Shown here: positions 1 to 64,000 of the stretch, in pieces
Numbering within the stretch: the first letter of the stretch is position 1
Layout: each line of letters starts with the position of its first letter
Notes under the pieces: generated by a model
Database searches by the model: none
Seen by the model: only the letters and a program-made list of their open reading frames with translations
Told to the model about the DNA's origin: nothing
Translations under genes and position numbers: made by a program
Assembly (NCBI GenBank): GCA_964016885.1
Contig: OZ024748.1
Location: 40,796,001 to 40,860,000 of the forward strand
Direction of reading: 5' to 3'
DNA length: 64,000 nucleotides
From: Eledone cirrhosa
Lineage: Eukaryota

Positions 1-3000
1 GTGTTACTAACTTTCAAGCTAGATGGTGTTACTGACTTCCAAGCTAGATGGTGTTACTAACTTCCAAGCTAGATGGTGTTACTAACTTCCAAGCTAGATG
101 GTGTTACTAACTTCAAGGCTAGATGGTGTTACTAACTTCAAGGCTAGATGGTGTTACTAACTTTCAAGCTAGATGGTATTACTAACTTCAAAGCTAGATG
201 GTGTTACTAACTTCAAAGCTAGATGGTGTTATTAACTTCCAAGCTAGATGGTGTTACTAACTTTCAAGCTAGATGGTGTTACTAACTTCCAAGCTAGATG
301 GTGTTACTAACTTTCAAGCTAGATGGTGTTACTAACTTTCAAGCTAGATGGTGTTACTAACTTCCAAGCTAGATGGTGTTACTAACTTCAAAGCTAGATG
401 GTGTTACTAACTTCAAAGCTAGATGGTGTTACTAACTTCAAAGCTAGATGGTGTTACTAACTTCCAAGCTAGATGGTGTTACTAACTTCAAAGCTAGATG
501 GTGTTACTAACTTCAAAGCTAGATGGTGTTACTAACTTTCAAACTAGATGGTGTTACTAACTTTCAAGGTAGATGGTGTTACTAACTTCCAAGCTAGATG
601 GTGTTACTAACTTTCGAGCTAGATGGTGTTACTAACTTCCAAGCTAGATGGTGTTATTAACTTTCAAGATAGATGGTGTTACTAACTTCCAAGCTAGATG
701 GTGTTACTAACTTCCAAGCTAGATGGTGTTACTAACTTCCAAGCTAGATGGTGTTACTAACTTCCAAGCTAGATGGTGTTACTAACTTTCAAGCTAGATG
801 GTGTTACTAACTTTCAAGCTAGATGGTGTTACTAACTTCCAAGCTAGATGGTGTTACTAACTTCCAAGCTAGATGGTGTTACTAACTTTCAAGCTAGATG
901 GTGTTACTGACTTCCAAGCTAGATGGTGTTACTAACTTCCAAGCTAGATGGTATTACTAACTTCCAAGCTAGATGGTGTTACTAACTTCCAAGCTAGATG
1001 GTGTTACTAACTTCCAAGCTAGATGGTGTTACTAACTTTCAAGCTAGATGGTGTTACTGACTTCCAAGCTAGATGGTGTTACTAACTTTCAAGCTAGATG
1101 GTGTTACTAACTTCCAAGCTAGATGGTGTTACTAACTTCCAAGCTAGATGGTGTTACTAACTTCCAAGCTAGATGGTGTTACTAACTTCTAAGCTAGATG
1201 GTCTTACTAATTTCCAAGCTAGATGGTGTTAGTAACTTCCAAGCTAGATGGGGTTAGTAACTTCTAAGCTAGATGGTGTTACTAACTTCCAAGCTAGATG
1301 GTGTTACTAACTTCCAAGCTAGATGGTGTTACTAACTTCCAAGCTAGATGGTGTTACTAACTTCAAAGCTAGATGGTGTTACTAACTTCCAAGCTAGATG
1401 GTGTTACTAACTTCAAAGCTAGATGGTGTTACTAACTTCAAAGCTAGATGGTGTTACTAACTTCCAAGCTAGATGGTGTTACTAACTTCCAAGCTAGATG
1501 GTGTTACTAACTTCCAAGCTAGATGGTGTTACTAACTTCCAAGCTAGATGGTGTTACTAACTTTCAAGCTAGATGGTGTTACTAACTTCAAAGGTAGATG
1601 GTGTTACTAACTTTCAAGCTAGATGGTGTTACTAACTTCCAAGCTAGATGGTGTTACTAACTTCCAAGCTAGATGGTGTTACTAACTTTCAAGCTAGATG
1701 GTGTTACTAACTTCAAAGCTAGATGGTGTTACTAACTTCCAAGCTAGATGGTGTTACTAACTTCCAAGCTAGATGGTGTTACTAACTTCCAAGCTAGATG
1801 GTGTTACTAACTTCCAAGCTAGATGGTGTTACTAACTTTCAAGCTAGATGGTGTTACTAACTTTCAAGCTAGATGGTGTTACTAACTTCCAAGCTAGATG
1901 GTGTTACTAACTTTCAAGCTAGATGGTGTTACTAAATTCCAAGCTAGATGGTGTTACTAACATTCAAGCTAGATGGTGTTACTAACTTTCAAGCTAGATG
2001 GTGTTACTAACTTCCAAGCTGGATGGTGTTACTAACTTTCAAGCTAGATGGTGTTACTAACTTTCAAGCTAGATGGTGTTACTAACTTTCAAGCTAGATG
2101 GTGTTACTGACTTCCAAGCTAGATGGTGTTACGGACTTCCAAGCTAGATGGTGTTACTAACTTCAAAGCTAGATGGTGTTACTAACTTTCAAGCTAGATG
2201 GTGTTACTAACTTCCAAGCTAGATGGTGTTACTAACTTCCAAGTTAGATGGTGTTACTAACTTCCAAGCTAGATGGTGTTACTAACTTCCAAGGTAGATG
2301 GTGTTACTAACTTCCAAGCTAGATGGTGTTACTAACTTCCAAGCTAGATGGTGTTACTAACTTTCAAGCTAGATGGTGTTACTAACTTCAAAGCTAGATG
2401 GTGTTACTAACTTCAAAGCTAGATGGTGTTACTAACTTCAAAGCTAGATGGTGTTACTAACTTTCAAGCTAGATGGTGTTACTAACTTCCAAGCTAGATG
2501 GTGTTATTAACTTTCAAGATAGATGGTGTTACTAACTTCCAAGCTAGATGGTGTTACTAACTTCCAAGCTAGATGGTGTTACTAACTTCCAAGCTAGATG
2601 GTGTTACTAACTTCCAAGCTAGATGGTGTTACTAACTTTCAAGCTAGATGGTGTTACTAACTTTCAAGCTAGATGGTGTTACTAACTTCCAAGCTAGATG
2701 GTGTTACTAACTTCCAAGCTAGATGGTGTTACTAACTTTCAAGCTAGATGGTGTTACTGACTTCCAAGCTAGATGGTGTTACTAACTTCCAAGCTAGATG
2801 GTATTACTAACTTCCAAGCTAGATGGTGTTACTAACTTCCAAGCTAGATGGTGTTACTAACTTCCAAGCTAGATGGTGTTACTAACTTTCAAGCTAGATG
2901 GTGTTACTGACTTCCAAGCTAGATGGTGTTACTAACTTTCAAGCTAGATGGTGTTACTAACTTCCAAGCTAGATGGTGTTACTAACTTCCAAGCTAGATG

Positions 3001-6000
3001 GTGTTACTAACTTCCAAGCTAGATGGTGTTACTAACTTCTAAGCTAGATGGTGTTACTAATTTCCAAGCTAGATGGTGTTAGTAACTTCCAAGCTAGATG
3101 GTGTTAGTAACTTCCAAGCTAGATGGTGTTACTAACTTCCAAGCTAGATGGTGTTACTAACTTCCAAGCTAGATGGTGTTACTAACTTCCAAGCTAGATG
3201 GTGTTACTAACTTCAAAGCTAGATGGTGTTACTAACTTCCAAGCTAGATGGTGTTACTAACTTCAAAGCTAGATGGTGTTACTAACTTCAAAGCTAGATG
3301 GTGTTACTAACTTCCAAGCTAGATGGTGTTACTAACTTCCAAGCTAGATGGTGTTACTAACTTTCAAGCTAGATGGTGTTACTAACTTTCAAGCTAGATG
3401 GTGTTACTAACTTCAAAGCTAGATGGTGTTACTAACTTCCAAGCTAGATGGTGTTACTAACTTTCAAGCTAGATGGTGTTACTAACTTTCAAGCTAGATG
3501 GTGTTACTAACTTCAAAGCTAGATGGTGTTACTAACTTCCAAGCTAGATGGTGTTACTAACTTCCAAGCTAGATGGTGTTACTAACTTTCAAGCTAGATG
3601 GTGTTACTAACTTCAAAGGTAGATGGTGTTACTAACTTTCAAGCTAGATGGTGTTACTAACTTCCAAGCTAGATGGTGTTACTAACTTCCAAGCTAGATG
3701 GTGTTACTAACTTTCAAGCTAGATGGTGTTACTAACTTCAAAGCTAGATGGTGTTACTAACTTCCAAGCTAGATGGTGTTACTAACTTCCAAGCTAGATG
3801 GTGTTACTAACTTCCAAGCTAGATGGTGTTACTAACTTCCAAGCTAGATGGTGTTACTAACTTTCAAGCTAGATGGTGTTACTAACTTTCAAGCTAGATG
3901 GTGTTACTAACTTCCAAGCTAGATGGTGTTACTAACTTTCAAGCTAGATGGTGTTACTAAATTCCAAGCTAGATGGTGTTACTAACATTCAAGCTAGATG
4001 GTGTTACTAACTTTCAAGCTAGATGGTGTTACTAACTTCCAAGCTGGATGGTGTTACTAACTTTCAAGCTAGATGGTGTTACTAACTTTCAAGCTAGATG
4101 GTGTTACTGACTTCCAAGCTAGATGGTGTTACTGACTTCCAAGCTAGATGGTGTTACGGACTTCCAAGCTAGATGGTGTTACTAACTTCAAAGCTAGATG
4201 GTGTTACTAACTTTCAAGCTAGATGGTGTTACTAACTTCCAAGCTAGATGGTGTTACTAACTTCCAAGCTAGATGGTGTTACTAACTTCCAAGGTAGATG
4301 GTGTTACTAACTTCCAAGCTAGATGGTGTTACTAACTTCCAAGCTAGATGGTGTTACTAACTTCCAAGCTAGATGGTTTTACTAACTTCCAAGCTAGATG
4401 GTGTTACTAACTTCCAAGGTAGATGGTGTTACTAACTTCCAAGCTAGATGGTGTTACAAACTTCAAAGCTAGATGGTGTTACTAACTTCCAAGCTAGATG
4501 GTGTTACTAACTTCCAAGCTAGATGGTGTTACTAACTTCGAAGGTAGATGGTGTTACTAACTTCGAAGGTAGATGGTGTTACTAACTTCCAAGCTAGATG
4601 GTGTTACTAACTTTCAAGCTAGATGGTGTTACTAACTTTCAAGCTAGATGGTGTTACTAACTTCAAAGCTACATGGTGTTACTAACTTCCAAGCTAGATG
4701 GTGTTACTAACTTCAAAGCTAGATGGTGTTACTGACTTCAAAGCTAGATGGTGTTACTGACTTCAAAGCTAGATGGTGTTACTAACTTTCAAGCTAGATG
4801 GTGTTACTAACTTCCAAGCTAGATGGTGTTACTAACTTCCAAGTTAGATGGTGTTACTAACTTTCAAGCTAGATGGTGTTACTAACTTCCAAGCTAGATG
4901 GTGTTACTAACTTCCAAGCTAGATGGTGTTACTAACTTCAAAGCTAGATGGTGTTACTAACTTCCAAGGTAGATGGTGTTACTAACTTCCAAGCTAGATG
5001 GTGTTACAAACTTCAAAGCTAGATGGTGTTACTAACTTTCAAGCTAGATGGTGTTACTAACTTCCAAGCTAGATGGTGTTACTAACTTTCAAGCTAGATG
5101 GTGTTACTAACTTCAAAGCTAGATGGTGTTACTAATTTTCAAGCTAGATGGTGTTACTAACTTTCAAGCTAGATGGTGTTACTAACTTCAAAGCTAGATG
5201 GTGTTACTAACTTCCAAGCTAGATGGTGTTACTAACTTCAAAGCTAGATGGTGTTACTAACATCAAAGCTAGATGGTGTTACTAACTTCCAAGCTAGATG
5301 GTGTTACTAACTTCTAAGCTAGATGGTGTTACTAATTTCCAAGCTAGATGGTGTTAGTAACTTCCAAGCTAGATGGTGTTACTAACTTCCAAGCTAGATG
5401 GTGTTACTAACTTCCAAGCTAGATGGTGTTACTAACTTCCAAGGTAGATGGTGTTACTAACTTCCAAGGTAGATGGTGTTACTAACTTCCAAGCTAGATG
5501 GTGTTACTAACTTCCAAGCTAGATGGTGTTACTAACTTCCAAGCTAGATGGTGTTACTAACTTCCAAGCTAGATGGTGTTACTAACTTCAAAGCTAGATG
5601 GTGTTACTAACTTCAAAGCTAGATGGTGTTACTAACTTCCAAGCTAGATGGTGTTACTAACTTCCAAGCTAGATGGTGTTACTAACTTTCAAGCTAGATG
5701 GTGTTACTAACTTTCAAGCTAGATGGTGTTACTAACTTCCAAGCTAGATGGTGTTACGGACTTCCAAGCTAGATGGTGTTACTAACTTCAAAGCTAGATG
5801 GTGTTACTAACTTTCAAGCTAGATGGTGTTACTAACTTCCAAGCTAGATGGTGTTACTAACTTCCAAGCTAGATGGTGTTACTAACTTTCAAGCTAGATG
5901 GTGTTACTAACTTCAAAGCTAGATGGTGTTACTAACTTCAAAGCTAGATGGTGTTACTAACTTCAAAGCTAGATGGTGTTACTAACTTTCAAGCTAGATG

Positions 6001-9000
6001 GTGTTACTAACTTCAAAGCTAGATGGTGTTACTAACATTCAAGCTAGATGGTGTTACTAACTTTCAAGCTAGATGGTGTTACTAACTTCCAAGCTAGATG
6101 GTGTTATTAACTTTCAAGATAGATGGTGTTACTAACTTCCAAGCTAGATGGTGTTACTAACTTCCAAGCTAGATGGTGTTACTAACTTCCAAGCTAGATG
6201 GTGTTACTAACTTCCAAGCTAGATGGTGTTACTAACTTTCAAGCTAGATGGTGTTACTAACTTTCAAGCTAGATGGTGTTACTAACTTCCAAGCTAGATG
6301 GTGTTACTAACTTCCAAGCTAGATGGTGTTACTAACTTTCAAGCTAGATGGTGTTACTGACTTCCAAGCTAGATGGTGTTACTAACTTCCAAGCTAGATG
6401 GTATTACTAACTTCCAAGCTAGATGGTGTTACTAACTTCCAAGCTAGATGGTGTTACTAACTTCCAAGCTAGATGGTGTTACTAACTTTCAAGCTAGATG
6501 GTGTTACTGACTTCCAAGCTAGATGGTGTTACTAACTTTCAAGCTAGATGGTGTTACTAACTTCCAAGCTAGATGGTGTTACTAACTTCCAAGCTAGATG
6601 GTGTTACTAACTTCCAAGCTAGATGGTGTTACTAACTTCTAAGCTAGATGGTGTTACTAATTTCCAAGCTAGATGGTGTTAGTAACTTCCAAGCTAGATG
6701 GTGTTAGTAACTTCCAAGCTAGATGGTGTTACTAACTTCCAAGCTAGATGGTGTTACTAACTTCCAAGCTAGATGGTGTTACTAACTTCCAAGCTAGATG
6801 GTGTTACTAACTTCAAAGCTAGATGGTGTTACTAACTTCCAAGCTAGATGGTGTTACTAACTTCAAAGCTAGATGGTGTTACTAACTTCAAAGCTAGATG
6901 GTGTTACTAACTTCCAAGCTAGATGGTGTTACTAACTTCCAAGCTAGATGGTGTTACTAACTTTCAAGCTAGATGGTGTTACTAACTTTCAAGCTAGATG
7001 GTGTTACTAACTTCAAAGCTAGATGGTGTTACTAACTTCCAAGCTAGATGGTGTTACTAACTTTCAAGCTAGATGGTGTTACTAACTTTCAAGCTAGATG
7101 GTGTTACTAACTTCAAAGCTAGATGGTGTTACTAACTTCCAAGCTAGATGGTGTTACTAACTTCCAAGCTAGATGGTGTTACTAACTTTCAAGCTAGATG
7201 GTGTTACTAACTTCAAAGGTAGATGGTGTTACTAACTTTCAAGCTAGATGGTGTTACTAACTTCCAAGCTAGATGGTGTTACTAACTTCCAAGCTAGATG
7301 GTGTTACTAACTTTCAAGCTAGATGGTGTTACTAACTTCAAAGCTAGATGGTGTTACTAACTTCCAAGCTAGATGGTGTTACTAACTTCCAAGCTAGATG
7401 GTGTTACTAACTTCCAAGCTAGATGGTGTTACTAACTTCCAAGCTAGATGGTGTTACTAACTTTCAAGCTAGATGGTGTTACTAACTTTCAAGCTAGATG
7501 GTGTTACTAACTTCCAAGCTAGATGGTGTTACTAACTTTCAAGCTAGATGGTGTTACTAAATTCCAAGCTAGATGGTGTTACTAACATTCAAGCTAGATG
7601 GTGTTACTAACTTTCAAGCTAGATGGTGTTACTAACTTCCAAGCTGGATGGTGTTACTAACTTTCAAGCTAGATGGTGTTACTAACTTTCAAGCTAGATG
7701 GTGTTACTAACTTTCAAGCTAGATGGTGTTACTGACTTCCAAGCTAGATGGTGTTACGGACTTCCAAGCTAGATGGTGTTACCAACTTCAAAGCTAGATG
7801 GTGTTACTAACTTTCAAGCTAGATGGTGTTACTAACTTCCAAGCTAGATGGTGTTACTAACTTCCAAGTTAGATGGTGTTACTAACTTCCAAGCTAGATG
7901 GTGTTACTAACTTCCAAGGTAGATGGTGTTACTAACTTCCAAGCTAGATGGTGTTACTAACTTCCAAGCTAGATGGTTTTACTAACTTCCAAGCTAGATG
8001 GTGTTACTAACTTCCAAGGTAGATGGTGTTACTAACTTCCAAGCTAGATGGTGTTACAAACTTCAAAGCTAGATGGTGTTACTAACTTCCAAGCTAGATG
8101 GTGTTACTAACTTCCAAGCTAGATGGTGTTACTAACTTCGAAGGTAGATGGTGTTACTAACTTCCAAGCTAGATGGTGTTACTAACTTTCAAGCTAGATG
8201 GTGTTACTAACTTTCAAGCTAGATGGTGTTACTAACTTCAAAGCTAGATGGTGTTACTAACTTTCAAGCTAGATGGTGTTACTAACTTCAAAGCTAGATG
8301 GTGTTACTGACTTCAAAGCTAGATGGTGTTACTGACTTCAAAGCTAGATGGTGTTACTAACTTTCAAGCTAGATGGTGTTACTAACTTCCAAGCTAGATG
8401 GTGTTACTAACTTCCAAGTTAGATGGTGTTACTAACTTTCAAGCTAGATGGTGTTACTAACTTCCAAGCTAGATGGTGTTACTAACTTCCAAGCTAGATG
8501 GTGTTACTAACTTCAAAGCTAGATGGTGTTACTAACTTCCAAGGTAGATGGTGTTACTAACTTCCAAGCTAGATGGTGTTACAAACTTCAAAGCTAGATG
8601 GTGTTACTAACTTTCAAGCTAGATGGTGTTACTAACTTCCAAGCTAGATGGTGTTACTAACTTTCAAGCTAGATGGTGTTACTAACTTCAAAGCTAGATG
8701 GTGTTACTAATTTTCAAGCTAGATGGTGTTACTAACTTTCAAGCTAGATGGTGTTACTAACTTCAAAGCTAGATGGTGTTACTAACTTCCAAGGTAGATG
8801 GTGTTACTAACTTCCAAGCTAGATGGTGTTACTAACTTCCAAGCTAGATGGTGTTACTAACTTCAAAGCTAGATGGTGTTACTAACATCAAAGCTAGATG
8901 GTGTTACTAACTTCCAAGCTAGATGGTGTTACTAACTTCTAAGCTAGATGGTGTTACTAATTTCCAAGCTAGATGGTGTTAGTAACTTCCAAGCTAGATG

Positions 9001-12000
9001 GTGTTACTAACTTCCAAGCTAGATGGTGTTACTAACTTCCAAGCTAGATGGTGTTACTAACTTCCAAGCTAGATGGTGTTACTAACTTCCAAGGTAGATG
9101 GTGTTACTAACTTCCAAGGTAGATGGTGTTACTAACTTCCAAGCTAGATGGTGTTACTAACTTCCAAGCTAGATGGTGTTACTAACTTCCAAGCTAGATG
9201 GTGTTACTAACTTCCAAGCTAGATGGTGTTACTAACTTCAAAGCTAGATGGTGTTACTAACTTCAAAGCTAGATGGTGTTACTAACTTCCAAGCTAGATG
9301 GTGTTACTAACTTCCAAGCTAGATGGTGTTACTAACTTTCAAGCTAGATGGTGTTACTAACTTTCAAGCTAGATGGTGTTACTAACTTCAAAGCTAGATG
9401 GTGTTACTAACTTCCAAGCTAGATGGTGTTACTAACTTTCAAGCTAGATGGTGTTACTAACTTTCAAGCTAGATGGTGTTACTAACTTCAAAGCTAGATG
9501 GTGTTACTAACTTCCAAGCTAGATGGTGTTACTAACTTCCAAGCTAGATGGTGTTACTAACTTTCAAGCTAGATGGTGTTACTAACTTCAAAGGTAGATG
9601 GTGTTACTAACTTTCAAGCTAGATGGTGTTACTAACTTCCAAGCTAGATGGTGTTACTAACTTCCAAGCTAGATGGTGTTACTAACTTTCAAGCTAGATG
9701 GTGTTACTAACTTCAAAGCTAGATGGTGTTACTAACTTCCAAGCTAGATGGTGTTACTAACTTCCAAGCTAGATAGTGTTACTAACTTCCAAGCTAGATG
9801 GTGTTACTAACTTCCAAGCTAGATGGTGTTACTAACTTTCAAGCTAGATGGTGTTACTAACTTTCAAGCTAGATGGTGTTACTAACTTCCAAGCTAGATG
9901 GTGTTACTAACTTTCAAGCTAGATGGTGTTACTAAATTCCAAGCTAGATGGTGTTACTAACATTCAAGCTAGATGGTGTTACTAACTTTCAAGCTAGATG
10001 GTGTTACTAACTTCCAAGCTGGATGGTGTTACTAACTTTCAAGCTAGATGGTGTTACTAACTTTCAAGCTAGATGGTGTTACTAACTTTCAAGCTAGATG
10101 GTGTTACTGACTTCCAAGCTAGATGGTGTTACGGACTTCCAAGCTAGATGGTGTTACTAACTTCAAAGCTAGATGGTGTTACTAACTTTCAAGCTAGATG
10201 GTGTTACTAACTTCCAAGGTAGATGGTGTTACTAACTTCCAAGCTAGATGGTGTTACAAACTTCAAAGCTAGATGGTGTTACTAACTTCCAAGCTAGATG
10301 GTGTTACTAACTTCCAAGGTAGATGGTGTTACTAACTTCCAAGCTAGATGGTGTTACTAACTTTCAAGCTAGATGGTGTTACTAACATTCAAGCTAGATG
10401 GTGTTACTAACTTTCAAGCTAGATGGTGTTACTAACTTTCAAGCTAGATGGTGTTACTAACTTCCAAGCTAGATGGTGTTACTAACTTCCAAGCTAGATG
10501 GTGTTACTAACTTCTAAGCTAGATGGTGTTACTAATTTCCAAGCTAGATGGTGTTACTAACTTCCAAGCTAGATGGTGTTACTAACTTCAAAGCTAGATG
10601 GTGTTACTAACTTCAAAGCTAGATGGTGTTACTAACTTCAAAGCTAGATGGTGTTACTAACTTCCAAGGTAGATAGTGTTACTAACTTCCAAGCTAGATG
10701 GTGTTACTAACTTCCAAGCTAGATGGTGTTACTAACTTCAAAGCTAGATGGTGTTACTAACTTCCAAGCTAGATGGTGTTACTAACTTCAAAGCTAGATG
10801 GTGTTACTAACTTCAAAGCTAGATGGTGTTACTAACTTCCAAGCTAGATGGTGTTACTAACTTTCAAGCTAGATGGTGTTACTAACTTTCAAGCTAGATG
10901 GTGTTACTAACTTCAAAGCTAGATGGTGTTACTAACTTCCAAGCTAGATGGTGTTACTAACTTCCAAGCTAGATGGTGTTACTAACTTTCAAGCTAGATG
11001 GTGTTACTAACTTCAAAGCTAGATGGTGTTACTAACTTCAAAGCTAGATGGTGTTACTAACTTCAAAGCTAGATGGTGTTACTAACTTTCAAGCTAGATG
11101 GTGTTACTAACTTCAAAGCTAGATGGTGTTACTAACTTCAAAGCTAGATGGTGTTACTAACTTCCAAGCTAGATGGTGTTACTAACTTCAAAGCTAGATG
11201 GTGTTACTAACTTCCAAGCTAGATGGTGTTACTAACTTCCAAGCTAGATGGTGTTACTAACTTCGAAGGTAGATGGTGTTACTAACTTCCAAGCTAGATG
11301 GTGTTACTAACTTTCAAGCTAGATGGTGTTACTAACATTCAAGCTAGATGGTGTTACTAACTTTCAAGCTAGATGGTGTTACTAACTTTCAAGCTAGATG
11401 GTGTTACTAACTTCCAAGCTAGATGGTGTTACTAACTTCCAAGCTAGATGGTGTTACTAACTTCTAAGCTAGATGGTGTTACTAATTTCCAAGCTAGATG
11501 GTGTTACTAACTTCCAAGCTAGATGGTGTTACTAACTTCAAAGCTAGATGGTGTTACTAACTTCAAAGCTAGATGGTGTTACTAACTTCAAAGCTAGATG
11601 GTGTTACTAACTTCCAAGGTAGATAGTGTTACTAACTTCCAAGCTAGATGGTGTTACTAACTTCCAAGCTAGATGGTGTTACTAACTTCAAAGCTAGATG
11701 GTGTTACTAACTTCAAAGCTAGATGGTGTTACTAACTTCCAAGCTAGATGGTGTTACTAACTTTCAAGCTAGATGGTGTTACTAACTTTCAAGCTAGATG
11801 GTGTTACTAACTTCAAAGCTAGATGGTGTTACTAACTTCCAAGCTAGATGGTGTTACTAACTTCCAAGCTAGATGGTGTTACTAACTTTCAAGCTAGATG
11901 GTGTTACTAACTTCAAAGCTAGATGGTGTTACTAACTTCAAAGCTAGATGGTTTTACTAACTTTCAAGCTAGATGGTGTTACTAACTTCAAAGCTAGATG

Positions 12001-13409
12001 GTGTTACTAACTTCAAAGCTAGATGGTGTTACTAACTTCCAAGCTAGATGGTGTTACTAACTTTCAAGCTAGATGGTGTTACTAACTTCAAAGGTAGATG
12101 GTGTTACTAACTTTCAAGCTAGATGGTGTTACTAACTTCCAAGCTAGATGGTGTTACTAACTTCCAAGCTAGATGGTGTTACTAACTTTCAAGCTAGATG
12201 GTGTTACTAACTTCAAAGCTAGATGGTGTTACTAACTTCCAAGCTAGATGGTGTTACTAACTTCCAAGCTAGATGGTGTTACTAACTTCCAAGCTAGATG
12301 GTGTTACTAACTTCCAAGCTAGATGGTGTTACTAACTTTCAAGCTAGATGGTGTTACTAACTTTCAAGCTAGATGGTGTTACTAACTTCCAAGCTAGATG
12401 GTGTTACTAACTTTCAAGCTAGATGGTGTTACTAACTTTCAAGCTAGATGGTGTTACTAACTTTCAAGCTAGATGGTGTTACTAACTTCCAAGCTAGATG
12501 GTGTTACTAACTTTCAAGCTAGATGGTGTTACTAACTTCCAAGCTAGATGGTGTTACTAACTTTCAAGCTAGATGGTGTTACTAACTTCCAAGCTAGATG
12601 GTGTTAATAACTTCAAAGCTAGATGGTGTTACTAACTTCCAAGCTAGATGGTGTTACTAACTTCCAAGCTAGATGGTGTTACTAACTTTCAAGCTAGATG
12701 GTGTTACTAACTTCAAAGCTAGATGGTGTTACTAACATCAAAGCTAGATGGTGTTACTAACTTTGAAGCTAGATGGTGTTACTAACTTTCAAGCTAGATG
12801 GTGTTACTAACTTCCAAGCTAGATGGTGTTACTAACTTTCAAGCTAGATGGTGTTACTAACTTTCAAGCTAGATGGTGTTACTAACTTCAAAGCTAGATG
12901 GTGTTACTAACTTCAAAGCTAGATGGTGTTACTAACTTCCAAGCTAGATGGTGTTACTAACTTTCAAGCTAGATGGTGTTACTAACTTTCAAGCTAGATG
13001 GTGTTACTAACTTTCAAGCTAGATGGTGTTACTAACTTTCAAGCTAGATGGTGTTACTAACTTTCAAGCTAGATGGTGTTACTAACTTCAAAGCTAGATG
13101 GTGTTACTAACTTCCAAGCTAGATGGTGTTACTAACTTCCAAGCTAGATGGTGTTACTAACTTTCAAGCTAGATGGTGTTACTAACTTCAAAGCTAGATG
13201 GTGTTACTAACTTCAAAGCTAGATGGTGTTACTAACTTTCAAGCTAGATGGTGTTACTAACTTTCAAGCTAGATGGTGTTACTAACTTTCAAGCTAGATG
13301 GTGTTACTAACTTCCAAGCTAGATGGTGTTACTAACTTTCAAGCTAGATGGTGTTACTAACTTTCAAGCTAGATGGTGTTACTAACTTCAAAGCTAGATG
13401 GAGTTACTA
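1..13409. repeat. 25-bp satellite array (GTGTTACTAACTTYMAAGCTAGATG), ~536 copies, runs off the left edge; intronic
   Basis: Exact 25-bp period; lines 1, 301, ... 13201 all start in the same phase; ends at ...gatggagttactag. Confidence 0.99.
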
Positions 13410-13503
13410 GTTTATTAATGTGACATTTTTCAATCATTCCGATATGTGTTGTTAATAAATGTTTGTTTGAAAAAATAGTCATTTTACTGAAAATAAACCC
13501 CAG

Positions 13504-13825
13504 CACAGCAACTGTAGCTGTGTAAAATATACACAGCAGTCAACACAGCAACTGTAGCTGCGTAAAATATACACAGCAGTCAACACAGCAACTGTAGCTG
13601 TGTAAAATATACACAGCAGTCAACACAGCAACTGTAGCTGTGTAAAATATACACAGCAGTCAACACAGCAACTGTAGCTGCGTAAAATATACACAGCAGT
13701 CAACACAGCAACTGTAGCTGTGTAAAGTATACACAGCAGTCAACACAGCAACTGTAGCTGCGTAAAATATACACAGCAGTCAACACAGCAACTGTAGCTG
13801 TGTAAAATATACGCGGCAGTCAACA
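13504..13825. repeat. 40-bp minisatellite (CACAGCAACTGTAGCTGTGTAAAATATACACAGCAGTCAA), ~8 copies
   Basis: Direct 40-bp periodicity. Confidence 0.97.
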
Positions 13826-14075
13826 GGTTAAACAAATGTCATTCTTGAAATTGTATAAGTTAGAGGATAATAATTTGAGAGTTATCTCCCCTCAACTTAG
13901 CAAATATTCAAACTATCACTTTTCTTCCCGTACATAAAAGGTATAGTACATAGAATAATGTACACATGTCAGGAAAGTAAAATTATTTTACACTAAATTT
14001 CTGAGTTCCAATAACTGAGGATATTGTGAATAAAGAGTTAACACATTCAAAAGTATTTTCATTTTATATACACAG

Positions 14076-14640
14076 CATAAAATATGTAGTTTTTAGTAAT
14101 AATTTAATATAAAATATATATGTAGTTTTTAGTAATAATTTAATATAAAATATATATGTAGTTTTTAGTAATAATTTAATATAAAATATATATGTAGTTT
14201 TTAGTAATAATTTAATATAAAATATATATGTAGCTTTTGGTAATAATTTAATATAAAATATATATGTAGTTTTTAGTAATAATTTAATATAAAATATATA
14301 TGTTGCTTTTGGTAATAATTTAATATAAAATATATATGTTGCTTTTGGTAATAATTTAATATAAAATATATATGTTGCTTTTGGTAATAATTTAATATAA
14401 AATATATATGTTGCTTTTGGTAATAATTTAATATAAAATATATATGTTGCTTTTGGTAATAATTTAATATAAAATATATATGTTGCTTTTGGTAATAATT
14501 TAATATAAAATATATATGTAGCTTTTGGTAATAATTTAATATAAAATATATATGTTGCTTTTGGTAATAATTTAATATAAAATATATATGTTGCTTTGGT
14601 AATAATTTTATATATACAGTATAAAATATATATGTAGGTT
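14076..14640. repeat. 36-bp AT-rich minisatellite, ~15 copies, starting ~30 nt from an exon donor
   Basis: Unit AATTTAATATAAAATATATATGTWGYTTTTRGTAAT; produces the (KATYIFYIKLLP)n peptide of ORF 14064-14756. Confidence 0.97.
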
Positions 14641-14669
14641 TTGGGATTATATAAAAAATAAAAACTCAC

Positions 14670-14747
14670 TGATAAAGTATCCAAAAACGTTATCATTCGT
14701 TCTTTGTTCATTTTAATAAACGGATTCACTACTTTCATATAAGGTTC
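14670..14747 (-). CDS. RASA1: p120 RasGAP exon N (last in window): EPYMKVVNPFIKMNKERMITFLDTLS
   Basis: cag|GAA...TCA|gtgag, 78 nt; resembles human EPYMEGVNPFIKSNKHRMIMFLDELG (recalled). Confidence 0.96.
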
Positions 14748-15002
14748 CTGTAACAAAACATTTACTGGATTTGAAGAAGAGAATCACAGAAGGTAATTAA
14801 AAACAAACAGCTAAGAAGTGTTGCATGGTCCCGTAACTCCTGAGTGAGACATATAGACACTGTATTGACAACGTTTATAGGGCATTTTTATGTTTTAAAC
14901 CTAGCGAGCCCATCTCTCTCCAGGTCTGAACACAGCAGATTTCTTTCAGAGAAGGATAGAGAGAGAGGTAGACAGAAAGGAAGAGAGATAGAGGAAGAAT
15001 TT

Positions 15003-15151
15003 ACTCCAGTACTAGACTGGTATTTTTTTATCAACTTCAAAAGGACAAAAGACAAAGTTGACTTCAGCGGAATTTGAACTGAGAGAGCAGAAAGCTGAAA
15101 CAAATAACATAAAGCTATCAATCATTGTAACAACTCTGTCAATTCACTGCC
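15003..15151 (-). mobile_element. Degenerate tRNA-derived SINE fragment (same family as 35485-35656)
   Basis: Shares ccagt..actggt..aaag.caaag..ggaatttgaact with the 35485 copy; B-box-like AGTTCAAATTCC on minus. Confidence 0.7.
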
Positions 15152-15356
15152 TTTTAAGGCCATTACTCCCATTAAATCAGGAGTTATCACTTGCTCCATC
15201 ACAGCTTCCATACTTATCATAGAAGTCGTTTTTGAGGTAATTATTTACAGCCGGATGCTCTTCATGGTACTAGCTCCTAATGGCTACCTCATACAACATA
15301 GGTACAAGTGTCCCTATTCTAAACTGGGTACATGCAGTAGGTATTGCATATGATGT

Positions 15357-17335
15357 CACAAATAAATGCACCCAGTACACTCTGTCAAATGGTAGTGTTG
15401 GTGCCACAATAAAATACACCCAGTATACTCTGTCAACTGGTAGTGTTGGTGTCACAATAAAATACACCCAGTACACAGTCAACTGGTTGTGTTGGTGTCA
15501 CAATAAAATACACCCAGTACACTGTCAACTGGTAGTGTTGGTGCCACAATAAAATACACCCAGTACACTGTCAACTGGTAGTGTTGGTGCCACAATAAAA
15601 TACACCCAGTACACTGTCAACTGGTAGTGTTGGTGCCACAATAAAATACACCCAGTACACTCTGTCAACTGGTAGTGTTGGTGCCACAATAAAATACACC
15701 CAGCACACTGTCAACTGGTAGTGTTGGTGTCACAATAAAATACACCCAGTACACACTGTCAACTGGTAGTGTTGGTACCACAATAAAATACACCCAGTAC
15801 ACTGTCAACTGGTAGTGTTGGTACCACAATAAAATACACCCAGTACACTGTCAACTGGTAGTGTTGGTGCCACAATAAAATACACCCAGTACACAGTCAA
15901 CTGGTAGTGTTGGTACCACAATAAAATACACCCAGTACACTGTCAACTGGTAGTGTTGGTGCCACAATAAAATACACCCAGTACACAGTCAACTGGTAGT
16001 GTTGGTACCACAATAAAATACACCCAGTACACAGTCAACTGGTAGTGTTGGTACCACAATAAAATACACCCAGTACACTGTCAACTGGTAGTGTTGGTAC
16101 CACAATAAAATACACCCAGTACACAGTCAACTGGTAGTGTTGGTACCACAATAAAATACACCCAGTACACTGTCAACTGGTAGTGTTGGTGCCACAATAA
16201 AATACACCCAGTACACTGTCAACTGGTAGTGTTGGTGTCACAATAAAATACACCCAGTACACACTGTCAACTGGTAGTGTTGGTACCACAATAAAATACA
16301 CCCTGTACACAGTCAACTGGTAGTGTTGGTACCACAATAAAATACACCCAGTACACTGTCAACTGGTAGTGTTGGTGCCACAATAAAATACACCCAGTAC
16401 ACTGTCAACTGGTAGTGTTGGTGTCACAATAAAATACACCCAGTACACACTGTCAACTGGTATTGTTGGTACCACAATAAAATACACCCAGTACACAGTC
16501 AACTGGTAGTGTTGGTACCACAATAAAATATACCCAGTACACTGTCAACTGGTAGTGTTGGTGCCACAATAGAATACACCCAGTACACTGTCAACTGGTA
16601 GTGTTGGTGTCACAATAAAATACACCCAGTACACACTGTCAACTGGTAGTGTTGGTACCACAATAAAATACACCCAGTACACAGTCAACTGGTAGTGTTG
16701 GTACCACAATAAAATACACCCAGTACACTGTCAACTGGTAGTGTTGGTGCCACAATAAAATACACCCAGTACACAGTCAACTGGTAATGTTGGTGCCACA
16801 ATAAAATACACCCAGTACAGTCAACTGGTAATGTTGGTGCCACAATAAAATACACCCAGTACACTCTGTCAATTGGTAGTGTTTGTGTCACAATAAAATA
16901 CACCCAGTACACTGTCAACTGGTAGTGTTGGTGCCACAATAAAATACACCCAATACACTGTCAACTGGTAGTGTTGGTGCCACAATAAAATACACCCAGT
17001 ACACTGTCAACTGGTAGTGTTGGTGCCACAATAAAATACACCCAGTACACTGCCAACTGGTAGTGTTGGTGCCACAATAAAATACACCCAGTACACAGTC
17101 AACTGGTAATGTTGGTGCCACAATAAAATACACTCAGTACACTCTGTCAATTGGTAGTGTTGCTGTCACAATAAAATACACCCAGTACACTGTCAACTGC
17201 TGGTGTTGGTGCCACAATAAAATACACTCAGTACACTCTGTCAATTGGTAGTGTTGCTGTCACAATAAAATACACCCAGTACACTGTCAACTGCTGGTGT
17301 TGGTGCCACAATAAAATACACCCAGTACACTCTGT
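15357..17335. repeat. 46/48-bp satellite (CACAATAAAATACACCCAGTACACTGTCAACTGGTAGTGTTGGTGC), ~42 copies
   Basis: Direct periodicity; last unit continues into dispersed-repeat sequence ctgtaaagtggttgg..ggaagg.catc. Confidence 0.98.
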
Positions 17336-17550
17336 AAAGTGGTTGGTTTTTGGAAGGTCATCTAACTATAGAAAGGGATGCCAAAGTATGGAACATATAA
17401 AAAAAAGATGTGGTGGACCGTGACAACATTTCCAACCCTTGCCCACATCGAGAACAAAAATAAAATGATGTTTTCCTGTGTAATATTAACTTCACAAATA
17501 GATTTTATGTATTTAGCAACAGAGAAGATATTCAATTATTTCCAAATTAC

Positions 17551-17639
17551 CTTAGCACCAAATTCCACTAAATTTGCTAAGTTCTGTAAAGATTTTGCTA
17601 CAAGTTTTAATGACCGAATTGCCATTTCAGTTGGAGTTT
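17551..17639 (-). CDS. RASA1: p120 RasGAP exon M: (E)TPTEMAIRSLKLVAKSLQNLANLVEFGAK
   Basis: cag|AA...AAG|gtaat, 89 nt; RasGAP KxxQNLAN motif. Confidence 0.97.
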
Positions 17640-17956
17640 CTGCAAGAAAAGAAAGTAAAAGATTTAAAGATTTTGAAGAGAGAGAAATAATTATCTAAGT
17701 TATGTCACTGTCTGTGTTTTTACCTAGTAATTATTGATTAGACTGTAGCCCTGCTGGGGCAATATTTTAATGAGATCATATTCTTTGAACAACTTAATTC
17801 TGATAATATAATGAAAATGATTGTGTACAGTGCTCAAGTGCACAACTCATCAAAGGTGCATGTACAGTACTAGTAGAGAATCATAAGAAAGTGTTTCTAA
17901 TGAAGTTACTTATTATTTACAAAGAATATTACAAGAAAAGAAGAAATATTAAAGGA

Positions 17957-18091
17957 TTACCTGATATTAAACATTAGGGCTTATCTGATATTAAACATTA
18001 GGGCTTACCTGATATTAAATATTAGGGCTTACCTGATATTAAATATTAGGGCTTACTTGATATTAAATATTAGAGCTTACCTGATATTAAA
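17957..18091. repeat. 24-bp tandem repeat (5.6 copies) spanning the exon L 5' splice site
   Basis: Unit TTACCTGATATTAAAYATTAGGGC; the last partial unit overlaps the real exon end and donor. Confidence 0.96.
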
Positions 18092-18148
18092 TTGAAAGAC
18101 TTTGGGTTTAAAATTGCTGGGCACAGTAACCGCAAAAAGATGAAGCCA
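18081..18148 (-). CDS. RASA1: p120 RasGAP exon L: (S)GFIFLRLLCPAILNPKSFNLIS
   Basis: cag|T...G|gtaag, 68 nt; hallmark RasGAP FLR...PAIxxP motif. Confidence 0.98.
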
Positions 18149-18314
18149 CTGAAAATAACAGAAGTAATAATGTAAAAATATATGATACTGGGTAGATATA
18201 AGGATGGGGGGGGGGGGGGGGTAGATAGGGGTAGCTATGGGAGGGTACATATAGGGGTGGGATGTCATGTTAAAATACACCCAGTATACTCTGTAAAGTG
18301 GTAGTGCTGGTGTC

Positions 18315-18370
18315 ATGATGATGATGGTGATGCTGATGATGTTGATGATGATGATGATGATGATGGTGAT
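18315..18370. repeat. (GAT)n-type microsatellite
   Basis: gatgatgatggtgatgctgatgat... Confidence 0.9.
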
Positions 18371-18420
18371 ACACACAACAATGGAACAATCAGTGCTACT
18401 GTTCTGTTTCCCATACTTAC

Positions 18421-18507
18421 CTAACAACTCTGGTACGTACACTTTCATCATCAGGCCACTTATTTTTGGCACTTCTCTGTAAACAATAGCAGATGTGACG
18501 TAACATT
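18421..18507 (-). CDS. RASA1: p120 RasGAP exon K: (L)MLRHICYCLQRSAKNKWPDDESVRTRVV(S)
   Basis: tag|A...AG|gtaag, 87 nt; resembles human TLRYIYGCLQKSVQHKWP..RTRVVS (recalled). Confidence 0.97.
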
Positions 18508-18528
18508 CTAGAACAGAAACAGAGAGAA

Positions 18529-20815
18529 CATAGCTATATATGGTGTAACATTATAGAGTACATGTCATAGCTATATATGGTGTAACATTATAGAGTACAT
18601 GTCATAGCTATATATATGGTGTAACATTATAGAGTACATGTCATAGCTATATATGGTGTAACATTATAGAGTACATGTCATAGCTATATATATATGGTGT
18701 AACATCATAGAGTACATGTCATAGCTATATATGGTGTAACATTATAGAGTACATGTCATAGCTATATATATGGTGTAACATTATAGAGTACATGTCATAG
18801 CTATATATGGTGTAACATTATAGAGTACATGTCATAGCTATATATGGTGTAACATTATAGAGTACATGTCATAGCTATATATGGTGTAACATTATAGAGT
18901 ACATGTAGGCTATATATGGTGTAACATTATAGTGTACATGTCATAGCTATATATGGTGTAACATTATAGAGTACATGTCAGCTATATATGGTGTAACATT
19001 ATAGAGTACATGTCGTAGCTATATACGGTGTAAGATTATAGAGTACATGTCATAGCTATATATGGTATAACATTATAGAGTACATGTCATAGTTATATAT
19101 GGTATAACATTATAGAGTACATTTCATAGCTATATATGGTGTAACATTATAGAGTACGTCATAGCTATATATGGTGTAACATTATAGAGTACATATCAGC
19201 TATATATGGTGTAACATTATAGAGTACATGTCATAGCTATATATGGTGTATTATAGAGTACATGTCAGCTATATATGGTGTAACATTATAGAGTACATGT
19301 CATAGCTATATATGGTGTAACATTATAGAGTATATGTCATAGCTATATATGGTGTAACATTATAGAGTACATGTCATAGCTATATATGGTGTAACATTAT
19401 AGAGTACATTTCATAGCTATATATGGTGTAACATTATAGAGTACATGTCAGCTATATATGGTGTAACATTATAGAGTACATGTCATAGCTATATACGGTG
19501 TAAGATTATAGAGTACATGTCATAGCTATATATGGTATAACATTATAGAGTACATTTCATAGCTATATATGGTGTAACATTATAGAGTACATGTCATAGC
19601 TATATATGGTGTAACATTATAGAGTATATGTCAGCTATATATGGTGTAACATTATAGAGTACATGTCATAGCTATATATGGTGTAACATTATAAAGTACA
19701 TGTCATAGCTATATATGGTGTAACATTATAGAGTACATGTCATAGCTATATATATGGTGTAACATTATAGAGTACATGTCATAGCTATATATGGTGTAAC
19801 ATTATAGAGTACATGTCAGCTATATATGGTGTAACATTATAGAGTACATGTCATAGCTATATATGGTGTAACATTAAAGAGTACATGTCAGCTATATATA
19901 TATGATGTAACATTATAGAGTACATGTCATAGCTATATATGGTGTAACATTATAGAGTACATGTCATAGCTATATATATGGTGTAACATTATAGAGTACA
20001 TGTCATAGCTATATATGGTGTAACATTATAGAGTACATGTCATAGCTATATATGGTGAAACATTATAGAGTAGATGTCATAGCTATATATGGTGTAACAT
20101 TATAGAGTACATATCAGCTATATATGGTGTAACATTATAGAGTATATGTCAGCTATATATGGTGTAACATTATAGAGTACATTTCATAGCTATATATATG
20201 GTGTAACATTATAGAGTACATGTCAGCTATATATGGTGTAACATTATAGAGTACATGTCATAGCTATATATGGTGTAACATTATAGAGTACATGTCATAG
20301 CTATATATGGTGTAACATTATAGAGTACATGTCAGCTATATATATGGTGTAACAGTATAGAGTACATGTCATAGCTATATATGGTGTAACATTAGAGTAC
20401 ATGTCATAGCTATATATGGTGTAACATTATAGAGTACATGTCAGCTATATATGGTGTAACATTATAGAGTACATGTCATAGCTATATATGGTGTAACATT
20501 ATAGAGTACATGTCATAGCTACATATGGTATAACATTATAGAGTACATGTCATAGCTATATATGGTGTAACATTATAGAGTACATGTCAGCTATATATGG
20601 TGTAACATTATAGAGTACATGTCATAGCTATATATGGTGTAACATTATAGAGTACATGTCAGCTATATATGGTGTAACATTATAGAGTACATGTCATAGC
20701 TATATATGGTGTAACATTATAGAGTACATGTCATAGCTATATATGGTGTAACATTATAGAGTACATGTCAGCTATATATGGTGTAACATTATAGAGTACA
20801 TGTCATAGCTATATA
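18529..20815. repeat. ~37-bp satellite (CATAGCTATATATGGTGTAACATTATAGAGTACATGT), ~62 copies, with TA-length variants
   Basis: Direct periodicity; begins ~20 nt from the exon K acceptor. Confidence 0.98.
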
Positions 20816-20957
20816 TATATATAGAGAGAGAGAACAGTTTCTAGTTATAAATAATATAAAGTTCCTCTATAGAGGGGTTGCTAATGAAAGCTACTCATGA
20901 AAAATAAATAAAAAACCCACAAAAAGACCCCAATCAGCCTGACAGCCATGACAAATA

Positions 20958-23900
20958 CCTTCTCCCAGTAGTCTACCTCCAATCTACAGGTGAGTCAGCC
21001 TTCTCCCAGTAGTCCACCTCCAATCTACAGGTGAGTCAGCCTTCTCCCAGTAGTCCACCTCTACTCTACAGGTGAGTCCACCTTCTCCCAGTAGTCCACC
21101 TCCAATCTACAGGTGAGTCAGCCTTCTCCCAGTAGTCCACCTCTACTCTACAGGTGAGTCATCCTTCTCCCAGTAGTCCACCTCCGATCTACAGGTGAGT
21201 CAGCCTTCTCCCAGTAGTCCACCTCCAATCTACAGGTGAGTCAGCCTTCTCCCAGTAGTCTACCTCTAATCTACAGGTGAGTCAGCCTTCTCCCAGTAGT
21301 CCACCTCCAATCTACAGGTGAGTCAGCCTTCTACCAGTAATCCTCCTCTAATCTACAGGTGAGTCATCCTTCTCCCAGTAGTCCACCTCTACTCTACAGG
21401 TGAGTCAGCCTTCTCCCAGTAGTCTACCTCTAATCTACAGGTGAGTCAGCCTTCTCCCAGTAGTCTAACTCTACTCTACAGGTGAGTCATCCTTCTCCCA
21501 GTAGTCCACCTCCGATCTACAGGTGAGTCAGCCTTCTCCCAGTAGTCCACCTCCAATCTACAGGTGAGTCAGCCTTCTCTCAGTAGTCCACCTCCAATCT
21601 ACAGGTGAGTCAGCCTTCTCTCAGTAGTCCACCTCCAATCTACAGGTGAGTCAGCCTTCTCCCAGTAGTCTAACTCTACTCTACAGGTGAGTCAGCCTTC
21701 TCTCAGTAGTCCACCTCCAATCTACAGGTGAGTCAGCCTTCTCCCAGTAGTCTAACTCTACTCTACAGGTGAGTCATCCTTCTCCCAGTAGTCCACCTCC
21801 AATCTACAGGTGAGTCAGCCTTCTCCCAGTAGTCCACCTCCAATCTACAGGTGAGTCAGCCTTCTCCCAGTAGTCCACCTCCAATCTACAGGTGAGTCAG
21901 CCTTCTCCCAGTAGTCCACCTCCAATCTACAGGTGAGTCAGCCTTCTCCCAGTAGTCCACCTCCAATCTACAGGTGTCATCCTTCTCCCAGTAGTCTACC
22001 TCTACTCTACAGGTGAGTCAGCCTTCTCCCAGTAGTCCACCTCCAATCTACAGGTGAGTCAGCCTTCTCCCAGTAGTCCACCTCCAATCTACAGGTGTCA
22101 TCCTTCTCCCAGTAGTCTACCTCTACTCTACAGGTGAGTCATCCTTCTCCCAGTAGTCCACCTCCGATCTACAGGTGAGTCAGCCTTCTCCCAGTAGTCC
22201 ACCTCCAATCTACAGGTGAGTCAGCCTTCTCCCAGTAGTCCACCTCCAATCTACAGGTGAGTCAGCCTTCTCCCAGTAGTCCACCTCCAATCTACAGGTG
22301 AGTCAGCCTTCTCCCAGTAGTCCACCTCCGATCTACAGGTGAGTCAGCCTTCTCCCAGTAGTCCACCTCTAATCTACAGGTGAGTCAGCCTTCTCCCAGT
22401 AGTCCACCTCCAATCTACAGGTGAGTCAACCTTCTCCCAGTAGTCTACCTCCGATCTACAGGTGAGTCAACCTTCTCCCAGTAGTCTACCTCCGATCTAC
22501 AGGTGAGTCAGCCTTCTCCCAGTAGTCTACCTCTAATCTACAGGTGTGTCAGCCTTCTCCCAGTAGTCCACCTCCAATCTACAGGTGAGTCAGCCTTCTC
22601 CCAGTAGTCTACCTCCAATCTACAGGTGAGTCAACCTTCTCCCAGTAGTCCACCTCCAATCTACAGGTGAGTCAGCCTTCTCCCAGTAGTCCACCTCCGA
22701 TCTACAGGTGAGTCAACCTTCTCCCAGTAGTCCACCTCCGATCTACAGGTGAGTCAGCCTTCTCCCAGTAGTCCACCTCCAATCTACAGGTGAGTCAGAC
22801 TTCTCCCAGTAGTCCACCTCCGATCTACAGGTGAGTCAGCCTTCTCCCAGTAGTCCACCTCCGATCTACAGGTGAGTCAGCCTTCTCCCAGTAGTCCACC
22901 TCCAATCTACAGGTGAGTCAGCCTTCTCCCAATAGTCCACCTCCGATCTACAGGTGAGTCAGCCTTCTCCCAGTAGTCCACCTCCGATCTACAGGTGAGT
23001 CAGCCTTCTCCCAGTAGTCCACCTCCAATCTACAGGTGAGTCAGCCTTCTCCAAGTAGTCCACCTCCGATCTACAGGTGAGTCATCCTTCTCCCAGTAGT
23101 CCACCTCCAATCTACAGGTGAGTCAGCCTTCTCCCAGTAGTCCAGCTCCAATCTACAGGTGAGTCAGCCTTCTCCCAGTAGTCCACCTCCAATCTACAGG
23201 TGAGTCAACCTTCTCCCAGTAGTCCACCTCCAATCTACAGGTGAGTCAACCTTCTCCCAGTAGTCCACCTCCAATCTACAGGTGAGTCAGCCTTCTCCCA
23301 GTAGTCCACCTCCGATCTACAGGTGAGTCAACCTTCTCCCAGTAGTCCACCTCCGATCTACAGGTGAGTCAACCTTCTCCCAGTAGTCCACCTCCAATCT
23401 ACAGGTGAGTCAGCCTTCTCCCAGTAGTCCACCTCCGATCTACAGGTGAGTCAGCCTTCTCCCAGTAGTCCACCTCCGATCTACAGGTGAGTCAACCTTC
23501 TCCCAGTAGTCCACCTCCGATCTACAGGTGAGTCAACCTTCTCCCAGTAGTCCACCTCCGATCTACAGGTGAGTCAGCCTTCTCCCAGTAGTCCACCTCC
23601 GATCTACAGGTGAGTCAGCCTTCTCCCAGTAGCCCACCTCTAATCTACAGGTGAGTCAGCCTTCTCCCAGTAGTCCACCTCCGATCTACAGGTGAGTCAG
23701 CCTTCTCCCAGTAGTCTACCTCCAATCTACAGGTGAGTCAGCCTTCTCCCAGTAGTCCACCTCCAATCTACAGGTGAGTCAGCCTTCTCCCAGTAGTCTA
23801 CCTCCAATCTACAGGTGAGTCAGCCTTCTCCCAGTAGTCCACCTCCAATCTACAGGTGAGTCATCCTTCTCCCAGTAGTCCACCTCCAATCTACAGGCGA

Positions 23901-26900
23901 GTCAGCCTTCTCCCAGTAGTCCACCTCCAATCTACAGGTGAGTCAGCCTTCTCCCAGTAGTCCACCTCCTATCTACAGGTGAGTCAGCCTTCTCCCAGTA
24001 GCCCACCTCCAATCTACAGGTGAGTCAGCCTTCTCCCAGTAGTCTACCTCTAAACTACAGGTGAGTCAGCCTTCTCCCAGTAGTCCACCTCCGATCTACA
24101 GGTGAGTCAGCCTTCTCCCAGTAGTCCACCTCCGATCTACAGGTGAGTCAGCCTTCTCCCAGTAGTCTACCTCCAATCTACAGGTGAGTCAGCCTTCTCC
24201 CAGTAGTCCACCTCCAATCTACAGGTGAGTCAGCCTTCTCCCAGTAGTCCACCTCTAATCTACAGGTGAGTCAACCTTCTCCCAGTAGTCTACCTCTAAT
24301 CTACAGGTGAGTCAGCCTTCTCCCAGTAGTCTACCTCTAATCTACAGGTGAGTCAACCTTCTCCCAGTAGTCCACCTCTAATCTACAGGTGAGTCAACCT
24401 TCTCCCAGTACTCTACCTCCAATCTACAGGTGAGTCAGCCTTCTCCGAGTAGTCCACCTCTACTCTACAGGTGAGTCAACCTTCTCCCAGTAGTCCACCT
24501 CCAATCTACAGGTGAGTCATCCTTCTCCCAGTAGTCTACCTCCAATCTACAGGTGAGTCAGCCTTCTCCCAGTAGTCCACCTCCAATCTACAGGTGAGTC
24601 AGCCTTCTGCCAGTAGTCTACCTCCAATCTACAGGTGAGTCAGCCTTCTCCCAGTAGTCCACCTCCAATCTACAGGTGAGTCAGCCTTCTCCCAGTAGTC
24701 CACCTCTAATCTACAGGTGAGTCAACCTTCTCCCAGTAGTCTACCTCTAATCTACAGGTGAGTCAGCCTTCTCCCAGTAGTCTACCTCCAATCTACAGGT
24801 GAGTCAGCCTTCTCCCAGTAGTCCACCTCCAATCTACAGGTGAGTCATCCTTCTCCCAGTAGTCCACCTCCAATCTACAGGTGAGTCAGCCTTCTCCCAG
24901 TAGTCCACCTCCAATCTACAGGTGAGTCAGCCTTCTCCCAGTAGTCCACCTCCTATCTACAGGTGAGTCAGCCTTCTCCCAGTAGCCCACCTCCAATCTA
25001 CAGGTGAGTCAGCCTTCTCCCAGTAGTCTACCTCTAATCTACAGGTGAGTCAGCCTTCTCCCAGTAGTCCACCTCTAATCTACAGGTGAGTCAGCCTTCT
25101 CCCAGTAGTCTACCTCCAATCTACAGGTGAGTCAGCCTTCTCCCAGTAGTCTACCTCCGATCTACAGGTGAGTCAGCCTTCTCCCAGTAGTCTACCTCTA
25201 ATCTACAGGTGAGTCAGCCTTCTCCCAGTAGTCCACCTCTAATCTACAGGTGAGTCAGCCTTCTCCCAGTAGTCTACCTCTAATCTACAGGTGAGTCAGC
25301 CTTCTCCCAGTAGTCCACCTCTAATCTACAGGTGAGTCAGCCTTCTCCCAGTAGTCTACCTCCTATCTACAGGTGAGTCAGCCTTCTCCCAGTAGTCTAC
25401 CTCCTATCTACAGGTGAGTCAGCCTTCTCCCAGTAGTCTACCTCCGATCTACAGGTGAGTCAGCCTTCTCCCAGTAGTCTACCTCTAATCTACAGGTGAG
25501 TCAGCCTTCTCCCAGTAGTCCACCTCTAATCTACAGGTGAGTCAGCCTTCTCCCAGTAGTCTACCTCCGATCTACAGGTGAGTCAGCCTTCTCCCAGTAG
25601 TCCACCTCTAATCTACAGGTGAGTCAGCCTTCTCCCAGTAGTCTACCTCTAATCTACAGGTGAGTCAGCCTTCTCCCAGTAGTCTACCTCCGATCTACAG
25701 GTGAGTCAGCCTTCTCCCAGTAGTCTACCTCCGATCTACAGGTGAGTCAGCCTTCTCCCAGTAGTCTACCTCCGATCTACAGGTGAGTCAGCCTTCTCCC
25801 AGTAGTCCACCTCCAATCTACAGGTGAGTCAGCCTTCTCCCAGTAGCCCACCTCCAATCTACAAGTGAGTCAGCCTTCTCCCAGTAGTCTACCTCTAATC
25901 TACAGGTGAGTCAGCCTTCTCCCAGTAGTCCACCTCCAATCTACAGGTGAGTCAGCCTTCTCCCAGTAGTCTACCTCTAAACTACAGGTGAGTCAGCCTT
26001 CTCCCAGTAGTCCACCTCCTATCTACAGGTGAGTCAGCCTTCTCCCAGTAGTCCACCTCCAATCTACAGGTGAGTCAGCCTTCTCCCAGTAGTCCACCTC
26101 TACTCTACAGGTGAGTCATCCTTCTCCCAGTAGTCCACCTCCGATCTACAGGTGAGTCAACCTTCTCCCAGTAGTCCACCTCCAATCTACAGGTGAGTCA
26201 TCCTTCTCCCAGTAGTCTACCTCCAATCTACAGGTGAGTCAGCCTTCTCCCAGTAGTCCACCTCCAATCTACAGGTGAGTCAGCCTTCTCCCAGTAGTCT
26301 ACCTCCAATCTACAGGTGAGTCAGCCTTCTCCCAGTAGTCCACCTCCAATCTACAGGTGAGTCAGCCTTCTCCCAGTAGTCCACCTCTAATCTACAGGTG
26401 AGTCAGCCTTCTCCCAGTAGTCTACCTCTACTCTACAGGTGAGTCAGCCTTCTCCCAGTAGTCTACCTCCAATCTACAGGTGAGTCAGCCTTCTCCCAGT
26501 AGTCCACCTCTAATCTACAGGTGAGTCAACCTTCTCCCAGTAGTCCACCTCCAATCTACAGGTGAGTCAGCCTTCTCCCAGTAGTCCACCTCCAATCTAC
26601 AGGTGAGTCAGCCTTCTCCCAGTAGTCCACCTCCAATCTACAGGTGAGTCAGCCTTCTCCCAGTAGTCCACCTCCAATCTACAGGTGAGTCAGCCTTCTC
26701 CCAGTAGTCCACCTCCAATCTACAGGTGAGTCAGCCTTCTCCCAGTAGTCTACCTCTAATCTACAGGTGAGTCAGCCTTCTCCCAGTAGTCCACCTTCTC
26801 CCAGTAGTCTACCTCTAAACTACAGGTGAGTCAGCCTTCTCCCAGTAGTCCACCTCCAATCTACAGGTGAGTCAGCCTTCTCCCAGTAGTCTACCTCTAA

Positions 26901-27815
26901 ACTACAGGTGAGTCAGCCTTCTCCCAGTAGTCCACCTCCAATCTACAGGTGAGTCAGCCTTCTCCCAGTAGTCCACCTCCAATCTACAGGTGAGTCAACC
27001 TTCTCCCAGTAGTCCACCTCTACTCTACAGGTGAGTCAACCTTCTCCCAGTAGTCCACCTCCAATCTACAGGTGAGTCAGCCTTCTCCCAGTAGTCCACC
27101 TCTACTCTACAGGTGAGTCAACCTTCTCCCAGTAGTCCACCTCCAATCTACAGGTGAGTCAGCCTTCTCCCAGTAGTCCACCTCCAATCTACAGGTGAGT
27201 CAGCCTTCTCCAAGTAATCCTCCTCTAATCTACAGTTGAGTCAGCCTTCTCCAAGTAATCCTCCTCTAATCTACAGGTGAGTCAGCCTTCTCCCAGTAAT
27301 CCTCCTCTAATCTACAGGTGAGTCAACCTTCTCCCAGTAATCCTCCTCTAATCTACAGGTGAGTCAGCCTTCTCCCAGTAGCCCTCCTCTAATCTACAGG
27401 TGAGTCAACCTTCTCCCAGTAGTCTACCTCTAATCTACAGGTGAGTCAGCCTTCTACCAGTAATCCTCCTCTAATCTACAGGTGAGTCAACCTTCTCCCA
27501 GTAGTCTACCTCTAATCTACAGGTGAGTCAGCCTTCTACCAGTAATCCTCCTCTAATCTACAGGTGAGTCAGCCTTCTACCAGTAATCCTCCTCTAATCT
27601 ACAGGTGAGTCAGCCTTCTACCAGTAATCCTCCTCTAATCTACAGGTGAGTCAACCTTCTCCCAGTAGTCTACCTCTAATCTACAGGTGAGTCAGCCTTC
27701 TACCAGTAATCCTCCTCTAATCTACAGGTGAGTCAGCCTTCTACCAGTAATCCTCCTCTAATCTACAGGTGAGTCAGCCTTCTCCCAGTAGTCCTCCTCC
27801 AATCTACAGGTGTGT
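20958..27815. repeat. 41-bp satellite (CCTTCTCCCAGTAGTCCACCTCCAATCTACAGGTGAGTCAG), ~167 copies
   Basis: Direct periodicity; divergent sub-type concentrated at the right end (27200-27800). Confidence 0.99.
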
Positions 27816-27999
27816 ACTCAGAGATGACCCATTCAATTGGACCATGCTGATCAGTCTCATTCATTTTTCAACATATTTCCTGGAAGACAGCCCTTCCCTC
27901 TTCCCCAAAGAGATATTCTATTAGAACATGTTATAACATTTCTCTCAGATGACCCCGCCACCCTCTACAGGTAAACAATTAGTACAAAATCCTCCTTAC

Positions 28000-28115
28000 A
28001 GTGGGCAGTATTCAGTGGAGTTGAAAATATCATCAACAGCTCCATTAAGTAAGATCAAGAAGTGTTCCACATTGTTTTCTAACTCTGCGCAGTTCTCCAT
28101 CCGAGCAGGATCAAG
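28000..28115 (-). CDS. RASA1: p120 RasGAP exon J: LDPARMENCAELENNVEHFLILLNGAVDDIFNSTEYCP(L)
   Basis: tag|CTT...CT|gtaag, 116 nt; phases fit both neighbouring exons. Confidence 0.96.
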
Positions 28116-28317
28116 CTAACAACAACAACAAGAAAACCTTATATATAACATGTAATTAACTTGCTCAAATGATTTAGAAAAAAATGTCTAAAAACAGGTT
28201 TGTTAATTCAAATGTTTGTAGTATCTTTACTAGTGGACAGATTGTTAATATAATAATTCAAGTACAGATCTTTTGATTAAAATTAAACAAAGTGTTTCTA
28301 TAATTCTAAATAAAAAG

Positions 28318-31150
28318 GTGGTGGCAATACCTCATCTAAAGCCTGTCTCAAGCTGGTGCCAATACCTTGTCTAAAGCCTGTCTCAAGTTGGTGGCAATAC
28401 CTCATCTAAAGCCTGTCTCAAGTTGGTGGCAATACCTCATCTAAAGCCTGTCTCAAGTTGGTGGCAATACCTCGTCTAAAGCCTATCTCAAGTTGGTGGC
28501 AATACCTCGTCTAATGTCTGCCTGAAGTTGGTGGCAATACCTTGTCTAAAGCCTGTCTCAAGTTGGTGGCAATACCTCATCTAAAGCCTGTCTCAAGTTG
28601 GTGGCAATACCTCGTCTAAAGCCTGTCTCAAGTTGGTGGCAATACCTTGTCTAAAGCCTGTCTCAAGTTGGTGGCAATACCTTGTCTAAAGCCTGTCTCA
28701 AGTTGGTGGCAATACCTCATCTAAAGCCTGTCTCAAGTTGGTGGCAATACCTCATCTAAAGCCTGTCTCAAGTTGGTGGCAATACCTCGTCTAAAGCCTA
28801 TCTCAAGTTGGTGGCAATACCTCGTCTAATGTCTGCCTGAAGTTGGTGGCAATACCTTGTCTAAAGCCTGTCTCAAGTTGGTGGCAATACCTCATCTAAA
28901 GCCTGTCTCAAGTTGGTGGCAATACCTCGTCTAAAGCCTGTCTCAAGTTGGTGGCAATACCTCGTCTAAAGTCTGTCTCAAGTTGGTGGCAATACCTCAT
29001 CTAAAGTCTATCTCAAGTTGGTGACAATACCTCATCTAAAGTCTGTCTCAAGTTGGTGGCAATACCTCGTCTAAAGCCTGTCTCAAGTTGGTGCCAATAC
29101 CCCGTCTAAAGCCTGTCTCAAGTTGGTGCCAATACCCCGTCTAAAGCCTGTCTCAAGTTGGTGCCAATACCTCATCTAAAGCCTGTCTCAAGTTGGTGGC
29201 AATACCTCGTCTAAAGCCTGTCTCAAGTTGGTGCCAGTACCTCGTCTAAAGCCTGTCTCAAGTTGGTGGCAATACCTCCTCTAAAGTCTGTCTCAAGTTG
29301 GTGCCAATACCTCGTCTAAAATCTGTCTCAAGTTGGTGCCAATACCTCGTCTAAAATCTGTCTCAAGTTGGTGGCAATACCTCGTCTAAAGTCTGTCTCA
29401 AGTTGGTGGCAATACCTCGTCTAAAGCCTGTCTCAAGTTGGTGGCAATACCTCGTCTAATGTCTGTCTCAAGTTGGTGGCAATACCTTGTCTAAAGCCTG
29501 TCTCAAGTTGGTGGCAATACCTCATCTAAAGCCTGTCTCAAGTTGGTGGCAATACCTCATCTAAAGCCTGTCTCAAGTTGGTGGCAATACCTCATCTAAA
29601 GTCTGTCTCAAGTTGGTGGCAATACCTCCTCTAAAGCCTGTCTCAAGTTGGTGCCAATACCTCGTCTAAAGTCTGTCTCAAGTTGGTGGCAATACCTCGT
29701 CTAAAGCCTGTCTCAAGTTGGTGGCAATACCTCGTCTAAAGTCTGTCTCAAGTTGGTGGCAATACCTCGTCTAAAGCCTGTCTCAAGTTGGTGCCAATAC
29801 CTCATCTAAAGCCTGTCTCAAGTTGGTGGCAATACCTCGTATAAAGCCTTGTCTCAAGTTGGTGCCAATACCTCATCTAAAGCCTGTCTCAAGTTGGTGG
29901 CAATACCTCGTCTAAAGCCTGTCTCAAGTTGGTGGCAATACCTCATCTAAAGCCTGTCTCAAGTTGGTGGCAATACCTCGTCTAAAGCCTGTCACAAGTT
30001 AGTGGCAATACCTCGTCTAAAGTCTGTCTCAAGTTTGTGGCAATACCTCCTCTAAAGCCTGTCTCAAGTTGGTGGCAATACCTCATCTAAAGCCTGTCTC
30101 AAGTTGGTGGCAATACCTCGTCTAAAGCCTATCTCAAGTTGGTGGCAATACCTCGTCTAATGTCTGTCTGAAGTTGGTGGCAATACCTTGTCTAAAGCCT
30201 GTCTCAAGTTGGTGGCAATACCTCATCTAAAGCCTGTCTCAAGTTGGTGGCAATACCTCATCTAAAGCCTGTCTCAAGTTGGTGGCAATACCTCGTCTAA
30301 AGCCTATCTCAAGTTGGTGGCAATACCTCGTCTAATGTCTGCCTGAAGTTGGTGGCAATACCTTGTCTAAAGCCTGTCTCAAGTTGGTGGCAATACCTCA
30401 TCTAAAGCCTGTCTCAAGTTGGTGGCAATACCTCGTCTAAAGCCTGTCTCAAGTTGGTGGCAATACCTTGTCTAAAGCCTGTCTCAAGTTGGTGGCAATA
30501 CCTCATCTAAAGCCTGTCTCAAGTTGGTGGCAATACCTCATCTAAAGCCTGTCTCAAGTTGGTGGCAATACCTCGTCTAAAGCCTATCTCAAGTTGGTGG
30601 CAATACCTCGTCTAATGTCTGCCTGAAGTTGGTGGCAATACCTTGTCTAAAGCCTGTCTCAAGTTGGTGGCAATACCTCATCTAAAGCCTGTCTCAAGTT
30701 GGTGGCAATACCTCGTCTAAAGCCTGTCTCAAGTTGGTGGCAATACCTCGTCTAAAGTCTGTCTCAAGTTGGTGGCAATACCTCATCTAAAGTCTATCTC
30801 AAGTTGGTGACAATACCTCATCTAAAGTCTGTCTCAAGTTGGTGGCAATACCTCGTCTAAAGCCTGTCTCAAGTTGGTGGCAATACCTCGTCTAAAGTCT
30901 GTCTCAAGTTGGTGCCAATACCCCGTCTAAAGCCTGTCTCAAGTTGGTGCCAATACCTCGTCTAAAGCCTGTCTCAAGTTGGTGGCAATACCTCATCTAA
31001 AGCCTGTCTCAAGTTGGTGGCAATACCTCGTCTAAAGCCTGTCTCAAGTTGGTGCCAATACCCCGTCTAAAGCCTGTCTCAAGTTGGTGCCAATACCCCG
31101 TCTAAAGCCTGTCTCAAGTTGGTGCCAATACCTCGTCTAAAGCCTGTCTC
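28318..31150. repeat. 35-bp satellite (AAGTTGGTGGCAATACCTCGTCTAAAGCCTGTCTC), ~81 copies
   Basis: Direct periodicity. Confidence 0.99.
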
Positions 31151-31164
31151 AAAACTGGAGGTTC

Positions 31165-31500
31165 ATCAGGTTGGTGCTTTTCCCAGTTTCTGTGGCGTGA
31201 AATGACAGAGTACAAGACTCCTCCCTGGGCAGGACACCAGTGAAATGACAGAGCACAAGACTCCCCCCTGGGCAAGACACCAGTGAAATGACAGAGTACA
31301 AGACTCCCCCCTGGGCAGGACAGCAGTGAAATGACAGAGTACAAGACTCCCCCCTGGGCAGGACACCAGTGAAATGACAGAGCACAAGACTCCCCCCTGG
31401 GCAGGACACCATTGCTGGTACTTATTTTCAGCTGAGTATACTGGAGCAAAATGAAATGAAGTGTTTTGCTCAAGAACCAGGTGTTTGGAACATAACTCAA
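31165..31500 (-). mobile_element. tRNA-derived SINE copy with an internal 5 x 43-bp expansion (31197-31411)
   Basis: Colinear with the SINE at 32440-32702 (ggtgctt.tcccagtttc..gacagagtacaagact..ctggtact.attttcagctgagt..tgaagtgttttgctcaagaac). Confidence 0.85.
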
Positions 31501-31544
31501 CAAAGGTCCTTCTGACATAAAATTATGATGGACGGTTTTTAGAT

Positions 31545-31900
31545 AATGGTGATGGTGGTGGTGGTAATGGTGGTGGTGATGATGGTGATGGTGGTAATGA
31601 TGGTGGTGGTGGTGATGATGATGGTGGTGGTGGTGATGGTGGTGGTGGTGATGGTGGTGGTGGTGATGATGGTGATGATGATGGTGGTGGTGATGGTAAT
31701 GCTGGTGATGGTGGTGGTGATGGTGGTGGTGGTGGTGATGATAGTGACGGTGGTGGTGATGGTAGTGGTGATGATGGTGATGGTAATGATTATGATGGTA
31801 ATGATTATGATGGTGATGGTAATGATGGTGATGGTGATGATGATGATGATGGTGGTGATGATTATGATGGTGATGGTGATGATTATGATGGTGATGGTGG
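31545..31900. repeat. Compound (GGT/GAT)n microsatellite next to the exon I donor
   Basis: Trinucleotide low complexity; explains the poly-M/V ORF. Confidence 0.97.
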
Positions 31901-31920
31901 CATTAAATGTTAGTTCTTAC

Positions 31921-32063
31921 TTCACAAGACTGTTTACTTTCTATAATTGTATGGACAGCATCTTTGGAAGCTTTTTGTACGAAAGTTGATGCAGTCATCT
32001 TCATGTATTGGTCCATCAATGTGGTAGCTAGTGATGTGGCACGGAACAACGTAGACACTTCAT
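31921..32063 (-). CDS. RASA1: p120 RasGAP exon I, with the arginine finger: (D)EVSTLFRATSLATTLMDQYMKMTASTFVQKASKDAVHTIIESKQSCE
   Basis: cag|AT...GAA|gtaag, 143 nt; LFRAT carries the catalytic Arg (R789 in human p120GAP). Confidence 0.98.
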
Positions 32064-32170
32064 CTGCAACAAATATAATTAATCATTTACGATTTACTTT
32101 ATATATACTAAAATAAAGTACCAGTAATGCACTGGGATAATTGCTGGCCTTGTGTCAAAAGTAGAAACAA

Positions 32171-32356
32171 TTATTCTATATTTACTATTATATTTTTGTA
32201 ATAAAAGCCTTATCTCACATAATATTGAATCTATGAGATTTTGATATTATTTATTTTAAGAATAATACCTTAACATCAGTATGATCGACCAGTTACAGCC
32301 AGTTTGAACAGAAAGAGGTGAGAGAATTCTGGCCGGTTTAAATGCTAAAGGGTTAA
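32171..32356 (-). mobile_element. Terminal fragment of a piggyBac-like MITE (ends ...aaatgctaaagggTTAA)
   Basis: TTAA+CCCTTT terminus; reverse complement of 34198-34938 but with a single copy of the 44-bp unit; a third terminus at 33933-33949. Confidence 0.7.
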
Positions 32357-32439
32357 ATTCACATTACAGCAACAATTATTCTAGAATGTTAAATACCATA
32401 TATACTCATAGATCATAAATTATTTGCATGCTCTCGTAT

Positions 32440-32702
32440 GCTGTTAGCAGCGCGTTGAGCCGGTGCTTATCCCAGTTTCATGGCATGAAGCGACAGAGTA
32501 CAAGACTGCCCCCTGGACAGAATGCCAGTCCATCACAGGGTTAAACCCCCAGTTATTTCTGGTACTCATTTTCAGCTGAGTAAACTAGAGCAACGTAAAA
32601 TGAAGTGTTTTGCTCAAGAACACAACACACAACCCAGGAATCGAACCCACAACATTATGATGGTAAGTCCAATACCCTTACCACTAGGCCATGTGCCTCC
32701 AC
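32440..32702 (-). mobile_element. Near full-length tRNA-derived SINE
   Basis: Minus-strand head gtggaggcacaTGGCCTAGTGG (A box) ... GGTTCGATTCC (B box); related copies at 31165 and 38106. Confidence 0.88.
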
Positions 32703-33017
32703 ACAGATTATTTTCTGAAGAAAAAGGAAAAGGGAAAGAAACAAAACGTTGCATGTGACATACCTACCAAAACCTGCCCTGAAGAGGGGTTAAACTTGTG
32801 GACCCCATGATAAGACCTTACCATGGGGTTGATTATTTTTACAGTCAGATACCCTTCCTGGTAAAACCCTGTTTTAGTTACCTCTTACAATAAGCAGGAA
32901 CAGAGAGTAGCTATTGTACAACCCAACAGAAAACTGAGGTGGAAAAGTAGGTGTGAAATGATAATGATGATGAAGTTTATGATGATAAGTTTGTAAATAG
33001 TAAGAAATGTCACAAAC

Positions 33018-33174
33018 CTTCTTTTTTAATTTCCATGTTGTTGAGAGCTTCTAAGAGTCTAGATTCTTGGTTCTCATGTCGGAATACCATCAATAAAGCT
33101 TTCGCCAGAGAGATTCTTTCACTGACACACACTTGGGCTAACATAAGAACATTGTCTAAATTCGTTAATATAAG
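33018..33174 (-). CDS. RASA1: p120 RasGAP exon H: LILTNLDNVLMLAQVCVSERISLAKALLMVFRHENQESRLLEALNNMEIKKE
   Basis: cag|CTT...G|gtttg, 157 nt; start of the GAP domain. Confidence 0.95.
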
Positions 33175-33593
33175 CTGAAAAGAAAAACACATTCTGTTGT
33201 ATTTTTTTATAATATTAATAATTTCGTTTTTGAATTTGTTTTGCAAGATTTCTTATCTGAAAAGTATGTTGAAACAGATATTGTTATACTTTGGGAGGGT
33301 CATGCTGCCAATAAAAAACACACACACACACACACACCTGTTGGTTTTCACTTCAATTTATTATAAATTTCCGGTTGGTTGGTTCAATAAGCGGATGGTT
33401 ATTTATATATTGTCAAAGATCTTTCATCACACTTTCTGTGACCTCCCCAGTGACTGATTCGTTATTTTGTCTCTCCTTTATTCTGTCCTACACCATATTG
33501 TTTATAATAATGATTTCTTTATTGGCCACTAGGGCCTACATATAGAGGACAATAGAAAAAGACAGGGACAATCACAGCACTTTGTTTTCTTAC

Positions 33594-33766
33594 CTCTTTA
33601 AGTGTTGTATATTCTCCTGGAGGCATGATTACTTCATGGAGGTACCTAGACTTTAACCGAAGGGAACCCATATCTCCTCGACTAGCAACATTCACAGGCT
33701 GTAAGCTATACCATTCATCAATAAACTCTCCACTCTTCAAATCATTCAAATCTATTGTCGTTTGGA
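33594..33766 (-). CDS. RASA1: p120 RasGAP exon G (end of C2): (V)QTTIDLNDLKSGEFIDEWYSLQPVNVASRGDMGSLRLKSRYLHEVIMPPGEYTTLKE
   Basis: cag|TC...GAG|gtaag, 173 nt; DEW..GSLR..IMP..EY motif. Confidence 0.97.
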
Positions 33767-34016
33767 CTGAAAAACAGATACAAAATACATGTAGTAGATG
33801 AGTAGTGGTGTTCAAATGAAAAAGAGGAAAAGTAAGGTATATATATATTTATAGAATATTGAGTACACTCTGTAAAGTGATAGTGGTGGTGTCATGATAA
33901 AAGCCTTTACCATGAAAATAAAATATAAATATAAATGCTAAAGGGTTAAAAAAAATTATTTGTTTTAATAATTGCCAATGTCTTAACAAGTAGGTTATAT
34001 AATGAGCAGTACATAC

Positions 34017-34093
34017 CAACTTCAACATCTTTTGAACGCCGACCTTGATTTACTATAGATATGGTAAAACTCTCCACATCAGAAGGAATGTCA
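34017..34093 (-). CDS. RASA1: p120 RasGAP exon F (C2): (D)DIPSDVESFTISIVNQGRRSKDVEV
   Basis: tag|T...G|gtatg, 77 nt; phases fit neighbours. Confidence 0.95.
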
Positions 34094-34197
34094 CTAGACA
34101 AAAGAAAAGACAATAAATGTCAAACAAACAGCAGATAACTTTTTTTTAAAATAATAACATATGTTGTCTAACCTATGCTAGCATGGAAAAAAAGACA

Positions 34198-34938
34198 TTA
34201 ACCCTTTAGCATTTAAACCGGATGGAACTGGCCAGAATTCTCTCACCTCTTTCTGTTCAAACCAGCTGTATCTGGCCAGAATTCTCTCACCTCTTTCTGT
34301 TCAAACCGGCTGTATCTGGCCAGAGTTCTCTCACCTCTTTCTGTTCAAACCGGCTGTATCTGCCCAGAATTCTCTCACCTCTTTCTGTTCAAACCGGCTG
34401 TATCTGGCCAGAATTCTCTCACCTCTTTCTGTTCAAACCAGCTGTATCTGGCCAGAATTCTCTCACCTCTTTCTGTTCAAACCGGCTGTATCTGGCCAGA
34501 ATTCTCTCACCTCTTTCTGTTCAAACTGGCTGTATCTGGCCAGAATTCTCTCACCTCTTTCTGTTCAAACCAGCTGTATCTGGCCAGAATTCTCTCACCT
34601 CTTTCTGTTCAAACTGGCTGTATCTGCCCAGAATTCTCTCACCTTTCTGTTCAAACCGGCTGTATCTGCTCAGAATTCTCTCACCTCTTTCTGTTCAAAC
34701 CGGCTGTATCTGGCCAGAATTCTCTCACCTCTTTCTGTTCAAACCAGCTGTATCTGGCCAGAATTCTCTCACCTCTTTCTGTTCAAACCGGCTGTATCTG
34801 GCCAGAATTCTCTCACCTCTTTCTGTTCAAACCAGCCGTAACTGGACGCTCATACTTATGTTAAGGTATTATTCTCAAAATAAATATCAAAATCTCATAG
34901 ATTCGATATTATGTACATTAGTATATATAGAGTAATGT
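34198..34938 (+). mobile_element. piggyBac-like MITE fragment carrying a 44-bp minisatellite (~14 copies, 34229-34837)
   Basis: Starts TTAAccctttagcattt; unit GGCCAGAATTCTCTCACCTCTTTCTGTTCAAACCGGCTGTATCT; flanks match 32171-32356 inverted. Confidence 0.8.
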
Positions 34939-34959
34939 AAATACAGTAATAAAACTTAC

Positions 34960-35198
34960 TCAAGAATAAAATCTTCACCCCAATAGGGGTTAGGGCATTT
35001 GCCAACTTGAGTTCGGCACACTTGTACGTTGTTCAGGTACACAACACAATAGGGGTGAGGTAAATGTTTGTTGGGCAAATCTCGTCCATCAAATATTTCA
35101 ATTGATAAACTTCTTAATTCTTTCAAGGCTTCCGATAAATGATTAGGTTTTGGAGTTTGAATATTAACACAGTAAGGTTTTAATGATTGGATCCAGTG
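34960..35198 (-). CDS. RASA1: p120 RasGAP exon E (end of PH, start of C2): HWIQSLKPYCVNIQTPKPNHLSEALKELRSLSIEIFDGRDLPNKHLPHPYCVVYLNNVQVCRTQVGKCPNPYWGEDFIL
   Basis: cag|CAC...GA|gtaag, 239 nt, stop-free; C2 motifs PYC and NPxWxExF. Confidence 0.96.
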
Positions 35199-35358
35199 CT
35201 GAAAGATATTACAGACTTTTATAAATGGTTAGAAGCTTGGATTGGGGGGGGGGGGGGTGAGTGATTGAGTGTGTGTCTGTCTGTATGTCATGTGAGTGTG
35301 TACTATCATTTTAATTCTCTACTTTCCTTTAAAAATTGTTAATATAGTTTTAACTTTG

Positions 35359-35400
<42 letters not shown>

Positions 35401-35484
35401 GATTAAAACAATGTCTCTGATCGAGACGAAGTGAGAGAGTATTTGAATATTTATCAAAATGAGAAAACTCATCACTAAAACAGC

Positions 35485-35656
35485 TGTCGATTAAATCAAC
35501 CCCAGTGTATTACTGGTGCCTTATTCTATTGACCCCATAAGCATGAAAGGCAAAGCTAATCTCGGCAGGATTTGAACTCAGAGCATAAAGGACTGCAACA
35601 CTATGCAGCTAAGTATATTGTCCGAGACACTCTACCAACTACTGCCAATCCACGTC
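35485..35656 (-). mobile_element. tRNA-derived SINE fragment (second family)
   Basis: B-box-like GAGTTCAAATCC on minus; paralogue at 15003-15151. Confidence 0.75.
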
Positions 35657-35691
35657 CTTCATGTATAAATTAATAATAATACTAATACTTT

Positions 35692-36089
35692 ATCATCATC
35701 ATCATTTTACGTCCGCTTTTCCCTGCTTGCAAGGGTGGGACGGGTCTTATTCAGCACAGCATCTCTCCACTCGTCACGGTCCCTCGTCATCTCCACCGTG
35801 AGCTTCAATGATCTAAGGTCTGTTCTCACCACCTCCGCCCATGTTTTTCGTGGTCTACCTCTACCACGTCTTCCTTCAACTGGCATTTCCTGGCACTTCT
35901 TCACCCATCGGTCATCCTCCATGCGCATCGCATGTCCATACCACCTCAGTCTCCTCTCCCATACACTACATTCCATCCCTCTCAGACACAGTTTCTCTCT
36001 CAACACATTTATGCTGGGTCGTTCACGCACATTTACACTGCACATCCAACGGAGCATGCTTGCCTCATTTCTCTCCAGCCGTCGCATAT
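35692..36089 (-). mobile_element. 5'-truncated RTE-clade LINE 3' end with (ATG)n tail
   Basis: Open frame ...RRLRWYGHAMRM...GRRGRGRPRKTW...W is typical of the post-RT C-terminus of RTE LINEs; microsatellite tail follows the stop. Confidence 0.88.
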
Positions 36090-36157
36090 CTATTATTATA
36101 TATATAAATATATTATTCAAAATATTAACAAATGAAAAATATTCTCATAATCAAAAT

Positions 36158-36229
36158 ATATACTTTATTATATATATTTCAGAGGTACTGTGTTGTTTTT
36201 TCAGTATGTCCTCATCAGACAAAATATAT
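36158..36229 (-). ncRNA. Minimal type I hammerhead ribozyme motif, core intact, sense to the RASA1 pre-mRNA
   Basis: Minus: auauauuuugu CUGAUGA gga(ca)uacug-loop-cagua(cc)ucu GAAA uauauaUA auaaaguauau; 11-bp helix I including 2 GU. Confidence 0.78.
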
Positions 36230-36758
36230 GATTTGATATATGACATACCCCTACGGTCTTGATTGTTCAATCCCAGTATTGGCAGTGATTTATTTAATCA
36301 AATCTCAATGTTTATATACCACAAATAATATGATAAACTTAAAGAAAAGGATGTAGAGCAAATTAGAGATATGAGAGAGAGTGTAAAGAAGAGGAAAGGC
36401 AAGAAAAAAATTAATAAATACATACATAAATAGATAAATGAATAAAAAATAAATGGATGAATGAGTAAAAGAAATATATAAAAAAGAAAAGAGGAATAAA
36501 GACAAAAGTGGGAAGGTGTGGGGAAAGTAAAGGGAATAGAGGGGGGTAAAGAAAATAAAGAAAAAATAAAGGAACATCAAACAGAGGGGGATGGAGAAGA
36601 AAACCGTTGTTTTCAAATGATAGATCAAATAGGACATCCAATCAATTCACATAATCAATTGAATATCTTTTGTATTTGATTGAGATTTGATTAAATAAAT
36701 CACTGCCAATACTGGAATTGAACAATCAAGACCGTAGAGGTATGTCATATATCAAATC

Positions 36759-36830
36759 ATATATTTTGTCTGATGAGGACATACTGAAAAAACAACACAG
36801 TACCTCTGAACTATATATAATAAAGTATAT
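36759..36830 (+). ncRNA. Inverted twin hammerhead motif with core mutation GAAA>GAAC
   Basis: Same sequence as the 36158-36229 motif except c at 36811. Confidence 0.65.
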
Positions 36831-37083
36831 ATTTTGATTATGAGAATATTTTTCATTTGTTAATATTTTGAATAATATTAAAAACTCCAGGAAAACTTTT
36901 TTGTTGAGTGCTTCTAATCTATTGTAAAATTGTATTCATTGAGTATTCAACGAACCATACTAATCTTTGGTTATATATAAATATATATTATATAAGCAAA
37001 GGGATATTTAATTTGTTGGTAATTCAACAAATATATATATTTATAACTGATTCAAAGCACTCAAGTTTTCTGGAGTATAATAT

Positions 37084-37332
37084 TCAATGATATTAAATAA
37101 ATGGAAACTATATTTATAAAACCATATTTATTCTATTATATATATTTCAAAGGTACCAAAACAGATCTTAACGATTCAAGTTAAGATCTCGTTCCTGGAT
37201 ATGTCACTATTTATAAAATAAACTTTGTATTTTATCTGATGAGAGCATACCAAAGTTTTGGTACCCTTGAAATATATATAATAGAATAAATAAGGTTTTA
37301 TAAATATAGTTTCCATTTATTAATATCATTGA
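37084..37332. repeat. Inverted repeat: ~78-bp arms 37084-37162 and 37255-37332
   Basis: tcaatgatatta...ggtaccaaaac versus gttttggtacc...taatatcattga. Confidence 0.93.
37228..37288 (+). ncRNA. Minimal type I hammerhead ribozyme motif, core intact
   Basis: uauuuuau CUGAUGA gag(ca)uaccaa-aguu-uuggua(cc)cuu GAAA uauauaUA auagaaua; 8-bp helix I. Confidence 0.8.
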
Positions 37333-37499
37333 TATATATATATATATAGAGATTTTAAGTATATGTTGGTTGTATACCAACACCTCAGTATGCAGACTGG
37401 AGCACTCGACGAAGTGCGCAGGTTGGTTTGGTTACTCCGGAGTAATGTAAAATAAAGTAAAATAAATAAGTCAAATGTTTAAATTTAGCTTCGTTTATT

Positions 37500-37554
37500 A
37501 CTGCTATATATATTTAGGTGACAGCCATCTTTGGCTGTGACCTCTTCAGGCAGT
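37500..37554 (-). ncRNA. Inverted twin hammerhead motif with core mutation GAAA>UAAA
   Basis: Reverse complement of 37827-37881 except a at 37516 where c is expected. Confidence 0.68.
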
Positions 37555-37826
37555 CCGAATTAGTGTGGTATAGACAAGTACATATGTTGTTGAGGTGTAT
37601 AATTTTGTCAATACTCTGATATGCCCAGTTTTGAATGAGGAATGTTCTAACAACTGACCAATGAGAGGAGAAGAGGCTCTTTGACACTGAAATTCGTTTG
37701 TCTGAATTCATATGATTCCAGTTCCTCAGTGAAATAACAACCCAACCAGGAACTGGGCATATCAGAGTATTGACAAAATTATACACCTCAACAACATATG
37801 TACTTGTCTATACCACACTAATTCGG

Positions 37827-37881
37827 ACTGCCTGAAGAGGTCACAGCCAAAGATGGCTGTCACCGAAATATATATAGCAGT
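37827..37881 (+). ncRNA. Minimal type I hammerhead ribozyme motif, core intact (best example)
   Basis: acugc CUGAAGA ggu(c)acagcca-aaga-uggcugu(c)acc GAAA u-auau-a UA gcagu, followed by AATAAA; predicted cleavage after 37876. Confidence 0.87.
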
Positions 37882-37944
37882 AATAAACGGAACTAAATTT
37901 TAAACATTTGACTTATTTATTTTACTTTATTTATATATATATAT

Positions 37945-38095
37945 CATCATCATCATCATTTTACGTCTGCTTTTCCCTGTTTGCAAGGGTGGGACGGGAA
38001 CTGAATCTGGCTTGATTTCTACAGCTGGATGCCCTTCCTAACACCAACCTCATTTACAGTGAGTGGTGGGTGCTTTTTTGCCGTGGCACCTCCAC
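37945..38095 (-). mobile_element. SINE-like fragment sharing its 3' tail with the RTE LINE at 35692
   Basis: (atc)n-attttacgtctgcttttccctgtttgcaagggtgggacggg is nearly identical to 35692-35744, then switches to tttctacagctggatgcccttcc. Confidence 0.78.
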
Positions 38096-38105
38096 GACCA
38101 CTATC

Positions 38106-38251
38106 ATCTCATTTCTACAGCTGAGTAAACTGGAGCAATGTGAAATAAAGTGTCTTTCTTAAGGAAACAACACATCACCCGGTCTGAGAATTGAACTCAC
38201 AACCTTTCGATTGCAAGGCCAATGCTCTAACCACTAAGCCATGTGCCTCCA
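38106..38251 (-). mobile_element. 5' half of a tRNA-derived SINE (family of 32440-32702)
   Basis: Minus-strand head tggaggcacaTGGCTTAGTGG ... AGTTCAATTC; shared cagctgagtaaact.gagcaa core. Confidence 0.85.
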
Positions 38252-38380
38252 TATATATATATATATGTATATATATATATTTTTATTAAATATTTGCTCT
38301 ACGGTTCTTATATATTTGATATATATTTATCTTTATCGAGCCCTCTTTGGATTTTAGTTTTCAAATTTATTATTATTACT

Positions 38381-38438
38381 ATTCTATTTCTAATTTCAAA
38401 TTCGCTCGCTGTTTCAAAACATACCTGTCATAAATATA

Positions 38439-38476
<38 letters not shown>

Positions 38477-38534
38477 TATATTTATGACAGGTATGTTTTG
38501 AAACAGCGAGCGAATTTGAAATTAGAAATAGAAT
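38381..38534. repeat. ~154-bp near-perfect palindrome with (TA)n centre
   Basis: ~60-bp arms 38381-38441 and 38475-38534; the spacer is self-complementary (TA)n. Confidence 0.95.
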
Positions 38535-38644
38535 CTTTCGCCGTATTTTTGACTAAAGAAATTTTAGCCTGATAGTGGAGTTTAGAACCCTCAGAGGAAT
38601 GGAAAAAGATGAGTATTGATGTACATACCCATATATATATATAT

Positions 38645-38747
38645 ATGAGTGACACACGGTCACCCGACCAATCTTGCTTCAAGTGGGAAAACTCCCGTCT
38701 AACCCATGCTAGCGTGGAAGATAGACGTTTAAACGATGATGATGATA
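38645..38747 (+). mobile_element. RTE-type 3' tail fragment ending in (GAT)n
   Basis: cccgtctaacccatgctagcgtggaa..gacgtt.aaacgatgatgat; related to 35692, 37945, 34166 and 40686. Confidence 0.7.
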
Positions 38748-38795
38748 TTAAATAATGGTAGTTAAGACGGGGTTAAATCACCATAATTATTTATT

Positions 38796-38846
38796 GCATT
38801 ATATATATTTCTGTTATATGGTTATTCATGTGACTTCGTCAGATGC
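38796..38846 (-). ncRNA. Degenerate minimal hammerhead motif (core intact, helix II decayed), ~70 nt past the exon D donor
   Basis: Minus: gcau CUGACGA agucacaug-aauaac-cauauaaca GAAA uauauaUA augc AAUAAA. Confidence 0.65.
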
Positions 38847-38918
38847 TTACGAATCACTTTGTGTGTGTGTGTGAAGTAACTCAGTATGATGCCGACTTAG
38901 AAATATAAAGTTCCTCAC

Positions 38919-39003
38919 CTGAGCTTTATCCGTACTATCAGCACATAAATAATTTACAGACATGTGGTTGTAAGCATTAATAATCAACTGGAAGCAATTT
39001 GGT
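38919..39003 (-). CDS. RASA1: p120 RasGAP exon D (PH): (R)PNCFQLIINAYNHMSVNYLCADSTDKAQ
   Basis: cag|A...CAG|gtgag, 85 nt; RPNCFQ motif. Confidence 0.96.
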
Positions 39004-39049
39004 CTGGAATAGAAATTAAATAAATCATTAGATTTTCATTTTCTTATAA

Positions 39050-39265
39050 CTTTTTCTCTCACATTCTCTCCCTTCCTCCTGACCTCTCTCCCTTCTTCCC
39101 TCCTTACCTCTCTCTCTCTCCCTCCCATCCTCCCTACCTCTCTCCCTTCCTTCCTCTCTACCTCTCTCTCGCTTCCTTCCTCCCTACCTACACCCCTCTC
39201 TCTTCCTCCCCACATTTCCCTATCCCCCTCCTACTTCTCTCTCCCTCAATAGCCCCTCCTCTTTC
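39050..39265. repeat. CT-rich low-complexity tract
   Basis: Almost pure pyrimidine on the plus strand. Confidence 0.9.
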
Positions 39266-39413
39266 ACACATGACATCCCCTTCAGTGGGTTATTGAAATA
39301 AAGTATCAGTAAACTACTTGGGTTGATCTACTCAACTTTGCCCTAAACTATATAAATCAATGTTTGTAAGTTCAGCTAAACAGAGTTGAAAGTAAAATAA
39401 AATATCAACTTAC

Positions 39414-39487
39414 CGCCCAAAAAAACTGTCATGGACTGGGTATATAGAACTGAAGGCAAGATCTATCATCCCTTTTGGCTTTGATCT
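39414..39487 (-). CDS. RASA1: p120 RasGAP exon C (PH): RSKPKGMIDLAFSSIYPVHDSFFG(R)
   Basis: cag|AGA...CG|gtaag, 74 nt; KPKGxIDL...VHDSxFGR. Confidence 0.97.
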
Positions 39488-39735
39488 CTGAAAATAGAAA
39501 CAAAATATTACTGTTGGGTCTCCAGTATCACCAGCAACCCCACTCCCTCTTATTATTATGTCACCAACATGGCTGTGTACTGGGGGCTAGAGTAAGGGAA
39601 GTGTAAGGAGATTGGAGAGGTAGATCTAGGGTGGGGTGGGAGACTTATCTGGTGAAGGGTTCGGTGTTAGGACGTAGATGTATGCTTCAACCCACACGTG
39701 GAAATGCGGGTCTTCTGTATTACTGCATAACATCA

Positions 39736-39957
39736 GACCTCGATCCAGAGTCAAGACCTCGATCCAGAGTCAAGACCTCGATCCAGAGTCAAGACCTCGA
39801 TCCCGAATCAAGACCTCGATCCCGAATCAAGACCTCGATCCCAAGTCAAGACCTTGATCCTGAGTCAAGACCTCGATCCTGAGTCAAGATCTTGATCCCG
39901 AGTCAAGATCTTGATCCCGAGTCAAGATCTTGATCCTGAGTCAAGATCTTGATCCTG
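39736..39957. repeat. 19-bp minisatellite (GACCTCGATCCMGAGTCAA), ~11.5 copies
   Basis: Direct periodicity with a left-to-right variant gradient. Confidence 0.96.
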
Positions 39958-40023
39958 TCTTATAATAGTTTAATATTATAAACAGTGAAAAGAGAAAACA
40001 ATAGAAACATTTCAAAACTTTAC

Positions 40024-40106
40024 CCTTTCGTTTTCAAAATAACGCAGCTGCCGTTCTGTTCCATTCAAAATAAAATACATATTTTTCCATTTTTTGGTCT
40101 TTTGTC
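40024..40106 (-). CDS. RASA1: p120 RasGAP exon B (PH): (R)QKTKKWKNMYFILNGTERQLRYFENER
   Basis: tag|GA...AGG|gtaaa, 83 nt; WKNxYFIL motif. Confidence 0.97.
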
Positions 40107-40318
40107 CTAGAATTAAAAACAATTTCAAATCTAATTAATTCAACCGAAAACTTATTAATGACGACATAATATATATTTCTTTTAAATAAAAACAAAAACA
40201 CTTTTGACAAATTTCAAGACTTAAGACATGTTAATAAAACTCATTTATTTTCCAGGTCTTGAGAGAAAATGAAACTATTAAACTATAAGAATAAAAACAT
40301 ATTTTCTACATTACTTAC

Positions 40319-40457
40319 GTTTCTTTAGATAACCCGTGATATCAATTCTGTCCCACTGTTTCTTAAGTAAGTTTGCCCCAGTACCTCGCTTCAAAGAAGC
40401 ATATAATTCCTTGGTTTTGGCAGAATCAAGGCTTGGGCCACTTCCATTGAGCACATC
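40319..40457 (-). CDS. RASA1: p120 RasGAP exon A (first in window; linker and PH start): DVLNGSGPSLDSAKTKELYASLKRGTGANLLKKQWDRIDITGYLKK
   Basis: tag|GAT...C|gtaag, 139 nt; KELY and GYLxK resemble human KEIY and GYLLKK (recalled). Confidence 0.92.
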
Positions 40458-40595
40458 CTAGAAAAACAAAAGAACCATGAATCATAAAAATGTTGGAAAA
40501 TAATTTACAAAATAGCTATCACCTTTCTTAAATATTAAAACTGTTGTGAAGAGGAATACCTTTTGAATTTAGAAGTTGATTGAATTGTTGATTTT

Positions 40596-40712
40596 GAGGG
40601 CATCCAGCTGTAGAAACCAAGCCAGAAACAGTTTTGTGTGAGCAAGAGATGGTCACCTGACCAGAGTTGCCTCAAACAGGACAACCTGTCTAACCCATGC
40701 AAGCATGGAAAA
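40596..40712 (+). mobile_element. SINE-like fragment with RTE-type tail
   Basis: gggcatccagctgtagaaa is the inverse of 38016-38036; gtctaacccatgcaagcatggaaaa tail. Confidence 0.68.
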
Positions 40713-40764
40713 TACTTTGAATTATACATACAGTCCATCTGATGGGCTTCTGATAAATTTCTGT

Positions 40765-43700
40765 TAACCTAACATTGACAAGGCACGGCATGACACTTTC
40801 CCAAGATGTCGTGTTGTAGGATTGACCCTAACATTGACAAGGCACGACATGACACTTTCCCAAGATGTCATGTTGTAGGATTGACCCTACCATTGACAAG
40901 GCACGACATGACACTTTCCCAAGATGTCGTGTTGTAGGATTGAACCTAACATTGACAAGGCACGACATGACACTTTCCCAAGATGTCGTGTTGTAGGATT
41001 GAACCTAACATTGACAAGGCACGACATGACACTTTCCCAAGATGTCGTGTTGTAGGATTGAACCTAACATTGACAAGGCACGACATGACACTTTCCCAAG
41101 ATGTCGTGTTGTAGGATTGACCCTACCATTGACAAGGCACGACATGACACTTTCCCAACATTGACAAGGCACGACATGACACTTTCCTAACATTGACAAG
41201 GCACGACATGACACTTTCCCAAGATGTCGTGTTGTAGGATTGAACCTAACATTGACAAGGCATGACATGACACTTTCCCAAGATGTCATGTTGTAAGATT
41301 GAACCTAACATTGACAAGGCATGACATGACACTTTCCCAACATTGACAAGGCACGACATGACACTTTCCTAACATTGACAAGGCACGACATGACACTTTC
41401 CCAAGATGTCGTGTTGTAGGATTGAACCTAACATTGACAAGGCATGACATGACACTTTCCCAAGATGTCATGTTGTAGGATTGACCCTACCATTGACAAG
41501 GCACGACATGACACTTTCCCAAGATGTCGTGTTGTAGGACTGAACCTACCATTGACAAGGCACGACATGACACTTTCCCAAGATGTCGTGTTGTAGGATT
41601 GAACCTAACATTGACAAGGCACGACATGACACTTTCCCAAGATGTCGTGTTGTAGGATTGAACCTAACATTGACAAGGCACGACATGACACTTTCCAAAG
41701 ATGTCGTGTTGTAGGATTGACCCTACCATTGACAAGGCACGACATGACACTTTCACAAGATGTCGTGTTGTAGGATTGAACCTAACATTGACAAGGCATG
41801 ACATGACACTTTCCCAACATTGACAAGGCACGACATGACACTTTCCTAACATTGACAAGGCACGACATGACACTTTCCCAAGATGTCGTGTTGTAGGATT
41901 GAACCTAACATTGACAAGGCACGACATGACACTTTCCTAACATTGACAAGGCACGACATGACACTTTCCCAAGATGTCGTGTTGTAGGATTGAACCTAAC
42001 ATTGACAAGGCATGACATGACACTTTCCCAAAATTGACAAGGCACGACATGACACTTTCCTACCATTGACAAGGCACGACATGACACTTTCACAAGATGT
42101 CGTGTTGTAGGATTGAACCTAACATTGACAAGGCATGACATGACACTTTCCCAACATTGACAAGGCACGACATGACACTTTCCTAACATTGACAAGGCAC
42201 GACATGACACTTTCCCAAGATGTTGTGTTGTAGGATTGAACCTAACATTGACAAGGCATGACATGACACTTTCCCAAGATGTCATGATGTAGGATTGAAC
42301 CTAACATTGACAAGGCATGACATGACACTTTCCCAAGATGTCATGTTGTAGGATTGACCCTACCATTGACAAGGCACGACATGACACTTTCCCAAGATGT
42401 CGTGTTGTAGGATTGAACCTAACATTGACAAGGCACGACATGACACTTTCCCAAGATGTCGTGTTGTAGGATTGAACCTAACATTGACAAGGCACGACAT
42501 GACACTTTCCCAAGATGTCGTGTTGTAGGATTGAACCTAACATTGACAAGGCACGACATGACTCTTTCCCAAGATGTCGTGTTGTAGGATTGAACCTAAC
42601 ATTGACAAGGCACGACATGACACTTTCCCAAGATGTCATGTTGTAGGATTGACCCTACCATTGACAAGGCACGACATGACACTTTCCCAAGATGTCATGT
42701 TGCAGGATTGACCCTACCATTGACAAGGCACGACATGACACTTTCCCAAGATGTCGTGTTGTAGGATTGAACCTAACATTGACAAGGCATGACATGACAC
42801 TTTCCCAACATTGACAAGGCACGACATGACACTTTCCTAACATTGACAAGGCACGACATGACACTTTCCCAAGATGTCGTGTTGTAGGATTGAACCTAAC
42901 ATTGACAAGGCATGACATGACACTTTCCCAAGATGTCGTGTTGTAGGATTGAACCTAACATTGACAAGGCACGACATGACACTTTCCCAACAAGATGTCG
43001 TGTTGTAGGATTGACCCTACCATTGACAAGGCACGACATGACACTTTCCCAAGATGTCATGTTGTAGGATTGAACCTAACATTGACAAGGCATGACATGA
43101 CACTTTCCCAACAAGATGTCGTGTTGTAGGATTGACCCTACCATTGACAAGGCACGACATGACACTTTCCCAAGATGTTGTGTTGTAGAATTGACCGTAC
43201 CATTGACAAGGCACGACATGACACTTTCCCAAGATGTCGTGTTGTAGCATTGAACCTACAATTGACAAGGCACGACATGACACTTTCCCAAGATGTCGTG
43301 TTGTAGGATTGAACCTACCATTGACAAGGCACGACATGACACTTTCCCAAGATGTCGTGTTGTAGGATTGAACCTAACATTGACAAGGCACGACATGACA
43401 CTTTCCCAAGATGTCGTGTTGTAGGATTGAACCTAACATTGACAAGGCACGACATGACTCTTTCCCAAGATGTCGTGTTGTAGGATTGAACCTAACATTG
43501 ACAAGGCACGACATGACACTTTCCCAAGATGTCATGTTGTAGGATTGACCCTACCATTGACAAGGCACGACATGACACTTTCCCAAGATGTCATGTTGTA
43601 GGATTGACCCTACCATTGACAAGGCACGACATGACACTTTCCCAAGATGTCGTGTTGTAGGATTGAACCTAACATTGACAAGGCATGACATGACACTTTC

Positions 43701-46700
43701 CCAACATTGACAAGGCACGACATGACACTTTCATAACATTGACAAGGCACGACATGACACTTTCCCAAGATGTCGTGTTGTAGGATTGAACCTAACATTG
43801 ACAAGGCATGACATGACACTTTCCCAAGATGTCGTGTTGTAGGATTGAACCTAACATTGACAAGGCACGACATGACACTTTCCCAACAAGATGTCGTGTT
43901 GTAGGATTGACCCTACCATTGACAAGGCACGACATGACACTTTCCCAAGATGTCATGTTGTAGGATTGAACCTAACATTGACAAGGCATGACATGACACT
44001 TTCCCAACAAGATGTCGTGTTGTAGGATTGACCCTACCATTGACAAGGCACGACATGACACTTTCCCAAGATGTTGTGTTGTAGAATTGACCGTACCATT
44101 GACAAGGCACGACATGACACTTTCCCAAGATGTCGTGTTGTAGCATTGAACCTACAATTGACAAGGCACGACATGACACTTTCCCAAGATGTCGTGTTGT
44201 AGGATTGAGCCTAACATTGACAAGGCACGACATGACACTTTCCCAAGATGTCGTGTTGTAGGATTGAACCTAACATTGACAAGGCACGACATGACACTTT
44301 CCCAAGATGTCGTGTTGTAGGATTGAACCTACCACTGACAAGGCACGACATGACACTTTCCCAAGATGTCGTCTTGTAGCATTGAACCTACCATTGACAA
44401 GGCACGACATGACACTTTCCCAAGATGTCGTCTTGTAGCATTGAACCTACCATTGACAAGGCACGACATGACACTTTCCCAAGATGTTGTGTTGTAGGAT
44501 TGAACCTAACATTGACAAGGCATGACATGACACTTTCCCAAGATGTCATGTTGTAGGATTGACCCTACCATTGATAAGGCACGACATGACACTTTCCCAA
44601 GATGTCATGTTGTAGGATTGACCCTACCATTGACAAGGCACGACATGACACTTTCCCAAGATGTCGTGTTGTAGGATTGAACCTAACATTGACAAGGCAT
44701 GACATGACACTTTCCCAACATTGACAAGGCACGACATGACACTTTCCCAAGATGTTGTGTTGTAGGATTGAACCTAACATTGACAAGGCACGACATGACA
44801 CTTTCCCAAGATGTCGTGTTGTAGGATTGAACCTAACATTGACAAGGCATGACATGACACTTTCCCAACATTGACAAGGCACGACATGACACTTTCCCAA
44901 GATGTTGTGTTGTAGGATTGAACCTAACATTGACAAGGCATGACATGACACTTTCCCAAGATGTCGTGTTGTAGGATTGAACCTAACATTGACAAGGCAC
45001 GACATGACACTTTCCCAAGATGTCCTGTTGTAGGATTGAACCTAACATTGACAAGGCACGACATGACACTTTCCCAAGATGTCGTGTTGTAGGATTGAAC
45101 CTACCATTGACAAGGCACGACATGACACTTTCCCAAGATGTCGTGTTGTAGGATTGACCCTAACATTGTCGTGTTGTAGGATTGAACCTAACATTGTCGT
45201 GTTGTAGGATTGAACCTAACATTGACAAGGCACATGACACTTTCCCAAGATGTCGTGTTGTAGGATTGAACCTAACATTGTCGTGTTGTAGGATTGAACC
45301 TACCATTGACAAGGCACATGACACTTTCCCAAGATGTCGTGTTGTAGGATTGAACCTAACATTGACAAGGCACGACATGACACTTTCCCAACAAGATGTC
45401 GTGTTGTAGGATTGACCCTACCATTGACAAGGCACGACATGACACTTTCCCAAGATGTCATGTTGTAGGATTGAACCTAACATTGACAAGGCATGACATG
45501 ACACTTTCCCAACAAGATGTCGTGTTGTAGGATTGACCCTACCATTGACAAGGCACGACATGACACTTTCCCAAGATGTCATGTTGTAGGATTGAACCTA
45601 ACATTGACAAGGCATGACATGACACTTTCCCAACAAGATGTCGTGTTGTAGCATTGAACCTACCATTGACAAGGCACGACATGACACTTTCCCAAGATGT
45701 TGTGTTGTAGGATTGACCCTACCATTGACAAGGCATGACATGACACTTTCCCAAGATGTCGTGTTGTAGGATTGAACCTACCATTGACAAGGCACGACAT
45801 GACACGTTCCCAAGATGTTGTGTTGTAGGATTGACTCTAAGATTGACAAGGCACGACATGACACTTTCCCAAGATGTCGTGTTGTAGGATTGACCCTACC
45901 ATTGACAAGGCACGACATGACACTTTCCCAAGATGTCGTGTTGTAGGATTGAACCTACCATTGACAAGGCACGACATGACACTTTCCCAAGATGTTGTGT
46001 TGTAGGATTGAACCTACCATTGACAAGGCACGACATGACACTTTCCCAAGATGTCGTGTTGTAGCAATGAACCTACCATTGACAAGGCACGACATGACAC
46101 TTTCCCAAGATGTTGTGTTGTAGGATTGAACCTACCATTGACAAGGCACGACATGACACTTTCCCAAGATGTTGTGTTGTAGGATTGAACCTACCATTGA
46201 CAAGGCACGACATGACACTTTCCCAAGATGTCGTGTTGTAGCAATGAACCTACCATTGACAAGGCACGACATGACACTTTCCCAAGATGTTGTGTTGTAG
46301 AATTGACCGTACCATTGACAAGGCACGACATGACACTTTCCCAAGATGTCGTGTTGTAGGATTGAACCTACCATTGACAAGGCACGACATGACACTTTCT
46401 CAAGATGTTGTGTTGTAGGATTGAACCTACCATTGACAAGGCACGACATGACACTTTCCCAAGATGTCGTGTTGTAGGATTGAACCTACCATTGACAAGG
46501 CACGACATGACACTTTCCCAAGATGTCGTGTTGTAGGATTGAACCTAACATTGACAAGGCACGACATGACCCTTTCCCAAGATGTCGTGTTGTAGGATTG
46601 AACCTAACATTGACAAGGCACGACATGACACTTTCCCAACATTGACAAGGCACGACATGACACTTTCCCAAGATGTTGTGTTGTAGAATTGACCCTACCA

Positions 46701-49700
46701 TTGACAAGGCACGACATGACACTTTCCCAAGATGTCGTGTTGTAGGATTGAACCTACCATTGACAAGGCACGACATGACACTTTCCCAAGATGTTGTGTT
46801 GTAGGATTGAACCTACCATTGACAAGGCACGACATGACACTTTCCCAAGATGTCGTGTTGTAGGATTGAACCTAACATTGACAAGGCACGACATGACACT
46901 TTCCCAACAAGATGTCGTGTTGTAGGATTGACCCTACCATTGACAAGGCACGACATGACACTTTCCCAAGATGTCATGTTGTAGGATTGAACCTAACATT
47001 GACAAGGCATGACATGACACTTTCCCAACAAGATGTCGTGTTGTAGGATTGACCCTACCATTGACAAGGCACGACATGACACTTTCCCAAGATGTTGTGT
47101 TGTAGAATTGACCGTACCATTGACAAGGCACGACATGACACTTTCCCAAGATGTCGTGTTGTAGCATTGAACCTACCATTGACAAGGCACGACATGACAC
47201 TTTCCCAAGATGTCGTGTTGTAGGATTGACCCTAACATTGACAAGGCACGACATGACACTTTCCCAAGATGTCGTGTTGTAGGATTGACTCTAAGATTGA
47301 CAAGGCACGACATGACACTTTCCCAAGATGTCGTGTTGTAGGATTGACCCTACCATTGACAAGGCACGACATGACACTTTCCCAAGATGTCGTGTTGTAG
47401 GATTGAACCTACCATTGACAAGGCACGACATGACACTTTCCCAAGATGTTGTGTTGTAGGATTGAACCTACCATTGACAAGGCACGACATGACACTTTCC
47501 CAAGATGTTGTGTTGTAGGATTGACTCTAAGATTGACAAGGCACGACATGACACTTTCCCAAGATGTCGTGTTGTAGGATTGACCCTACCATTGACAAGG
47601 CACGACATGACACTTTCCCAAGATGTCGTGTTGTAGGATTGAACCTACCATTGACAAGGCACGACATGACACTTTCCCAAGATGTTGTGTTGTAGGATTG
47701 AACCTACCATTGACAAGGCACGACATGACACTTTCCCAAGATGTCGTGTTGTAGCAATGAACCTACCATTGACAAGGCACGACATGACACTTTCCCAAGA
47801 TGTTGTGTTGTAGGATTGAACCTACCATTGACAAGGCACGACATGACACTTTCCCAAGATGTTGTGTTGTAGGATTGAACCTACCATTGACAAGGCACGA
47901 CATGACACTTTCCCAAGATGTCGTGTTGTAGCAATGAACCTACCATTGACAAGGCACGACATGACACTTTCTCAAGATGTTGTGTTGTAGAATTGACCGT
48001 ACCATTGACAAGGCACGACATGACACTTTCCCAAGATGTCGTGTTGTAGGATTGAACCTACCATTGAAAAGGCACGACATGACACTTTCTCAAGATGTTG
48101 TGTTGTAGGATTGAACCTACCATTGACAAGGCACGACATGACACTTTCCCAAGATGTCGTGTTGTAGGATTGAACCTACCATTGACAAGGCACGACATGA
48201 CACTTTCCCAAGATGTCGTGTTGTAGGATTGAACCTAACATTGACAAGGCACGACATGACCCTTTCCCAAGATGTCGTGTTGTAGGATTGAACCTAACAT
48301 TGACAAGGCACGACATGACACTTTCCCAACATTGACAAGGCACGACATGACACTTTCCCAAGATGTTGTGTTGTAGAATTGACCCTACCATTGACAAGGC
48401 ACGACATGACACTTTCCCAAGATGTCGTGTTGTAGGATTGAACCTACCATTGACAAGGCACGACATGACACTTTCCCAAGATGTTGTGTTGTAGGATTGA
48501 ACCTACCATTGACAAGGCACGACATGACACTTTCCCAAGATGTCGTGTTGTAGGATTGAACCTAACATTGACAAGGCACGACATGACACTTTCCCAACAA
48601 GATGTCGTGTTGTAGGATTGACCCTACCATTGACAAGGCACGACATGACACTTTCCCAAGATGTCATGTTGTAGGATTGAACCTAACATTGACAAGGCAT
48701 GACATGACACTTTCCCAACAAGATGTCGTGTTGTAGGATTGACCCTACCATTGACAAGGCACGACATGACACTTTCCCAAGATGTTGTGTTGTAGAATTG
48801 ACCGTACCATTGACAAGGCACGACATGACACTTTCCCAAGATGTCGTGTTGTAGCATTGAACCTACCATTGACAAGGCACGACATGACACTTTCCCAAGA
48901 TGTCGTGTTGTAGGATTGACCCTAACATTGACAAGGCACGACATGACACTTTCCCAAGATGTCGTGTTGTAGGATTGAACCTAACATTGACAAGGCACGA
49001 CATGACACTTTCCCAAGATGTCGTGTTGTAGGATTGAACCTACCATTGACAAGGCACGACATGACACTTTCCCAAGATGTCGTCTTGTAGCATTGAACCT
49101 ACCATTGACAAGGCACGACATGACACTTTCCCAAGATGTCGTCTTGTAGCATTGAACCTACCATTGACAAGGCACGACATGACACTTTCCCAAGATGTCA
49201 TGTTGTAGGATTGACCCTACCATTGATAAGGCACGACATGACACTTTCCCAAGATGTCATGTTGTAGGATTGACCCTACCATTGACAAGGCACGACATGA
49301 CACTTTCCCAAGATGTCGTGTTGTAGGATTGAACCTAACATTGACAAGGCATGACATGACACTTTCCCAACATTGACAAGGCACGACATGACACTTTCCC
49401 AAGATGTTGTGTTGTAGGATTGAACCTAACATTGACAAGGCATGACATGACACTTTCCCAAGATGTCGTGTTGTAGGATTGAACCTAACATTGACAAGGC
49501 ACGACATGACACTTTCCCAAGATGTCGTGTTGTAGGATTGAACCTAACATTGACAAGGCACGACATGACACTTTCCCAAGATGTCGTGTTGTAGCATTGA
49601 ACCTACCATTGACAAGGCACGACATGACACTTTCCCAAGATGTCGTGTTGTAGGATTGACCCTAACATTGACAAGGCACGACATGACACTTTCCCAAGAT

Positions 49701-52700
49701 GTCGTGTTGTAGGATTGAACCTAACATTGACAAGGCACGACATGACACTTTCCCAAGATGTCGTGTTGTAGGATTGAACCTACCATTGACAAGGCACGAC
49801 ATGACACTTTCCCAAGATGTCGTCTTGTAGCATTGAACCTACCATTGACAAGGCACGACATGACACTTTCCCAAGATGTCGTCTTGTAGCATTGAACCTA
49901 CCATTGACAAGGCATGACATGACACTTTCCCAAGATGTCATGTTGTAGGATTGACCCTACCATTGATAAGGCACGACATGACACTTTCCCAAGATGTCAT
50001 GTTGTAGGATTGACCCTACCATTGACAAGGCACGACATGACACTTTCCCAAGATGTCGTGTTGTAGGATTGAACCTAACATTGACAAGGCATGACATGAC
50101 ACTTTCCCAACATTGACAAGGCACGACATGACACTTTCCCAAGATGTTGTGTTGTAGGATTGAACCTAACATTGACAAGGTATGACATGACACTTTCCCA
50201 AGATGTCGTGTTGTAGGATTGAACCTAACATTGACAAGGCACGACATGACACTTTCCCAAGATGTCGTGTTGTAGGATTGAACCTAACATTGACAAGGCA
50301 TGACATGACACTTTCCCAACATTGACAAGGCACGACATGACACTTTCCCAAGATGTTGTGTTGTAGGATTGAACCTAACATTGACAAGGCATGACATGAC
50401 ACTTTCCCAAGATGTCGTGTTGTAGGATTGAACCTAACATTGACAAGGCACGACATGACACTTTCCCAAGATGTCGTGTTGTAGGATTGAACCTAACATT
50501 GACAAGGCACGACATGACACTTTCCCAAGATGTCGTGTTGTAGGATTGAACCTACCATTGACAAGGCACGACATGACACTTTCCCAAGATGTCGTGTTGT
50601 AGGATTGACCCTAACATTGTCGTGTTGTAGGATTGAACCTAACATTGTCGTGTTGTAGGATTGAACCTAACATTGACAAGGCACATGACACTTTCCCAAG
50701 ATGTCGTGTTGTAGGATTGAACCTAACATTGTCGTGTTGTAGGATTGAACCTACCATTGACAAGGCACATGACACTTTCCCAAGATGTCGTGTTGTAGGA
50801 TTGAATCTACCATTGACAAGGCACGACATGACACTTTCCCAAGATGTTGTGTTGTAGAATTGACCCTACCATTGACAAGGCACGACATGACACTTTCCCA
50901 AGATGTCGTGTTGTAGGATTGAACCTACCATTGACAAGGCACGACATGACACTTTCCCAAGATGTTGTGTTGTAGGATTGAACCTACCATTGACAAGGCA
51001 CGACATGACACTTTCCCAAGATGTCGTGTTGTAGGATTGAACCTAACATTGACAAGGCACGACATGACACTTTCCCAACAAGATGTCGTGTTGTAGGATT
51101 GACCCTACCATTGACAAGGCACGACATGACACTTTCCCAAGATGTCATGTTGTAGGATTGAACCTAACATTGACAAGGCATGACATGACACTTTCCCAAC
51201 AAGATGTCGTGTTGTAGGATTGACCCTACCATTGACAAGGCACGACATGACACTTTCCCAAGATGTTGTGTTGTAGAATTGACCGTACCATTGACAAGGC
51301 ATGACATGACACTTTCCCAAGATGTCGTGTTGTAGCATTGAACCTACCATTGACAAGGCACGACATGACACTTTCCCAAGATGTCGTGTTGTAGGATTGA
51401 CCCTAACATTGACAAGGCACGACATGACACTTTCCCAAGATGTCGTGTTGTAGGATTGAACCTAACATTGACAAGGCACGACATGACACTTTCCCAAGAT
51501 GTCGTGTTGTAGGATTGAACCTACCATTGACAAGGCACGACATGACACTTTCCCAAGATGTCGTCTTGTAGCATTGAACCTACCATTGACAAGGCACGAC
51601 ATGACACTTTCCCAAGATGTCGTCTTGTAGCATTGAACCTACCATTGACAAGGCACGACATGACACTTTCCCAAGATGTCATGTTGTAGGATTGACCCTA
51701 CCATTGATAAGGCACGACATGACACTTTCCCAAGATGTCATGTTGTAGGATTGACCCTACCATTGACAAGGCACGACATGACACTTTCCCAAGATGTCGT
51801 GTTGTAGGATTGAACCTAACATTGACAAGGCATGACATGACACTTTCCCAACATTGACAAGGCACGACATGACACTTTCCCAAGATGTTGTGTTGTAGGA
51901 TTGAACCTAACATTGACAAGGCATGACATGACACTTTCCCAAGATGTCGTGTTGTAGGATTGAACCTAACATTGACAAGGCACGACATGACACTTTCCCA
52001 AGATGTCGTGTTGTAGGATTGAACCTAACATTGACAAGGCACGACATGACACTTTCCCAAGATGTCGTGTTGTAGGATTGAACCTACCATTGACAAGGCA
52101 CGACATGACACTTTCCCAAGATGTCGTGTTGTAGGATTGACCCTAACATTGACAAGGCACGACATGACACTTTCCCAAGATGTCGTGTTGTAGGATTGAA
52201 CCTAACATTGACAAGGCACGACATGACACTTTCCCAAGATGTCGTGTTGTAGGATTGAACCTACCATTGACAAGGCACGACATGACACTTTCCCAAGATG
52301 TCGTCTTGTAGCATTGAACCTACCATTGACAAGGCACGACATGACACTTTCCCAAGATGTCGTCTTGTAGCATTGGACCTACCATTGACAAGGCATGACA
52401 TGACACTTTCCCAAGATGTCATGTTGTAGGATTGACCCTACCATTGATAAGGCACGACATGACACTTTCCCAAGATGTCATGTTGTAGGATTGACCCTAC
52501 CATTGACAAGGCACGACATGACACTTTCCCAAGATGTCGTGTTGTAGGATTGAACCTAACATTGACAAGGCATGACATGACACTTTCCCAACATTGACAA
52601 GGCACGACATGACACTTTCCCAAGATGTTGTGTTGTAGGATTGAACCTAACATTGACAAGGCATGACATGACACTTTCCCAAGATGTCGTGTTGTAGGAT

Positions 52701-55700
52701 TGAACCTAACATTGACAAGGCACGACATGACACTTTCCCAAGATGTCGTGTTGTAGGATTGAACCTAACATTGACAAGGCATGACATGACACTTTCCCAA
52801 CATTGACAAGGCACGACATGACACTTTCCCAAGATGTTGTGTTGTAGGATTGAACCTAACATTGACAAGGCATGACATGACACTTTCCCAAGATGTCGTG
52901 TTGTAGGATTGAACCTAACATTGACAAGGCACGACATGACACTTTCCCAAGATGTCGTGTTGTAGGATTGAACCTAACATTGACAAGGCACGACATGACA
53001 CTTTCCCAAGATGTCGTGTTGTAGGATTGAACCTACCATTGACAAGGCACGACATGACACTTTCCCAAGATGTCGTGTTGTAGGATTGACCCTAACATTG
53101 TCGTGTTGTAGGATTGAACCTAACATTGTCGTGTTGTAGGATTGAACCTAACATTGACAAGGCACATGACACTTTCCCAAGATGTCGTGTTGTAGGATTG
53201 AACCTAACATTGTCGTGTTGTAGGATTGAACCTACCATTGACAAGGCACATGACACTTTCCCAAGATGTCGTGTTGTAGGATTGAACCTACCATTGACAA
53301 GGCACGACATGACACTTTCCCAAGATGTTGTGTTGTAGAATTGACCCTACCATTGACAAGGCACGACATGACACTTTCCCAAGATGTCGTGTTGTAGCAT
53401 TGAACCTACCATTGACAAGGCACGACATGACACTTTCCCAAGATGTCGTGTTGTAGGATTGACCCTAACATTGACAAGGCACGACATGACACTTTCCCAA
53501 GATGTCGTGTTGTAGGATTGAACCTAACATTGACAAGGCACGACATGACACTTTCCCAAGATGTCGTGTTGTAGGATTGAACCTACCATTGACAAGGCAC
53601 GACATGACACTTTCCCAAGATGTCGTCTTGTAGCATTGAACCTACCATTGACAAGGCACGACATGACACTTTCCCAAGATGTCGTCTTGTAGCATTGAAC
53701 CTACCATTGACAAGGCACGACATGACACTTTCCCAAGATGTTGTGTTGTAGGATTGAACCTAACATTGACAAGGCATGACATGACACTTTCCCAAGATGT
53801 CATGTTGTAGGATTGACCCTACCATTGATAAGGCACGACATGACACTTTCCCAAGATGTCATGTTGTAGGATTGACCCTACCATTGACAAGGCACGACAT
53901 GACACTTTCCCAAGATGTCGTGTTGTAGGATTGAACCTAACATTGACAAGGCATGACATGACACTTTCCCAACATTGACAAGGCACGACATGACACTTTC
54001 CCAAGATGTTGTGTTGTAGGATTGAACCTAACATTGACAAGGCATGACATGACACTTTCCCAAGATGTCGTGTTGTAGGATTGAACCTAACATTGACAAG
54101 GCACGACATGACACTTTCCCAAGATGTCGTGTTGTAGGATTGAACCTAACATTGACAAGGCATAACATGACACTTTCCCAACATTGACAAGGCACGACAT
54201 GACACTTTCCCAAGATGTTGTGTTGTAGGATTGAACCTAACATTGACAAGGCATGACATGACACTTTCCCAAGATGTCGTGTTGTAGGATTGAATCTAAC
54301 ATTGACAAGGCACGACATGACATTTTCCCAAGATGTCGTGTTGTAGGATTGAACCTAACATTGACAAGGCACGACATGACACTTTCCCAAGATGTCGTGT
54401 TGTAGGATTGAACCTACCATTGACAAGGCACGACATGACACTTTCCCAAGATGTCGTGTTGTAGGATTGACCCTAACATTGTCGTGTTGTAGGATTGAAC
54501 CTAACATTGTCGTGTTGTAGGATTGAACCTAACATTGACAAGGCCCATGACACTTTCCCAAGATGTCGTGTTGTAGGATTGAACCTAACATTGTCGTGTT
54601 GTAGGATTGAACCTACCATTGACAAGGCACATGACACTTTCCCAAGATGTCGTGTTGTAGGATTGAACCTAACATTGACAAGGCACGACATGACACTTTC
54701 CCAACAAGATGTCGTGTTGTAGGATTGACCCTACCATTGACAAGGCACGACATGACACTTTCCCAAGATGTCATGTTGTAGGATTGAACCTAACATTGAC
54801 AAGGCATGACATGACACTTTCCCAACAAGATGTCGTGTTGTAGGATTGACCCTACCATTGACAAGGCACGACATGACACTTTCCCAAGATGTCATGTTGT
54901 AGCATTGAACCTACCATTGACAAGGCACGACATGACACTTTCCCAAGATGTTGTGTTGTAGGATTGACTCAAAGATTGACAAGGCACGACATGACACTTT
55001 CCCAAGATGTCGTGTTGTAGGATTGAACCTACCATTGACAAGGCACGACATGACACTTTCCCAAGATGTCGTGTTGTAGAATTGACCGTACCATTGACAA
55101 GGCACGACATGACACTTTCCCAAGATGTCGTGTTGTAGCATTGAACCTACCATTGACAAGGCACGACATGACACTTTCCCAAGATGTCGTGTTGTAGGAT
55201 TGACCCTAACATTGACAAGGCACGACATGACACTTTCCCAAGATGTCGTGTTGTAGGATTGAACCTAACATTGACAAGGCATGACATGACACTTTCCCAA
55301 CATTGACAAGGCACGACATGACACTTTCCCAAGATGTTGTGTTGTAGGATTGAACCTAACATTGACAAGGCATGACATGACACTTTCCCAAGATGTCGTG
55401 TTGTAGGATTGAACCTAACATTGACAAGGCACGACATGACACTTTCCCAAGATGTCGTGTTGTAGGATTGAACCTAACATTGACAAGGCACGACATGACA
55501 CTTTCCCAAGATGTCGTGTTGTAGGATTGAACCTACCATTGACAAGGCACGACATGACACTTTCCCAAGATGTCGTGTTGTAGGATTGACCCTAACATTG
55601 ACAAGGCACGACATGACACTTTCCCAAGATGTCGTGTTGTAGGATTGAACCTAACATTGACAAGGCACGACATGACACTTTCCCAAGATGTCGTGTTGTA

Positions 55701-58700
55701 GGATTGAACCTACCATTGACAAGGCACGACATGACACTTTCCCAAGATGTCGTCTTGTAGCATTGAACCTACCATTGACAAGGCACGACATGACACTTTC
55801 CCAAGATGTCGTCTTGTAGCATTGGACCTACCATTGACAAGGCATGACATGACACTTTCCCAAGATGTCATGTTGTAGGATTGACCCTACCATTGATAAG
55901 GCACGACATGACACTTTCCCAAGATGTCATGTTGTAGGATTGACCCTACCATTGACAAGGCACGACATGACACTTTCCCAAGATGTCGTGTTGTAGGATT
56001 GAACCTAACATTGACAAGGCATGACATGACACTTTCCCAACATTGACAAGGCACGACATGACACTTTCCCAAGATGTTGTGTTGTAGGATTGAACCTAAC
56101 ATTGACAAGGCATGACATGACACTTTCCCAAGATGTCGTGTTGTAGGATTGAACCTAACATTGACAAGGCACGACATGACACTTTCCCAAGATGTCGTGT
56201 TGTAGGATTGAACCTAACATTGACAAGGCATGACATGACACTTTCCCAACATTGACAAGGCACGACATGACACTTTCCCAAGATGTTGTGTTGTAGGATT
56301 GAACCTAACATTGACAAGGCATGACATGACACTTTCCCAAGATGTCGTGTTGTAGGATTGAACCTAACATTGACAAGGCACGACATGACACTTTCCCAAG
56401 ATGTCGTGTTGTAGGATTGAACCTAACATTGACAAGGCACGACATGACACTTTCCCAAGATGTCGTGTTGTAGGATTGAACCTACCATTGACAAGGCACG
56501 ACATGACACTTTCCCAAGATGTCGTGTTGTAGGATTGACCCTAACATTGTCGTGTTGTAGGATTGAACCTAACATTGTCGTGTTGTAGGATTGAACCTAA
56601 CATTGACAAGGCACATGACACTTTCCCAAGATGTCGTGTTGTAGGATTGAACCTAACATTGTCGTGTTGTAGGATTGAACCTACCATTGACAAGGCACAT
56701 GACACTTTCCCAAGATGTCGTGTTGTAGGATTGAACCTACCATTGACAAGGCACGACATGACACTTTCCCAAGATGTTGTGTTGTAGAATTGACCCTACC
56801 ATTGACAAGGCACGACATGACACTTTCCCAAGATGTCGTGTTGTAGCATTGAACCTACCATTGACAAGGCACGACATGACACTTTCCCAAGATGTCGTGT
56901 TGTAGGATTGACCCTAACATTGACAAGGCACGACATGACACTTTCCCAAGATGTCGTGTTGTAGGATTGAACCTAACATTGACAAGGCACGACATGACAC
57001 TTTCCCAAGATGTCGTGTTGTAGGATTGAACCTACCATTGACAAGGCACGACATGACACTTTCCCAAGATGTCGTCTTGTAGCATTGAACCTACCATTGA
57101 CAAGGCACGACATGACACTTTCCCAAGATGTCGTCTTGTAGCATTGAACCTACCATTGACAAGGCACGACATGACACTTTCCCAAGATGTTGTGTTGTAG
57201 GATTGAACCTAACATTGACAAGGCATGACATGACACTTTCCCAAGATGTCATGTTGTAGGATTGACCCTACCATTGATAAGGCACGACATGACACTTTCC
57301 CAAGATGTCATGTTGTAGGATTGACCCTACCATTGACAAGGCACGACATGACACTTTCCCAAGATGTCGTGTTGTAGGATTGAACCTAACATTGACAAGG
57401 CATGACATGACACTTTCCCAACATTGACAAGGCACGACATGACACTTTCCCAAGATGTTGTGTTGTAGGATTGAACCTAACATTGACAAGGCATGACATG
57501 ACACTTTCCCAAGATGTCGTGTTGTAGGATTGAACCTAACATTGACAAGGCACGACATGACACTTTCCCAAGATGTCGTGTTGTAGGATTGAACCTAACA
57601 TTGACAAGGCATAACATGACACTTTCCCAACATTGACAAGGCACGACATGACACTTTCCCAAGATGTTGTGTTGTAGGATTGAACCTAACATTGACAAGG
57701 CATGACATGACACTTTCCCAAGATGTCGTGTTGTAGGATTGAATCTAACATTGACAAGGCACGACATGACATTTTCCCAAGATGTCGTGTTGTAGGATTG
57801 AACCTAACATTGACAAGGCACGACATGACACTTTCCCAAGATGTCGTGTTGTAGGATTGAACCTACCATTGACAAGGCACGACATGACACTTTCCCAAGA
57901 TGTCGTGTTGTAGGATTGACCCTAACATTGTCGTGTTGTAGGATTGAACCTAACATTGTCGTGTTGTAGGATTGAACCTAACATTGACAAGGCCCATGAC
58001 ACTTTCCCAAGATGTCGTGTTGTAGGATTGAACCTAACATTGTCGTGTTGTAGGATTGAACCTACCATTGACAAGGCACATGACACTTTCCCAAGATGTC
58101 GTGTTGTAGGATTGAACCTAACATTGACAAGGCACGACATGACACTTTCCCAACAAGATGTCGTGTTGTAGGATTGACCCTACCATTGACAAGGCACGAC
58201 ATGACACTTTCCCAAGATGTCATGTTGTAGGATTGAACCTAACATTGACAAGGCATGACATGACACTTTCCCAACAAGATGTCGTGTTGTAGGATTGACC
58301 CTACCATTGACAAGGCACGACATGACACTTTCCCAAGATGTCATGTTGTAGCATTGAACCTACCATTGACAAGGCACGACATGACACTTTCCCAAGATGT
58401 TGTGTTGTAGGATTGACTCAAAGATTGACAAGGCACGACATGACACTTTCCCAAGATGTCGTGTTGTAGGATTGAACCTACCATTGACAAGGCACGACAT
58501 GACACTTTCCCAAGATGTCGTGTTGTAGAATTGACCGTACCATTGACAAGGCACGACATGACACTTTCCCAAGATGTCGTGTTGTAGCATTGAACCTACC
58601 ATTGACAAGGCACGACATGACACTTTCCCAAGATGTCGTGTTGTAGGATTGACCCTAACATTGACAAGGCACGACATGACACTTTCCCAAGATGTCGTGT

Positions 58701-61700
58701 TGTAGGATTGAACCTAACATTGACAAGGCACGACATGACACTTTCCCAAGATGTCGTGTTGTAGGATTGAACCTACCATTGACAAGGCACGACATGACAC
58801 TTTCCCAAGATGTCGTCTTGTAGCATTGAACCTACCATTGACAAGGCACGACATGACACTTTCCCAAGATGTCGTCTTGTAGCATTGAACCTACCATTGA
58901 CAAGGCACGACATGACACTTTCCCAAGATGTTGTGTTGTAGGATTGAACCTAACATTGACAAGGCATGACATGACACTTTCCCAAGATGTCATGTTGTAG
59001 GATTGACCCTACCATTGATAAGGCACGACATGACACTTTCCCAAGATGTCATGTTGTAGGATTGACCCTACCATTGACAAGGCACGACATGACACTTTCC
59101 CAAGATGTCGTGTTGTAGGATTGAACCTAACATTGACAAGGCATGACATGACACTTTCCCAACATTGACAAGGCACGACATGACACTTTCCCAAGATGTT
59201 GTGTTGTAGGATTGAACCTAACATTGACAAGGCATGACATGACACTTTCCCAAGATGTCGTGTTGTAGGATTGAACCTAACATTGACAAGGCACGACATG
59301 ACACTTTCCCAAGATGTCGTGTTGTAGGATTGAACCTAACATTGACAAGGCATGACATGACACTTTCCCAACATTGACAAGGCACGACATGACACTTTCC
59401 CAAGATGTTGTGTTGTAGGATTGAACCTAACATTGACAAGGCATGACATGACACTTTCCCAAGATGTCGTGTTGTAGGATTGAACCTAACATTGACAAGG
59501 CACGACATGACATTTTCCCAAGATGTCGTGTTGTAGGATTGAACCTAACATTGACAAGGCACGACATGACACTTTCCCAAGATGTTGTGTTGTAGGATTG
59601 AACCTAACATTATCGTGTTGTAGGATTGAACCTAACATTGACAAGGCACATGACACTTTCCCAAGATGTCGTGTTGTAGGATTGAACCTAACATTGTCGT
59701 GTTGTAGGATTGAACCTACCATTGACAAGGCACATGACACTTTCCCAAGATGTCGTGTTGTAGGATTGAACCTAACATTGACAAGGCACGACATGACACT
59801 TTCCCAACAAGATGTCGTGTTGTAGGATTGACCCTACCATTGACAAGGCACGACATGACACTTTCCCAAGATGTCATGTTGTAGGATTGAACCTAACATT
59901 GACAAGGCATGACATGACACTTTCCCAACAAGATGTCGTGTTGTAGGATTGACCCTACCATTGACAAGGCACGACATGACACTTTCCCAAGATGTCATGT
60001 TGTAGGATTGAACCTAACATTGACAAGGCATGACATGACACTTTCCCAACAAGATGTCGTGTTGTAGCATTGAACCTACCATTGACAAGGCACGACATGA
60101 CACTTTCCCAAGATGTTGTGTTGTAGGATTGACTCTAAGATTGACAAGGCACGACATGACACTTTCCCAAGATGTCGTGTTGTAGGATTGAACCTACCAT
60201 TGACAAGGCACGACATGACACTTTCCCAAGATGTCGTGTTGTAGGATTGACCCTACCATTGACAAGGCATGACATGACACTTTCCCAAGATGTCGTGTTG
60301 TAGGATTGACTCTAAGATTGACAAGGCACGACATGACACTTTCCCAAGATGTCGTGTTGTAGGATTGACCCTACCATTGACAAGGCACGACATGACACTT
60401 TCCCAAGATGTCGTGTTGTAGGATTGAACCTACCATTGACAAGGCACGACATGACACTTTCCCAAGATGTCGTGTTGTAGGATTGAACCTACCATTGACA
60501 AGGCACGACATGACACTTTCCCAAGATGTCGTGTTGTAGCATTGAACCTACCATTGACAAGGCACGACATGACACTTTCCCAAGATGTTGTGTTGTAGAA
60601 TTGACCGTACCATTGACAAGGCACGACATGACACTTTCCCAAGATGTCGTGTTGTAGGATTGAACCTACCATTGACAAGGCACGACATGACACTTTCCCA
60701 AGATGTTGTGTTGTAGGATTGAACCTACCATTGACAAGGCACGACATGACACTTTCCCAAGATGTCGTGTTGTAGGATTGAACCTAACATTGTCGTGTTG
60801 TAGGATTGAACCTACCATTGACAAGGCACATGACACTTTCCCAAGATGTCGTGTTGTAGGATTGAACCTACCATTGACAAGGCACGACATGACACTTTCC
60901 CAAGATGTCGTGTTGTAGCATTGAACCTACCATTGACAAGGCACGACATGACACTTTCCCAAGATGTCGTGTTGTAGGATTGACCCTAACATTGACAAGG
61001 CACGACATGACACTTTCCCAAGATGTCGTGTTGTAGGATTGAACCTAACATTGACAAGGCACGACATGACACTTTCCCAAGATGTCGTGTTGTAGGATTG
61101 AACCTACCATTGACAAGGCACGACATGACACTTTCCCAAGATGTCGTCTTGTAGCATTGAACCTACCATTGACAAGGCACGACATGACACTTTCCCAAGA
61201 TGTCGTCTTGTAGCATTGAACCTACCATTGACAAGGCACGACATGACACTTTCCCAAGATGTTGTGTTGTAGGATTGAACCTAACATTGACAAGGCATGA
61301 CATGACACTTTCCCAAGATGTCATGTTGTAGGATTGACCCTACCATTGATAAGGCACGACATGACACTTTCCCAAGATGTCATGTTGTAGGATTGACCCT
61401 ACCATTGACAAGGCACGACATGACACTTTCCCAAGATGTCGTGTTGTAGGATTGAACCTAACATTGACAAGGCATGACATGACACTTTCCCAACATTGAC
61501 AAGGCACGACATGACACTTTCCCAAGATGTTGTGTTGTAGGATTGAACCTAACATTGACAAGGCATGACATGACACTTTCCCAAGATGTCGTGTTGTAGG
61601 ATTGAACCTAACATTGACAAGGCACGACATGACACTTTCCCAAGATGTCGTGTTGTAGGATTGAACCTAACATTGACAAGGCATGACATGACACTTTCCC

Positions 61701-64000
61701 AACATTGACAAGGCACGACATGACACTTTCCCAAGATGTTGTGTTGTAGGATTGAACCTAACATTGACAAGGCATGACATGACACTTTCCCAAGATGTCG
61801 TGTTGTAGGATTGAATCTAACATTGACAAGGCACGACATGACATTTTCCCAAGATGTCGTGTTGTAGGATTGAACCTACCATTGACAAGGCACGACATGA
61901 CACTTTCCCAAGATGTCGTGTTGTAGGATTGACCCTAACATTGTCGTGTTGTAGGATTGCACCTAACATTGTCGTGTTGTAGGATTGAACCTAACATTGA
62001 CAAGGCCCATGACACTTTCCCAAGATGTCGTGTTGTAGGATTGAACCTAACATTGTCGTGTTGTAGGATTGAACCTACCATTGACAAGGCACATGACACT
62101 TTCCCAAGATGTCGTGTTGTAGGATTGAACCTAACATTGACAAGGCACGACATGACACTTTCCCAACAAGATGTCGTGTTGTAGGATTGACCCTACCATT
62201 GACAAGGCACGACATGACACTTTCCCAAGATGTCATGTTGTAGGATTGAACCTAACATTGACAAGGCATGACATGACACTTTCCCAACAAGATGTCGTGT
62301 TGTAGGATTGACCCTACCATTGACAAGGCACGACATGACACTTTCCCAAGATGTCATGTTGTAGGATTGAACCTAACATTGACAAGGCATGACATGACAC
62401 TTTCCCAACAAGATGTCGTGTTGTAGCATTGAACCTACCATTGACAAGGCACGACATGACACTTTCCCAAGATGTTGTGTTGTAGGATTGACTCTAAGAT
62501 TGACAAGGCACGACATGACACTTTCCCAAGATGTCGTGTTGTAGGATTGAGACTACCATTGACAAGGCACGACATGACACTTTCCCAAGATGTCGTGTTG
62601 TAGAATTGACCGTACCATTGACAAGGCACGACATGACACTTTCCCAAGATGTCGTGTTGTAGCATTGAACCTACCATTGACAAGGCACGACATGACACTT
62701 TCCCAAGATGTCGTGTTGTAGGATTGACCCTAACATTGACAAGGCACGACATGACACTTTCCCAAGATGTCGTGTTGTAGGATTGAACCTAACATTGACA
62801 AGGCACGACATGACACTTTCCCAAGATGTCGTGTTGTAGGATTGAACCTACCATTGACAAGGCACGACATGACACTTTCCCAAGATGTCGTCTTGTAGCA
62901 TTGAACCTACCATTGACAAGGCACGACATGACACTTTCCCAAGATGTCGTCTTGTAGCATTGAACCTACCATTGACAAGGCACGACATGACACTTTCCCA
63001 AGATGTTGTGTTGTAGGATTGAACCTAACATTGACAAGGCATGACATGACACTTTCCCAAGATGTCATGTTGTAGGATTGACCCTACCATTGATAAGGCA
63101 CGACATGACACTTTCCCAAGATGTCATGTTGTAGGATTGACCCTACCATTGACAAGGCACGACATGACACTTTCCCAAGATGTCGTGTTGTAGGATTGAA
63201 CCTAACATTGACAAGGCATGACATGACACTTTCCCAACATTGACAAGGCACGACATGACACTTTCCCAAGATGTGTTGTAGGATTGAACCTAACATTGAC
63301 AAGGCATGACATGACACTTTCCCAAGATGTCGTGTTGTAGGATTGAACCTAACATTGACAAGGCACGACATGACACTTTCCCAAGATGTCGTGTTGTAGG
63401 ATTGAACCTAACATTGACAAGGCATGACATGACACTTTCCCAACATTGACAAGGCACGACATGACACTTTCCCAAGATGTTGTGTTGTAGGATTGAACCT
63501 AACATTGACAAGGCATGACATGACACTTTCCCAAGATGTCGTGTTGTAGGATTGAACCTAACATTGACAAGGCACGACATGACATTTTCCCAAGATGTCG
63601 TGTTGTAGGATTGAACCTAACATTGACAAGGCACGACATGACACTTTCCCAAGATGTTGTGTTGTAGGATTGAACCTAACATTATCGTGTTGTAGGATTG
63701 AACCTAACATTGACAAGGCACATGACACTTTCCCAAGATGTCGTGTTGTAGGATTGAACCTAACATTGTCGTGTTGTAGGATTGAACCTGCCATTGACAA
63801 GGCACATGACACTTTCCCAAGATGTCGTGTTGTAGGATTGAACCTAACATTGACAAGGCACGACATGACACTTTCCCAACAAGATGTCGTGTTGTAGGAT
63901 TGACCCTACCATTGACAAGGCACGACATGACACTTTCCCAAGATGTGATGTTGTAGGATTGAACCTAACATTGACAAGGCATGACATGACACTTTCCCAA
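40765..64000. repeat. 59-bp satellite (AACCTAMCATTGACAAGGCACGACATGACACTTTCCCAAGATGTCGTGTTGTAGGATTG), roughly 400 units, with 28/32/56/62-bp variants and higher-order repeats; runs off the right edge
   Basis: Direct periodicity; every ORF listed beyond 41 kb is a translation of this unit. Confidence 0.99.

What the first reader, a model, noticed from the sequence alone, without database searches (positions are those of the whole stretch)
36110..38846. Intronic cluster of six minimal hammerhead ribozyme motifs sharing one palindromic helix III
Seen: within 2.7 kb there are four distinct sequence types (36158-/36759+, 37228+, 37500-/37827+, 38796-). Each reads helix I - CUGANGA - helix II - GAAA - UAUAUAUA - helix I', with helices I and II differing in sequence yet still pairing, and an AATAAA-like signal nearby. 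Known: type I hammerheads whose helix III is a 1-2 bp stem capped by a palindromic tetraloop are characteristic of Penelope-like elements and retrozymes and cleave mainly as dimers. Inference: these are relics of several related non-autonomous retroelement families that accumulated in this TA-rich intron. Because the helix III palindrome is identical, different copies on one transcript might complement each other as heterodimers.
Basis: partly seen in the sequence, partly recalled or inferred. Interest (0 to 1): 0.85.

Follow-up and report, generated by a model that had tools for sequence, protein, structure and literature searches.

The report
Octopus-like genome's 80,000 pairing hammerhead ribozymes
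The six hammerhead-ribozyme motifs are the tail ends of four truncated Penelope-like retrotransposon insertions stacked in one intron of a Ras-regulator gene, a sample of about 80,000 such motifs in this genome whose changing but self-complementary helix III suggests that they likely cut RNA only as pairs.

Summary
The six motifs are real and not chance, but they come from four insertions, not six elements; two copies have a damaged catalytic core. They lie in intron 35199-38918 of a RASA1-like gene on the minus strand. Families A, B and C are 5'-truncated, partly inverted 3' ends of protein-coding Penelope-like elements with Hydra-clade motifs (RT + GIY-YIG ending 1.2-1.35 kb upstream in longer copies). 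D has the same anatomy, but no ORF was reached. The genome holds about 80,300 exact-core motifs (48,397 vs 129 in the control for the commonest form), so this cluster is ordinary stacking at (TA)n targets. Helices I and II covary. The palindrome is not invariant: AUAUAUAU, AUAUGUAU, AUACGUAU, AUGUGCAU and AUGCGCAU forms occur, while the mismatched mirror form AUACAUAU is 132-fold rarer than AUAUGUAU (228 vs 30,107). That is the pattern expected if helix III pairs between two ribozymes. Helix II keeps an unexplained C mismatch. Heterodimers on this pre-mRNA are unlikely: only three motifs are sense, one has a broken core and two are predicted locked in long hairpins. Cleavage and expression were not testable.

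The parts
35199..38918 (-). Intron of a RASA1-like (p120 RasGAP) gene that holds the whole cluster
   Evidence: Flanking exons with GT/AG and phase 0; downstream exon matches Ras GTPase-activating protein 1, PDB 9bz4, E 9e-11 and Pfam C2; a further exon matches RasGAP weakly (E 0.011, below cut-off)
38919..39003 (-). Host exon 5' of the intron (likely part of the PH domain; domain assignment recalled)
34960..35198 (-). Host exon 3' of the intron (C2 domain)
36110..36678 (-). Family A, long arm: 569-bp 3' end of a Penelope-like element, short end at about 36110
   Evidence: 86% to L099:2522-3054, where RT-EN lies at 25-1596
36158..36229 (-). Hammerhead A-: intact core, 11-bp helix I, predicted cut after 36169; sense on the host pre-mRNA
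36679..36972 (+). Family A, inverted short arm with about 95-bp tail; 15-bp direct repeat TATATATAAATATAT at 36099-36113 and 36972-36986 is a likely target duplication
36759..36830 (+). Hammerhead A+: GAAC instead of GAAA, palindrome broken
36990..37162 (-). Family B, inverted partial arm with tail; carries only the 3' half of the hammerhead
37180..37327 (+). Family B 3' end; hammerhead B+ at 37228-37288, intact, predicted cut after 37280; antisense to the host gene
   Evidence: longer copies L111, L124, L125 reach a GIY-YIG end 1171-1240 bp upstream
37345..37630 (-). Family C, inverted arm with tail; hammerhead C- at 37500-37554 has UAAA (G12 lost)
37631..37935 (+). Family C 3' end; hammerhead C+ at 37827-37881, intact, predicted cut after 37876; antisense to the host gene
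   Evidence: 95% to L088:3951-4262, EN ends 1214 bp upstream
38746..38862 (-). Family D, single short 3' end; hammerhead D- at 38796-38846, intact core, weak helix II, predicted cut after 38800; about 70 nt below the 5' splice site
   Evidence: shared non-coding upstream of at least 0.9 kb in other copies, no ORF reached
38281..38382 (+).
   Evidence: 97% to L091:7064-7165, about 1 kb below a related EN

Best explanation
The motifs are the 3' ends of four truncated insertions of Penelope-like retrotransposons (three shown to belong to RT + GIY-YIG families, likely of the Hydra clade), and the ribozyme likely works in the parent element as a pair, two copies joining through the self-complementary 8-nt helix III. 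Shown: longer copies carry the ORF 1.2-1.35 kb upstream; a full copy (L085, related family) has the same motif in two direct 390-bp pLTRs 3,676 bp apart; copies end at two fixed points about 55 and about 140-155 nt past the predicted cut, are often paired with an inverted arm, and are flanked by (TA)n; helices I and II covary; helix III changes only among self-complementary forms. Inferred: a pLTR-ORF-pLTR transcript brings two ribozymes together into a double hammerhead, probably with help from the element's protein, which may recognise the conserved C mismatch in helix II; the endonuclease nicks (TA)n, reverse transcription starts inside the RNA at one of two sites downstream of the ribozyme, and early termination plus inversion leaves the 0.1-0.9 kb relics. 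Each insertion ends in TA runs, which likely attracted the next one, giving A-B-C end to end. In this intron the relics are likely passive passengers whose main effect would be long double-stranded hairpins.
For: Copy number 48,397 vs 129 control. ORF links for A, B (45, 49, 53), C (36, 39), and for related families with other palindromes (86). GIY-YIG PF01541 E 1.5e-4, 22.4 bits vs cut-off 22.6, in 1 of 4 proteins tested. Hydra-type motifs RWR/RWT, SDKT, CxCX5C, CxxC..E..N..CxH read against the definition in PMC8557442 section 11. Direct pLTRs 96.7%. Two ends then (TA)n; only 5 of 113 copies share no sequence past the cut. Covariation on 19 sequences: 88.3% of cells paired vs 73.5 shuffled, 14 of 18 pairs with two-sided changes, score 0.543 vs 0.258, slid controls 0.09-0.14. 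Helix III centre: UA 45,806, UG 30,107, CA 228, CA+CG 989; position 3 not A: 2,622, of the first 100 listed 81 self-complementary by my tally, 53 of them GCGC/GUGC/GUAC; A at 3 with non-U at 6: 781, scattered over families. The two central loop bases cannot pair in a monomer (2-bp hairpin +4.7 vs 8-bp duplex -3.2 kcal/mol). Homodimer folds of A and C give the double-hammerhead pairing. Published parallels: dimer model (PMC4209133), protein-assisted cleavage and internal RT starts making the tail (PMC11167929).
Against: No cleavage assay and no RNA data. D is not tied to an ORF in 31 + 20 + 4 loci examined. Counts are copies, not independent events; the EN tree is weakly resolved (7 of 19 inner branches starred) and no formal count of palindrome changes was made. 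The patterns fixed positions 1, 2, 7, 8 of the octamer and Y/R at 4/5, so other variants were not counted. A-to-I editing of the RNA could inflate the UG form (not CG or GCGC). B and D homodimer MFE folds are not the active dimer. In the anole element the ribozyme was dispensable for insertion in vitro (PMC11167929). Pfam found no RT family in the 583-aa ORF; RT identity rests on motifs and likeness by eye to published Hydra proteins. The unit is 3.7 kb, longer than the <3 kb typical of Hydra. Clade placement was not tested by a tree with reference proteins.
Confidence: 0.85

Rival explanations
1. Different families on the host pre-mRNA complement each other as heterodimers and cut the RASA1-like transcript.
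For: The UA octamer is shared by 5 of 6 motifs, and co-folding pairs A-B, A-C, B-C and C-D through the full octamer. D- is sense, has an intact core and lies about 70 nt from the 5' splice site. During transcription D- is made first.
Against: Only D-, C- and A- are sense; C- lacks G12; A- and C- are predicted to sit in 180-200-bp self duplexes; D- folds poorly. The octamer duplex alone is weak (-3.2 kcal/mol). A cluster of four is about what 80,000 motifs plus TA targeting would give somewhere in the genome (and my arithmetic).
Confidence: 0.06
2. Family D (and possibly others) is a true non-autonomous element or retrozyme mobilised in trans by the Hydra-like proteins.
For: No ORF found next to D in the loci examined; preprint 10.64898/2026.07.22.740005 argues that retrozymes derive from PLE pLTRs.
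Against: D is not in head-to-tail tandems, shares at least 0.9 kb of non-coding upstream sequence like the long 3' UTRs of A-C, has the same two ends and inversions, and is older and rarer (80 exact matches), so full copies may simply be scarce. An EN fragment lies 4.9 kb upstream of one D copy (L151), link unproven.
Confidence: 0.2
3. The ribozyme exists to leave a (UA)4 3' end that anneals to the nicked (TA)n target and primes reverse transcription.
For: The cut would leave ...GAAAUAUAUAUA, matching the target repeat; targets are (TA)n.
Against: Copies run 50-155 nt past the cut; only 5 of 113 share nothing downstream. Related families use GC-rich octamers.
Confidence: 0.04
4. The motif is kept as a protein-binding or structural signal and never cleaves.
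For: G10.1-C11.1 is often replaced (GU 46, AA 30, AU 23, GC 21 of 128 distinct motifs), helix II has a fixed mismatch, and minimal PLE hammerheads cleaved poorly in vitro (PMC4209133).
Against: Among the 14 ORF-linked, same-strand motifs listed about 1.2-1.9 kb below an EN end by a relaxed scan (one locus listed twice), the core and UH are kept with at most one change; the cleavage triplet AUA and helix I closing pair are conserved with covariation.
Confidence: 0.12

Closest known systems
Hydra clade of Penelope-like elements, including Hydra-1_Obim of Octopus bimaculoides (Craig et al. 2021, PMC8557442)
   Same: RW-type N-terminal motif, DKT, CxCX5C linker, C-terminal GIY-YIG without CCHH, (TA)n targets, hammerhead near the 3' end, inverted 5'-truncated copies
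   Different: None of the 26 Hydra hammerhead rows in File S2 has this helix III; theirs are 3-4-bp stems with 1-3-nt loops, and stem II is tabulated as fully paired. Hydra-1_Obim is 2.5 kb with another ribozyme. Here the unit is 3.7 kb with a 1.2-1.4 kb 3' UTR, and there are many families and about 80,000 motifs.
Minimal and palindromic-helix-III PLE hammerheads (Cervera and De la Pena 2014, PMC4209133; palindromic stem/loop III also noted in Perreault et al. 2011, PMC3088659, Fig. S8 legend)
   Same: Type I, unstable palindromic helix III, dispersed single copies, opposite-strand pairs 100-700 bp apart, dimer model
   Different: No extra nucleotide after A9, G10.1-C11.1 not conserved, fixed C mismatch at helix II position 4; copy number about nine times the 9,000 reported for Xenopus tropicalis; within-genome counts of compensatory versus mismatched palindromes were not in the parts I read.
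Poseidon element of Anolis carolinensis, PAc (Frangieh et al. 2024, PMC11167929)
   Same: Two 3' ends downstream of the ribozyme (tail), AT-rich targets, copies run past the cut site
   Different: Different clade; tail here is about 85-105 bp rather than 30-40 bp; the ribozyme here lies well upstream of the ORF start.
Non-LTR retrozymes (PMC7229834; preprint 10.64898/2026.07.22.740005)
   Same: Type I hammerheads, low GC, no ORF in the local copies
   Different: Retrozymes are head-to-tail tandems of 170-400 nt units; these are inverted or single 3' ends of coding elements.

Membership tests
Type I hammerhead ribozyme | Core CUGANGA ... GAAA ... UH | tested here: met
   4 of 6 window copies intact; A+ and C- each carry one core change
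Type I hammerhead ribozyme | Helices I (open), II and III with covariation | tested here: met
   helix III is 2 bp in a monomer
Type I hammerhead ribozyme | G10.1-C11.1 pair at the base of helix II | tested here: not met
   GC in 21 of 128 distinct motifs; GU 46, AA 30, AU 23. Met in family C only among the window's four
Type I hammerhead ribozyme | Match to an Rfam hammerhead model | tested here: not met
Type I hammerhead ribozyme | Self-cleavage after H17 | not testable with these tools
   needs in vitro transcription or RNA end data
Penelope-like element (EN+) | Single ORF with RT and C-terminal GIY-YIG upstream of the motif | tested here: met
   A: L099 RT-EN; B: L111, L124, L125 EN end; C: L088 EN. 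Not shown for D
Penelope-like element (EN+) | Direct pseudo-LTRs holding the hammerhead | tested here: met
   L085, a related family: 390 bp, 96.7%; not seen for A-D themselves
Penelope-like element (EN+) | 5' truncation, inverted arm, optional tail | tested here: met
Hydra clade | RWK motif | tested here: met
   RRIRWRA, RRLRWRA, RRLRWTA in L086, L085, L152: R-W kept, third residue R or T; read in related families, N-termini of A-C not recovered
Hydra clade | DKG changed to DKT | tested here: met
   SDKTNNLY in L086 and L152
Hydra clade | CxCX5C linker; CxxC and CxH around E and N; no CCHH | tested here: met
   L087 ORF read by eye
Hydra clade | Insertion into (TA)n | tested here: met
Hydra clade | Generally shorter than 3 kb | tested here: not met
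   3,676 bp between the two motifs of L085; described as a tendency, not a strict criterion
Hydra clade | Phylogenetic placement with reference Hydra RTs | not tested
   reference proteins seen only as text in the supplement; compared by eye
Non-LTR retrozyme | Head-to-tail tandem repeats of 170-400 nt, no coding parent | tested here: not met
   no such tandem at the cluster; A-C have coding parents

The most novel reading that the evidence does not exclude
The helix III octamer is a pairing code that works between molecules. The UA and UG forms (about 76,000 of 80,000 motifs) are mutually compatible, so the many truncated copies transcribed inside host introns act in trans as partners that switch on or poison cleavage of full-length element RNA, or are cut themselves once element protein binds the conserved C mismatch, while GC-rich palindromes let other families escape this cross-talk.
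Probability: 0.12. Interest if true: 0.85.

Novelty: new variant of a known kind. Interest (0 to 1): 0.47.

Why it matters
What the hammerhead does in Penelope-like elements is an open question: it cleaves poorly alone and was dispensable for insertion in one in vitro system. This genome offers a natural mutational series of about 80,000 motifs across many families in which self-complementarity of a loop, not its sequence, is conserved, and a helix II mismatch is kept against repair (G opposite the C in 376 of 75,913). These give exact constructs for testing dimer cleavage and protein dependence. The load itself is larger than any count in the papers I read, is invisible to Rfam, and seeds introns with near-perfect hairpins in an animal group known for heavy A-to-I editing (recalled). 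The cluster in this intron is not special.

Tried and rejected
Rfam: no hammerhead hit; the miRNA hits at 38402-38513 are artefacts of a TA-centred palindrome. Bare core pattern in the window not above chance. Pfam found nothing in 3 of 4 PLE ORF pieces. Earlier findings: none by words or by place. Linking D to an ORF failed in 31 loci, 20 loci and 4 extended loci. First downstream scan had a bug in cut-site placement and its empty lists were discarded; one search stopped early and was completed. That relaxed scan missed some known motifs (for example L082) and found none below many ENs, several of which were inverted or cut off by the locus end, so it does not show that every family has the motif. 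End lengths above about 160 nt are inflated by shared flanking repeats. Neptune membership was considered from the cysteine linker and dropped for Hydra. The '(UA)4 primer tail' idea was rejected on copy ends. Neutral CpG decay as the source of the UG form was rejected because it would give CA equally often. The AAUAAA near the cut was seen but not tested against AT-rich background. Whole-intron MFE folding ignores co-transcriptional order.
Full report
Observation. The six motifs are present as described, and a covariance model built from 19 related sequences finds exactly these six in the window plus a partial seventh at 37125-37187 (four of the six were in the training set). Two are damaged: A+ has GAAC and C- has UAAA. 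The six are not independent: A-/A+ and C-/C+ are arms of inverted repeats, and B has an inverted partial arm. Rfam sees none of them. The bare core is not above chance in the window, but core plus UAUAUAUA occurs 48,397 times in the 3.0-Gb genome against 129 for the reversed pattern.

Host context. The window is mostly minisatellite with exons between the arrays. On the minus strand these spell a RASA1-like gene: the exon at 34960-35198 matches Ras GTPase-activating protein 1 (PDB 9bz4, E 9e-11) and Pfam C2; 2 of 7 exon pieces tested gave a relevant Pfam match, the second weak. Splice signals and phase place the cluster in a 3,720-bp intron, 35199-38918.

What the motifs belong to. Each family has many close copies (B 905 and D 80 exact matches to tight patterns), typically as an inverted pair with a tail on one arm. 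Copies end about 55 nt or about 140-155 nt past the predicted cut and run into (TA)n. Longer copies lead to an ORF: A in L099, B in L111, L124 and L125, C in L088, with the endonuclease ending 1.17-1.35 kb above the motif. A related family shows the full layout, two direct 390-bp repeats holding the motif around the ORF, with the tail continuing into the 5' leader (L085). The proteins carry the motifs that define the Hydra clade in PMC8557442 (section 11; motifs). Endonucleases of A, B and C are 61%, 47% and 46% identical pairwise, so these are separate coding families. D has the same anatomy and at least 0.9 kb of shared upstream sequence but no ORF was reached.

Why a cluster. A, B and C abut, separated only by TA runs, and A has a likely 15-bp target duplication (my reading of the flanks). 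Among the first 100 listed matches (82 events after merging same-family pairs, families labelled by eye), 5 neighbours lay within 3 kb against 1.25 expected (P 0.009). With 48,397 motifs a four-event window of 2.74 kb is expected 0.08 times in the genome under uniform placement; with about 80,300 it is about 0.6 times (my arithmetic), before any TA-target effect. The cluster needs no special explanation.

Ribozyme anatomy. On 19 sequences, 88.3% of cells pair and 14 of 18 pairs show two-sided changes; no shuffle of 500 reached the covariation score and slid controls were far lower (relatedness inflates the shuffle test). Helix II position 4 is never paired in 128 distinct motifs (CC 94, CA 31, UC 3), while positions 2, 3, 5, 6 and 7 pair in 88-98%. 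Genome-wide, 45,806 of 48,397 have C there, and G faces it in only 376 of 75,913 UA/UG motifs. There is no extra base after A9 and G10.1-C11.1 is not conserved.

Helix III test. Because the octamer is a palindrome, AUAUGUAU and AUACAUAU are mirror-image DNA transitions and should be equally common under decay. They are 30,107 and 228 (the second with a slightly wider gap). AUACGUAU is about 760 (minus). Changes at position 3 number 2,622; by my tally of the first 100 listed, 81 remain self-complementary, including family-fixed AUGCGCAU (25), AUGUGCAU (20) and AUGUACAU (8). A at 3 with non-U at 6 numbers 781, spread over families. The UG, CG and GCGC families also sit next to Hydra-like ORFs. 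The five disjoint classes sum to 80,305. The central loop bases cannot pair within one molecule, so wobble and compensatory changes point to pairing between two ribozymes. Limits: copies are not independent events, outer octamer positions were fixed by the queries, and RNA editing could add to UG.

Heterodimers here. Co-folding lets most pairs of families join through the octamer, so the idea is chemically possible. On the actual pre-mRNA only D-, C- and A- are sense. C- lacks G12, A- and C- are predicted almost wholly paired with their inverted arms, and D- does not fold into the active form. No RNA run was listed, so expression and cleavage are untested.

Literature. Seven searches. PMC4209133: main text parts 1-2 of 4 and supplement parts 1-2 of 3; it describes minimal PLE hammerheads, opposite-strand pairs, palindromic helix III and low dimer activity; no cephalopod in the Fig. 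S3 rows I saw. PMC8557442: passages, section 11, supplement part 2 of 59 and searched passages; it lists Hydra-1_Obim with a different hammerhead. PMC11167929: parts 1-2 of 4. PMC13282606 (Octopus vulgaris repeat annotation): passages; 'ribozyme' and 'hammerhead' occur 0 times in the main text, and 31 recently active Penelope-like families are listed. Preprint 10.64898/2026.07.22.740005: parts 1-2 of 5, supplements not seen. PMC3088659 and PMC7229834: passages. I found no description of this motif family or of the helix II mismatch in these, but Repbase, Dfam and subscription papers were not searchable, and unread supplements or repeat libraries may already hold these elements.

Verdict. Real, and a known kind of thing: Penelope-like 3' ends with dimer-type hammerheads. 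The cluster is ordinary. The variant architecture, the scale and the covariation evidence for intermolecular pairing are the worthwhile parts.

Noticed in passing
window 38381-38534: Perfect palindrome with 77-bp arms around a (TA)n centre; not matched at length in the loci compared; origin unexplained, possibly two inverted ends of another TA-targeting element.
   Followed up: partly
window 38281-38382 (+); L091:7064-7230: 3' end of a fifth Penelope-like family; in L091 the sequence upstream has a hammerhead-like stretch with a non-canonical first box (CAGAAGA ... GAAA) that was not resolved.
   Followed up: partly
window 13400-40460 (-): RASA1-like gene whose introns are filled by minisatellite arrays of 25-59 bp units, several starting right at exon edges.
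   Followed up: partly
window 35691-36085, 37945-38250, 38694-38747: LINE/SINE-like 3' fragments ending in (ATG)n/(CAT)n, inserted at TA runs next to the Penelope-like ends; 38184-38241 is tRNA-like at 28.1 bits, just under the Rfam cut-off.
   Followed up: no
window 36110-36878 and 37450-37932: Inverted arms would form 200-bp and about 180-bp near-perfect RNA duplexes in the host intron, candidate A-to-I editing substrates.
   Followed up: no
window 37152-37186: Small hairpin at the inversion junction of element B, possibly a trace of the template switch.
   Followed up: no
B+, C+, D- just 3' of the cut; A across the cut: AAUAAA lies 4-11 nt after the predicted cut in B, C and D and spans the cut in A; in A and B it falls partly inside helix I. 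Not tested against background.
   Followed up: no
G000:C3:89.37-90.25 Mb (L102, L104-L106, L108): Near-identical family A ORF fragments recur about every 150 kb, suggesting a large segmental tandem array.
   Followed up: no
L051:7698-7767: A weaker match to the hammerhead model 7.7 kb beyond the window end (27.1 bits).
   Followed up: no
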